Part shown: positions 1 through 44,762 of the stretch, in pieces
How positions within the stretch are numbered: position 1 is the stretch's first letter
Layout: every line of letters begins with the position of its first letter
DNA from: Deltaproteobacteria bacterium
GTDB taxonomy: Bacteria; Desulfobacterota; Deferrimicrobia; Deferrimicrobiales; Deferrimicrobiaceae
Reading direction: 5' to 3'
Assembly (NCBI GenBank): GCA_003105225.1
Contig: PQAK01000147.1
Coordinates: forward strand, 1 to 44,762
Length of the DNA stretch: 44,762 bases
Notes under the pieces: model-generated
Told to the model about the DNA's origin: nothing
Database searches by the model: none
The model's input: only the letters and a program-made list of their open reading frames with translations
Program-made: the position numbers and the translations under genes

Positions 1-437
1 GCCGTGTTGCTCGGGAAGGCGGGTGCGATGACGGCATCCGTAAAGAAGATGCTGTAGGCCAGCCCCAGCGTGGACCGGCCGAAGACCCCCACGACCCTGT
101 AGCTCAGCCGGCGCCCCAGCCCCGACTTCACGACTCCCCGGGCGACCAGGAACGCGATCACCACCAGGAGGACGCTCCCGTTGGCGAAACCCCCGAACGC
201 CTTCGCGGGCGCCACGGTCCCCGAGAGCACGGAAACCGCCACCGCGATCATGGCGGCCGTCAGGAGGGGAAACGCGTTCAGGACCACGGAGAGGACAGCG
301 GACGCGAAGATGGCGAAGAGATGCCATGCCGGGGGAGTCAAGCCCTCCGGGACGGGCGTGAACCAGAGACCGAACGCCACGGCGAGGGTGGTCCCCCGGG
401 CGAGAAGCTTTCGGCGGTGCGGACCAGGCGCGTTCAT
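1..437 (-). CDS. DASS-family anion:sodium symporter (dicarboxylate / 2-oxoglutarate-malate type). About 145 N-terminal codons are present; the gene continues beyond the window edge.
   Basis: Absent from the ORF track because it runs off the edge. Manual reverse translation from the ATG at 437 gives MNAPGPHRRKLLARGTTLAVAFGLWFTPVPEGLTPPAWHLFAIFASAVLSVVLNAFPLLTAAMIAV...FANGSVLLVVIAFLVARGVVKSGLGRRLSY...FFTDAVIAPAFPSNT. This is the typical N-terminus of TC 2.A.47 permeases. ATGA start/stop overlap with the upstream ORF. Confidence 0.65.
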   Translation of the reverse strand, partial: MNAPGPHRRKLLARGTTLAVAFGLWFTPVPEGLTPPAWHLFAIFASAVLSVVLNAFPLLTAAMIAVAVSVLSGTVAPAKAFGGFANGSVLLVVIAFLVARGVVKSGLGRRLSYRVVGVFGRSTLGLAYSIFFTDAVIAPAFPSNT

Positions 438-1015
438 GGGGGACCCACGCGGAACCTGCCCCGGAGCCCCACGGTCCGTCCCTGGATGGTCCCGTCTTCC
501 GCCCGGATGACATACTGCCACTCCAACGCGTACTCCCCGCGCACTCCCGCGTAGCGCCCCGTTCCCCCCAGGAAGGTTCCCATGAAGCGGTTTCCGGTGC
601 CGACCCGTTCTCCCCGCATCTCGCTGAACACCTGGTCGCCGCGGCTGTCGGTCCAGGCGCACCAGACGGTTCCGCCCTTCAGGCTGTCAAAAGCCCCGAG
701 GATCTCGCTCCGGAACCCCTGGCCCAGACGTTGTTCCCCGGTGAGCAGGAGGGACCCGGTCATGTGGACGATGGAGGCTTTCCGGTCCGGCCCCAGTTGA
801 AGGACCTGCCCCCGGCCGGAGGCGGTCCCCGTCCCCTCGAAGGCGTGCCATTCTCCGGGCGCCGGGGCGCCACCGGCTGACGATACGCTTTCCGGACCCT
901 TTGCAGGCCCCCCGCATGCCAGCGCGAACAAGGCGAGCAGCACGAGCGGTGCCCCCGGACGGACGGGAGAGCCCGCCGGGCCCCGACGCAGATGGAATGC
1001 GTGTGCCCTTTCCAT
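434..1015 (-). CDS. Secreted lipoprotein of unknown function
   Basis: 193 aa ORF with a signal peptide and lipobox (LLALFALAC-GG). The mature part is beta-rich and Gly-rich. Its stop overlaps the DASS start (ATGA). Confidence 0.5.
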   Translation of the reverse strand: MERAHAFHLRRGPAGSPVRPGAPLVLLALFALACGGPAKGPESVSSAGGAPAPGEWHAFEGTGTASGRGQVLQLGPDRKASIVHMTGSLLLTGEQRLGQGFRSEILGAFDSLKGGTVWCAWTDSRGDQVFSEMRGERVGTGNRFMGTFLGGTGRYAGVRGEYALEWQYVIRAEDGTIQGRTVGLRGRFRVGPP

Positions 1016-1247
1016 CCCCCCTGCTCCTCCGCCCGTCGACCCCCGGGCACGGACCGGTTCCCTTGCATGCGGACAAAGGTTCTTGCTACGTCGCCTTTTA
1101 TAATAAATAATTACACAAGACCTGGTTCAATAGATAATTATATATGAATCAGATTGTCGACAGTATACAGTTGCCGCCCGGTGCGATTCCCAGGGAAACC
1201 GCCATGCGATGCTGTCCCTTCCCTGCGCAACGGAGGGAGGACGACCC

Positions 1248-2480
1248 ATGAACCGACGCACCCCGAACCCCTGCACGCGTGCCGCACGGAAGATTGCCCT
1301 TGGGATGGCCTGCCTCGCCGCATTGCATCTCGGGGGGTGCGGAAAAGAGAAAAAAGCAGGACCCGCATCCGCCGCCCCGACCGTCACCGTCATGGAAGTC
1401 GTTCCCACGGACATGCCGGTCTCCGCCGAGTACGTCGCGCAAACCCAGAGCTCCCGACAGGTCAATATCTATGCACGGGTCAGCGGTTTCCTCGACCGCC
1501 GGCTCTACACCGAAGGCGCGGCGGTCCGGGAGGGGCAGGTCCTCTTCCAGATCGATCCGAAACCGTTCCAGGTGCAGCTCGACCAGGCCAAGGCCGCGCT
1601 GGCCAAGCAGGAAGCCTCCCTGGAAGTGGCGCGGGCCAATCTCGCGCGCACCAAGCCGCTCGCCGAATTGAACGCGCTGTCGCAGAAGGATCTCGACGAT
1701 GCGACCGGCCAGTCCCAGTCCGCGGCAGCGGCGGTCGACCAGGCAAAGGCCCAGGTGGAGACGGCAAAACTCAACCTTTCCTACTGCACCATCACCTCTC
1801 CGGTCAACGGCATGACGGGCGCCGCCCTGCAGCAGGAAGGCACGTACATCAGTCCGCAGAACAGCCAGCTCACCACGGTGATGCTCCTGTCCCCGATGTG
1901 GGTGAACTTCAGCCTGTCGGAAAACGAGATGCAGAAATTCCGCGGGAGCATCGAAAAGGGGCTCCTGCGCCCTCCGAAAAACGGCAGGTACGCGATCGAG
2001 ATCGTCCTGGTGGACGGGACGATCTTTCCCCATACCGGGCGGATCACCTTCGCCGATCCCTCCTACAACTCGCAGACGGGAACGTTTCTGATCCGGGTCA
2101 GCGTCGATAATCCCGGCGGGGTCCTTCGCCCGAACCAGTACGTTCGCGTCCGCGTGAAGGGCGCGGTCCGTCCCAATGCGATCCTCGTGCCTCAGAAGGC
2201 GGTGCAGCAGGGATCCAAGGGGCACTTCGTCTGGATCGTCAACAAGGAGGGGGCGGTCGAGCTCCGTCCCGTCATCGTCGGCGAATGGTACGGAGACGAC
2301 TGGTTCATCGATGAAGGGCTTCGGGCCGGGGAACGCATCGTGGTGGACGGCGCGTTGACGCTGCGCCCGGACGTCAAGGTCGCGGCCCAACCCCACGTTC
2401 GCGGCACGGGACCGGAACCCGTTGCCGGAAGGCCTCCGTCAGGCGCCGCGAAGGACGCCGCAGCCGGAAAAGACCGTTAG
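1248..2480 (+). CDS. RND efflux periplasmic adaptor (membrane fusion protein, AcrA/MexA family), lipoprotein
   Basis: Start chosen at MNRRTP, preceded by GGAGGGAGG. Lipobox LHLGGC. Family motifs: VSGFLDRRLYTEGAAVREGQVLFQIDP, coiled-coil hairpin, ITSPVNGMTG. Confidence 0.9.
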   Translation: MNRRTPNPCTRAARKIALGMACLAALHLGGCGKEKKAGPASAAPTVTVMEVVPTDMPVSAEYVAQTQSSRQVNIYARVSGFLDRRLYTEGAAVREGQVLFQIDPKPFQVQLDQAKAALAKQEASLEVARANLARTKPLAELNALSQKDLDDATGQSQSAAAAVDQAKAQVETAKLNLSYCTITSPVNGMTGAALQQEGTYISPQNSQLTTVMLLSPMWVNFSLSENEMQKFRGSIEKGLLRPPKNGRYAIEIVLVDGTIFPHTGRITFADPSYNSQTGTFLIRVSVDNPGGVLRPNQYVRVRVKGAVRPNAILVPQKAVQQGSKGHFVWIVNKEGAVELRPVIVGEWYGDDWFIDEGLRAGERIVVDGALTLRPDVKVAAQPHVRGTGPEPVAGRPPSGAAKDAAAGKDR

Positions 2481-2496
2481 AGGAGGCGAGCGATTC

Positions 2497-5400
2497 ATGT
2501 TCTCCCGGTTTTTCATCGAGCGGCCGATCTTCGCGACGGTCGTATCGCTGATCATCGTCATCGCCGGGCTCGTGTCGATGAAAGTCCTGCCGGTCGCCCA
2601 GTACCCGTCCATCACGCCGGTGCAGGTGACGGTGACCGCCGTCTACCCGGGCGCCGATTCGAAAACCGTCGCCGATGCGGTTGCCGCCCCCATCGAGGCC
2701 CAGATCAACGGCGTCGAGAACATGCTCTACATGACATCGACGAGCTCCAGTTCCGGCCAGCTCACCCTGACGGTCTACTTCAGCCTCGACACGGATCCCG
2801 ACATCGCCCAGGTGCAGGTCCAGAACCGGGTGAACCTCGCCACGCCGCAGCTTCCCGACGCCGTCATCCAGAACGGCGTGTCGGTGCAGAAAAAATCGTC
2901 CAGCATCCTGATGATCATCGCCCTGTACAACAAGGACGGCCGCTACAAACCCGATTACGTGACCAATTACGCCAACGTGTATGTCCTGGATGCCATCAAG
3001 AGGATCAACGGCGCCGGCCAGGCCTCGATCTTCGGCGTGGCCGACCAGGCGATGCGCATCTGGATGAATCCCGACCGGATGGCCTCCCTCGGGATCACCA
3101 CGACGGACGTCCAGCAGGCGGTCGCCAACCAGAACGCCCTGTTCGGGGCCGGCCAGATCGGCCAGCAGCCGACCGAGGGGACCGTCCAGCAGACGTTCCC
3201 GGTCGTCACCCAGCCCCAGTTCGTCCAGCCGTCCGAGTACGAGAACCTCATCCTCCGCGCCGACCCGGACGGCAGCGCCATCATCCGCGTCAAGGACGTC
3301 GCGCGCGCCGAGGTCGGCCGCAGGCAGTACGTCGACGACAGCCGGCTGAACGGGGCATCGGCGACCTTCATCGCGGTCTACCAGCAGCCCGGTTCCAACG
3401 GCCTCGATGTCTCCAAGGCGGTCCGCGCGACCATGGAGGAGATGAAGAAGACGATGCCGAGCGGCATCGAAACCGTCATCGCCCTCGATACGACCGATTT
3501 CGTCAGGATCTCCATCAAAGAGGTCTACCACACGCTGATCGAGGCGATCGTGCTGGTGATGCTCGTCGTGTACCTGTTCCTCCAGAGCTTCCGCTCCACG
3601 ATCATCTGCATCGTCGCCATCTTCGTGGCGCTGATCGGCACGTTCACCGGCATGCTCGCCCTGGGATTCTCCATCAACCTGCTGACCCTGTTCGGCATCG
3701 TTCTGGCCATCGGCATGGTGGTCGACGATGCGATCGTCGTGGTGGAGAACGTCGAGCGGAACATGGCCAAGGCCGGCCTCCCCCCGAAGGAGGCCACGAT
3801 CCGGTCGATGGAAGAGATCGGCGGCTCGCTCGTGGCGGTGGTCCTCGTCATGGCCTCGGTCTTCATCCCCGCGGCCTTCCTTCCCGGAACGACGGGGCAG
3901 CTCTACAAGCAGTTCGCCATCACCATCGTCATTTCCGTCGCCCTCTCCGGGTTCGTGGCGCTCACCCTGACCCCGGCGATGTGCGCGATCCTCCTGAAGC
4001 ACAAGGCTGCCCCGCAGCGGGGATTCTTCGCCTGGTTCAACCGCGGGGTCAACCGGCTTACCCTGGCGTTCGGCAATGCCGTCACTCTCATCATCAAGAG
4101 GATGGCCGTGGCGTTCGTGCTGCTCGCCGTGTTCCTGGCAACGCTCGTGTACCTGTTCCGGACCATGCCGACGAGCTTCGTGCCCAACGAGGACCAGGGG
4201 TACGTCCTGGCGGCGCTGATCCTGCCGGATGCCGCCAGCCTGGACCGCACGGCGCAGACGGCCGGCCGCGTCGATGCGCTGTTCGCAAAGGAACCGGGGG
4301 TCCTGAACCGGACGGCGATCAGCGGCTACAGCCTGATCGACGGCCAGTACAAGACCACCGCGTCGACCTTCTTCGTCACCCTGAAGGACTTCGAGGAGCG
4401 TTACGCTTCGAAGGAGCACGCCCTGAGGGAAAATTCCCGCGCGGTGCTGCAAGCGGTCCATGCCGGGGCCGGCGCCATCCGGACCGGCGCGGTGATCCCC
4501 ATTGCGCCGCCCGCGATCCCCGGGATCGGTACCACGGGGGGATTCGAATTCTGGATCCAGGACAAGGGGTCCGGAGACCCGCAGCGGCTGCACGAGCTGA
4601 CCCAGCAGTTTCTCGCCGAGGCCCGGAAACGTCCCGAGCTGAGCGGCATGAACAGCACCTTCCGGGCATCTTCGCGACAGATGCGGGTCGATGTCGACCG
4701 CGACAAGGCCGTGCTCCTGGGCGTGCCGGTGCAGGACGTGTACCGCGCCCTGCAGGCCCAGTTCGGCTCGATCATCGTCAGCCAGTACAACCAGTACAGC
4801 CGGATCTGGAACGTCATCCTGCAGTCGGATGCGCGTTTCCGCCAGCATCCTTCCGACATCACCCGGTTGTACACCCGGTCCAATAACGGCCGGATGGTGC
4901 CGATCTCGGCCGTCGTGGCGACGCATTACAGCACGGGTCCCGACCTGCTCCCCCATTTCAACGGGTTCCCGGCGGCGCAGATCACCGGAAGCGCATCGCC
5001 GGGGTTCAGCTCCGGCGATGCGATCCGGGCGATGGAGGAAGCGGCGGCCAAGGTCCTGCCGCAAGGGTACGAATTTTCCTGGTCCGGCATGGCCTACGAG
5101 GAGAAAAAGTCGGGAAGCACTTCGGCGGCCGCCTTCATCTTCGGCCTCATCATCGTGTTCCTCGTCCTGGCCGCCCAGTTCGAATCGTGGAGCATTCCCG
5201 GTTCCGTCATGACGGCGGTCCCCTTCGGGATCCTCGGCGCCCTGGCGCTGAACTGGCTGCGCGGCCTGAACAACGACGTCTACTTCCAGATCGGCCTGCT
5301 GGTGCTGATCGGGCTGGGAGCGAAGAACGCCGTCCTGCGGGTCACCTTCGCCGTCGAGCTGCGCAAGCAGGGATTGTCGGTCCTGGACGCGACCATCCAG

Positions 5401-5712
5401 GCCGGCGAGGAAAGGCTGCGCCCGATCCTCATGACCTCGCTGGCGTTCATCTTCGGCGTGCTGCCGCTGGCCCTCGCCATGGGCGCCCAGGCGAACGCCC
5501 GCCACTCCATCGGCACCGGCATCATCGGAGGCATGATCGGGGAGACCACCCTGGCCATGCTGTACGTGCCGCTCTTCTTCTATCTCTTCGACCGGTGGCA
5601 CTCGCGCAAGGAAGGGAAAAAGGACGCCGTCGAGGCGCGGCCGGAGGCGGCCGTCCCGGCTGCGGCGGGGGCGCCGCATGCGGACCCGCCCGGGAAGCAG
5701 GAGGGGATCTGA
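2497..5712 (+). CDS. RND multidrug efflux permease (HAE1, AcrB/MexB family)
   Basis: ATG at 2497, 10 nt after AGGAGG (2481-2486). N-terminus MFSRFFIERPIFATVVSLIIVIAGL. 1071 aa with the 12-TM, two-large-loop architecture. Motifs: AIGMVVDDAIVVVENVER, GLLVLIGLGAKNAVL. Confidence 0.95.
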   Translation: MFSRFFIERPIFATVVSLIIVIAGLVSMKVLPVAQYPSITPVQVTVTAVYPGADSKTVADAVAAPIEAQINGVENMLYMTSTSSSSGQLTLTVYFSLDTDPDIAQVQVQNRVNLATPQLPDAVIQNGVSVQKKSSSILMIIALYNKDGRYKPDYVTNYANVYVLDAIKRINGAGQASIFGVADQAMRIWMNPDRMASLGITTTDVQQAVANQNALFGAGQIGQQPTEGTVQQTFPVVTQPQFVQPSEYENLILRADPDGSAIIRVKDVARAEVGRRQYVDDSRLNGASATFIAVYQQPGSNGLDVSKAVRATMEEMKKTMPSGIETVIALDTTDFVRISIKEVYHTLIEAIVLVMLVVYLFLQSFRSTIICIVAIFVALIGTFTGMLALGFSINLLTLFGIVLAIGMVVDDAIVVVENVERNMAKAGLPPKEATIRSMEEIGGSLVAVVLVMASVFIPAAFLPGTTGQLYKQFAITIVISVALSGFVALTLTPAMCAILLKHKAAPQRGFFAWFNRGVNRLTLAFGNAVTLIIKRMAVAFVLLAVFLATLVYLFRTMPTSFVPNEDQGYVLAALILPDAASLDRTAQTAGRVDALFAKEPGVLNRTAISGYSLIDGQYKTTASTFFVTLKDFEERYASKEHALRENSRAVLQAVHAGAGAIRTGAVIPIAPPAIPGIGTTGGFEFWIQDKGSGDPQRLHELTQQFLAEARKRPELSGMNSTFRASSRQMRVDVDRDKAVLLGVPVQDVYRALQAQFGSIIVSQYNQYSRIWNVILQSDARFRQHPSDITRLYTRSNNGRMVPISAVVATHYSTGPDLLPHFNGFPAAQITGSASPGFSSGDAIRAMEEAAAKVLPQGYEFSWSGMAYEEKKSGSTSAAAFIFGLIIVFLVLAAQFESWSIPGSVMTAVPFGILGALALNWLRGLNNDVYFQIGLLVLIGLGAKNAVLRVTFAVELRKQGLSVLDATIQAGEERLRPILMTSLAFIFGVLPLALAMGAQANARHSIGTGIIGGMIGETTLAMLYVPLFFYLFDRWHSRKEGKKDAVEARPEAAVPAAAGAPHADPPGKQEGI

Positions 5713-5713
5713 C

Positions 5714-7186
5714 ATGCGTCGATGCCTCCGCATCGCATCGCTCGCCCTGCTCGCCGGCTGCGCGATCGGCCCGGATTACCGGCGCCCCGCCGTCGACCTT
5801 CCGGACGCTTTCCGCTACTCGGAGAAAGAGGCGCGGGATACCGCGAACATCGCCTGGTGGCGGCAGTTCCAGGACCCGGTGCTCGATACCCTCGTTCTCG
5901 ACGCGCTTGCCGATAACAAGGACGTGAAAATTGCGACCTCGAACATCGAGCAGGCGGCAGGAGTGGTCGCCCAGACCCGCGGCGCTCTCTTTCCCCAGGT
6001 CGTCTACGACGGGTCCGCCGCGCGCCAGCGGGGCAGCGAGCGCAACGCGACGCCGATACCGCCCGGCGTCTCCAACCCGCAGACCGCCCTGTCGCTCCTT
6101 GGCGGGGCGACCTGGGAGATCGACCTGTGGGGCCGCATCCGCCGGCTCTCGGAGGCGGCGCGGGCGAACCTGCTCGCCTCCGAGGAGGCCCGCCGCGGCG
6201 TGATCCTCTCCCTCGTCGCCGCGGTCGCGGACAACTACATGCAGCTCCGCGGCCTGGACGAGCAGCTGTCGATCGCCCGGCGGACGCTGGCAACGTACGG
6301 CGAATCCGTCAGGCTTTTCGAGCTGCAGTTCCAGTACGGCCAGGTATCCATGATGAACGTCGAGCAGGCGCGCACCCAGTACGAGAGCGCGGCGGCGGCG
6401 ATTCCGCAGATCGAAGCGGATATCGCCCGGACGGAGCACGCGCTGTCCCTTCTCCTCGGGCGGAATCCCGGGCCGATTCCACGCGGCAGGAGCATCTACG
6501 AGCTTGCGATCCCCGACATCCCCGCCGCCATCCCTTCCCGGGTGCTCGAACGACGGCCGGATATCGCCCAGAGCGAGCAGAACCTGATCGCCGCAAACGC
6601 GCGGATCGGGGCCGCCAAGGCCCTCTATTTCCCGACGATTTCCCTGACCGGCGCTTTCGGCCAGGCAAGCGCCGACCTGTCCGATCTGTTCCGGGGGCCG
6701 GCACGGACGTGGAGCTATGCGGGGTCGCTCACCGGACCGATTTTCACCGGCGGGGCGATCGCCGGCCAGGTCCAACAGGCCGAGGCGGCCCGCCGGGCCG
6801 CGCTCCTGAGATACGAGTCCTCGATACAGGGCGCTTTCGCGGATGTCGAAGACTCGCTGGTCATCCGGGCCAAAACCGCGGAGCAGCTCCAGGCGCAGGA
6901 ACGGCTTGTCGCCGCGGCCAGGGAATATACCCGGCTCGCGCAGCTCCAGTACGATGGAGGCTACTCGCCTTACTTCACGGTCATCCAGGCCCAGGAACAG
7001 CTGTTTCCCGCCGAACTCAACCAAGCCAAGATCCGCGCTTCGCTGTTTTCGTCGTTCGTGAATATCTACAAGGCATTGGGCGGCGGCTGGATCGATGGGT
7101 CGAAAGCCGCCGGGCAGCAGCCGAAAAAACACGCATCGGAACGCCCGCGAGGCACCCTGTCGCAGGCAGATGGAGGGATCCCATGA
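5714..7186 (+). CDS. Outer membrane factor lipoprotein of an RND system (NodT/OprM family)
   Basis: Start MRRCLRIASLALLAGC-AIGPDYRRP, the classic NodT N-terminus. WWRQFQDP motif. Two-repeat TolC-like body. Confidence 0.9.
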   Translation: MRRCLRIASLALLAGCAIGPDYRRPAVDLPDAFRYSEKEARDTANIAWWRQFQDPVLDTLVLDALADNKDVKIATSNIEQAAGVVAQTRGALFPQVVYDGSAARQRGSERNATPIPPGVSNPQTALSLLGGATWEIDLWGRIRRLSEAARANLLASEEARRGVILSLVAAVADNYMQLRGLDEQLSIARRTLATYGESVRLFELQFQYGQVSMMNVEQARTQYESAAAAIPQIEADIARTEHALSLLLGRNPGPIPRGRSIYELAIPDIPAAIPSRVLERRPDIAQSEQNLIAANARIGAAKALYFPTISLTGAFGQASADLSDLFRGPARTWSYAGSLTGPIFTGGAIAGQVQQAEAARRAALLRYESSIQGAFADVEDSLVIRAKTAEQLQAQERLVAAAREYTRLAQLQYDGGYSPYFTVIQAQEQLFPAELNQAKIRASLFSSFVNIYKALGGGWIDGSKAAGQQPKKHASERPRGTLSQADGGIP

Positions 7187-7881
7187 ACCGGCTGGCGATG
7201 CTGCTTCTATCGGGACTGGTTGGCGCCATCGCACTCCTGCTCGGTGGCTGCGCCTCGAGCTACCAGGCGCGAAGCATGGAAATAAAGCACACGATGCTGG
7301 TCAACCCGGACATCCTGAAGCCGGGGACCGGCGACCAGGCCCTGTATCGGTACCAGAACCCGGACGCGAAGGGAAAGAAATACACCAAAATGCTGATCGC
7401 CCCGGTCCTCCTGGCAAGGTCGGCGGAGCTCGACGCGGAGACCCTGGAGAATTACCAGAAGCTCGCCAACAACGCCTACATTTACCTGGTCCAGGAACTC
7501 CAGAACGATTTCAAGATCGTTCAAACTCCCGAACCGGAGACGTTAAGGCTCCAGCTGGCCATCCTCGATGCGGAGCCTTCGAGCAAGGCCCGCAACATCC
7601 TGTCGAGCGTCGTGCCGATCGGCATCGGGATCTCCGCGATCCAGGGCGCCAGCACCGGGAAACAGACAGGGGTGGGCGAAATCACCGTGGAATTCAAGAT
7701 CAGCGATGCGATGACCGGAGAGCTGCTCGGGGCGGCCATCGACCGCCGCGTCGGCGGCAAGGATCCCGGGGGAATGTTCGACAGCTGGTACAACGCCGAC
7801 GCCGCAATGAAATACTGGGCCAAGCGGACGCGTTTCGTCCTGTGCACGGAGGGGGGACGCAAGGACTGCGTGAAGCCCTGA
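7183..7881 (+). CDS. DUF3313-like lipoprotein, fourth gene of the RND operon
   Basis: ATG at 7183 overlaps the OMF stop (ATGA). MNRLAMLLLSGLVGAIALLLGGC lipobox. This is only the last 232 codons of the 584-aa track ORF 6127..7881; the upstream part of that ORF is an alternate frame of the OMF gene. Confidence 0.7.
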   Translation: MNRLAMLLLSGLVGAIALLLGGCASSYQARSMEIKHTMLVNPDILKPGTGDQALYRYQNPDAKGKKYTKMLIAPVLLARSAELDAETLENYQKLANNAYIYLVQELQNDFKIVQTPEPETLRLQLAILDAEPSSKARNILSSVVPIGIGISAIQGASTGKQTGVGEITVEFKISDAMTGELLGAAIDRRVGGKDPGGMFDSWYNADAAMKYWAKRTRFVLCTEGGRKDCVKP

Positions 7882-7900
7882 GGGAGTTCGAACCTCCTTC
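7876..7900 (-). repeat. Partial copy of the tRNA-Arg(UCG) 3' segment (variable loop, T-arm, acceptor)
   Basis: The reverse complement GAAGGAGGTTCGAACTCCCTCAGGG aligns to GAAGGTTGGGGGTTCGAGTCCCTCAGGG of the tRNA at 7918-7993. It lies 17 nt beyond the tRNA 3' end and contains the DUF3313 stop codon. Confidence 0.4.
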
Positions 7901-7917
7901 GCGCGATACGGAAAAAA

Positions 7918-7993
7918 TGGCGCGCCCTGAGGGACTCGAACCCCCAACCTTCTGATCCGAAGTCAGAAGCTCTATCCGTTGAGCTAAGGGCGC
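7918..7993 (-). tRNA. tRNA-Arg (anticodon UCG), CCA encoded
   Basis: Manual cloverleaf: GCGCCCT-TA-GCTC-AACGGATA-GAGC-T-TCTGA-CTTCGGA-TCAGA-AGGTT-GGGGG-TTCGAGT-CCCTC-AGGGCGC-G-CCA (76 nt). Confidence 0.9.
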
Positions 7994-8006
7994 GCGGGCG
8001 GGCGGA

Positions 8007-8429
8007 TCACGATCCCTGGCATCCGCCGGGGTGGCAGCATTCCGGCCCCGAATCGGGCAGGAGGGAAAAGTGCGCGGTGACGATCCGGGGGGAATCGCCG
8101 GCGACCGATACCCATAGAGTGGCCCGGATGAGGGCTTCCCCGATCCCCTCCTCCTCATCCATCTCCCGGACCTTCTGGATCGCGTGGATCACCACGAAAC
8201 CGTCGAACCGGTCGCACCGCAGCAGATCGAAGGACATCTCCGCGGTGGAATCGAACGCGGCCTCCAGGACCGCCCCGTACGTCTCCCCGTCGAAGAGGGA
8301 TCCCGTATAATCCTCGAAGATCCCGAAGCGGGGATCTTCCAGCGCGAAAAATGCGCGCAGCCCCTCCGGGTCCCGAGCGTTATACGCATCGGCATATTGT
8401 GACAGGAACGCCTGCGGGTCGAATTCCAT
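8007..8429 (-). CDS. NTF2/SnoaL-like fold protein of unknown function with a Cys-rich tail
   Basis: 140 aa. FLSQYADAYNARDPEGLRAFF resembles the start of a SnoaL/DUF4440-type domain. C-terminal PECCHPGGC. Confidence 0.5.
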   Translation of the reverse strand: MEFDPQAFLSQYADAYNARDPEGLRAFFALEDPRFGIFEDYTGSLFDGETYGAVLEAAFDSTAEMSFDLLRCDRFDGFVVIHAIQKVREMDEEEGIGEALIRATLWVSVAGDSPRIVTAHFSLLPDSGPECCHPGGCQGS

Positions 8430-8467
8430 GGGGAGGCATTATCCCATGTTTCCGGGCCACGCACCAC

Positions 8468-8649
8468 TAGCCCGCATTTCTCACCAAGCTTCTGCTGCGG
8501 CGGCGGATACGGGCATGTCTACTGCGTTGCGCTCGGTCGGGCTCCTCGACGTAGTGTCAACTACGCCTGCGGCGCCCTCGGTCGCGACGCCTTGTATCCA
8601 TACCCGTCTCCACCGCCTCGCGACGAACCCTGGTGAGAATTGCGGGCTA
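8468..8649. repeat. Foldback element A: a 182-nt near-symmetric imperfect hairpin with a core shared with the element at 40751-40921
   Basis: Outer stem TAGCCCGCATTTCTCACCA / TGGTGAGAATTGCGGGCTA pairs at 18 of 19 positions. Inner stems GGCGGCGGATACGGG / CCCGTCTCCACCGCC and GCGTTGCG / CGCGACGC. Apex CGTAGT-GTCA-ACTACG, centred at 8558. Confidence 0.6.
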
Positions 8650-8722
8650 AGGGATCGCCGATCGGAGGGTGGGTCCGGCGGCAACCGGAAGGAACACGCG
8701 GGAGACGTTCTGGTATAGTGGA

Positions 8723-10483
8723 ATGTCGATGGAAAACAGCCCCCTGACCGGCTGGCACGGAACGCTCCTTCATGTGGATCTCGCAGCGGGGACGAGCCGC
8801 GTCGAGCCCATTCCCCGCGATCTCCTGCTGGGCTACCTCGGAGGCAGAGGCCTGGGGGTGCGCCTTCTTCGCGGGGCGCACACCCTCGATCCCTTCCATG
8901 CCGACATGCCCCTGATCTTCGCCGTCGGTCCGCTGTGCGGGACGCCCGCCCCCACCGCGGCACGGCTGAACGTGGTGTCCCGCTCCCCCCTGACCGGAAC
9001 CGTATATGACTGCTCCGCCGGAGGCCGGTTCGCCCACCGCCTCAAGGCGGCAGGATTCGATGCGCTGCGCATCGTCGGACGCAGCCCCCGTCCCGCGGCG
9101 ATCTCCGTTACGCCGGAAGGGGGCGAAATCCTTCCTGCCGGCTCCCTTTGGGGGAAATCCGTCGGCGAGACGGTCCGGGCGCTCGAAGGACGGGGAAGCG
9201 TCGCGGCGATCGGGCCGGCCGGTGAGAACGGCGTCCTGTTCGCGAGCATCCTGATGGGCGAGGGGAACGCGGTGGGCCGCGGCGGGCTCGGCGCGGTGAT
9301 GGGCGGAAAGAACCTGAAGGCGATCGCGGTGAACGGAAGCCGGTCAACCGGCATCGCGGACCGCGCACGCTTCGAACGCGCCCGGCAGGACGTCATGCGG
9401 CTGTTCCGCGCCTCCCCCGTCATCTTCGGCGAACTGGGAATCAGCGAGTACGGGACGCCCGCGCTGGTCGACCTGATGCGCCAGCGGAGGATGGCCCCCA
9501 CCGAAAACTTCCGGAAGACGGTCTTCGAGGGATCGGGGAGCTATTCCGGCCCCTCCATCCGCAAGGCGTACGGCTCGAAGAAGGACGGCTGCCATGGCTG
9601 CCCCATCCAGTGCAAGAAAAGCGACCGGGAGGGGGCGCATCTTCCCGAGTACGAGACCGTCTCCCACTTCGGCGCGTTGAACGGCATCGACGACCTGGGC
9701 TCCATCGTCCGGTCGAACCGCCTGTGCAACGAGCTCGGGATGGACACGATATCGGCCGCGGCCACCCTCGCGGCGTGGGGGGAAGGAAGAGGCCGTTTCC
9801 CGGCGGCGGACGAGGTGGAGGGGCTCCTTGCCGACATGGCCTTCCTCCGGGGGGAGGGCGGCCTGCTGGCCCAGGGATCGCGCCGGGTGGCGCAGGCGCT
9901 GGGGAAACCGGGGCTGTCCATGAGCGTAAAGTCCCTCGAGCTTCCCGCCTACGACCCCCGCGGCGCCTACGGGATGGCGCTGGCCTACTGCACGAGCAAC
10001 CGGGGCGGATGCCACCTCCGGGCCTACCCCATCTCCCACGAGATCCTGCGCAAGCCTGTTGCGACCGACCGCTTCTCCTTTTCGGGAAAGGCGCGCATCA
10101 TCAAGATCGCCGAGGACACCAACGCCGCTGTGGATTCGCTGGTCGCCTGCAAGTTCTCCTTCTTCGGCGCGACCCTGGAGGAATACGCCGAGATGCTCGC
10201 CGCCGTCACCGGGGAGGAGTTCGGCCCCCAGTCCCTGAAGGAAATCGGCGAGCGCATCTGCCTCACGGAGCGGTTCTACAACTGCGCCAACGGGTTCGAT
10301 GCGAAGGACGACCGTCTGCCCGAGCGCTTTTTCCGCGAGCCCGGGTCCAGCGGCGAGGGGATCGAGATCCCTCCCATCGACGAGAAGCGGTTCGACGAGG
10401 AGCTTCGGAAGTATTACCGGATCCGCGGGCTGACTCCCGAGGGGACCTTTTCCGACCCCGGGTACCTGTCGAGGCTCCCGTGA
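8723..10483 (+). CDS. Aldehyde:ferredoxin oxidoreductase family (tungstopterin enzyme)
   Basis: N-terminal GWHGTLLHVDL...LGGRGLGVRLL. GGKNLKAIAV. DGCHGCPIQCKK cluster motif. 586 aa, typical AOR length. The start at 8723 versus 8729 is ambiguous. Confidence 0.9.
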   Translation: MSMENSPLTGWHGTLLHVDLAAGTSRVEPIPRDLLLGYLGGRGLGVRLLRGAHTLDPFHADMPLIFAVGPLCGTPAPTAARLNVVSRSPLTGTVYDCSAGGRFAHRLKAAGFDALRIVGRSPRPAAISVTPEGGEILPAGSLWGKSVGETVRALEGRGSVAAIGPAGENGVLFASILMGEGNAVGRGGLGAVMGGKNLKAIAVNGSRSTGIADRARFERARQDVMRLFRASPVIFGELGISEYGTPALVDLMRQRRMAPTENFRKTVFEGSGSYSGPSIRKAYGSKKDGCHGCPIQCKKSDREGAHLPEYETVSHFGALNGIDDLGSIVRSNRLCNELGMDTISAAATLAAWGEGRGRFPAADEVEGLLADMAFLRGEGGLLAQGSRRVAQALGKPGLSMSVKSLELPAYDPRGAYGMALAYCTSNRGGCHLRAYPISHEILRKPVATDRFSFSGKARIIKIAEDTNAAVDSLVACKFSFFGATLEEYAEMLAAVTGEEFGPQSLKEIGERICLTERFYNCANGFDAKDDRLPERFFREPGSSGEGIEIPPIDEKRFDEELRKYYRIRGLTPEGTFSDPGYLSRLP

Positions 10484-11649
10484 GAGACCAGATCGCCAGA
10501 TACGCCGGGAAGCTCCTGGCGGACCGGTCGGCTCTCCCCGGGCATATCGCGTTCGCCGCGCACGACGACGTGCTCCTGTCGGAGGGCCATCCGAAGCTGG
10601 CCCGCCTGTGCGAAGGGGTCCTTTCCTCCTTGAGCTGCCTGGGGCTGGCCGCCGCCCGCCCTTCCCTGCCGTTTGCCGATTTCCTGGTGCGGCGGGCCGG
10701 CAAGGAAGCGTCCCGCATCGTCCCGCAGGACACGGAAACCCGGACGTTCCTGCACGACATCCCGTTCCTGCGCCGCGATGAGCTCGGGAACGACGCCCCC
10801 GCCCGGATCGCGGACCTGCTGGGAAGCCGAAAGGGGATGATCGCGGAGGGGTTGGGGATCGTCGCCGCCGGCGCCGTTACGGTCGAGCAGGCCTACATCC
10901 ACTACTCTTCCATCTTCCACGCGGCCTTCGTCAAGTACCTGCTCGATGTCCTCTCCGAAGGTTTCCGGCTCCCGGGCGAAAGGGAAGCGTTCGAGGAGTT
11001 CCGCCGAAGCTGGCTCCGGCCCCTCGACGCGGAAGGGCTCGCTTTCCGCGGCGCCCCCCTGGAAGCGCCGGAGGAGATCTTGAAGGAGATCGCCGCCGTC
11101 GGGCGGTACACCGTGGAACGCGGCCTGGTGGACTCCTTCTTCGGCAACATCTCCCTGCGGGCGGGCGGCACGATCTACATCTCGCAGACCGCGGCCAGCC
11201 TCGACGACCTGGCCGGCCGGATCGACCCGGTCCCGATGGACAACTCGTCCACCACCGGGATCACCGCCTCCAGCGAGCTCCTGGCGCACCGGCGGATCTA
11301 CGAGGAGAGCTGCGGCCGGGCCATCCTGCACGGCCACCCCAAATTCGCCGTCGCCATGAGCATGGTCTGCGAGGAAAAAGGGTGCTCCGTCACGGACTGC
11401 TGGAGGGATTGCGACAAGGTGCGGTGGCTCGGGGACACCCCGGTGGTCGCCGGAGAGATCGGAGCCGGCGGGCTGGCCAGGCGTGTCCCCCCCGTCATCG
11501 CGGGGCCGCGGAAAGCCATGGTCTACGGGCACGGGGTGTTCACCCTGGGGCTGGACGGATTCGCGGACGCCTTCCGCGCGATGGTCGACGTGGAGAACGG
11601 GTGCCGGCGGGAATATTTCCGGCGGCTTTCCCCGAAGCTCGCCGGATGA
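10480..11649 (+). CDS. Protein with a C-terminal class II aldolase/adducin domain
   Basis: GTG at 10480 overlaps the AOR stop (GTGA). C-terminal half carries FFGNISLR, SSELLAHRRIY, ILHGHP, VYGHGVFTLG (metal-binding His pattern of class II aldolases). The 679-aa track ORF 9610..11649 is mostly an alternate frame of AOR. Confidence 0.7.
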   Translation: MRDQIARYAGKLLADRSALPGHIAFAAHDDVLLSEGHPKLARLCEGVLSSLSCLGLAAARPSLPFADFLVRRAGKEASRIVPQDTETRTFLHDIPFLRRDELGNDAPARIADLLGSRKGMIAEGLGIVAAGAVTVEQAYIHYSSIFHAAFVKYLLDVLSEGFRLPGEREAFEEFRRSWLRPLDAEGLAFRGAPLEAPEEILKEIAAVGRYTVERGLVDSFFGNISLRAGGTIYISQTAASLDDLAGRIDPVPMDNSSTTGITASSELLAHRRIYEESCGRAILHGHPKFAVAMSMVCEEKGCSVTDCWRDCDKVRWLGDTPVVAGEIGAGGLARRVPPVIAGPRKAMVYGHGVFTLGLDGFADAFRAMVDVENGCRREYFRRLSPKLAG

Positions 11650-12905
11650 AATCCGTCATCGCCGCATTCCGCAGTCCCCGCCTGTTCTGGGTCCTCCTCC
11701 TGGGGTTCTCCTCCGGCATCCCTCTCGCGCTGACCGGCACGACGCTCCAGGCCTGGATGACGACCGAGAAGATCGACCTGGCGGTCATCGGCGTTTTCTC
11801 CCTGGTCGGACTACCCTACACCGTGAAATTTCTCTGGGCACCCGTGATGGACCGGTACGTCCCTCCGTTCCTGGGAAGGAGGCGAGGGTGGATGCTCGTG
11901 ACCCAGCTCGGGCTGGCCGTTGCGATCGCCGCGATGGCGTTTTCCGACCCTGCGGGAGCGACCACCCTGTTCGCCGTCCTGGCCCTGCTGGTTGCGTTTA
12001 CAAGCGCAAGCCAGGACATCGTCGTCGACGCCTACCGCACGGAGGTCCTGGAGCCCGTGGAGCTTGGCCCCGGCGCCGGCGTTCACATCCTCGGGTATCG
12101 GATCGCGATGCTGACCTCTGGCGCGATCGCCCTCATCCTGGCGGACCGCCTCCCGTGGAAAACGGTCTACCTGTTGATGGCGGGATCCCTGCTCGCGGGG
12201 ATCCTCGCCTCCGTGTTCGCCCCCGAGCCGAAGCTTGCGGAAAAACCGCCGGCCAGCATGAAGGAAGCCGTAGTGGAGCCGTTCGTCGAATTCCTGTCGA
12301 GGCCGGGTGCGTGGGGGATCCTGCTGTTCGTCATCCTCTACAAGCTGGACGTGGTGATGGCGACGGCGCTCACGACCCCCTTCCTCCTCGAGCTGGGGTT
12401 CACCATGACCGACATCGGGGCCGTGACGAAGGGGTTCGGGATGGTCGCCACGATCGTGGGGACGCTTGCGGGAGGCGCCGTGGTGGCGCGGGTGGGGATG
12501 AAGGCCTCCCTCTGGATTTTCGGCGTCCTGCAATCGGTGTCCACCCTCGCGTTCCTGGTGCTGGCGCGCCTGGGGCACCACTACCCGACGATGGTGGCGG
12601 CCATCGGGCTGGAGAACCTGTGCAGCGGGATGGGGACGGCGGCCTATGCCGCATTCCTGATGAGCCTGTGCAACAAGCGCTTCACCGCGACCCAGTACGC
12701 GATCCTCACCAGCCTGATGGCGCTGACCCGGGTCATCGTCGGGGCGCCGACGGGATATCTCGTCAAGACCTTCGGGTGGGAAACCTATTTCCTGATCTGC
12801 ATGGTCGCCGCGGTTCCGGGCCTGGTCCTGCTGCTGCAGTACCCTCGGTGGACCGCCCCTGCCCCCGCAGTCGCCGGAACCGCCGTCGCGGCCCCGCGAA
12901 GCTGA
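11646..12905 (+). CDS. ampG: AmpG-family MFS muropeptide permease
   Basis: ATG at 11646 overlaps the upstream stop (ATGA). RLFWVLLLGFSSGIPLALTGTTLQAWM, LPYTVKFLWAPVMDRY, GRRRGWML: AmpG signature region. About 12-14 TM segments. Confidence 0.85.
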   Translation: MKSVIAAFRSPRLFWVLLLGFSSGIPLALTGTTLQAWMTTEKIDLAVIGVFSLVGLPYTVKFLWAPVMDRYVPPFLGRRRGWMLVTQLGLAVAIAAMAFSDPAGATTLFAVLALLVAFTSASQDIVVDAYRTEVLEPVELGPGAGVHILGYRIAMLTSGAIALILADRLPWKTVYLLMAGSLLAGILASVFAPEPKLAEKPPASMKEAVVEPFVEFLSRPGAWGILLFVILYKLDVVMATALTTPFLLELGFTMTDIGAVTKGFGMVATIVGTLAGGAVVARVGMKASLWIFGVLQSVSTLAFLVLARLGHHYPTMVAAIGLENLCSGMGTAAYAAFLMSLCNKRFTATQYAILTSLMALTRVIVGAPTGYLVKTFGWETYFLICMVAAVPGLVLLLQYPRWTAPAPAVAGTAVAAPRS

Positions 12906-12946
12906 CCCTCGAAGCCGCGGGAATCGCGCAGGGAAACGTTAAGCGA

Positions 12947-13168
12947 TCAAACCTTCTGGCGGTGGACGATGAGTCCGTGGGTGGGATCGTACGGGGACAC
13001 GCCGACCGTGACCTTGTCCCCCACGATGACGCGGATCTTGAACCGTTTCATGTTGCCGCTCAGCTTGGCCGAGAGCGTGACTCCGTTCTCCAGGGTGACG
13101 ATATAGGTCCCCCCGCCCCTTGCCGCGGTCACCGTTCCTTCCAGTTTCGCCAGGTCGTCTTTCGACAC
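12947..13168 (-). CDS. infA: Translation initiation factor IF-1
   Basis: 73 aa. GTVTAARGGGTYIVTLENGVTLSAKLSGNMKRFKIRVIVGDKVTVGVSPYDPTHGLIVHR, an S1-like OB fold. GTG start with AAGGAG 8 nt upstream. Confidence 0.95.
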   Translation of the reverse strand: MSKDDLAKLEGTVTAARGGGTYIVTLENGVTLSAKLSGNMKRFKIRVIVGDKVTVGVSPYDPTHGLIVHRQKV

Positions 13169-13198
13169 GAGCGTTCTCCTTCAGCCGAACACTTTATC

Positions 13199-13228
13199 AT
13201 TATATCCCCCGGGAGGGGACCAATTTAA
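13199..13228 (-). promoter_or_regulatory. Candidate sigma70 promoter of infA
   Basis: On the minus strand, TATAAT (13204-13199) lies about 30 nt upstream of the GTG. A weak -35 (TTAAAT/TAAATT) sits at 17-18 nt spacing. Confidence 0.35.
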
Positions 13229-13367
13229 CACGCGCCCCCGGGCGGGGGGCCGGCGGGGATCGGCCCCTGCGGCGCACATCGTGACCATCCTGTTTTCCGG
13301 TTGGATTCGAAGGGCGGGAAGGGCGGGACCCATCCCCGCCCTTCCTCTTCCGGGTTGCACCGGGTCT

Positions 13368-14018
13368 CTAAATGAACTTCTTCGGAAACTGCTTCACGAT
13401 GCCGTCCGTGAGCGCATCGGAAAACATGAGCATGTGCGCATGGCCGAGGTCGTAGGCGTTGATGTCCGCCGCCCAGTCCTTCTTGAGACGGGAAACCACT
13501 TCGGTCGTCGTGTAATCGAGGTGCTTATACAGCATTTCGGTGAGATCCGCCTTCTTCCAGTTCGGGTTCGCGCCGCTCAGGAAGGCGGCGATGTCATCGG
13601 CGTTCGCGTACCAGCGCGTCCGCGACTTCGCCACCCCGTCGTTGTCGCCGGTCTTGGCGGCCTTGACGAGGTCGGCGGCGATCAGGATATGATCCCTCAA
13701 CAGGAGAGCCAGCTTCCCGCCCGCCTCCTCACCGTAGATCGGCTTGATGGCGTTGCCGATGTCGTCCTGGTTCCGCAACAGCCGCTCCGCCACTTTTCCG
13801 GTGTCCCCCAGATCCCCGAGAGAGCTGATGATGAAGTTCCGGGTATAGACGATGTGCTCCTCCCACAGCTGACGCATGCCGAGCCTGAGGTCTACTACCG
13901 ATGGGGGGATGCCGGCCTTGCCGGTCCCTTGATGCTCCAGCGCCCACGATGCCGCAGGCAGCATTACCGTCAGCGCCGCGATGCTTGCCGCAACCCTCAC
14001 TAAGTGGAACCGTTTCAT
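13368..14018 (-). CDS. Secreted all-helical protein of unknown function
   Basis: Start taken at MKRFHLVRVAASIAALTVMLPAASWA (Sec signal). The mature part is helical-repeat-like. I recognise no catalytic motif. Confidence 0.55.
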   Translation of the reverse strand: MKRFHLVRVAASIAALTVMLPAASWALEHQGTGKAGIPPSVVDLRLGMRQLWEEHIVYTRNFIISSLGDLGDTGKVAERLLRNQDDIGNAIKPIYGEEAGGKLALLLRDHILIAADLVKAAKTGDNDGVAKSRTRWYANADDIAAFLSGANPNWKKADLTEMLYKHLDYTTTEVVSRLKKDWAADINAYDLGHAHMLMFSDALTDGIVKQFPKKFI

Positions 14019-14088
14019 GGCTGTCGTCTCCTTCTCGAGAAGTAGGTCGTTCCGACCTGACATCAAGGTACCATCTTACTTACAATAA

Positions 14089-14115
14089 GTCAAATAATAA
14101 TTTATTTAATTTGAC
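14089..14115. promoter_or_regulatory. AT-rich imperfect palindrome in a divergent promoter region (candidate operator)
   Basis: GTCAAATAATAA-T-TTATTTAATTTGAC lies between the divergent genes 13368-14018(-) and 14162-14797(+). It overlaps a TTGACA hexamer (14111-14116). Confidence 0.4.
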
Positions 14116-14161
14116 ATTAGGCCCGCCCGGGGGCATCCTGATAGCTGGGAAGGAGGTCCCC

Positions 14162-14797
14162 ATGGAAAGAACCCCGTGGAACGGCGGAAAGACACCGGGA
14201 GCGCGGGACCGGATCGTTCAGCTCCTGCGCAGGCGGCAGCACACCGTCGAGGCCCTGGCCGGCGAGATCGGGGTCACGGAAAACGCGGTCCGCGCCCAGA
14301 TCGCCTTGCTGCAGCGGGAAGGCCTGGTCGAGGTCCAGGGGGAGGTCAAGGGCGCCCGTAGGCCCGCGGCGATCTACGGGCTGCGCCCCGGGGCGGATGT
14401 GCAGTTCTCCAGGGCCTATCCCGTCATGCTCTCCCACCTGGTCCGGATCCTCGGCCGGAAGCTTCCCGATGCCGAGTTCCGGTCCGTCATGCGCGAACTT
14501 GGCCGGCAGATGGCGGCCTCCGGGCCATTGCCCGTGGAGGACCCCCGGGAGCGCATCCGGGCCGCTCTCGACTTCCTCCGTCTGCTGGGGTCCGCTGCGG
14601 AGGCGGTCGAGGAAAACGGCAGGTTCGTGATCACCGGTTTCGGCTGCGCCATCGGCGAGGCCGTAAGCGCCGATGCGCGCTCCTGCATCGCGATGGCTGC
14701 GCTTCTTCAGAAGCTGACGGGGCTCCCGGTATCCGAGCGATGCGGGCATGGCGACCGGCCCAGCTGCCGGTTCGAGATCCGGCTGCCGGGGAAATGA
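14162..14797 (+). CDS. Winged-helix (ArsR/IclR-like N-terminal HTH) transcriptional regulator with a Cys-containing C-terminal domain
   Basis: RIVQLLRRRQHTVEALAGEIGVTENAVRAQIALLQREGLVEV is a clear wHTH. C-terminal GFGCAIGE...CGHGDRPSCRF suggests a ligand or metal site. Confidence 0.7.
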   Translation: MERTPWNGGKTPGARDRIVQLLRRRQHTVEALAGEIGVTENAVRAQIALLQREGLVEVQGEVKGARRPAAIYGLRPGADVQFSRAYPVMLSHLVRILGRKLPDAEFRSVMRELGRQMAASGPLPVEDPRERIRAALDFLRLLGSAAEAVEENGRFVITGFGCAIGEAVSADARSCIAMAALLQKLTGLPVSERCGHGDRPSCRFEIRLPGK

Positions 14798-14810
14798 CCG
14801 CGGACCTCAA

Positions 14811-14850
14811 AAAGGGGCTACGGCCTGAACCGCAGCCCCTTTGACTTTCC
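14811..14850 (+). terminator. Hairpin terminator, copy 1 of the AAAGGGGCTACGGCC repeat family
   Basis: AAAGGGGCTACGGCCTGAACCGCAGCCCCTTTGACTTTCC. Stem GGGGCTACGG / CCGCAGCCCC followed by a T-rich tail. It sits between convergent genes. Confidence 0.6.
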
Positions 14851-14853
14851 GCC

Positions 14854-15096
14854 TCATTCCTTCGCCGGGATTCCGGAGTCTCCCTTGAGAAGCCTCGTAT
14901 CCGGGGAGACGGATTCGAAAAAGCAGTCCTCCCGCCACAGGCAGCTTTCCTGGTCGCACTCCTCCTCCATGGCGGTCCCGTAGCAGTCGAAGTTCCCCTC
15001 GGCGCGCTGGATGGCGCGGACCAGGTCGGCTTTCTCGACCATCTTCGTGCGAATCCCCATTTTCACGGCAATCCTGCGGATCTCCTGGATGTCCAT
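14854..15096 (-). CDS. Small SAP / Rho-N-like domain protein with a Cys-rich C-terminus
   Basis: Start MDIQEIRRIAVKMGI preceded by AAGGAGG. LVRAIQRAEG helix-extended-helix, then CYG...CDQESCLWREDC. Confidence 0.6.
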   Translation of the reverse strand: MDIQEIRRIAVKMGIRTKMVEKADLVRAIQRAEGNFDCYGTAMEEECDQESCLWREDCFFESVSPDTRLLKGDSGIPAKE

Positions 15097-15448
15097 GGCG
15101 CCTCCTTTACCTGTGGAGCTACCGGTAAATGCGTTTCCTATGCTTCGGTGACGACGGCCGAGGACTTGAATGCGCCGGAAACCGGGATTCTCCACTGAAG
15201 AAACGATCGGCAGGTTGACGGGCCGCTGGGACTCGCATTTTCATTATACAGGCAGACGGTCTCTCTACGCCGGCTTTCTCCCGAAGCCCCGAACGCGTCA
15301 GGACCGACACCGACCCGGCCGCTTCCCCAAGAAGGCGATGCCTTCGATTCGCGACGGTTTTTACGCTATTTCATATCGATAATTTTAAATATAATGGAAA
15401 TGACGGGGGGAAGAAGGCATCCTGGCAACCGGCGATCCACCTGCAGGG

Positions 15449-16201
15449 GTGGTGGCCCCCGTGCTGCATCTTGTCGACATCGGGCTCGTGGTCGAAGGCA
15501 GACCGATCCTTCACGATCTCAACCTGCGCGTTCTTCCCGGGGAGATCCACGCCATCCTCGGGATGAACGGCGCCGGCAAGTCCACGCTCGCCTCGGTGGT
15601 CATGGGCCTGTCCGGGGCTTCCCCGACATCCGGGAATATCTACTTCCGGGGCGACGACATCACCGCCCTGCCCATCTCGGCCCGGGCGAAACTCGGCATC
15701 ACCCTCGCCTGGCAGGAGCCGGCGCGGTTCGAGGGGCTGACGGTCGGCGAGTACCTGGAGCTGGGAAGCCACGGGCCCCGGGCCGGCGGTCCGCCCGCAG
15801 AGAAGTGCCTCCGCCTGGTGGGGCTTCCACCCGACAGGTATCTCCGGCGCACCGTCGACTCCACCTTGAGCGGCGGCGAGCGGAAACGCGTGGAACTGGC
15901 CTCCATCCTCTCGATGGGGCCCCTGCTCTCCATCCTCGACGAGCCGGATTCCGGCATCGACGCGCTCTCCCTGAACCTGATCCTGGATGCGGTCCGGGTC
16001 CTTGCGAAAAACGGGGCCTCCGTGCTCCTGATCACCCACCAGATCGAGGTCGCCGGTTCGGCGGACCGGGCTTCGTTCTTATGCGGCGGCACCATCCTGA
16101 GGACCGGCGATCCCCGGGAAATCGGCCGCTTTTTCCGGATGCATTGCCAGGAATGCCCCAATATGGGGGCGCTTCCCGGGGAGGTCGCGCTGCATGGCTG
16201 A
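15449..16201 (+). CDS. sufC: SufC-like Fe-S cluster assembly ABC ATPase
   Basis: Walker A GMNGAGKST, signature LSGGERKR, Walker B LSILDEPDSGID, H-loop ITHQ. GTG start (15449 or 15461). Confidence 0.85.
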   Translation: MVAPVLHLVDIGLVVEGRPILHDLNLRVLPGEIHAILGMNGAGKSTLASVVMGLSGASPTSGNIYFRGDDITALPISARAKLGITLAWQEPARFEGLTVGEYLELGSHGPRAGGPPAEKCLRLVGLPPDRYLRRTVDSTLSGGERKRVELASILSMGPLLSILDEPDSGIDALSLNLILDAVRVLAKNGASVLLITHQIEVAGSADRASFLCGGTILRTGDPREIGRFFRMHCQECPNMGALPGEVALHG

Positions 16202-17144
16202 CTACACGAAGGAATTCCTGATGATGACCAAGGCCTACGAGGCGAGCGGCGGCGATCCGGCCTCCCTGTCCGACGGAAGGATTGCCGGTCTGACGGTAAG
16301 TCATCGGAAAATCCTTCGGAGCAATGATGCCCCCGGGGTCCGCATCGACGGCGAAGCAACCCCGACGGGCGTCAAGGCGAAGATCACGGTCGATCCCGGC
16401 GCAAACGTCGAATACCCGGTCCACCTGTGCTTCGGCGTATTGCCGAAGGAAGGAATACAGGAGATCGTCTCGGAATTCCACGTGGGGGACGGCGCGAAGG
16501 TGACTTTTCTCGCGCACTGCGTGTTCCCGAACGCCGTGAAGGTTCGCCACGTGATGGACGCGCGGATCCACGTGGGGAAACACGCAAGCCTCCAATATTC
16601 CGAAACGCATTACCACGGCGAGGAAGGAGGCGTGGAGGTGCTGCCGACCGCAAGGATCGTCGTCGACGAGGGAGGGACGTACCGTAGCCTGTTCAAGCTC
16701 GTCCAGGGGACAGCCGGTGACCTGCGGATCGACTACGAGGCCGACATCGGCAAGAACGCCCTCTGCGAGATGGATGCCCGGGTCTACGGCAAGCGGAACG
16801 ATTCCATCCGCGTCAAGGAGTCCCTTTATCTAAACGGTGAGAAGTCGAGGGGGCTTGCGAAGAGCCGGATCGTCGCCTCCGATCATTGCGTCAGCGAAGT
16901 CGTCGGGGAAGCGATCGGAAACGCGCCGGGCGCGAGGGGCCACGTGGACTGCCTGGAGATCGTGAAGGGAAAGGATGCGCGCGCGAGCGCCGTCCCAAGG
17001 CTCCTCGTAGTCGATGACCGGGCCAAATTGACCCACGAGGCGGCCATCGGCAGCGTGGACAAGAAGCAGGTCGAGACGTTGATGGCTCGGGGATTGACGG
17101 AAGAGGAATCGGTGGATATCGTCGTCCGCGGGATCCTCCGGTAA
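16194..17144 (+). CDS. SufB/SufD-family Fe-S assembly scaffold protein
   Basis: 8-nt overlap with sufC. C-terminal beta-helix region with THEAAIGSVDKKQVETLMARGLTEEESVDIVVRG, typical of the SufB/D C-terminus. Confidence 0.85.
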   Translation: MADYTKEFLMMTKAYEASGGDPASLSDGRIAGLTVSHRKILRSNDAPGVRIDGEATPTGVKAKITVDPGANVEYPVHLCFGVLPKEGIQEIVSEFHVGDGAKVTFLAHCVFPNAVKVRHVMDARIHVGKHASLQYSETHYHGEEGGVEVLPTARIVVDEGGTYRSLFKLVQGTAGDLRIDYEADIGKNALCEMDARVYGKRNDSIRVKESLYLNGEKSRGLAKSRIVASDHCVSEVVGEAIGNAPGARGHVDCLEIVKGKDARASAVPRLLVVDDRAKLTHEAAIGSVDKKQVETLMARGLTEEESVDIVVRGILR

Positions 17145-17222
17145 ATCGGAAATATCGCAGTGCGGACGCGCGAAGGGGTCGCTTTCAGCATACGCCAATT
17201 CCGCATGGCTACGCCGAATGAC

Positions 17223-17268
17223 AAAGGGGCTACGGCCTAAACCGTAACCCCTTGATTTTACTGGTCGG
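17223..17268 (+). repeat. Copy 2 of the terminator repeat; a 46-nt block duplicated at 17934-17979
   Basis: AAAGGGGCTACGGCCTAAACCGTAACCCCTTGATTTTACTGGTCGG versus AAAGGGGCTACGGCCTGTGCCGTAACCCCTTGATTTTGCTGGTGGG: 41 of 46 identical, and 3 of the differences fall in the hairpin loop. Confidence 0.65.
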
Positions 17269-17308
17269 TCTTGGAGGGGAAGCGGGGTTTCCCGCTTCGG
17301 CCATGGGA

Positions 17309-17509
17309 TTATTCACCCCCCCATGAAAGCCTTTCGGGTGAAATGTAGATGTGTGAATCGATCGACGACGACGAGTACAATCTTTGGGCCAATCGCAACA
17401 GATCGGCGGCGTTATTATTCCGGTCTCCCTTCCGGCGTTCCACCAATTTCCCGATGGCTTCTGTCTTATTGGTCACGTAATCGACTCGATAGACAGTGTA
17501 CGTCTTCAT
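17309..17509 (-). CDS. Small hypothetical protein (66 aa)
   Basis: MKTYTVYRVDYVTNKTEAIGKLVERRKGDRNNNAADLLRLAQRLY... with a G-rich SD-like stretch upstream. It lies in a visibly AT-richer segment. Confidence 0.4.
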   Translation of the reverse strand: MKTYTVYRVDYVTNKTEAIGKLVERRKGDRNNNAADLLRLAQRLYSSSSIDSHIYISPERLSWGGE

Positions 17510-17594
17510 ATCCCCCCACCATCCTGATACGACGATTAGAAAGTTTCTAACTGGATATTCTGGAAATGTCAACAAGTAATGAACTGCGGGATAT

Positions 17595-17864
17595 CTACAT
17601 CAACCGGGCCACTTTATCATCCAACCGAATTACATCCGATGGAATGTAGCAAAGAGAGGGGTGTCGGATGCAACCCTGTGCGACCTGGAGAAGTCCAATG
17701 GCCCCTGCTCCAAGAACACCTGTTCTTTCGACTTCGGACAGGATAATCGCCCTTAATCTATTCCAACAGGAACATGACGCTCCGGTTGAGCCACGGGGAG
17801 CCGCAGCCTTCATCCGGAACCATTGATGGGACCTGCCCGGGTACCCGGATTCCCATGAGCGCAT
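17595..17864 (-). CDS. Doubtful ORF or gene remnant in the AT-richer islet
   Basis: The 89-aa ORF has no recognisable motif. Neighbouring frames also give short protein-like stretches interrupted by stops, which suggests decay. Confidence 0.2.
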   Translation of the reverse strand: MRSWESGYPGRSHQWFRMKAAAPRGSTGASCSCWNRLRAIILSEVERTGVLGAGAIGLLQVAQGCIRHPSLCYIPSDVIRLDDKVARLM

Positions 17865-17933
17865 CGGTCCCTACGACGAAAGCTTGCAGGAAACGATTTA
17901 TCGAATGCGTTCCCCAAGATCCAGCCGAAAGAA

Positions 17934-17972
17934 AAAGGGGCTACGGCCTGTGCCGTAACCCCTTGATTTTGC
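17934..17972 (-). terminator. Bidirectional hairpin terminator of the tRNA operon, copy 3 of the repeat
   Basis: On the minus strand, AAGGGGTTACGGCACAGGCCGTAGCCCCTTTTTCTTTC follows immediately after the tRNA-Lys CCA end. Confidence 0.65.
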
Positions 17973-18049
17973 TGGTGGGCCATGAAGGATTCGAACCTTC
18001 AACCTCCTGATTAAGAGTCAGCTGCTCTGCCGGGTTGAGCTAATGGCCC
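17973..18049 (-). tRNA. tRNA-Lys (anticodon CUU), CCA encoded
   Basis: GGGCCAT-TA-GCTC-AACCCGGCA-GAGC-A-GCTGA-CTCTTAA-TCAGG-AGGTT-GAAGG-TTCGAAT-CCTTC-ATGGCCC-A-CCA (77 nt). Confidence 0.9.
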
Positions 18050-18065
18050 ACGCTGGGAAAGAACA

Positions 18066-18140
18066 TGGCGCGCCTGGGAGGAATCGAACCTCCGCACCCG
18101 GCTCCGGAGGCCGGTGCTCTATCCCCTGAGCTACAGGCGC
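18066..18140 (-). tRNA. tRNA-Arg (anticodon CCG), CCA encoded
   Basis: GCGCCTG-TA-GCTC-AGGGGATA-GAGC-A-CCGGC-CTCCGGA-GCCGG-GTGC-GGAGG-TTCGATT-CCTCC-CAGGCGC-G-CCA (75 nt). Confidence 0.9.
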
Positions 18141-18148
18141 CTGAAATT

Positions 18149-18225
18149 TGGGGTGAGTGATGGGGATTGAACCCACGACAGCCAGAGCCACAGTCTGGTG
18201 CTCTGCCAACTGAGCTACACTCACC
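18149..18225 (-). tRNA. tRNA-His (anticodon GUG) with genome-encoded G-1
   Basis: G-GTGAGTG-TA-GCTC-AGTTGGCA-GAGC-A-CCAGA-CTGTGGC-TCTGG-CTGTC-GTGGG-TTCAATC-CCCAT-CACTCAC-C-CCA. The G-1:C73 pair is the His identity feature. Confidence 0.9.
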
Positions 18226-18411
18226 GTCCGATCCAATGGCGAAAAGGAATTATACAAACCGCCATGCGGGGGGTCAACGTCAAATCCCGACGGCATCCCC
18301 GTGCAAAAAACCTCTTCTCCCTTCCGGTCTCCTGTTATCATATCACCATTGCCGAATGCATCGACGGGCCGCGCACCGGCCCCATTCCAGCATCCATACC
18401 GGAGGTGGCTC

Positions 18412-18849
18412 ATGAAGGGGAACCCGAAGATCATCGATGCCTTGAACAAGGTCCTGGAGCTGGAGATCGGCGCCATCCTGCAGTATCTCCACCACCACTG
18501 GACGGGTGACGGGATGGAGAGCGCGGCGATCCTGCCCCTCTTCGAGAAGACCAGCATGGACGAGATGAAGCATGCGGAACGCGTCGCCGAACGGATCAAC
18601 TTCCTCGAAGGCGATCCCTCCCTGAAGCCCGCTCCGGCCAAGAAGGGCGGGGACCTGCGGAAAATGATGCTGGACGACCTCGAGGGCGAGTACGGCGCCA
18701 TCGAGTACTACAAGACCGTCATCAAGCTCGCCGACGAGGCCGGGGACTCCACCACCCGGCTGATGATGGAAGAGATTGTCGCCCAGGAAGAGGAGCACGC
18801 CGACCTCTGGGAGACGATCCTCCAGAAGACCGGGAAAAAACTCCCGTAG
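18412..18849 (+). CDS. bfr: Bacterioferritin / ferritin-like diiron protein
   Basis: ATG at 18412 after GGAGGTGG. MKGNPKIIDALNKVLELEIGAILQYLHHHW...DEMKHAERVAERI...EEEHADLW gives the ExxH diiron ligands. 145 aa. Confidence 0.8.
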   Translation: MKGNPKIIDALNKVLELEIGAILQYLHHHWTGDGMESAAILPLFEKTSMDEMKHAERVAERINFLEGDPSLKPAPAKKGGDLRKMMLDDLEGEYGAIEYYKTVIKLADEAGDSTTRLMMEEIVAQEEEHADLWETILQKTGKKLP

Positions 18850-18925
18850 CACTTCGTTTCATCCGCAACGCCGGGAGGAATTGGCTTCGCTGCCTCGGAG
18901 GGGGGGGACTCCGCCGAACCGGCCT

Positions 18926-19170
18926 GCGACAGGCGCCTTCCGTAGGGGGCGTATACCGCAGCAGCAGGCGCATTTCCTTTGCCCGCCTTCTTCCTCGCGG
19001 GAGACTTCCTCGCAGCTACGCTCGCGACCTGCGACCGCTCGCTGCAGGTTCCGCTCGACGCAATCTTTGCCTCGCTCCACATGCCGCTGCGATGAAGCTC
19101 CCGCTGCGTCATCCGGCGCGGACAGGGAACGCGAGCTGTCGGAATGCGCCTCAAACGGAAGGCGCAGCCG
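18926..19170. other. GC-rich multi-stem structured spacer (element B) between convergent genes; possible ncRNA or degenerate repeat
   Basis: Three nested pairings: GGCGCCTTCCGT(18932-43) / ACGGAAGGCGC(19155-65); GGCGCAT(T)TCC(18967-77) / GGAATGCGCC(19141-50); CAGCT..CGCG(19013-26) / CGCGAGCTG(19130-38). These enclose local hairpins at 19027-19049 and 19091-19113. There is no plausible ORF. Confidence 0.35.
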
Positions 19171-19186
19171 AAGGAAAGCCCCCGGA

Positions 19187-19834
19187 CTATTTGACGATCC
19201 CCCTCTGGTATGCGAACTTGATCAGCCCCGCGCGCGTCCGGATGTCCAGTTTTTCCTGGAAGTTCGCGTAGTGGGCGACGACGGTCTTCACGCTGATATC
19301 GAGCAGGCTCGCGATCTCCTTGTGGGTGTGCCCTTCCGCGATCAGCTTCAGAACCTGCTTTTCCCGGTCCGTCAGCCTCTCGTAAGGATCCTCCGCGGCG
19401 GCGTCCTTCCGGCTCAGGTAGTCCCCGATCACGGAGGATGCGATCGCGGAGTACAGGTAGAACTCCCCTCTCGCGACCGCCCGGATCGACGAGATGAGAT
19501 CGGTCCCCACGGCGTGCTTCAGGATGTAGCCGGAGACGCCCGCCTTGAGCAGCCGGCTGACGTACTCCTTGTCGTCGTACTGGCTCAAGACGAGGATCCG
19601 GATCTCGGGGTTCGTCTTCTTCACCTCGATGGCGGCTTCGAGCCCCCCGAGCCCCGGCATCGCGATGTCCAGCAGGATGATGTCTGGCCGAAGCGTCTGC
19701 GCCTTCCGGATCGTCTCCATCCCGTCGGCAGCCTCGCCAACGACCTCGATGTCGTCGTGGAGCTTGAGGATCGCGATGATGCCCTCCCTCACCAGGGCGT
19801 GGTCATCCGCCACGAGGATCCGGATCTTCGCCAT
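19187..19834 (-). CDS. NarL/FixJ (LuxR-type HTH) response regulator
   Basis: MAKIRILVADDHALVREG..., DIILLDIAMPGLGG (phospho-acceptor Asp region). C-terminal LTDREKQVLKLIAEGHTHKEIASLLDISVKTV. The 396-aa track ORF extends upstream artefactually. Confidence 0.9.
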   Translation of the reverse strand: MAKIRILVADDHALVREGIIAILKLHDDIEVVGEAADGMETIRKAQTLRPDIILLDIAMPGLGGLEAAIEVKKTNPEIRILVLSQYDDKEYVSRLLKAGVSGYILKHAVGTDLISSIRAVARGEFYLYSAIASSVIGDYLSRKDAAAEDPYERLTDREKQVLKLIAEGHTHKEIASLLDISVKTVVAHYANFQEKLDIRTRAGLIKFAYQRGIVK

Positions 19835-19872
19835 GTCCCCCTCCGCCTTTCCGAAAAACCCGCCGGGCCCGG

Positions 19873-21708
19873 TCAGGTCGGGACGGGGATGAACACCTGG
19901 ATCCTCGTCCCCTTCCCCGGTTCCGACCAGATCGAAAGTTTGCCGTCCAGCAGGCGCACCCGCTCCTCCATCCCTACCAGCCCGAGTCCCAGGTGGGTGT
20001 TTTCCCGTTCGGTGTCGGTCGCCTTGCGCACATCGAACCCCTTGCCGTCGTCCTCGATCGAAAGCTCGATCCCCGCGTCGCCGAACGCCGCAACCACCGC
20101 CACATGCCTCGCGCCGGCGTGCTTGCTGATATTGATGATCGATTCCTGCACGACCCGGAACAGCGCCAGCTCGATTTTCGAATAGTCCAGCACGCCGCGG
20201 GTGCGGTCTTTCAGCCTCTCCCGGCTGCCGCTCGTGCGAAACTGGAACGGGATCCCCCGCTCCCCGATGTGCTTCTCCAGGACCCACTTGATCGCGGATT
20301 CCAGCCCCAGGTCGTCCAGGATCGGGGGGCGGAGGTCCTTGATCATCTGGTGGACGCCTTTCAGCATCGCCATGCACTGTTCCCGGATCTGCAGGAGCTG
20401 CTTCCGGATGGGGTCGTACTCCGAGAAGTGGATGACGATCGAATCCAGCGCAATCAGGATGGCATTCAGGGACTGGCTCGTGTCGTCGTGCAACTCCCGG
20501 GCGATCCGCTTCCTCTCCTCCTCCTCCACGGTGAACACTTTCCGCAGCAGCGTCGCCAGCTTTTCCTTGCTGCGGTTCAGCTCCTTCGTCCGCTCCGCCA
20601 CCCGGCTTTCCAGCTCGACGCTGTAGGACTGGATGCTCTCGAGGGATTCGGCAAGCTTGATCCGCATCTCATCGAAGCTCTGGCTCAGCGTCCCGATTTC
20701 GTCCTTCGTGGACACCTCGATCGGGTCCCGGAGATTGCCGCGGGCGATCCGCTGCGTGGCGGTGATCAATGACCGCACGGGCCGGACGATGCTCCGGGAG
20801 AGCCCGATGGCGAGCAGGGTCGCGGTAATGATGGAGATGACGCTCAAGACCACGAACCCTTCCCGCAGGTGGACCGACGGCAGGAAAACCGCTTCCTGCG
20901 GGTCCCTCACGATGACCCCCCAGGGGGCCATGGAGAGGGGGGCGAACGCCAGCATGTCCTTTTCCCTCCTGCTGTCGGGGGAGCTCTCCTTGCACCGGTG
21001 GCAGTTGAGGACCGTCGCCTTCTTCTCGTTCATGAGATTTCCCAGGAACTTGTACCGCTCGCTGCAGGTGAGAATCCGCCGGGGATCGTTGGACGCGATG
21101 ATGATCCCCCGGCTGTCGACCAGCTCGATGAAGGTATCGGATCCCGTCGGGATGGTGCGGATGATCTGCGCCAGGAGGTAGTTGGTGGGATCGATCTCGC
21201 CGCCCGCCGCGCCGACGATCTCCCCGTTCCTGTTCCGCAAGGGGACCAGGGCGAAGATGATTTTCCTCTGGGTGGGGGTGATCGTGTAGATGTCCGAGAT
21301 GACCGGCTTGAGCTCCGTGAGGGTCCTGCTGACATAGGGGATGCCCAGCAGGTTGACCTTGTCGTCTTCCTGGTGCGGGTAGGAGATCGCGATGTTTCCG
21401 TACCGGTCCAGCAGGAAGACCCTGCCCGTGAAGATCGAGTAATCGATCGCCGCCTTGAGGACCTTCTTCTCGGGCTCCCAGTCGCCGTCCTCGAAATCCA
21501 CCTTGCCGGATAGCGAGATGTCGTAGAGCCGCTTGAGGTTGCTCTCGAGGACGTAGTCGACGTACTTGCCGATGATGTTGGCGAGGGCCAGCCGGCTCTC
21601 CAGGGAGCGCTTGATGCTGGCGTTCACGCTCAGGTAGCTGATGACCCCGAGGCTCACCAGGATGATGCTCATGTTCAGGATCAGCAGGACGATGATTCGC
21701 TTCTTCAC
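19873..21708 (-). CDS. Sensor histidine kinase: N-terminal TM, periplasmic Cache-like domain, TM, HAMP, HisKA_3, HATPase
   Basis: GTG start. HAMP region RPVRSLITATQRIARGNL. H-box ARELHDDTSQSL (NarX/DesK type). N/G boxes NISKHAGA, DDGKGF, GLGLVGMEERV. Confidence 0.85.
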   Translation of the reverse strand: MKKRIIVLLILNMSIILVSLGVISYLSVNASIKRSLESRLALANIIGKYVDYVLESNLKRLYDISLSGKVDFEDGDWEPEKKVLKAAIDYSIFTGRVFLLDRYGNIAISYPHQEDDKVNLLGIPYVSRTLTELKPVISDIYTITPTQRKIIFALVPLRNRNGEIVGAAGGEIDPTNYLLAQIIRTIPTGSDTFIELVDSRGIIIASNDPRRILTCSERYKFLGNLMNEKKATVLNCHRCKESSPDSRREKDMLAFAPLSMAPWGVIVRDPQEAVFLPSVHLREGFVVLSVISIITATLLAIGLSRSIVRPVRSLITATQRIARGNLRDPIEVSTKDEIGTLSQSFDEMRIKLAESLESIQSYSVELESRVAERTKELNRSKEKLATLLRKVFTVEEEERKRIARELHDDTSQSLNAILIALDSIVIHFSEYDPIRKQLLQIREQCMAMLKGVHQMIKDLRPPILDDLGLESAIKWVLEKHIGERGIPFQFRTSGSRERLKDRTRGVLDYSKIELALFRVVQESIINISKHAGARHVAVVAAFGDAGIELSIEDDGKGFDVRKATDTERENTHLGLGLVGMEERVRLLDGKLSIWSEPGKGTRIQVFIPVPT

Positions 21709-21798
21709 GTTCCGGGCGCCAAGGGGGGGGCCCTCGTTTCCTTCGCAGGCCGGTTGACAGGTTGAACCGCCGGAAGCACGGGTAAATCGCCCAACGTC

Positions 21799-21827
21799 AA
21801 TGTAATCGCAATGCGCAAGACCGTCAA
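21799..21827 (-). promoter_or_regulatory. Candidate sigma70 promoter for the kinase/regulator operon
   Basis: On the minus strand: TTGACG (21827-21822), 17 nt spacer, TACATT (21804-21799). It lies about 90 nt upstream of the kinase start. Confidence 0.45.
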
Positions 21828-21833
21828 CGGTTT

Positions 21834-21867
21834 CCGTTTCCCGGCCTTCCGCGCCGCCGGGAAACGG
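21834..21867 (-). terminator. 12-bp perfect hairpin downstream of the cytochrome b gene
   Basis: CCGTTTCCCGGC-N10-GCCGGGAAACGG, 5 nt after the stop at 21872. It lacks a clear U-tract. Confidence 0.5.
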
Positions 21868-21871
21868 CGTT

Positions 21872-22636
21872 TCACGGGACCCCGGGCTCCGGGCGAGGCT
21901 TGACCGCGGCCGCTTCCTTGTGGCCGTTCCCGAGCAGCTCCTCGACCTCCACCCCCTCGATCGCGGCGAGCTCGATGGGATGCTCCCGGAGCATCCGTTC
22001 GCGGGAGATGTCCCCCGTGAAGATGGTCGTGTCGAGGGGGAACGCCTCCGGGCTGAAGATCGCGTTGTAGATGTGCCAGATCGCGTTGATGAGGAAGATC
22101 AGGAGGGCCTCGTTGGAGTGCAGCGCCTTGGCGGCGGGGATGCTCTCTCCGGGCAGCACGCGCGTGAAGAACGTGGGCAGCCACAAAACGGCCCCCGTTC
22201 CCATCATCAGGACGCCGCCCACCAGGATCGTCCAGTATTCGAACTTTTCCATGTAGTCGTAGCGGTCGCACCGGGCGAGATGCTCCTCCAGCCCGAAGTA
22301 GTACCGGATGTTGTGGACGGCGTCCTGGAGGTCCCCCTTCTTGATGAACATGGACGGCCCCCACCTTCCGCGGGCGATGCCTCCGACCGCGATCGCGATA
22401 TGCAGGATCAGCTCGAAGGAAAACAGGACTCCCGCGCAGCGGTGGATCAACCGGACGTTGTCGATCCCGCTCATCTTCAGGATGAACCACTGGGCGGAAT
22501 CCACGTACCAGAACCGCTGGCACAGCCCCGTCGCGAAGAGGACGACGGTGGACAGGATGATCCCCCAGTGCTCCAGGATCCGGTACCCGCTGAACCTTCT
22601 CATCTTTTTCTTTCCCGTCTCCATCGGCGCCCCCAT
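21872..22636 (-). CDS. Membrane di-heme cytochrome b (FdnI / thiosulfate-reductase CytB-like family)
   Basis: RILEHWGIILSTVVLFATG, conserved His in TM helices (HRCAGVLF, HIAIA, HSNEALL, WHIYN). Last gene of the respiratory operon. Confidence 0.8.
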   Translation of the reverse strand: MGAPMETGKKKMRRFSGYRILEHWGIILSTVVLFATGLCQRFWYVDSAQWFILKMSGIDNVRLIHRCAGVLFSFELILHIAIAVGGIARGRWGPSMFIKKGDLQDAVHNIRYYFGLEEHLARCDRYDYMEKFEYWTILVGGVLMMGTGAVLWLPTFFTRVLPGESIPAAKALHSNEALLIFLINAIWHIYNAIFSPEAFPLDTTIFTGDISRERMLREHPIELAAIEGVEVEELLGNGHKEAAAVKPRPEPGVP

Positions 22637-22655
22637 CCCCCGTTCCTTCCCGTTG

Positions 22656-24107
22656 TCACCGGTTGACCGCGTACCGCCAGATGTGCAGGAAGATCTGCAG
22701 AACGAACCCCAGCCCCATGAGCGGGATGAAGATCCGGTAGGCCGTGTTGACGAGGAAGATCATCGGGTACTTGGAGAGAGACGGCTTGTAGTGCGACAGC
22801 CAGGCGTCGGGGAAGTTCTCGTTGGCGTCCTTGTGGCACTTCTGGCACCGCTTGACGAGGTTGGCCTTGACCACGACGGGATCGGAGCTCGCGGCGCCGG
22901 TGATGTTGTGGGTGCCGTGGCAGTCCGTGCATACGGCGATCGGCCTGGCCGGCTTGTAGAGCTGCTCCCGCTGCTTCCGGTACAACCCGAGGGTAACCCC
23001 GTGGAAGTCGGATAGGTAGGCGTTCAGGACTCCCGTCGACAGCCCGTACTTGCTGACGATCGCCGGGTTCGCGTGGCAGTTCCCGCACATCTGGGGGATC
23101 TTCTCGTGGTACTCGAGCGTCAGCGGATTGTCGATGTTGTGCGCCGTGTGGCAGTCGATGCACACCGGGACGTCCTGGTTCTGCTCGTTGAAGAGGGCAT
23201 TGCCGTGGACGCTCTTGGCATACACCTCGTAGACGCCGGGGTGGCACTTCCGGCACTTCTGGGTGGTGATCGTTCTCCCCTTGACCCCCCGGGTGATGTG
23301 GTGGATCACGTGGGAGCCGTGGCAGTCGTTGCACACCGGGGCCGACAGGTTCCCCTGGCTCAAGACCGTGTAGTGGACGCTGTCCAGGGTCTTCGTGTAC
23401 TTGTCGAAGTGGCACCTTCGGCAGCTCTCGGATGCGGTGATCGTATAGTCCCTCCGGCTCCGGAAGTTCCTCTTGGGGTGCTCTTCCGAGGAAAAGCCGT
23501 AATGGCAGTCCGAACACCGCAGCTTGTCGTGGGCGTTGTCCTCCGCGGTCGACATCTCCACCGTGAGCGGGATCTTCTCGTTGTTTCGGCACGTCATGGA
23601 CATTTCGTGCTGGTGGCAGCTCATGCAGTACTGCTTTTCGCTCTTGATGATCTTCCCCCCCGCGACGGGGTTCCCGGAATGCGCATCGTGGCAGTCCGTG
23701 CAGATGGAGGAGATCCCCTCCTTCTCGCGGAGCAGCAGGTTCGCGTGGATCGGCTTGGCCTTGATCTGCTCGGCCGCATGGCATCCCCGGCACACGGCCG
23801 AGGCCCGCATCCGGTACTGGTCCCGGGTAGCGAACCTGCGGGCGGGATGCGCATCCGCCGAGAAATCGGTGTGGCACCGGGAGCAGGCGAGGGCGTTGTG
23901 GACCGAGACCTTGTATTTCGCGGGGTTTACATACGTCGGAATCGAATCCCCGTTTGCCAGCTTGAAGAAGGATCCTTTCTTCCCGTGGCATTGCAGGCAT
24001 TTCAGCGATTCCGCGGAAAGCTCCGCGTCCCCGGCGTGCACCGCCGGGGACGCGGCCGCCATCAGGAGAACCGCCAGCCCGAGGATCAGCTTCATCCCCT
24101 GTTTCAT
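22656..24107 (-). CDS. Periplasmic multiheme c-type cytochrome: 13 CxxCH motifs, Sec signal, C-terminal TM anchor
   Basis: I count 13 CxxCH motifs: CLQCH, CSRCH, CRGCH, CTDCH, CMSCH, CSDCH, CRRCH, CNDCH, CRKCH, CIDCH, CGNCH, CTDCH, CQKCH. Hydrophobic C-terminus MIFLVNTAYRIFIPLMGLGFVLQIF. Confidence 0.9.
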   Translation of the reverse strand: MKQGMKLILGLAVLLMAAASPAVHAGDAELSAESLKCLQCHGKKGSFFKLANGDSIPTYVNPAKYKVSVHNALACSRCHTDFSADAHPARRFATRDQYRMRASAVCRGCHAAEQIKAKPIHANLLLREKEGISSICTDCHDAHSGNPVAGGKIIKSEKQYCMSCHQHEMSMTCRNNEKIPLTVEMSTAEDNAHDKLRCSDCHYGFSSEEHPKRNFRSRRDYTITASESCRRCHFDKYTKTLDSVHYTVLSQGNLSAPVCNDCHGSHVIHHITRGVKGRTITTQKCRKCHPGVYEVYAKSVHGNALFNEQNQDVPVCIDCHTAHNIDNPLTLEYHEKIPQMCGNCHANPAIVSKYGLSTGVLNAYLSDFHGVTLGLYRKQREQLYKPARPIAVCTDCHGTHNITGAASSDPVVVKANLVKRCQKCHKDANENFPDAWLSHYKPSLSKYPMIFLVNTAYRIFIPLMGLGFVLQIFLHIWRYAVNR

Positions 24108-24146
24108 GCGCGTCCCTCCTTTTGGGGAGACAAGGGAGCCATTACG

Positions 24147-25388
24147 TCATCCATGCCCCTCCGGGAAGTCCGGGTGCTCCCGAAGCACGGGCATGCGGTT
24201 CAGGATCCATCGGAACAGGAGGACGTGGAAGGTGATGATGGACAGGACGATCGCGACCTCCCTCGCCGGGGGGATGATGTCATGGAAGTGATTCGGCAGG
24301 TTCCAGTTGAACATGAGGATGGAGACGTTGAGCCGGTTCAGGATGATCCCCGCGACGGCATGGAAGGCGCCCCACCGGACGAGGGTCGCGCTTCCCTTTT
24401 TCACGCCCACGGTAAGAACGATCCCGGGGGCGAGGATGAACAGGAGGATTTCGGCGAGGAACCAGATGCCGTACGGGGTGCGCAGCAGCGCCCAGTTGTC
24501 GTCGTGGGCCACCCCGATCAGCTTCAGCGCGAAGAAGACGAACATGACGATGCACGCCGCCTTTCCGAGGCCGACGGTCTGCGGGTCGAGGTTCGACAGG
24601 AACTGGTGGTCCGCCTTGTCCCGGAGCCACCTCGCCGCCACGGTGCTCACCGCGATCACCATGCAGAGCCCCGCGTAGATGCTGGAGATGAAGAAGAACA
24701 CGGGGATGAACGCCGAGTACCACAGCGGGTGGAGCTTCCCCGGCGCCAGGAGGAACAGCGCGCCCAGCGCGGACTGGTGGAGCGTGGAGAGGATCACGCC
24801 GCCGATCGTCATCCCGACGGTGATCAGGATCGCCCACTTCCGCGTCCTGCGCGCCTGGATCCACTCGAGGATCGCCGGGCTGAATTCCAGCAGCTGGACG
24901 GTCAGGTACGTCGCGACGTGCCAGGCGACGAGGAAGAGGACGGAGGTGGGGCCGTAGGAAACCGCCATGGGGTAGTAGATCCTCCAGGGGCGGCCGATGT
25001 CGATCAGGAGGTAGATGACCGCGAAGAGGTAACCCATGAAACCGGTCAGGACCCCGAGCCGTACCAGGGAATGATACTGCTTGTACCCGAAGATGTATAC
25101 CGCGGTCGCCATCACGTACCCCGTCGCCGAGAGGGGGACGCCGGAGAAGAGCCCCCATCCGAGCAGGATGCTCCAGGGATACTCGTTGGAGGCGTGGGTC
25201 ACCGCCGCCAGGCCTTTCGCGAAGCGGACCCCGATCAGCGGGAAACCGATGCACAGGATGATCATCGCCACGATGTTGAACGGCGTGATGAGCGTTCTTG
25301 CGTATTCGGAGAGGGGCATCCCCATCAGCAGCTTGTCGGCGAAGCGTACGGGGAATCCGGCCTCTTTCGCGATGGTGTCCTCCTTCAT
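24147..25388 (-). CDS. NrfD/PsrC/HybB-family integral membrane quinone-interacting subunit
   Basis: ATG at 25388 overlaps the FeS gene stop (ATGA). About 10 TM segments. PFNIVAMIILCIG..., GRPWRIYYP, LHQSALGALFLLAPGKLHPLWYS are typical of this family. The upstream part of track ORF 24147..25751 is artefactual. Confidence 0.85.
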   Translation of the reverse strand: MKEDTIAKEAGFPVRFADKLLMGMPLSEYARTLITPFNIVAMIILCIGFPLIGVRFAKGLAAVTHASNEYPWSILLGWGLFSGVPLSATGYVMATAVYIFGYKQYHSLVRLGVLTGFMGYLFAVIYLLIDIGRPWRIYYPMAVSYGPTSVLFLVAWHVATYLTVQLLEFSPAILEWIQARRTRKWAILITVGMTIGGVILSTLHQSALGALFLLAPGKLHPLWYSAFIPVFFFISSIYAGLCMVIAVSTVAARWLRDKADHQFLSNLDPQTVGLGKAACIVMFVFFALKLIGVAHDDNWALLRTPYGIWFLAEILLFILAPGIVLTVGVKKGSATLVRWGAFHAVAGIILNRLNVSILMFNWNLPNHFHDIIPPAREVAIVLSIITFHVLLFRWILNRMPVLREHPDFPEGHG

Positions 25389-26368
25389 TCCTTCCCCTCC
25401 TTGTTCCGGGTGGATGCGTAGCACATTCCCAGGAGAGCCGGCCAGATCGTGAGGACCAGGGGCACGGCGGACAGGAACCCCTTCGTCTGCTCCACCAGCG
25501 GCTTCTCCACGAGGTTCGCGGGGAAATCCAACCGGTCGAAGGGAACTCCGGACAGGTACAGCCAGCTCGTCCCCCCGACCTCGTACTCGCCGAAGATGTG
25601 GTCGACGTACCGGTCCGGGTTCTTCCGGATCCGTTCCCTCGCGGCCCGGATGAGGTCCGACCGCTTGCCGAAGGTGACCGCTCCCACGGGGCAGGCCTCG
25701 GCGCAGGCCGGAATCCCCCCGTTCTTCACCCGGCCGTGGCACATGGTGCACTTGACGATCCGGGGATCCAGCGCGCTTTCATAGTCGTAGGCCGGGACGT
25801 AGAAGGGGCACGCGACCATGCAGTAGCGGCAGCCGAAGCACACGTCCTTGTTGTAGAGCACCGCGCCTTCGGGGGTCTTCGTGTAGGCCCGCACGGGGCA
25901 GGCGGAGGCGCACCCGGGCTCGTTGCAGTGGTTGCACTGCACCTTGCGATACAGGGGCTTGTCGGAGGATTTCGGGTTTTCGTACCGGTTGACCACCGTG
26001 TAGGCCGAGGCCGTCGGCCGCCTCTTCTTCTCGAAGACCGACTTCTCGTCGAAGGGGACTTCCGGCTCCGGCAGCCCGTTCGCCCGGTTGCACGCCTTCT
26101 CGCAGGTGCGGCAGCCGACGCATTCGGTCAGGTCCGTGAGCATCCCCTTGCGGTCGGGCCATCCCTTTATCTTGTTGTCGGCAAACACCTCCGCCGACGC
26201 GCCGACCAGGGTGGCCCCGCCGGCGGCCGCAAGGGTCTGCAGCACCCGCCGCCGGCTGAGCGTCGCCTTTCCCGCCTCCTCGTTCTTCCCCGACGGATGT
26301 TGCCCTTCCGGGACGTTGCCTCCCGGGATGTTCCTTTTCGGGATGTCAGCCACGGAGAACCTCCTCAT
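25385..26368 (-). CDS. Tat-exported 4x[4Fe-4S] ferredoxin subunit (HybA/NrfC/DmsB-like) with a C-terminal TM segment
   Basis: Twin-arginine signal SRRRVLQTLAAAGGATL. Four Cys clusters: CVGCRTCEKAC, CNHCNEPGCASACP, CFGCRYCMVACP, CTMCH..PACAEACP. Confidence 0.9.
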   Translation of the reverse strand: MRRFSVADIPKRNIPGGNVPEGQHPSGKNEEAGKATLSRRRVLQTLAAAGGATLVGASAEVFADNKIKGWPDRKGMLTDLTECVGCRTCEKACNRANGLPEPEVPFDEKSVFEKKRRPTASAYTVVNRYENPKSSDKPLYRKVQCNHCNEPGCASACPVRAYTKTPEGAVLYNKDVCFGCRYCMVACPFYVPAYDYESALDPRIVKCTMCHGRVKNGGIPACAEACPVGAVTFGKRSDLIRAARERIRKNPDRYVDHIFGEYEVGGTSWLYLSGVPFDRLDFPANLVEKPLVEQTKGFLSAVPLVLTIWPALLGMCYASTRNKEGKE

Positions 26369-26387
26369 CCCCTCTATAGGGGTATTC

Positions 26388-26867
26388 TCACTTTTTCCCG
26401 TCCAGCCTCGCTTGCGCCGCCGGGACGTGGCACATCTCGGTGCACCCCTTCGGGTCCTTGCCGACGGTGCCCACGTCCCCCCTGTGGCATTTGAAGCAGG
26501 CCTGATGGTAAGCCGCCTTGAGGGTCGGCCGGTCGATTCCGGCGCCGGGCCCGGCGGATGCGGAATGGCACTCCCGGCAGGGCTTGAGCATGCCCGCGTT
26601 CACGTTCTTTTTGAAAGCGGAGGGGTCGGTCCGGTGGCACTGGGTGCAGGATCGGACGTCCGTCGAGCCGTGCTGATGATGGCAGTCCGCGCATCCCCCG
26701 GCCGTGGAGACGTGGCCGGAATGGTTGAACCGCACCGGTTCGTAAACCCGGGACAGGCTTCCCAGCACGAGTTCCTTCGGAACGTTCCCGACCCCGGCCT
26801 TTTCCCCGGCGGCGGAGACCCCGGCCCAGAGGGCAATGGCCATCACGACGACGGTTGCGTTCTTCAC
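26388..26867 (-). CDS. Cytochrome c3-family periplasmic multiheme cytochrome (4 CxxCH plus 1 CxxxCH)
   Basis: GTG at 26867 after AAGGAG. Signal peptide VKNATVVVMAIALWAGVSAA. Heme motifs CADCH, CTQCH, CRECH, CFKCH, CTEMCH. Confidence 0.8.
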   Translation of the reverse strand: MKNATVVVMAIALWAGVSAAGEKAGVGNVPKELVLGSLSRVYEPVRFNHSGHVSTAGGCADCHHQHGSTDVRSCTQCHRTDPSAFKKNVNAGMLKPCRECHSASAGPGAGIDRPTLKAAYHQACFKCHRGDVGTVGKDPKGCTEMCHVPAAQARLDGKK

Positions 26868-27295
26868 GATTTGGACTCCTTCCCCTTCGCTTCGGATTTC
26901 ACCTTCTTCCGGTTCTTCCGGCCTCCCAGGTACGCCTCGACCGGCCGCCACCCGAAGAAGGCGGTCTTTCCCGCCGCCCCGAAGGCCTTCTCGAGCCCCT
27001 CCGCCGCCATGCCCGCAAGCTCCGCGGCGAGGGTGCAGGCGAAGACGAAGGGAAGCGCGATCACGTAGGCCAGCCCGATGAAGGGAGCGGAAGCGAGCCG
27101 TCCCACGGTCCTCCATGCTTCCCGGTACCCCGATTTCCGCAGGTGCTCCATCTCCTCGCCGGCGGACTCCTTCAGGGTCTTGAAGGGCTTGGGCTTGAGG
27201 ATCTCCGCATAGAGGATGTACCCGGTGATCGCCAGGACGGAAATGATGTACTCCACCCCTTTGACGTGCGTCGTGAAGTCGATGAGCGTGTGCAT
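26864..27295 (-). CDS. Small membrane protein, paralog 1 (143 aa), with an FGWRPxEAYLxGxKNRK C-terminal motif
   Basis: 2-3 predicted TM segments. C-terminus FFGWRPVEAYLGGRKNRKKVKSEAKGKESKS. Its stop overlaps the GTG of the c3 cytochrome gene (GTGA). Confidence 0.6.
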   Translation of the reverse strand: MHTLIDFTTHVKGVEYIISVLAITGYILYAEILKPKPFKTLKESAGEEMEHLRKSGYREAWRTVGRLASAPFIGLAYVIALPFVFACTLAAELAGMAAEGLEKAFGAAGKTAFFGWRPVEAYLGGRKNRKKVKSEAKGKESKS

Positions 27296-27314
27296 GGTGT
27301 CCTCCCCTTGTCGG

Positions 27315-27668
27315 TTATTCTTTCGTCCCGCTGCCGTTCTTGTCCTTCCGGTTCTTCCCCGCCAGGTACGCCTCGGTGGGCCGCCACCCGAACGACACGC
27401 TCGTCCGGAGCTGGGAGAGCACGCCCCCGAAAATCCTGTGGCCCAGCAGGTAAAGCGACAGGCCGATGATGGTGACGGGCAGAAAGACGATGTACAGCCC
27501 TCCCGAGATGATCCCGTAGAGGAACAGGATGGCGAAGGGGAGGCGGCTGTACGTCGACTCCAGATTTCCCGGGAGCACGCCTTCCTTCTTCATCTCCACC
27601 AGACGTCCGGTGCCCGATTCCCAGTAGGTGCCTGCCCCGACCTCTTGTCCGCCGGTGAATTTCTGCAT
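27315..27668 (-). CDS. Small membrane protein, paralog 2 (117 aa), with the same C-terminal motif
   Basis: ATG at 27668 after GGGAGGTGAG. TM region LPFAILFLYGIISGGLYIVFLPVTIIGLSLYLLG. C-terminus SFGWRPTEAYLAGKNRKDKNGSGTKE. Confidence 0.6.
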   Translation of the reverse strand: MQKFTGGQEVGAGTYWESGTGRLVEMKKEGVLPGNLESTYSRLPFAILFLYGIISGGLYIVFLPVTIIGLSLYLLGHRIFGGVLSQLRTSVSFGWRPTEAYLAGKNRKDKNGSGTKE

Positions 27669-27903
27669 CTGACTCACCTCCCTTGCGGTCTTGCGGGTTA
27701 CCGGCAACGTTCCCTTGATGGTGCCCACTATAGGGGAGGCCCCATGCCGCAACAATCGGTAGAACTACCTAGATTTCGGGGAAAGAGTACCTATGCGGCG
27801 CCCGTTAAATCCGTAGGCGCGTGAGGATGCGGGTATGCGGAGGGTTATGGAAACGGGTGCAAAAACCCGGGCGTAAGGGAAGATCCTGAACGTTATCGAA
27901 GGA

Positions 27904-28431
27904 TTATCTGAACATGCTCTCCGCTACCTTGATCAGCTCCAGCGGCGTGGAGCGGGCGGCGACGGTGATATGGGTATTCCCTTCCGACCAGGAGATGCGG
28001 GAGCAGGGATCCCCGTTGCCGCACGTCCCCACCTCCAGCGTGGCGTCCCGGCCTTTCAGCGGGTATCCGACCTTTTCCTTGAGCTGCGCGATCTTGATCC
28101 TGCCGTCGGTGCGGAACGATGCGGAGCCCGACTGGGAGATGACCAGCCCCGCGGATTTTCCTCCCGCCTGTTCGAACTCCATGATGAGCGCCGGGAACGG
28201 CTTCCCCTGCGCCAGGACCGTGGAAGGCGGCCACGAGAGGTTCTGCGGGAAATACGACGGGACGCGGATCTCGCGGAAGGAGAGCTCGGCCTTCACGTCC
28301 TCGACGCTGGCGTACTTCCGCATCAGGTCCCGCTGCGTCAGCATCGGCAGCCATCCCGCGATCTTCAAGCCCCCCGCGAGAATCGCGATCGCGGCCGCGA
28401 ACAGCAGGTAGTTGGAGAATTTCCGTTGCAT
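27904..28431 (-). CDS. N-terminally anchored membrane protein of unknown function (175 aa), downstream partner of the M56 peptidase
   Basis: MQRKFSNYLLFAAAIAILAGGLKIAGW TM anchor followed by a soluble beta-rich domain. This is only the 3' third of track ORF 27904..29526. Confidence 0.55.
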   Translation of the reverse strand: MQRKFSNYLLFAAAIAILAGGLKIAGWLPMLTQRDLMRKYASVEDVKAELSFREIRVPSYFPQNLSWPPSTVLAQGKPFPALIMEFEQAGGKSAGLVISQSGSASFRTDGRIKIAQLKEKVGYPLKGRDATLEVGTCGNGDPCSRISWSEGNTHITVAARSTPLELIKVAESMFR

Positions 28432-28445
28432 GGGGTCTCTCCGTG

Positions 28446-29441
28446 TCACACGACGAAGTAGTCGATCACGATGACGGCGCAAAGGGTCAGCAGAAAAACC
28501 GGCCAATCCCCGCCGGACGGGGATCCGGGACGGTTTTCGAGACGGGCGATCCGGCTCTCGATGTTCAGCCGGTGGCTGTACTCCTCGATCCGGTCCGATA
28601 CGCGGCTTCCCCCGTCGGTCCCGGCATCCTCCGCGGGCCCCGGGTCCAGGTACAGCTTGCGCAGGGCGCCGGCCAGCTCGAGCGGTTTCTTCGTGAAGGA
28701 AGCGGCCATCTCGTCGCAGATCTTCTCGTCCTCCTGCACGGACCTTCGGAACTCGACGAGGGCGACGGGATTGAAAAACATGACGATGCGGACGAAGAAC
28801 ACCGGCAGGAGGAACGGCCGCCGGCTCCTCATGATGTGCGCGATCTCGTGGGCCAGGGCCGCCTGCAGCTCCTCCGCGCGAAGGACCTTGAGCAGGCCCG
28901 ATGACAGGTAGATGGAGGCCTTCTTCCCCGTGGAGGAGAAAAGGACCGGGTCCTCGTCCTCGAGGATGTGCGTCTCGGGCTTCTCCACCGGCAGCGGCTC
29001 CAGGGCCGCCCGCACCGACGCGTCGCCGCCTTCCCGCAACTCGCCCGGGGGGCCGTATTTCCTGGACACGAAGGTGTGCCGCAGGATGGGCAGAAGCTCC
29101 TGGGCGAGAAACACCAGCGCCGTGATCGAGAAGACGAGGAGCAGGACCGCGCCAAGGGGCACGCCCCAGGGCAGCCCGATGTTGATCCACCGGCTGCTGT
29201 CGAAGAGCGCGCTCATTCGGAAGTAGACCGACCCCCTGCCGGGATCGGCCAGCTGGTACAGCGGGTAGGAGAATACCGGGAACACGATGGCGATCAGGAG
29301 CAATCGCAGCCGGACGAACGGGCTGGCGATCCGGAAAGCTACGATGGCGATTTCCACGATGGCGGCGGCGACCAGGGAGTGAAAGAAGGCCTGGGTCGCG
29401 TAGAGGCCGGGAAGGGAAGTGAAAAAATCGGATAAACTCAT
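28446..29441 (-). CDS. M56/M48-type zinc metallopeptidase, BlaR1/MecR1-like membrane sensor-protease without a penicillin-binding domain
   Basis: Four N-terminal TM segments. HExxH in AALAHEIAHIMRSRRP. Second membrane region and a C-terminal TM. Confidence 0.8.
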   Translation of the reverse strand: MSLSDFFTSLPGLYATQAFFHSLVAAAIVEIAIVAFRIASPFVRLRLLLIAIVFPVFSYPLYQLADPGRGSVYFRMSALFDSSRWINIGLPWGVPLGAVLLLVFSITALVFLAQELLPILRHTFVSRKYGPPGELREGGDASVRAALEPLPVEKPETHILEDEDPVLFSSTGKKASIYLSSGLLKVLRAEELQAALAHEIAHIMRSRRPFLLPVFFVRIVMFFNPVALVEFRRSVQEDEKICDEMAASFTKKPLELAGALRKLYLDPGPAEDAGTDGGSRVSDRIEEYSHRLNIESRIARLENRPGSPSGGDWPVFLLTLCAVIVIDYFVV

Positions 29442-29533
29442 TTTCCGCCCATGATAGCGTCACCGGCGGAAGAAATGAAGAGAGGAAAACCCCATGGCCG
29501 CGGCGGAAACCGCCGCCTGGCCTCACGAACCGG

Positions 29534-30655
29534 TCAACCGGGTTCTCCCCCTTCGCCGCCGGGACCTTCGGAAAGGACGCCGGGATCTTTCGCGCGACGC
29601 GCCCGTTCCTTGTACATCTCGAAAAGGAGAAGGGAAAGGGAGAGAATGACCGGCCCGGCGACGACCCCGATCAACCCGAAAGCGGCAAACCCGCCGATCG
29701 CTCCCAAGGCTATGAGCGATACCGGCAGTTCCGCCTTCCCGCCGATGAGCAGCGGCCGGACGATATTGTCGGCGCTGCCGACGACAAGGACTCCCCATGC
29801 GAGCAGGAAGATCCCCTTGGCGGTCTTGCCGGCCAGAAGCAGGTAGACCGACCCCGGTAGCCAGAACAGGGCCGTCCCCACGATCGGGACGAGGGCCGCG
29901 ACCGCCATGAGGCTGCCGAAGAGGACCGGCGACGGCAGGCCGCCGATCCAGAACCCGATCCCGCCGAGAAGGCCCTGGATGAGGCATGTCCCGAGAATCC
30001 CGACGACCCCGGCCGTGAGCACCCGGGACAGGTTCTCCTTGAGCGCCGCCTTGTCCGGGGCGGGGAGCGGGACCACCGACCAGAACTCTTCCTGGAGCCG
30101 GCGCCCGTCCCGGTAGATGAAGAAGAGGATGACGAGCATCAGGACGAGATGGAAGAGGGAGACGAAGACGTTCTTCAACAGCCCGCTCGCGAATCCCACC
30201 AGGGAGGAAGCCGCCTGCTTCGCTGCGGGCATGAGGTCCTTCCCGATATCGATATCGAAGGTCTGAAGGAAGGAATCGCCGCGGGCGAGCCACGGGGCGA
30301 CGGACGGGTGGGCGCGGATGGCGTCGATGCCGGGGATCTTTCCGCTCGCGGCGGCGGCCTCGAGGACCCGGTACGTATCCGCAGCCTCGCCGGCGAGAAG
30401 GACGATCAGCCCGACCGTCGGGAGAATGAACACGAGGACCACGAGGAGGGTCATGACCGCCGAGGCCGCCCCGTCCCTGCCCCCGAACCGTTTCAGGATC
30501 CTTTCGTAGACGGGAAAGGTCGCGATGCCGATGACCGTTGCCCAGGCGATCGAGATCCCGAACGGCGCCAGCAGCAGGTACAGCAGGGAAATAAACAGGA
30601 GGGCGAAGGCAAAGGCGGCGAGCGTCCAAAATACTTTCGAATCCATGGCTATCAT
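29534..30655 (-). CDS. AI-2E family transporter (PerM/YdiK-like)
   Basis: 8 TM segments. Family-typical LIQGLLGGIGFWIGGLPSPVLFG and SADNIVRPLLIG motifs. Confidence 0.85.
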   Translation of the reverse strand: MIAMDSKVFWTLAAFAFALLFISLLYLLLAPFGISIAWATVIGIATFPVYERILKRFGGRDGAASAVMTLLVVLVFILPTVGLIVLLAGEAADTYRVLEAAAASGKIPGIDAIRAHPSVAPWLARGDSFLQTFDIDIGKDLMPAAKQAASSLVGFASGLLKNVFVSLFHLVLMLVILFFIYRDGRRLQEEFWSVVPLPAPDKAALKENLSRVLTAGVVGILGTCLIQGLLGGIGFWIGGLPSPVLFGSLMAVAALVPIVGTALFWLPGSVYLLLAGKTAKGIFLLAWGVLVVGSADNIVRPLLIGGKAELPVSLIALGAIGGFAAFGLIGVVAGPVILSLSLLLFEMYKERARRAKDPGVLSEGPGGEGGEPG

Positions 30656-30721
30656 TCTGTCCGAGGGGCTCCGCCGTGTCCAACACTATCGCGCGGAATT
30701 GTTGCTATAATCCCCTCGTGC

Positions 30722-30798
30722 GCGCCTGTAGCTCAGGCGGATAGAGCAGCTGCCTTCTAAGCAGCGGGTCCGGGGTTCGAGTCCCTGCAGGCGCGCCA
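30722..30798 (+). tRNA. tRNA-Arg (anticodon UCU), CCA encoded
   Basis: GCGCCTG-TA-GCTC-AGGCGGATA-GAGC-A-GCTGC-CTTCTAA-GCAGC-GGGTC-CGGGG-TTCGAGT-CCCTG-CAGGCGC-G-CCA (77 nt). Confidence 0.92.
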
Positions 30799-30853
30799 GA
30801 ATCCTTAGCCATGGCGTTGACGACCTCGTCCTCCACGATGCGCACCTTCCGGC

Positions 30854-33499
30854 TCAGGACACCACCCTCTTCATGATGTCGATGTCCCGGAATCGGAATA
30901 TGAACTCCTGCCGCGGATCGTGCCTGAGGTCCACCGTTCCGCGCAGCTGATGCACCGCCAGGTTGTAGACCAGTTTCAAGCCCAGCGACTTGATCCGGGA
31001 CAGGTCCAGGTCCCTGGGCAGCCCCGGCCCGTCGTCCCGGTACGCAAGCTCCACATCGTCCTCCCTTTGACGCAGGGAAAGGTAGATCCTTCCGGCCTTC
31101 CGGTCCGGGAAGGCGTGCTTGAGGGAGTTGGTGACCAGCTCGTTGATGATCAGGCCGCAGGGCTGCGCCGCGTCGATGGAGAGGAAGATCTCCTCCAGGT
31201 CCAGGACCGGCTTGACCGGCCCATCATCCCCCTGGTGGACCTGAAGGAGTAGGGTCAGCAGATCCCGGAAATACACCTTCATGCTTAAGGAGGTGACGCT
31301 GCCGGACCGGTAGAGATTCTCGTGCACCAGCGCCAGGGAGCGGATCCGGTTCTGAGCCTCCATGATGATGGGTATGAGCTTCCCGTCTCCCAGCTCGGTC
31401 GCCTGGAGGCTTAAGAGGCCCACGATGACCTGCATGTTGTTCTTCGTCCGATGCGACAGCTCCTTGAAAAGGACCTCCTTCGCCGCCAACGAGGCCTTCA
31501 GCGCCTTCTCCATCGCTTTGAGCTCCGTAACGTCCGTCGAGACTCCCAGAACGTGACCGACTGCGCCATCGGGATCACGTTCCGGCGCCAACTTCAGGTA
31601 GAAGGTCTTTGTTCCCTCCGGCAATGGAAACTCGAATTCAAGGTCCCTGTCTCGCCCCTTGTGGAACACGTCCCGAATGGCCTCTTCCCATAACCCGCAC
31701 AGGGGCTCGGGCATGCCGACGTCCCGGTTGGTCCTGCCGATGAACCTGTCGATGGGGATGCCGGTGTACTCCTCGGATTTGGGATTGAGGTACACGACCC
31801 GCAGATCCCTGTCGTATCGCATCAGGACCGACGGCATGTTTTCCGCCAGGGACCGGTACCGCGCCTCGCTCGCCCGAAGCGCCTCCTCGGCCGAGATCCG
31901 CTCGGAGATGTCGATGCTGTAGACACGGATGCGCTGGATGGCATCGATATAACGGATCGACTGGTGGTAGTGTCGCCCATCGGCGGCAACGACGCGTGAG
32001 GTCTGACGCTCCTCACCCCGCCGGAACCGATCCGTGACCTCCCTCAGGCCGGCCAGCCAGGGATGCGACGATCCCGCCTCCTCAAGGTCGGGAAAGAGTT
32101 TTCGGGCCGTCGGGTTGGCATAACAGACGACTCCCTCGGGATCGATTTCCACGACGAGGTTGGGGTTGAGCTCGGGGAAGGAGGCCAGGCGGGCGACGAT
32201 CGCTTCGGTCTTTTTACGCTCGGTGACATCCAGCCAGGAAGCGGCAATGCCATCCCCCATCTTGACAATCCGGATGTCGAATGCCCGGCTATCTTGTTCC
32301 CCTCCCGGTAAAACGCCCGTGTAAACCCAGGAATCCTCGATGAACGGCTCCCCCGTCTCCACGATCCGGACGAAGTTCCTGAACCAGTCGCTCTCCTTGA
32401 TTCCGGGGAACAACTCCGTATAACTCCGCCCGAGGGAGTCCTCCCGGCTCCGCCCGTTCATCCGGCAGCCTGCCTCGTTGATGTACTTGTACCGAAAGTC
32501 CGCGATCTGCCCCGCTTCATCCCGTATCGCCGAAAGGATGGCAAAACCGTTGACCATGGTCTCCACGCTCATGCGGAACTGCTTCTCGCTCTGTTGCAGG
32601 GCTTCTTCGGCGGCGCACGCCGCGGCCTCCTCGCGACTCAACTGCGCCGCGCTGCGCCACAGAAAGCCCGCAAAGACAAGGATCAAGGTGATGACGAGCA
32701 GCCCTGTACCCATGGCGGTGTCGGTGATGCCCAGGTACTGGGTATGCACTTGAAGCAAGCCCATCGCCAGCGGCACCAGAATCACCGCCGGAAGCATCTT
32801 TCGAATCAGCACCCCACCCGCATCCGGGCGCAGCAGCGCGGCCATTGGCCCGCCCCGGGTATACGCCAGCAGAAGCCCTGCGCCCAACGAGACCAATGCC
32901 ACCACCGTCGGCCATGCGATTCCCGTCAGGCGCGGCAGGCCATAGAATCCCTTGATACCGTAGAGGAAACCCACCGCCGGCAGGAGATTGATCACACACA
33001 CGACCAGACCCAGGTAAGGGGTCATCCCCTTCCGGCTCCATGCCAGCGCCAACAGGCCCGTCCCCAGGAGCGTCAAGCTCAAGGATCCGGGCGGTCCCAT
33101 GCGGTTGGGGCTGGCCGTTGCCACGGCTCCCCGCGCTTCCGTGGCCAGCAGTTGGTCAATGCCCAGATCAAGGCCAAACAGGTGCTGACTGAGGGTACAT
33201 GCTCCGATGAGCAGCACGAGGGCCGCCAAGCCCGTTCCCACCGCGCGGCGCTGCCGGCCCGCGACAGGTCCCGCCAGCAACAGCAGCGCAACTCCGGCCA
33301 GCAGTTGCCCGAGGGCCATGTTGGTTTTTACGGTGAGAACAGCCGCAGCAGACCATTGAGCGGCCCAGCCTCCCAGCCACGCCACCAGCCAGAAACCACC
33401 GATGAACATGGCCATGGCGCCGGTTACGCGAACGGCCCATGCTGCAGAACCAGGATGGGAGTTCGACTCCGGATGATGGGAATCCTTGGGATTCCTCAT
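30854..33499 (-). CDS. Multi-PAS sensor histidine kinase, HisKA_2/HWE-like, with an N-terminal polytopic membrane sensor domain
   Basis: About 8 N-terminal TM helices, at least three PAS-like modules, H-box FKELSHRTKNNMQVIVGLLSLQA, HATPase INELVTNSLKHAF...DDGPGL. Confidence 0.85.
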   Translation of the reverse strand: MRNPKDSHHPESNSHPGSAAWAVRVTGAMAMFIGGFWLVAWLGGWAAQWSAAAVLTVKTNMALGQLLAGVALLLLAGPVAGRQRRAVGTGLAALVLLIGACTLSQHLFGLDLGIDQLLATEARGAVATASPNRMGPPGSLSLTLLGTGLLALAWSRKGMTPYLGLVVCVINLLPAVGFLYGIKGFYGLPRLTGIAWPTVVALVSLGAGLLLAYTRGGPMAALLRPDAGGVLIRKMLPAVILVPLAMGLLQVHTQYLGITDTAMGTGLLVITLILVFAGFLWRSAAQLSREEAAACAAEEALQQSEKQFRMSVETMVNGFAILSAIRDEAGQIADFRYKYINEAGCRMNGRSREDSLGRSYTELFPGIKESDWFRNFVRIVETGEPFIEDSWVYTGVLPGGEQDSRAFDIRIVKMGDGIAASWLDVTERKKTEAIVARLASFPELNPNLVVEIDPEGVVCYANPTARKLFPDLEEAGSSHPWLAGLREVTDRFRRGEERQTSRVVAADGRHYHQSIRYIDAIQRIRVYSIDISERISAEEALRASEARYRSLAENMPSVLMRYDRDLRVVYLNPKSEEYTGIPIDRFIGRTNRDVGMPEPLCGLWEEAIRDVFHKGRDRDLEFEFPLPEGTKTFYLKLAPERDPDGAVGHVLGVSTDVTELKAMEKALKASLAAKEVLFKELSHRTKNNMQVIVGLLSLQATELGDGKLIPIIMEAQNRIRSLALVHENLYRSGSVTSLSMKVYFRDLLTLLLQVHQGDDGPVKPVLDLEEIFLSIDAAQPCGLIINELVTNSLKHAFPDRKAGRIYLSLRQREDDVELAYRDDGPGLPRDLDLSRIKSLGLKLVYNLAVHQLRGTVDLRHDPRQEFIFRFRDIDIMKRVVS

Positions 33500-33659
33500 A
33501 TAGGGGCCCCTTCGCTTCGCTTTTCCGAAGTCACCGGTTGCCCCCCCCGGAGGTAAATCAAAGTGGGTTGCGGAATGGTCAGGAAGTAATTTTGATTACT
33601 ATACCGTACCACAAGCCATGGCAGCGGGGGAGTGCGGGGAATCGTCTCGGTCCTCCTCG

Positions 33660-33837
33660 ACGCGACGACGCAGCCGGACGCCAGCGTCGATGCTCCCAAC
33701 CCCGCTATGGCCCACGCGATGCCGAACAGGTCTGCGGTGATCCCCGCAAGGCGCGCTCCGAAGGCGTAACCGGCGTCCCGCCATGGTCCCCTGCTTTCCC
33801 GCCTGCCGATCTTCTCACGATATCCACCTTCACATAA
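33660..33837 (-). pseudogene. Remnant of the C-terminal end of an MFS transporter gene
   Basis: Manual translation of the frame containing track ORF 33496..33699 gives ...GRRESRGPWRDAGYAFGARLAGITADLFGIAWAIAGLGASTLASGCVVA.... This resembles the final TM helices of MFS permeases. There is no N-terminal body, and the frame opens right after a TGA at 33840-33838. Confidence 0.35.
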
Positions 33838-33913
33838 TCACGGCAGAGTCCGGTTCCCCGATCAACGCGTGGGTTTGCCGATTACGTTTCCTCCTCCATC
33901 GTGTACGCCGGGG

Positions 33914-34708
33914 CTACTGGCCCCTGTACATGACATCGGCGATCATACCCGCCGCGGCAAATGCGATGACAACCGCAAGCGTGGTTCTCAACCATCGAGG
34001 GCGGGTATGATGGCTGAAGATGCTTCCGACCTGTGCACCCGGAACCGCTGCAAGCACGAGCAGCACGGCGGGCAGCAGCGGCACCTGCCCCGTCATTGCC
34101 TTGCCTGCAAAGCCCGCCAGCGACGAGAGAAACACGAGCGCCAGGTTGCTCCCGATGACCACTCGGGTAGGCAACCGGAGGACGTGGAGCATCAGGGGAA
34201 TGAGGATGAAGGAGCCCCCCTGCCCGACCAACCCCCCTAGAAAACCGACCGTCACGGCAATGGATACGGCGAGGGGGACGTTGAACCGGCAGGTGTCGGG
34301 ATCCTTGACTTCGAATTCCTCCGCCTTCGGAAACCACATCAGCAGCGCGGCAACGGCGGCGAGACCGGAGAAGACAACCATCAGCGCCTCGTTCGCCACC
34401 CGCCGGGAGACGACCGAACCCGCCAGCGCCGCGACCGTGATGGCGCTCCCCATCGAGATCACAAGTCGACGGCTCACGGCTCGATGCCTGTCGTGACGCC
34501 AGGCACCGGATAGACAGGCGAACAGCCCTTGCGTGATCGTCAAGCCGGCGACTTGCCGCATGTCCAGGGCGTGAAACCCGAAGGCGGGAGGCAGGTACAG
34601 AAGCGCAGGGGCCATGACGATCCCGCCGCCTATCCCGAGCCATCCGGACAGGCAGCTGACCGCGAACCCCGTGAAAAGGATCAGAACCGCCAATCCCGGC
34701 TCGATCAT
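33914..34708 (-). CDS. TauE/SafE (DUF81) family anion exporter-like membrane protein
   Basis: Two-repeat 4+4 TM architecture with GWLGIGGGIVMAPALL and GGLVGQGGSFILIPLML motifs. It begins 9 nt after the selD stop. Confidence 0.8.
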   Translation of the reverse strand: MIEPGLAVLILFTGFAVSCLSGWLGIGGGIVMAPALLYLPPAFGFHALDMRQVAGLTITQGLFACLSGAWRHDRHRAVSRRLVISMGSAITVAALAGSVVSRRVANEALMVVFSGLAAVAALLMWFPKAEEFEVKDPDTCRFNVPLAVSIAVTVGFLGGLVGQGGSFILIPLMLHVLRLPTRVVIGSNLALVFLSSLAGFAGKAMTGQVPLLPAVLLVLAAVPGAQVGSIFSHHTRPRWLRTTLAVVIAFAAAGMIADVMYRGQ

Positions 34709-34716
34709 GGCGGCTC

Positions 34717-35763
34717 CTAGGGCGCGACCTCGATCCGTCCTTCCGGTTCCGCAACAAGCTCCCCGATTGCCGCCGCCGGGACACCCGCTTCGGAGAGGCC
34801 GGACAGCAGGTCTGTTGTCCTTCCGGGCTCGACCGCAAAGAGGAGCCCGCCGGAAGTCTGTGCATCGCAGAGCAGGAGGCGATCGACTTCGTCGATTCCG
34901 TCATGATAGTTTACGATCCGATCGAGTGACTCTTTGTTGCGCCGTGACCCTCCGGGGATCGCCCCTTTTGCGGCGAGTTCGCGTGCCCCCGGAAGGATGG
35001 GAACCGCGGACAGCCGGATGCGCGCGCCGACGCCGCCCAGCATCTCGCGGAGGTGACCCAGCAAGCCGAAACCGGTGATGTCGGTGCATGCGCGCACTCC
35101 AACCTTCCGACCGACCTCGGCAGCCGCCCGGTTCAAGGTCGCCATGGCCGTAACCGCCGACCTCATCGCATCCTCCCCTGCCGTTCCGGCCTTCATGGCC
35201 GTCGTCACGATGCCCGTTCCAATCGGTTTGGTGAGGACGAGTCGGTCCCCTGCCGCCCCTCCGATGTTTGTCCAATACGCCTTCGGATGGACGAAGCCGG
35301 TAACGCACAGGCCGTACTTCGGTTCCTGGTCATCGACGGTGTGGCCGCCGACGATGTCGATGCCTGCCTCTCTGGCCTTCTCCGCCCCGCCGCGCAGGAT
35401 CTCCGCGAGCATCGACATCGGCGTCACGTCGCTGCCTCTCGGAAAACCCACGACGTTCAGCGCCAGGACGGGCCGTCCGCCCATGGCATAGACATCGCTT
35501 AAGGAATTGGCCGCGGCGATGGCCCCGAACTGATAAGGGTCATCCACCACCGGAGTGAAGAAGTCCACGGTCTGGATCAGCGCAAGTTCGTCGGAAATCC
35601 GGTAGACCGCCGCATCGTCGGCCGTCTTCGGTCCGACAAGCACGTTCGGATCCGTGATCGCTGGCAAGCCGCTCAGAACCTGAGCGAGGTCCTCGGGACC
35701 GATCTTGCCCGCTCACCCCGCGCAGTGGGAAAGCCGGGTCAGACGCACCGTGCTCCCGGACAT
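34717..35763 (-). CDS. selD: Selenide, water dikinase (selenophosphate synthetase) with an in-frame UGA selenocysteine at codon 17
   Basis: The track ORF 34717..35667 starts at an internal TTG. Reading upstream in the same frame gives ATG(35763) MSGSTVRLTRLSHCAG-TGA(35715-35713)-AGKIGPEDLAQVLSGLPAITDPNVLVG.... This aligns with the E. coli SelD N-terminus ...IRLTQYSHGAGCGCKISP, where the TGA position corresponds to Cys17. AAGGAG-like GGAGGCGAGCC lies upstream of the ATG. Confidence 0.85.
35660..35715 (-). promoter_or_regulatory. Candidate SECIS region downstream of the selD UGA
   Basis: The RNA reads UGAGCG-GGCAAGAUC-GGUCC-CGA-GGACC-U-CGCUCA, with the UGA in the basal stem. An alternative perfect 7-bp hairpin is CGCUCAG-GUU-CUGAGCG (35686-35670). 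Confidence 0.4.
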
Positions 35764-35900
35764 GGCTCGCCTCCGTATTTTGTCCGACTCGACTACAGGA
35801 CTGCCGCGCCGCGCCGACAAGGATCATGGTATGCTGACGGATAGCTATACCGGAAATGCATAATGCTATTCCTTACCATGCGAATTACTTATGGTATCCG

Positions 35901-36806
35901 ATGAACCTGCATAACCTGCGAACCTTCCTGGCGGTACGGAAGCACCTGAATTACACGCGGGCGGCCGAGGAGGTATGCCTCACCCAGCCGGCGGTCTCGC
36001 GGCAGGTGCGTCAGCTCGAGGAGGAGCTCGGCGTCCGGCTCTTCGAGCAGATCGGAAAATCGCTGCATATGACGGACGCCGGGGAGACGCTTGCCGCCGA
36101 GGCGGAAAAGCTGCTGGGAGCGATGGAAAGGACCGCCGAGGCGGTTCGTTCCCATCGTTCCGCCGAACGCGGCTCCATACGTATCGGAGCCAGCACGACC
36201 CCGGGATTCTACCTGCTTCCGGACCTTCTCGGCAGTTTCCACCATCGCTTTCCGAAGGTGGCCCTCCATTACATTGTGGAAAACTCCCTTCGGATCGAGC
36301 AGGCGCTCGTCCGGAACGAACTCGACCTGGGCTTCGTCGGCGCTCACTTGGCAAACGAAAATCTTGTACTCAGACCGTTATTGGAGGATGAGATCGTCTG
36401 CTTCACCAGCCCGTCGCATCGCCTTGCGAAAGCACGTAACATCTCCCCGGGTTCGCTCGGAGAAGAGTTGTGGATCCTCCGCGAGAAAGGCTCTGCGACC
36501 CGGCGGCTTTTCGAGGAGTGGCTGTCCTCCCGGGAGGGGACCATGCGGAATGCCATCGAGCTTACCTGCCCCGAGACGTGCAAGGCGCTGGTCAAGGCCG
36601 GTATCGGAATCTCCTTCATTTCGATCCATGGACTCCGTTCCGAGATCCGGGCAAGGCGTCTCGTGAGGCTCCCGGTGAGGGGGATGTCGCTGAAGCGACC
36701 GATTTTCCTCGCCAGGCACTCCGAAAAACGCATTTCCCCGGTGATGCAGAGCTTCCTTGAAATTGTGGAGAGCGGACTGCCGAAGTTGACATTGCCGAGA
36801 GACTGA
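35901..36806 (+). CDS. LysR-family transcriptional regulator, divergent from selD
   Basis: MNLHNLRTFLAVRKHLNYTRAAEEVCLTQPAVSRQVRQLEEELGVRLF (LysR HTH) plus a substrate-binding domain. Confidence 0.85.
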   Translation: MNLHNLRTFLAVRKHLNYTRAAEEVCLTQPAVSRQVRQLEEELGVRLFEQIGKSLHMTDAGETLAAEAEKLLGAMERTAEAVRSHRSAERGSIRIGASTTPGFYLLPDLLGSFHHRFPKVALHYIVENSLRIEQALVRNELDLGFVGAHLANENLVLRPLLEDEIVCFTSPSHRLAKARNISPGSLGEELWILREKGSATRRLFEEWLSSREGTMRNAIELTCPETCKALVKAGIGISFISIHGLRSEIRARRLVRLPVRGMSLKRPIFLARHSEKRISPVMQSFLEIVESGLPKLTLPRD

Positions 36807-36981
36807 CGCCACCGAGGATTCGTCGATCCCCCGGAACTCATCCTTCACGGTCGAAATCGTAACCGGTAGGCGAAACCAACGGAGATACGCTTCATCTCAA
36901 TACATAGTCGATTCGCTTGCGAAAACAACCGGTTGTCGTTTAAAACAAAGAAGGATAACCCGCTGCGATCTGGGGCGCGGA

Positions 36982-37485
36982 ATGGAGCCGAAAATGAAGA
37001 GCATGGGATTTGCTCGCACTGGAATTCTCCTATCGGTCATGTTCCTCATAAGCCTTATCGTCCCGAACTCCCCGCTCGCGGAGGAAAAACCGAAACCGTC
37101 TTTATACCAGCGGCTCGGAGGGGTGTACAACATCGCACCCGTTGTCGACGAGTTCCTGGAAGTCCTTTATGTCGACGACGTCCTGAACGCAAACCCAAGG
37201 ATCAAGGAAGCCAGGGATCGGGTCCCCAAAGCCTATCTCAAATACCACGTCACTTCCATGGTTTGCCAGGCCTCCGGCGGACCGGAGAAATACACCGGGC
37301 GGGGGATGAAGGAATCGCACCAGCATCTCAACATTACGGAAAATGAATGGCAGGCAATGCGGGTCGATTTCAAGAAGGTCCTGGACAAGTTCAAGGTCCC
37401 CGAGCAGGAGCAGAAAGAACTCATCGCGATCGTAGAGAGCACGAAAAAGGACATCGTTCTTGTTTCAGCAGAAATGAAGAAATAG
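36982..37485 (+). CDS. Group-I truncated hemoglobin-like protein with an N-terminal signal peptide
   Basis: SLYQRLGGVYNIAPVVDEFLEVL, YLKYHVTSMVCQASGGPEKYTGRGMKESHQHLNITENEW: trHb (2-on-2 globin) hallmarks, including the proximal His context. Preceded by MKSMGFARTGILLSVMFLISLIVPNSPLA. Confidence 0.7.
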   Translation: MEPKMKSMGFARTGILLSVMFLISLIVPNSPLAEEKPKPSLYQRLGGVYNIAPVVDEFLEVLYVDDVLNANPRIKEARDRVPKAYLKYHVTSMVCQASGGPEKYTGRGMKESHQHLNITENEWQAMRVDFKKVLDKFKVPEQEQKELIAIVESTKKDIVLVSAEMKK

Positions 37486-37489
37486 CCGC

Positions 37490-37514
37490 CTAAGCAACGG
37501 GTCCGGGGTTCGAG
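37490..37514 (+). repeat. Direct repeat of the tRNA-Arg(UCU) anticodon-loop-to-T-loop segment (att-like)
   Basis: CTAAGCAACGGGTCCGGGGTTCGAG versus 30757-30781 CTAAGCAGCGGGTCCGGGGTTCGAG (24 of 25), same orientation, 6.7 kb downstream of the tRNA. Confidence 0.65.
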
Positions 37515-37538
37515 GAAGTGCGCTACCCAACGGCCACG

Positions 37539-38666
37539 TCAAGGTGCGGGGGGAGAGGTCTTGAGCGCCTCGATAACCTCCTCCAACTCTTCCCATGATG
37601 TTTGCCGCCCCAAACTGAACCGGACGGCTCCCATTCCCTCCTCGGGGGGGACCCCCATGGCCGCCAGGACGGGAGAAAGCGTGACCGAGCCGGCATGGCA
37701 GGCCGATCCGGTCGATGCGGCAACCCCTGGAAGCCTTGCGAGAACCTCCGCGCCGACCCGGCCGACGAAGTTGACGTTAAGGGTATTGGGGAGACGTTCC
37801 GCCGGGTGACCGTTGAGCGTCACCCGGCCGCCGTAAATAGCCTTGAGCCCCTCCCAGAAACGGTCGCGCAGGATTTTGACCTGCGTCATCCCTATCCACT
37901 TCCGCGCCGTCTCGCATGCCGCGCCGAGCGCCACGGCCAAGAGGACATTCTCCGTTCCGGCGCGCCGGCCAGCTTCATGTCCCGCCCCGTGGACGAACGG
38001 CTCGATCCTTGTCCCTTCCCGGATGTAGAGCGCCCCGATCCCCTTCGGCGCGTAAACCTTGTGCCCGGCGACCGAGAGGAGGTCCACGCCCAGTTCCTCG
38101 ACGTCGGCGGAGAGTTTCCCCACCGTCTGGGCCGCGTCCGTATGGAACGGAATCCCCGCCTCACGTGCAATGGCAGCGATCTCCGGAATCGGCTCGATCG
38201 TTCCGATCTCGTTATTGGCATGCATCACGGTGATGAGTATCGTCCTCGAGGTTATCGCTTTTCGGACACCTTCCGGGTCCACCCTTCCGGACCGGTCGAC
38301 CGGCAATACGGTTACCCTCGCCCCCAGCGTCTCCAGGAACCGGCATGGGTTCATCGTGGCGGGATGCTCCACCGCGGTAGTGATGATGTGGTCTCCACGA
38401 TCCCGGTTCGCGAAGAAGACGCCTTTGATCGCATGGTTGTTCGACTCGCTGCCTCCGCTGGTGAAGACGATCTCGGTCGGGTCGCACCCCAACAGCCCTG
38501 CCACCCGCCCCCGCGCCCGCTCCACGGCGTCTTTCGCTCCCGCGCCAGCCCAATGGAGACTCGACGGATTTCCGTAATGATCGGTCAGGAACGGCCGCAT
38601 CGCCTCGACGGCCTCGGGGCAGATCGGCGTGCTCGCGTTGAAATCGAGGTAAATGCGTCGACTCAC
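37539..38666 (-). CDS. Class V aminotransferase: NifS/IscS-like cysteine desulfurase (possible selenocysteine lyase)
   Basis: GTG start chosen at VSRRIYLDFNASTP. GNPSSLHWAG, TSGGSESNN, SVAGHKVYAPKGIGALY (PLP Lys), STGSACHAGS (active-site Cys loop). Confidence 0.85.
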   Translation of the reverse strand: MSRRIYLDFNASTPICPEAVEAMRPFLTDHYGNPSSLHWAGAGAKDAVERARGRVAGLLGCDPTEIVFTSGGSESNNHAIKGVFFANRDRGDHIITTAVEHPATMNPCRFLETLGARVTVLPVDRSGRVDPEGVRKAITSRTILITVMHANNEIGTIEPIPEIAAIAREAGIPFHTDAAQTVGKLSADVEELGVDLLSVAGHKVYAPKGIGALYIREGTRIEPFVHGAGHEAGRRAGTENVLLAVALGAACETARKWIGMTQVKILRDRFWEGLKAIYGGRVTLNGHPAERLPNTLNVNFVGRVGAEVLARLPGVAASTGSACHAGSVTLSPVLAAMGVPPEEGMGAVRFSLGRQTSWEELEEVIEALKTSPPAP

Positions 38667-38733
38667 GGCATTGCCCCTTTCTTCCCCGGCGTTTCGGTCT
38701 TCCGCAAAGCGGCGACGAGGCCGGTAACGGGCG

Positions 38734-39579
38734 TCAACGTCCCCGCTGATGCGATGGACCTTTTCTTCGACGGATATTTTCACCTGCGTGTTCCAATGCC
38801 GCCTCGAGAGCCGCGGAACACACGGAAAGGGAATCCCTTATCCCCGTGTCGCCGCCTTTTTCGAAGTCCCCCGGCCGCGTCGCCATCGAGTTCGTGATGT
38901 GCGCCAGGCAAGCCACCGGCTTGTCGAGCGCTTTCCCGAGTGCCAGCAGGGCGGCAGCCTCCATCTCCACGGAAACGATCCCCTCCATTCGCCGCGAGGC
39001 GATCAGGCGTTCCGTCTCCCGGAAGGGGGCGTCGGTGGTCCATGACGCGCCCACCAGGACGGGAACGGACATGCCGCCCAGTCGTTTCCGGACTGTGGAG
39101 ACAAGCAAGGGATCGGCCTCGGCATATCGACCGGGCGGAAGGTAATGATGGCTCGTTCCCTCGTCGCGCAAGGCTTTCTCTATGAGGAGAAAGATCGGCG
39201 GAGTGATGTGATCCGCCACAAGCCCCGCGGAAGAGACGCTGACGATCGCCTTGCAGCCGGAGGCAAACAATTCCTCGGCCACGAGAACCGCATAGGACGC
39301 CCCGATGGTGCCGCCGATCACGCCGAATTCACGCCGCTCGTCCCTCCAACGGAACAAACGCGTGTGAAAGCAGGGCCATGCCGGATCCTCCGCAGCTTTT
39401 CCCGCGGCGGCAAGGTGCTCGACCAGTTCGCCGTCGAAGTCCAGGAGGCAGCCGGCCGGTACGAGCCCCCTGGGCAGCCCCTTTTTGATCCTGGCAGCCG
39501 CCAGGAGGTTGGCCGGCGTGAAGACGGCCGTTTCCGCCGTTTCGTGCTCCAGGAGGGGAATCCGGGGGGCTTCAGCCAC
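38734..39579 (-). CDS. PNP/UDP-1 family nucleoside phosphorylase / nucleosidase-like protein
   Basis: GVIGGTIGASYAVLVAEEL, SVSSAGLV, VSVEMEAAALLALG: phosphorylase-superfamily core motifs. Confidence 0.65.
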   Translation of the reverse strand: MAEAPRIPLLEHETAETAVFTPANLLAAARIKKGLPRGLVPAGCLLDFDGELVEHLAAAGKAAEDPAWPCFHTRLFRWRDERREFGVIGGTIGASYAVLVAEELFASGCKAIVSVSSAGLVADHITPPIFLLIEKALRDEGTSHHYLPPGRYAEADPLLVSTVRKRLGGMSVPVLVGASWTTDAPFRETERLIASRRMEGIVSVEMEAAALLALGKALDKPVACLAHITNSMATRPGDFEKGGDTGIRDSLSVCSAALEAALEHAGENIRRRKGPSHQRGR

Positions 39580-39928
39580 GGGACGCCACCTTCTCCCTCT
39601 CGGCCTTTCCCTTTTCCCGGTCGATCTGCTCCTTCGTCTTCCGGAGGACCGGATGGTCTGCCGACAGGAGGGCCAGCACCCCTTCGACCAGCTTCGGCCG
39701 GCTGATGTAGTAGCATCTCAGCGCCCCCTCCTGGGCGAAGTCCACGAGCCGTGCGTTCCGAAGGACCGTCAGGTGCTGGGAAATGTTCACCTGGGTAACG
39801 GGCAGGATCTCCTCCATGTCCGTCACGCACCGGGTCCCCTTGCGCAGCTCGCCGAGGATCTGGAGGCGCGTCGGGTGCGCAAAGGCTTTAAGGAGTTCCG
39901 CCCATTCGTACGCGCGGTCGCCGTCCAT
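39572..39928 (-). CDS. ArsR/SmtB-family metalloregulator
   Basis: LLKAFAHPTRLQILGELRKGTRCVTDMEEILPVTQVNISQHLTVLRNARLV. 8-nt overlap with the downstream gene. Confidence 0.85.
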   Translation of the reverse strand: MDGDRAYEWAELLKAFAHPTRLQILGELRKGTRCVTDMEEILPVTQVNISQHLTVLRNARLVDFAQEGALRCYYISRPKLVEGVLALLSADHPVLRKTKEQIDREKGKAEREKVASRG

Positions 39929-40181
39929 ATTCCCTCCCGTTTATCATTTAGAACATTCTAATATTAGATAGGAAGGATTTCCAACCAGGGCGGCATCGGC
40001 ATGCCCGTTCGAAACCGTTCCCGGGCGGGAAGAGTCGGGCCGGCGATGGATGTCGGCAACATATCACGAGCGACCTTATCTATTAAGCTGGGGAGACCGA
40101 GGCGGAGCGGCGTGAGGCCGATGCCTTTAAAAACGGCGATCCCATTCGGTTCGCGCCTGGTTCCCATTCCGTCGCCCCATC

Positions 40182-40214
40182 TTGACATTTCCGGCAATTT
40201 CTGCCCAATATAAA
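40182..40214 (+). promoter_or_regulatory. Candidate sigma70 promoter (perfect -35, ambiguous -10)
   Basis: TTGACA at 40182-40187. A-T-rich CCAATATAAA at 40205-40214 offers -10 options at 18-21 nt spacing, none ideal. Confidence 0.3.
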
Positions 40215-40247
40215 CTGGCAAAATGTTTAGATATCCCAGTAGTTTAC

Positions 40248-40292
40248 GCTCCTTCTAAGGAGCGAGCCGGTTCGAATCTCTCCAGGCGCGCC
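40248..40292 (+). pseudogene. tRNA-Arg(UCU)-like 3' half, a second att-like remnant lacking the 5' acceptor and D arm
   Basis: GCTCC-TTCTAAG-GAGC...GGTTCGAATCTCTCCAGGCGCGCC aligns with 30749-30797 of the intact tRNA. The anticodon stem shows a compensatory G:C to C:G swap. The T-stem is disrupted and no 5' half is present. Confidence 0.5.
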
Positions 40293-40323
40293 GGAAACTC
40301 CAATGATCGATCGAGGGAAAGAC

Positions 40324-40722
40324 ATGCAGAATCGAATCGTTGTTCGATACCAGGACGGGCGGCTCCTGAAAGGAATCACGACCGATTTCATCGCGGGCAA
40401 GGAGGCGTTCCACGTCACGGAGACCGCATCCCCGTCGGCCAAACCCGTCGAGGTCCAGGTTTCGAAGCTCAAGGCGGTCTTCTTTGTCAAGGACCTGTTG
40501 GGCAACGCCCATCACAAGGAACGGTTGGACTTCGATCCCTCCAAGCCGGCCCCGGGACGGAAGATCTTTGTCCAATTCAAGGACGGAGAGCGGATCGTGG
40601 GATTGACGCAAGGCTACAAGCCGGGCCGCGACGGATTCTTCCTGGTGCCCGCCGATCCCCTCTCGAACAACGAGCGGATCTATGTCGTCACCTCCTCCAC
40701 GCAGGAAATCAAGTTCCTGTAA
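40324..40722 (+). CDS. Hypothetical protein with an internal duplication of a beta-rich module
   Basis: IVVRYQDGRLLKGITTDFIAGKEAFHV versus IFVQFKDGERIVGLTQGYKPGRDGFFLVP. Alternative start at 40303. Confidence 0.55.
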   Translation: MQNRIVVRYQDGRLLKGITTDFIAGKEAFHVTETASPSAKPVEVQVSKLKAVFFVKDLLGNAHHKERLDFDPSKPAPGRKIFVQFKDGERIVGLTQGYKPGRDGFFLVPADPLSNNERIYVVTSSTQEIKFL

Positions 40723-40750
40723 TTCCCGGATCCGCCGTGCGGCGAACCGG

Positions 40751-40921
40751 CTTAGTGTTCCAGTTCATAAATACGGTGACGCACCGAGAGCGTCGATGCG
40801 CCGCATCCGGCAAGGCGCGCGACTGAGGCGTACTGTGAAGTACGGCGCAAGGAGCGCAACGCAGCCGGGGCGGATGCAGCGGCGCTCGAATGCAACCGTA
40901 TTTATGAATTGGAGCACTTAG
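40751..40921. repeat. Foldback element C: a 171-nt symmetric imperfect hairpin whose core is homologous to element A in the opposite orientation
   Basis: Outer arms CTTAGTGTTCCAGTTCATAAATACGGT / ACCGTATTTATGAATTGGAGCACTTAG (27 positions: 24 WC, 2 G.U on the plus strand, 1 mismatch). Apex CGTACT-GTGA-AGTACG, centred at 40836. Confidence 0.6.
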
Positions 40922-40977
40922 GCGACGGCTTGCGCCTCCACGTCGCGAAACCTGAAACGAATCCCCACGAGAGGTCG

Positions 40978-41313
40978 ATGATGGAACATCTGGAGATCCT
41001 GCGGCTGCTGGAATACTCCCCCGCGAGACAAACGAGGAAAAAGCTGATCGCGTCGGAAAACCTGGTTGCCGAACTGGTTTGTTACGAACCGGGGCAGGCG
41101 ACCGCTCCCCACCTTCACCCCCGCCAGGACGAGATCTTCCACGTCATCGAAGGTGGGGGCACCATCCTGGTGGACGAGGCGGAGGTACCGGTGGCGGCCG
41201 GCAGCGTCGTTTTCGTGCCGGCGGGATCGCGCCACGGCATCCGGGCCGACGCCGGAATCCGGCTGGCGCTGATGTTCATTAAAGGACCGGGGGCTGCTGC
41301 CCATCCCCGCTGA
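40978..41313 (+). CDS. Cupin-domain protein
   Basis: PHLHPRQDEIFHVIEGGGTILVDEAEVPVAAGSVVFVPAGSRHGIRA matches cupin motifs 1 and 2. Start MMEHLEIL after GAGAGG. Confidence 0.75.
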   Translation: MMEHLEILRLLEYSPARQTRKKLIASENLVAELVCYEPGQATAPHLHPRQDEIFHVIEGGGTILVDEAEVPVAAGSVVFVPAGSRHGIRADAGIRLALMFIKGPGAAAHPR

Positions 41314-41394
41314 ACGGATTTCTCCTTCCGGTTCCCCGGTCTCCATCCGCCATCCCGATGGTGCAACCGCGCGCTCGCGCTCCCGGGAGCGTGC

Positions 41395-42393
41395 CTATCG
41401 TCCCGCGGGATAGGGAGCTTGCCCGCTCTGCACCTGCCGCCGCTGCTGCCGGTACAGCTCCAGAGGGCGGCTCCCCGGAAATCTTGCGTGCGTCTCCTCG
41501 ATCACCGCATCCGCCTCCGCGAACCGGTGCTGCCGGTCGAGCAGCTCCGCCAGGAACACCAGCCCGCTCTCCTGTGCCTCGGGAGCGTCATTCCGGGAAA
41601 GACATGCCCGCTGCGCGGCTTCCGCATCCTTGAACCGTTCCCGCGCGGCCAGGGACCGGGCTTCCCCGCACCCCGAAGGAGGCAGGCGCACCCCTGCGCC
41701 TTCCCTCGCCTTCGCAGCCTCCGACTCTCTTTTCATCGATGCCGCCGTCTCCGGCGCCGCCGGGACCGCAGCCTTCCCGCCGGACTCCCCGCTCGTCATC
41801 GCCCCGGGAGCCGGAATTTTCCTTGACGCCTCCTGCGGCGGCGCGGGCGCCTCCCGGAGCGCACCCTGCGGCCGGGCGCCGTCGGCAACCGCCTTTTCCT
41901 CCGCGGCACGGGGAACCGCTGCCGGCGCGGCGTTTTCCTTCCTGGAGCGCGCTGCGGGGGCCGGGACCGCCGGGGATGGGGGAACACGGGGCGCCTCCAT
42001 CGCGGGAGGCGCAACGCTCGGCGCCGGGACCCCCGGCCCCCGGCCGATCGTGCGGAAGACCACGACGAGCAACACGGCGGCGGCCGCCGCCGGAACCAGG
42101 TAGCGGAGCTGGTGGCGCACCCATCCCCGTTTCGGGCGGGGCGACACGCCCGCGAGCGGACGACCCCCCTCCCCCGCGATACGTTCCTCCACCCGGGAAT
42201 TGAATCGATCCCAGTATTCCGGCCCCGGATCCGGGACCTCGGCGGCGGCATCGATCCGGGCGATCGATTCGAGGAGCGCGGCGCAATCCGGGCAGCCTCG
42301 CAGATGCGCTTCCACGCGCGCGCGGCCGGCAGCGGACAGTTCCCCGTCGTGATACGCGGAAATCATCTCCTGCGCCTTGCGGCAATCCATCAC
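41395..42393 (-). CDS. Anti-sigma factor (zf-HC2 N-terminal domain, single TM, Ala/Pro-rich linker, C-terminal TPR-like region)
   Basis: MMDCRKAQEMISAYHDGELSAAGRARVEAHLRGCPDCAALLES (HxxxCxxC). TM segment YLVPAAAAAVLLVVVF. Confidence 0.75.
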   Translation of the reverse strand: MMDCRKAQEMISAYHDGELSAAGRARVEAHLRGCPDCAALLESIARIDAAAEVPDPGPEYWDRFNSRVEERIAGEGGRPLAGVSPRPKRGWVRHQLRYLVPAAAAAVLLVVVFRTIGRGPGVPAPSVAPPAMEAPRVPPSPAVPAPAARSRKENAAPAAVPRAAEEKAVADGARPQGALREAPAPPQEASRKIPAPGAMTSGESGGKAAVPAAPETAASMKRESEAAKAREGAGVRLPPSGCGEARSLAARERFKDAEAAQRACLSRNDAPEAQESGLVFLAELLDRQHRFAEADAVIEETHARFPGSRPLELYRQQRRQVQSGQAPYPAGR

Positions 42394-42402
42394 CTTCTCC
42401 CC

Positions 42403-42963
42403 CTACGCCCGCGCATTCAACGCGGCGAGCAGCGATCGCCTTGCGCGGAAGAGGCGGGACATCACCGTCCCCGCCGGGATTCCCACGGTCTCCGCGATCT
42501 CGGCGTACGACAGCCCCTCCACCGCCCGCAGCACCATGACGGTCCGAAGTTCCGTGGGAAGGTCCGCCATCGCCGCGGCCACGCGCCGTTTCTCCTCGCC
42601 TCCCGAAGCCGCATCCTCGGGGCCGTCCGCCGGATCGGCCGGATCGGGCAGCTCCTCCCCCGAGACCTTCGGCACGCCCGCCTCCCCGTCCCGCCGCACC
42701 GACCGCCCGCAATTCCAGGCGATCTTCCGGAGCCAGGGGCCGAACGGGCGTTCCGGATCGTAGGACGGGAGGGCGCGGTACACCCGCAGGAACGTCTCCT
42801 GCGCCGCGTCGTCGGCGTCCGCGGGATTCCCGGTCGCCGACCAGCAGAGCCGGTAGACCGCCCGCCGATGGCGCGTCACCAGGGTCTCGAACGCGCGCCG
42901 GTCCCCTCCCGCCGCCAAGGCCGCCAGTTTTTCGTCCCGCTCTTCCCCGAGGTCGGATTCCAT
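42403..42963 (-). CDS. ECF (group IV) RNA polymerase sigma-70 factor
   Basis: Region 2 FETLVTRHRRAVYRLCW...AQETFLRVYRAL. Region 4 LRAVEGLSYAEIAETVGIPAGTVMSRLFRARRSL. Confidence 0.9.
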   Translation of the reverse strand: MESDLGEERDEKLAALAAGGDRRAFETLVTRHRRAVYRLCWSATGNPADADDAAQETFLRVYRALPSYDPERPFGPWLRKIAWNCGRSVRRDGEAGVPKVSGEELPDPADPADGPEDAASGGEEKRRVAAAMADLPTELRTVMVLRAVEGLSYAEIAETVGIPAGTVMSRLFRARRSLLAALNARA

Positions 42964-43083
42964 TTCCTACCTTCTATACCACAGGAACCCCGGAATTATT
43001 CCCGCCGGGGAATAAAAGGGCGCCCGGGCGGGTATTGCAGGTAACGATTCAACGATTCGACCTGAACGAAAAGGAGAAACGCC

Positions 43084-44430
43084 ATGCAGACGAACCCGAT
43101 GCGAATGTTTCTCGGCAGGCTGGGCGTCGCCCTGGTGACGCTCGCGTTGGGAGCTTCATGCTCCTCGGCGGCGCCGCTCCGGCTGGAAGTCCGGTCGGAA
43201 AACCGGATGGTCCTCATCCCCGGCCCCGGCGACGGCGCCATCCAGGTGCAGGTGATCGCCCCCGACGTTCCGTTTCCGGCAGGGCGGCCGATGGTGAACC
43301 TGGCGCTCGTCATCGACCGCAGCGGTTCGATGGGAGAGGCGCGCAAGCTGGAGGTCGTCAAGACCGCCGCCCATCAGCTGATCGATTTGATGGGGGGAAA
43401 CGACATCCTCTCCGTCGTGGCGTACGACCACCGGGTCAGCGTGCTGTTCCCGGCGCATCGCGTGGACGGCAACCGGGAGGCGCTGCATCGGCTCGTCGAA
43501 AGCCTCTACCCCGGCGGGCAGACCTTTCTCTCCGGCGGACTGGAAGAGGGATTCCGACAGGCGCGATCGGCCCGGCGGAACGGTTATATCAACCGGGTCC
43601 TCCTGCTCTCCGACGGGCTGGCGAACGTGGGGACCGTCAGCCGGGATGCCCTCCAGCGGAGGGCCGCGACGATGGCCGAATACGGGATCTCCCTTTCGAC
43701 GTTCGGCGTCGGGCTCCATTTCGACGAAGAGCTTCTCATGGCGGCCGCAAACGGCGGAGGGGGGAACTACCGCTACCTCGGCGATCCGGAGCGGATCGTG
43801 GCGGCGCTGTCGGCGGAGTTCCACCTGGCATCGCGGACGGCGGCAAGCGACGTGGAGATCATCATCCGGCTGCGGAGGGGGTGCCGATTCGGCTCCGTGG
43901 TGGGGCGCGAATGGCGGCGAGACGGCGATGCCTACGTGATCCGGCTGGGGGACCTTTCGGCGGGAGAACGCCGGACGTTGTTCGCAAACCTCAACGTGTC
44001 CGCGGACAAGCCGGGCCTCCGGGAGGTGGGGGAGGTGGCGCTCCGCTACCGCGACCCGGCATCCGGGAAGCCCGTCACCGGGGCATCGCAGGCCGTGTCC
44101 CTCGAACTGGTCCGCGACGAGGAGCGCTACCGGGAAGGATTCGACCGGTCGGTCCAGGAGAAGAAGGCGGTGGCGCAGTCCAACGCGATGGTGCAGGACG
44201 CCGCGCGGCTGGCCGACCAGGGGAAAAAGGAGGAGGCCCGCGAGATGCTGGGGAAGGCCGCCGCGGGGCTCGCCGCGGCGCCGCCGTCCCCCGCGGTCCG
44301 GGCGGAATTCGAGAAGACCAACGCATACCGGAACCGGCTGGATTCGATGACGGACATGGGCTCGGACGAGGCAAAGGACGCCCAGAAGGCGATCAAGTAC
44401 CGCTCCTACGAAATGCTGTACCGGCAATAA
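43084..44430 (+). CDS. von Willebrand factor type A domain lipoprotein
   Basis: Lipobox LALGASC. MIDAS DRSGSM...SDG in LALVIDRSGSMGE / RVLLLSDGLANVG. Beta-sandwich middle and helical C-terminus. Divergent from the ECF sigma operon. Confidence 0.85.
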   Translation: MQTNPMRMFLGRLGVALVTLALGASCSSAAPLRLEVRSENRMVLIPGPGDGAIQVQVIAPDVPFPAGRPMVNLALVIDRSGSMGEARKLEVVKTAAHQLIDLMGGNDILSVVAYDHRVSVLFPAHRVDGNREALHRLVESLYPGGQTFLSGGLEEGFRQARSARRNGYINRVLLLSDGLANVGTVSRDALQRRAATMAEYGISLSTFGVGLHFDEELLMAAANGGGGNYRYLGDPERIVAALSAEFHLASRTAASDVEIIIRLRRGCRFGSVVGREWRRDGDAYVIRLGDLSAGERRTLFANLNVSADKPGLREVGEVALRYRDPASGKPVTGASQAVSLELVRDEERYREGFDRSVQEKKAVAQSNAMVQDAARLADQGKKEEAREMLGKAAAGLAAAPPSPAVRAEFEKTNAYRNRLDSMTDMGSDEAKDAQKAIKYRSYEMLYRQ

Positions 44431-44448
44431 ACGGCATCGATTCCGGAA

Positions 44449-44483
44449 GGCCGGCACCCTTCGGGGCGCCGGCCGTTTTCTCC
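44449..44483 (+). terminator. Rho-independent terminator
   Basis: GGCCGGCACCC-TTCG-GGGCGCCGGCC followed by GTTTTCTCC, 20 nt after the VWA stop. Confidence 0.65.
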
Positions 44484-44590
44484 CCGTGCGAAACCCCGCC
44501 CCGTGGAATCGTCTCCAAATGGAACAGAAAAACGACATCTCGACCATTCCGTTTTATTTGTGTCGACCAGGCTGAACGAGGGGTGCGGGG

Positions 44591-44762
44591 ATGACCACAG
44601 CTGCGCTGGACGTCGGAAGGGGCGGCGCGGCCGTCCTTACGCTCGAAAGCCCGGATGGGCTGAACCTGTTGGGACCGGCGGACATCGCCCGCCTGATCGA
44701 CCTCGTGGACCGGGCGGCGGGGAACGAGTCGATCCGGGCGCTGATCCTCACGGGGGGAAAGA
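44591..44762 (+). CDS. Enoyl-CoA hydratase/isomerase (crotonase) family protein, N-terminal fragment truncated by the window end
   Basis: Manual translation MTTAALDVGRGGAAVLTLESPDGLNLLGPADIARLIDLVDRAAGNESIRALILTGGK, a typical crotonase N-terminus. Confidence 0.65.
   Translation, partial: MTTAALDVGRGGAAVLTLESPDGLNLLGPADIARLIDLVDRAAGNESIRALILTGGK

Follow-up and report, generated by a model that had tools for sequence, protein, structure and literature searches.

Structure and location of the elements

Two non-coding foldback elements, A and C, are located in intergenic spacers of the window, i.e., of the whole analysed stretch of DNA with a length of 44,762 nucleotides. The genes around them encode AFOR, an ORF of 140 aa, a DUF6982 protein and a cupin. 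Neither reverse transcriptase nor integrase was found among the called genes around A and C, and, in line with the earlier description, which noted no transposase nearby, the gene tables contain none within approximately 9 kb of A or, in the case of C, within 3 kb.

Element A occupies positions 8467–8650, its core-sense strand being the minus strand, and represents a full-length A-type foldback repeat of 184 bp, including terminal CTAG-like tetramers. Its core module (8514–8602, minus strand; alignment A3) consists of CAAGGCGTCGCGA, followed by the middle stem, which is variable, by the apex hairpin and finally by GAGCGCAACGCAG. The apex hairpin (8550–8565), CGTAGT-GTCA-ACTACG, is a 6-bp stem with a tetraloop, which on the sense strand extends to GGCGTAGT/ACTACGTC. 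The middle stem and the apex are flanked by an 8-nt direct repeat CTCGGTCG (8532–8539 and 8577–8584, plus strand). The terminal arm CTAGCCCGCATTTCTCACC (8467–8485, plus strand) is found in inverted form as the second terminal arm GGTGAGAATTGCGGGCTAA (8632–8650, plus strand), and the termini are conserved throughout the subfamily.

Element C, a full-length C-type foldback repeat, occupies positions 40751–40921 of the plus strand. Its core module (40806–40869, plus strand) has no middle stem and is composed of CAAGGCGCGCGA, CTGA, the apex hairpin, GCAAG and GAGCGCAACGCAG; the apex hairpin CGTACT-GTGA-AGTACG lies at 40829–40844. The positions and apex motifs of both elements coincide with those given in the preliminary description, and the unit limits obtained by BLAST against unrelated loci, 8467/8468–8649/8650 for A and 40753–40921 for C, agree with them.

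The core-sense strand, carrying CAAGGCG...GCGCAACGCAG, was defined as the better-folding one, namely A(-) and C(+); its sequence reads CAAGGCG(T)CGCGA ... GGCGTAsT-loop-AsTACGyC ... GAGCGCAACGCAG. The orientation A(+)/C(-) adopted in the preliminary description is the opposite of it. Minimum free energies, with z-scores against dinucleotide shuffles, were -126.1 kcal/mol (z -10.1) for A(-), -107.7 kcal/mol (z -8.4) for A(+), -111.5 kcal/mol (z -11.2) for C(+) and -88.2 kcal/mol (z -5.5) for C(-); in all four cases no shuffle was as stable as the native sequence.

The 13-mer CTGCGTTGCGCTC, reported as common to A(+) and C(-), is exact and is present in the window at two sites only, 8522–8534 (plus strand) and 40852–40864 (minus strand). 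The motif GTCGCG(A)CGCCTTG was likewise found in both elements, while the 8-bp helix GCGTTGCG/CGCGACGC, said to be maintained in both, is exact in A, its partner in C (CGCGCGC) being one base shorter. In a scan of the window with the core covariance model R1, A scored 70.5 bits (E = 5e-19) and C 53.4 bits (E = 8e-14); the third-best match scored 13 bits, and A and C are the only copies there. Another foldback, at 18933–19165 (probably 'copy B'), was excluded from the family: it has no core and no relatives among the compared loci.

Family size, distribution and subfamilies

The pattern GGCGTA-N8-TACG-N2-30-AGCGCAACGCA was used for a scan in which each GTDB species was represented by a single genome, and at least 119 loci were revealed. 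Among the matches listed, the labels of MAGs cover at least six phyla (Thermodesulfobacteriota/Syntrophales/Smithella, Acidobacteriota/Terriglobia, Gemmatimonadota, Nitrospirota/Thermodesulfovibrio, Myxococcota, Hydrogenedentota and Deferrimicrobiaceae), this spread resting on MAG taxonomy labels, which may include binning errors. The motif CAAGGCG-CGC-R-A, which lies outside the search pattern, was present upstream in 112 of approximately 117 listed matches with conservation of at least 90%; accordingly, the pattern matches are not due to chance. A single weak and divergent match in viral contigs is not a genuine member of the family.

Clustering of the arms divided the matches listed into type I (54 copies; arms GACGGCTTCGTAAAAAG / CTTTTTACGAAGCCGTC), type II (22 copies; arms GGCTGTTCAAAAATG / CGTTTTTCAACAGCC), A-type (24 copies) and C-type (6 copies). 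Across the family the unit is a non-coding imperfect palindrome of approximately 125–185 bp. Model R1, applied to 0.71 Mb of family loci with their flanks, produced 114 matches, about 12 of them beyond the seeds, i.e., approximately one copy per 60 kb; thus the search for additional copies by a covariance model, proposed in the preliminary description, did reveal them. The densest arrangement was found in the Acidobacteriota locus L054, where at least five copies or fragments within 8 kb are interspersed with ordinary housekeeping genes, namely those of aminotransferase, 2-hydroxyacid dehydrogenase, OMP and an LpxA-like protein. Degenerate, truncated and tandem copies are frequent, and internally deleted miniature forms retain only the termini (L054:2501–2573, 72 bp; L037:2361–2396, 36 bp).

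Homology of A to approximately 28 unrelated loci, with 74–91% identity, starts and stops at the limits of the unit, while the flanks are dissimilar; BLAST homology of C is likewise limited to positions 40753–40921 (loci L014, L061, L010 twice, L083 and L032). Each unit is therefore a discrete repeat, conserved over its full length, including arms and termini, in unrelated contexts. The earlier statement that the closing stems are unrelated holds for the comparison of A with C and fails within subfamilies, each of which is conserved over the full length at 74–91% identity. For the same reason the designation 'reverse of a MITE' is valid for the comparison of A with C only, since within subfamilies the whole unit with its termini is conserved across genomes and contexts.

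The sole part common to subfamilies with otherwise unrelated arms is the near-invariant centre, CAAGGCGCGCRA ... GGCGTAC-loop-GTACGYC ... RAGCGCAACGCAG, in which a 3-nt bulge is conserved and the internal loops are rich in purines; the proposal of a conserved core module was thus borne out. Invariant features are the helix GCGCGC / GCG[CAA]CGC with the 3-nt bulge and the CAAG/AG loop flanking this bulged helix. Conserved internal loops are CGUAGCGAG / GCAGUAG in A-type and CCGAGAGCG / CGCUCGAAUGC in C-type copies, and conserved positions of type I are compatible with tandem G.A pairs. The shared tip is likely a module of recognition or function.

Conservation of pairing

Compensatory changes were analysed in 23 full-length A-type copies (alignment A4) on the consensus structure and in the cores of 76 type I/II copies on an author-specified structure. 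In the A-type set, 95.3% of 1348 cells pair, compared with 79.0% in column shuffles and 33–42% with slid partners; double (compensatory) changes occur in 39 of 59 pairs, with 195 cells double-changed. The apex pair of A-type copies in alignment columns 115–123 covaries (CG 15, GC 4, UA 4). In the type I/II core, 92.9% of cells are paired and all eight pairs of the middle stem covary, as in columns 33–61 (A-U 42, G-C 20, G-U 5) and 34–60 (U-A 39, U-G 21, C-G 13). The A-type covariation score of 0.473, against 0.178 in shuffles, was reached by none of 500 shuffles, and neither was that of the type I/II core by any of 500, shuffle controls overstating significance because copies within a subfamily are related; the slid-partner control, which keeps this relatedness, gives a result just as clear.

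In C-type copies the arms differ among genomes and their complementarity is kept. The assembly GCA_012026775.1 (L124), which contains C, is 99.8% identical to positions 37324–43722 of the window, with 13 differences in 6399 positions; two of these are facing positions within C and change a G.A mismatch into an A-T pair. Selection on the fold is supported by these data, the covariation being strong both in A-type stems and in the core of other subfamilies, as the preliminary description had supposed.

The GC-rich genome with its many inverted repeats, and one weak terminator-like consensus match on the minus strand overlapping the edge of C, could suggest chance palindromes or ordinary intrinsic terminators sharing a few common short words. 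The fold z-scores of -8 to -11, the restriction of core matches in the window to A and C at E = 1e-13 to 1e-19 and the existence of more than 100 homologous copies elsewhere, with covariation, refute this explanation, and its probability is negligible.

Strand and orientation

Of 111 cores, 101 have the more stable fold on the core-sense strand. Transition mismatches of the outer stems, a region unconstrained by the search pattern, comprise 206 of G.T type and 109 of A.C type on the core-sense strand; among A-type pairs predicted independently from both strands, 36 are of G.T type and 13 of A.C type. Mismatch counts over whole arms, including the core, point the other way, since asymmetric positions conserved in the core enter the count once for every copy; the counts for outer stems only and for pairs from both strands were used instead. 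Apex G.U counts were left out since the search pattern fixed the 5' arm.

Orientation relative to neighbouring genes, taken as ORFs of 200 codons or more, is not random: both neighbours run antisense to the core-sense strand at 35 loci and in its direction at 11. The gene located 3' of this strand is opposite to it in 69 cases and parallel in 31. GC skew, averaged over the 3-kb flanks read in sense orientation, is -0.020 (p = 0.0008). Copies sharing a locus have the same orientation at 11 loci and opposite orientations at 2; A and C of the window, within 32 kb, are opposite in orientation.

Such strand preference, together with biased orientation relative to neighbouring genes, would fit a host-functional family of structured RNA, namely small RNA genes or cis-acting elements (for example, hairpins bound by proteins, or signals of processing or stability) with the core as functional site, spread by duplication and horizontal transfer and retained by host selection, mobility being incidental. 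Switches from A-U to G-C and from U-A to U.G in the middle stem, tandem G.A, the 3-nt bulge and conservation across phyla also fit this explanation, which is nevertheless considered improbable. The better-folding strand is mostly antisense to flanking genes, so that read-through transcripts would mostly represent the other strand. No promoter or terminator consensus was found inside A or C, the copies have a repeat-like density and no associated gene class, and degenerate, truncated and tandem copies are common. No Rfam family matches A or C either, in line with the earlier remark that they could be assigned to no familiar class of non-coding RNA: when Rfam 15 was searched with the entire window, with both elements and with one type I copy, nothing reached the gathering score and nothing meaningful was obtained at E<=10.

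Filled and empty sites

Evidence against a fixed RNA gene, the alternative implied in the preliminary description, is provided by orthologous sites. The end of the same DUF6982 gene without element C was found in loci L127 (DUF6982 protein 86% identical), L128 and L129, and in L127 the cupin gene follows directly, which gives a clean filled/empty pair for C. The empty site reads ccggc|aacggcttgcgcc, and the filled site of the window ccggc[TTAGTG...169 bp...CACTTA]ggcgacggcttgcgcc. Compared with the empty sites L127 and L128, the insertion comprises positions 40752–40920, approximately 169 bp, with GGC at either side.

For element A, the relative L121 has an unchanged order of genes (RND-efflux, DUF3313, ORF140, AFOR) and 93% identity across 13 kb. 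It contains A at the orthologous site (9780–9930), but the 45 nt of the middle stem and apex are deleted. This loss falls between the 8-nt direct repeats CTCGGTCG, and the apex-less short form is also found at a different locus (L123:1151–1287). From the syntenic ORF140–AFOR spacer A is absent in L123 (100 bp), L130 (138 bp) and L131 (43 bp), where AFOR is 84–88% identical and the ORF140–AFOR arrangement is kept.

Both A and C are thus polymorphic in presence or absence, and the occurrence of filled and empty orthologous sites shows that the unit enters new intergenic sites as DNA. The check for mobile versus fixed loci gave a mobile outcome, with C as a clean insertion and A absent from relatives: A and C are mobile repeats with a selected fold and not stand-alone RNA loci. 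The absence of the element at the same site in close relatives and the missing apex of the orthologous copy in L121 both speak against the RNA-family explanation.

Ends and target sites

A-type copies have the ends YTAG-CCCGCATTTCTCA ... TGAGAAATGCGGG-CTAR, with terminal inverted repeats YTAGCCCGCATTTCTCA...TGAGAAATGCGGGCTAR, and C-type copies have the ends CTAGTG...CACT(T)AG. Identical palindromic tetramers at both ends (CTAG/CTAG or TTAA/TTAA) were found in 8 of 18 A-type copies and could represent a 4-bp YTAR or a 2-bp TA duplication of the DDE type. Neither TA nor CTAG is present at the empty-site junctions of C in L127 and L128, which indicates that the CTAG-like ends are part of the element; a TA or CTAG target duplication, suggested by these ends, is weakened accordingly. 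GGC flanks C of the window on both sides, other C-type copies have no flanking repeat, and type I units have no TA ends.

An alternative assumption is that A- and C-type units are conventional MITEs, i.e., deletion derivatives of two ISs with DDE transposases recognizing the terminal inverted repeats, with a short TA-centred duplication (TA, TWA or YTAR; IS630/Tc1 or IS5/PIF families). The shared centre would then travel as a passenger, for example, as an RNA hairpin with an effect on how neighbouring transcripts terminate, are processed or persist, and families would have exchanged or kept it as a benefit to the element or host. Size, absence of coding capacity, an inverted repeat over the full length, dispersed multiple copies and presence/absence polymorphism are all consistent with this assumption, as are the CTAG, TTAA or CTTAG termini, the identical end tetramers of A-type copies and the miniature forms of 72 bp and 36 bp reduced to termini. 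A further point in favour is that in type I/II units the inner hairpin is bracketed by A5 and T5 tracts, resembling a bidirectional terminator.

The assumption of conventional MITEs is considered rather unlikely. Besides the empty sites of C and the type I units with no TA ends, C-type copies lack a consistent flanking duplication, and A and C contain no internal promoter or terminator consensus. Transposase binding would account for termini of approximately 20–30 bp, but not for compensatory pairing along arms of approximately 90 nt, and it leaves the strand asymmetry of wobble pairs and the orientation bias unexplained. No autonomous IS partner with matching termini was found in the 131 loci examined, and the plasmid database, searched in distant mode, gave no match.

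Neighbouring genes and literature

The 150 ORFs adjoining family copies contain 204 Pfam families, among them Radical_SAM (5), RecR (3) and DDE_Tnp_1 (2), the last of these being in favour of conventional MITEs. No recurrent partner gene (transposase, reverse transcriptase or integrase) was detected among these 150 flanking ORFs or in the repeat-dense locus L054; the Pfam list for these ORFs, which names 25 families and is not exhaustive, includes neither reverse transcriptase nor integrase families, and Y1/HUH families are absent from the top Pfam matches listed for the 150 neighbouring ORFs (8-kb flanks).

A string search of the literature with the core sequences returned coincidental primer matches only, and keyword searches returned general papers on REP, REPIN and MITE, with no account of a core-sharing foldback family among them. 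Short words of E. coli REP and of 4.5S RNA, the k-turn, box C/D and group II domain V were also compared with the elements and rejected as non-collinear or on inspection. In comparison with the RNA families of Rfam, A and C represent a miniature mobile element of an unusual, possibly new kind.

Proposed mode of mobilization

The explanation favoured here, with a likelihood somewhat short of even, is that A and C belong to two subfamilies of one widespread family of non-coding foldback repeats, mobile but non-autonomous (MITE/REPIN-like), for which a single-stranded hairpin is required. Three observations suggest that propagation or retention would depend on the hairpin of one strand: compensatory evolution along the entire stem, a surplus of G.U/G.T pairs on one of the strands, and biased orientation. 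The centre would be a module recognized in folded single-stranded form by a trans-acting factor, while the arms would need only to pair. A structure- and strand-specific enzyme of the HUH/Y1 type (RAYT/IS200-like) is the leading candidate for the mobilizing factor, and handling of this type would fit the stem covariation, the wobble asymmetry, the orientation bias, the absence of regular duplication and the absence of a linked transposase. The nearest precedent is the action of HUH/Y1 enzymes on REP/REPIN and on hairpins of IS200/IS605 (PMC3116915, PMC3733652). With respect to the centre itself, it is possible, though doubtful, that it is a mobile structured module. It would be either a hairpin tip with a conserved bulge and G.A-rich loops, recognized by a protein as ssDNA or RNA and capable of mobilizing any complementary arms, so that hairpin-tip-directed non-autonomous elements would form a class of their own, or a mobile RNA regulatory module spread over at least six phyla.

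Several observations speak against this explanation. No gene of a mobilizing enzyme was found beside any copy, and two of the 150 neighbours contain DDE_Tnp_1. The identical CTAG/TTAA ends of A-type copies (8 of 18) could be a DDE-type duplication, and C of the window is flanked by GGC at both ends. Elements of the IS200/IS605 type use the lagging-strand template, whereas, judging by GC skew, the better-folding strand tends to lie on the leading-strand template; within 32 kb, moreover, A and C face opposite ways. L121 and L123 have lost the apex and kept the rest, so that the apex is dispensable at a resident locus, and gene conversion within the element, keeping the palindrome, could mimic selection for pairing.

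Significance of the family

Miniature mobile elements usually have conserved ends and a free middle. The inverted pattern of conservation observed here points to a recognition system: should recognition indeed reside in the centre, the family would reverse the common design of such elements, and an uncharacterised structure-specific system of mobilization or RNA binding, common to anaerobic soil and sediment bacteria of several phyla, would be implied. The repeats occupy many intergenic spacers and interrupt short-read assemblies, two Logan contigs terminating within C, and they produce insertion polymorphisms beside metabolic genes; accordingly, they are relevant to the assembly of MAGs, to strain typing and to annotation. 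The core covariance model R1 can be used for annotation of the family, and pairs of filled and empty sites make mobility directly testable.

Comparison with known systems

Bacterial MITEs folding into long hairpins include the Correia elements of Neisseria, RUP, ERIC, Nezha and Chunjie. As in MITEs, the units of the family are small, non-coding, multicopy and dispersed, with conserved terminal inverted repeats and insertion polymorphism. The likeness to hairpin MITEs comprises non-coding units of 100–200 bp with an inverted repeat over most of the length, tens to hundreds of dispersed intergenic copies, polymorphism in presence or absence, internally deleted variants, and sharp ends with TA-containing tetramers. 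Unlike these elements, the family is most conserved at the centre and not at the termini, subfamilies with unrelated arms have the same centre across phyla, the arms are compensatory, orientation is biased, duplication is not consistent and no autonomous IS partner was found.

In attC sites, the outer R''/R' boxes (RYYYAAC/GTTRRRY) are conserved and the centre is variable, and the sites occur in cassette arrays beside intI. The family resembles attC, which are imperfect palindromes acting as folded single strands, with structure conserved over sequence and one strand preferred. In contrast to attC, the family has no R''/R' boxes, its ends are CTAG-like, its copies are solitary and there is no integrase around A and C. 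Retron msr/msd regions possess an adjacent reverse transcriptase and a1/a2 repeats, whereas the neighbours of A and C are AFOR, the 140-aa ORF, DUF6982 and cupin, with no reverse transcriptase. The earlier remark that the elements could be assigned to neither the attC nor the retron class therefore stands, there being no R''/R' boxes, no recurrent partner gene and no reverse transcriptase or integrase near A and C. The family also differs from intrinsic terminators, i.e., a short GC hairpin with a U tract, no such site being present within A.

In Geobacter genomes, multicopy palindromic intergenic sequences of many families were described, with non-random occupancy of spacers (PMC2996986). These are likewise palindromic intergenic families of anaerobic 'deltaproteobacterial' genomes; unlike the family considered here, they are described with no core common to repeat families or phyla, and the core strings of the family are absent from the supplementary alignments of that work (PMC2996986).

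REP are sequences of 20–40 nt with a terminal GTAG or CGTC tag, and REPIN consist of two inverted REPs around a variable spacer, with conserved ends and a variable centre; both are mobilized by RAYT (Y1/HUH) transposases, and TIR repeats accompany TIRYT genes in Acidobacteria (PMC3116915, PMC3733652). The family is similar to REP/REPIN as a set of high-copy intergenic palindromes in which the hairpin would matter and is kept by compensatory change, with no consistent target duplication; a single trans-acting gene per genome, not a linked transposase, would be a further point of likeness, as are the copy density of L054 and GTAG words in A-type internal loops, both reminiscent of REP. In distinction from REP/REPIN, the unit is one hairpin of 125–185 nt with a conserved tip and subfamily-specific arms. 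No RAYT/TIRYT gene was found linked to any family copy in the 8-kb flanks, and the motif GGGGWSAS of TIRYT-associated repeats is missing from the family. Accordingly, the family differs from the described kinds of elements in possessing a deeply conserved structured centre, common to subfamilies with unrelated covarying arms.

Sequence Changes in Elements C and A

Element C (40751-40921), one of the two copies of the mobile foldback repeat family in the window, is also carried by L124 (GCA_012026775.1), an assembly 99.8% identical to positions 37324-43722. Two of the 13 differences between these assemblies, at positions 40777 and 40896 of the window versus 3447 and 3566 of L124, occupy facing stem positions of the element, which form G.A in the window and A-T in L124. 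This difference suggests that compensation within the stem took place very recently, or that sequence was converted between the arms or between copies. Logan contigs L125 and L126, which come from short-read assemblies made independently for near-identical strains, end inside element C, at positions 40810 and 40821 of the window, respectively, as is typical of assemblies at a multicopy or hairpin repeat.

A short form of the A-type element, 137 bp in length, lacks the apex owing to a deletion bounded by 8-nt direct repeats, CTCGGTCG. In one close relative this form occupies the orthologous site (L121, 9780-9930), and a different genome carries it at a site that is unrelated (L123, 1151-1287), reflecting either recurrent deletion or the spread of the short form itself. 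The 140-aa ORF adjoining element A (8007-8429, minus strand) has no Pfam match, and for the L123 homologue there is a weak match to SnoaL_2; in relatives both with and without element A, the ORF stays beside the AFOR gene.

Other Repeats of the Window

A third foldback, long and imperfect (18933-19165, about 233 nt; MFE -123 kcal/mol, z = -4.3), is located in the stretch that separates a ferritin-like gene from one for a response regulator. The core motif was not found in it, nor were relatives found among the comparison loci; it may represent another repeat family.

Three copies of a short repeat that forms a GC hairpin, AAAGGGGCTACGGCC...CCGTAACCCCTT with TTGATTTT after it, share 85-88% identity (14809-14841, 17221-17253 and 17932-17964; extended copies, 17213-17277 and 17924-17988); two of them flank the tRNA-Lys/Arg/His cluster. 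These copies look terminator-like and may constitute a small repeat family.

Variant Architecture of Other Copies

Some copies of the foldback family contain small extra hairpins, inserted within the core or replacing one arm (L031 7355-7464, L095 4423-4531, L103 3593-3707, and the left arms of L052 and L110); the extra hairpins are other short palindromes that have inserted in nested fashion. Many units of the type I subfamily are preceded, approximately 17 nt upstream, by an extra half-arm, GAYNNNNTCGTAAAAAGTC (L079 5395-5435; also in L013, L015, L018 and L020), an organization that recalls REP clusters (BIME-like).
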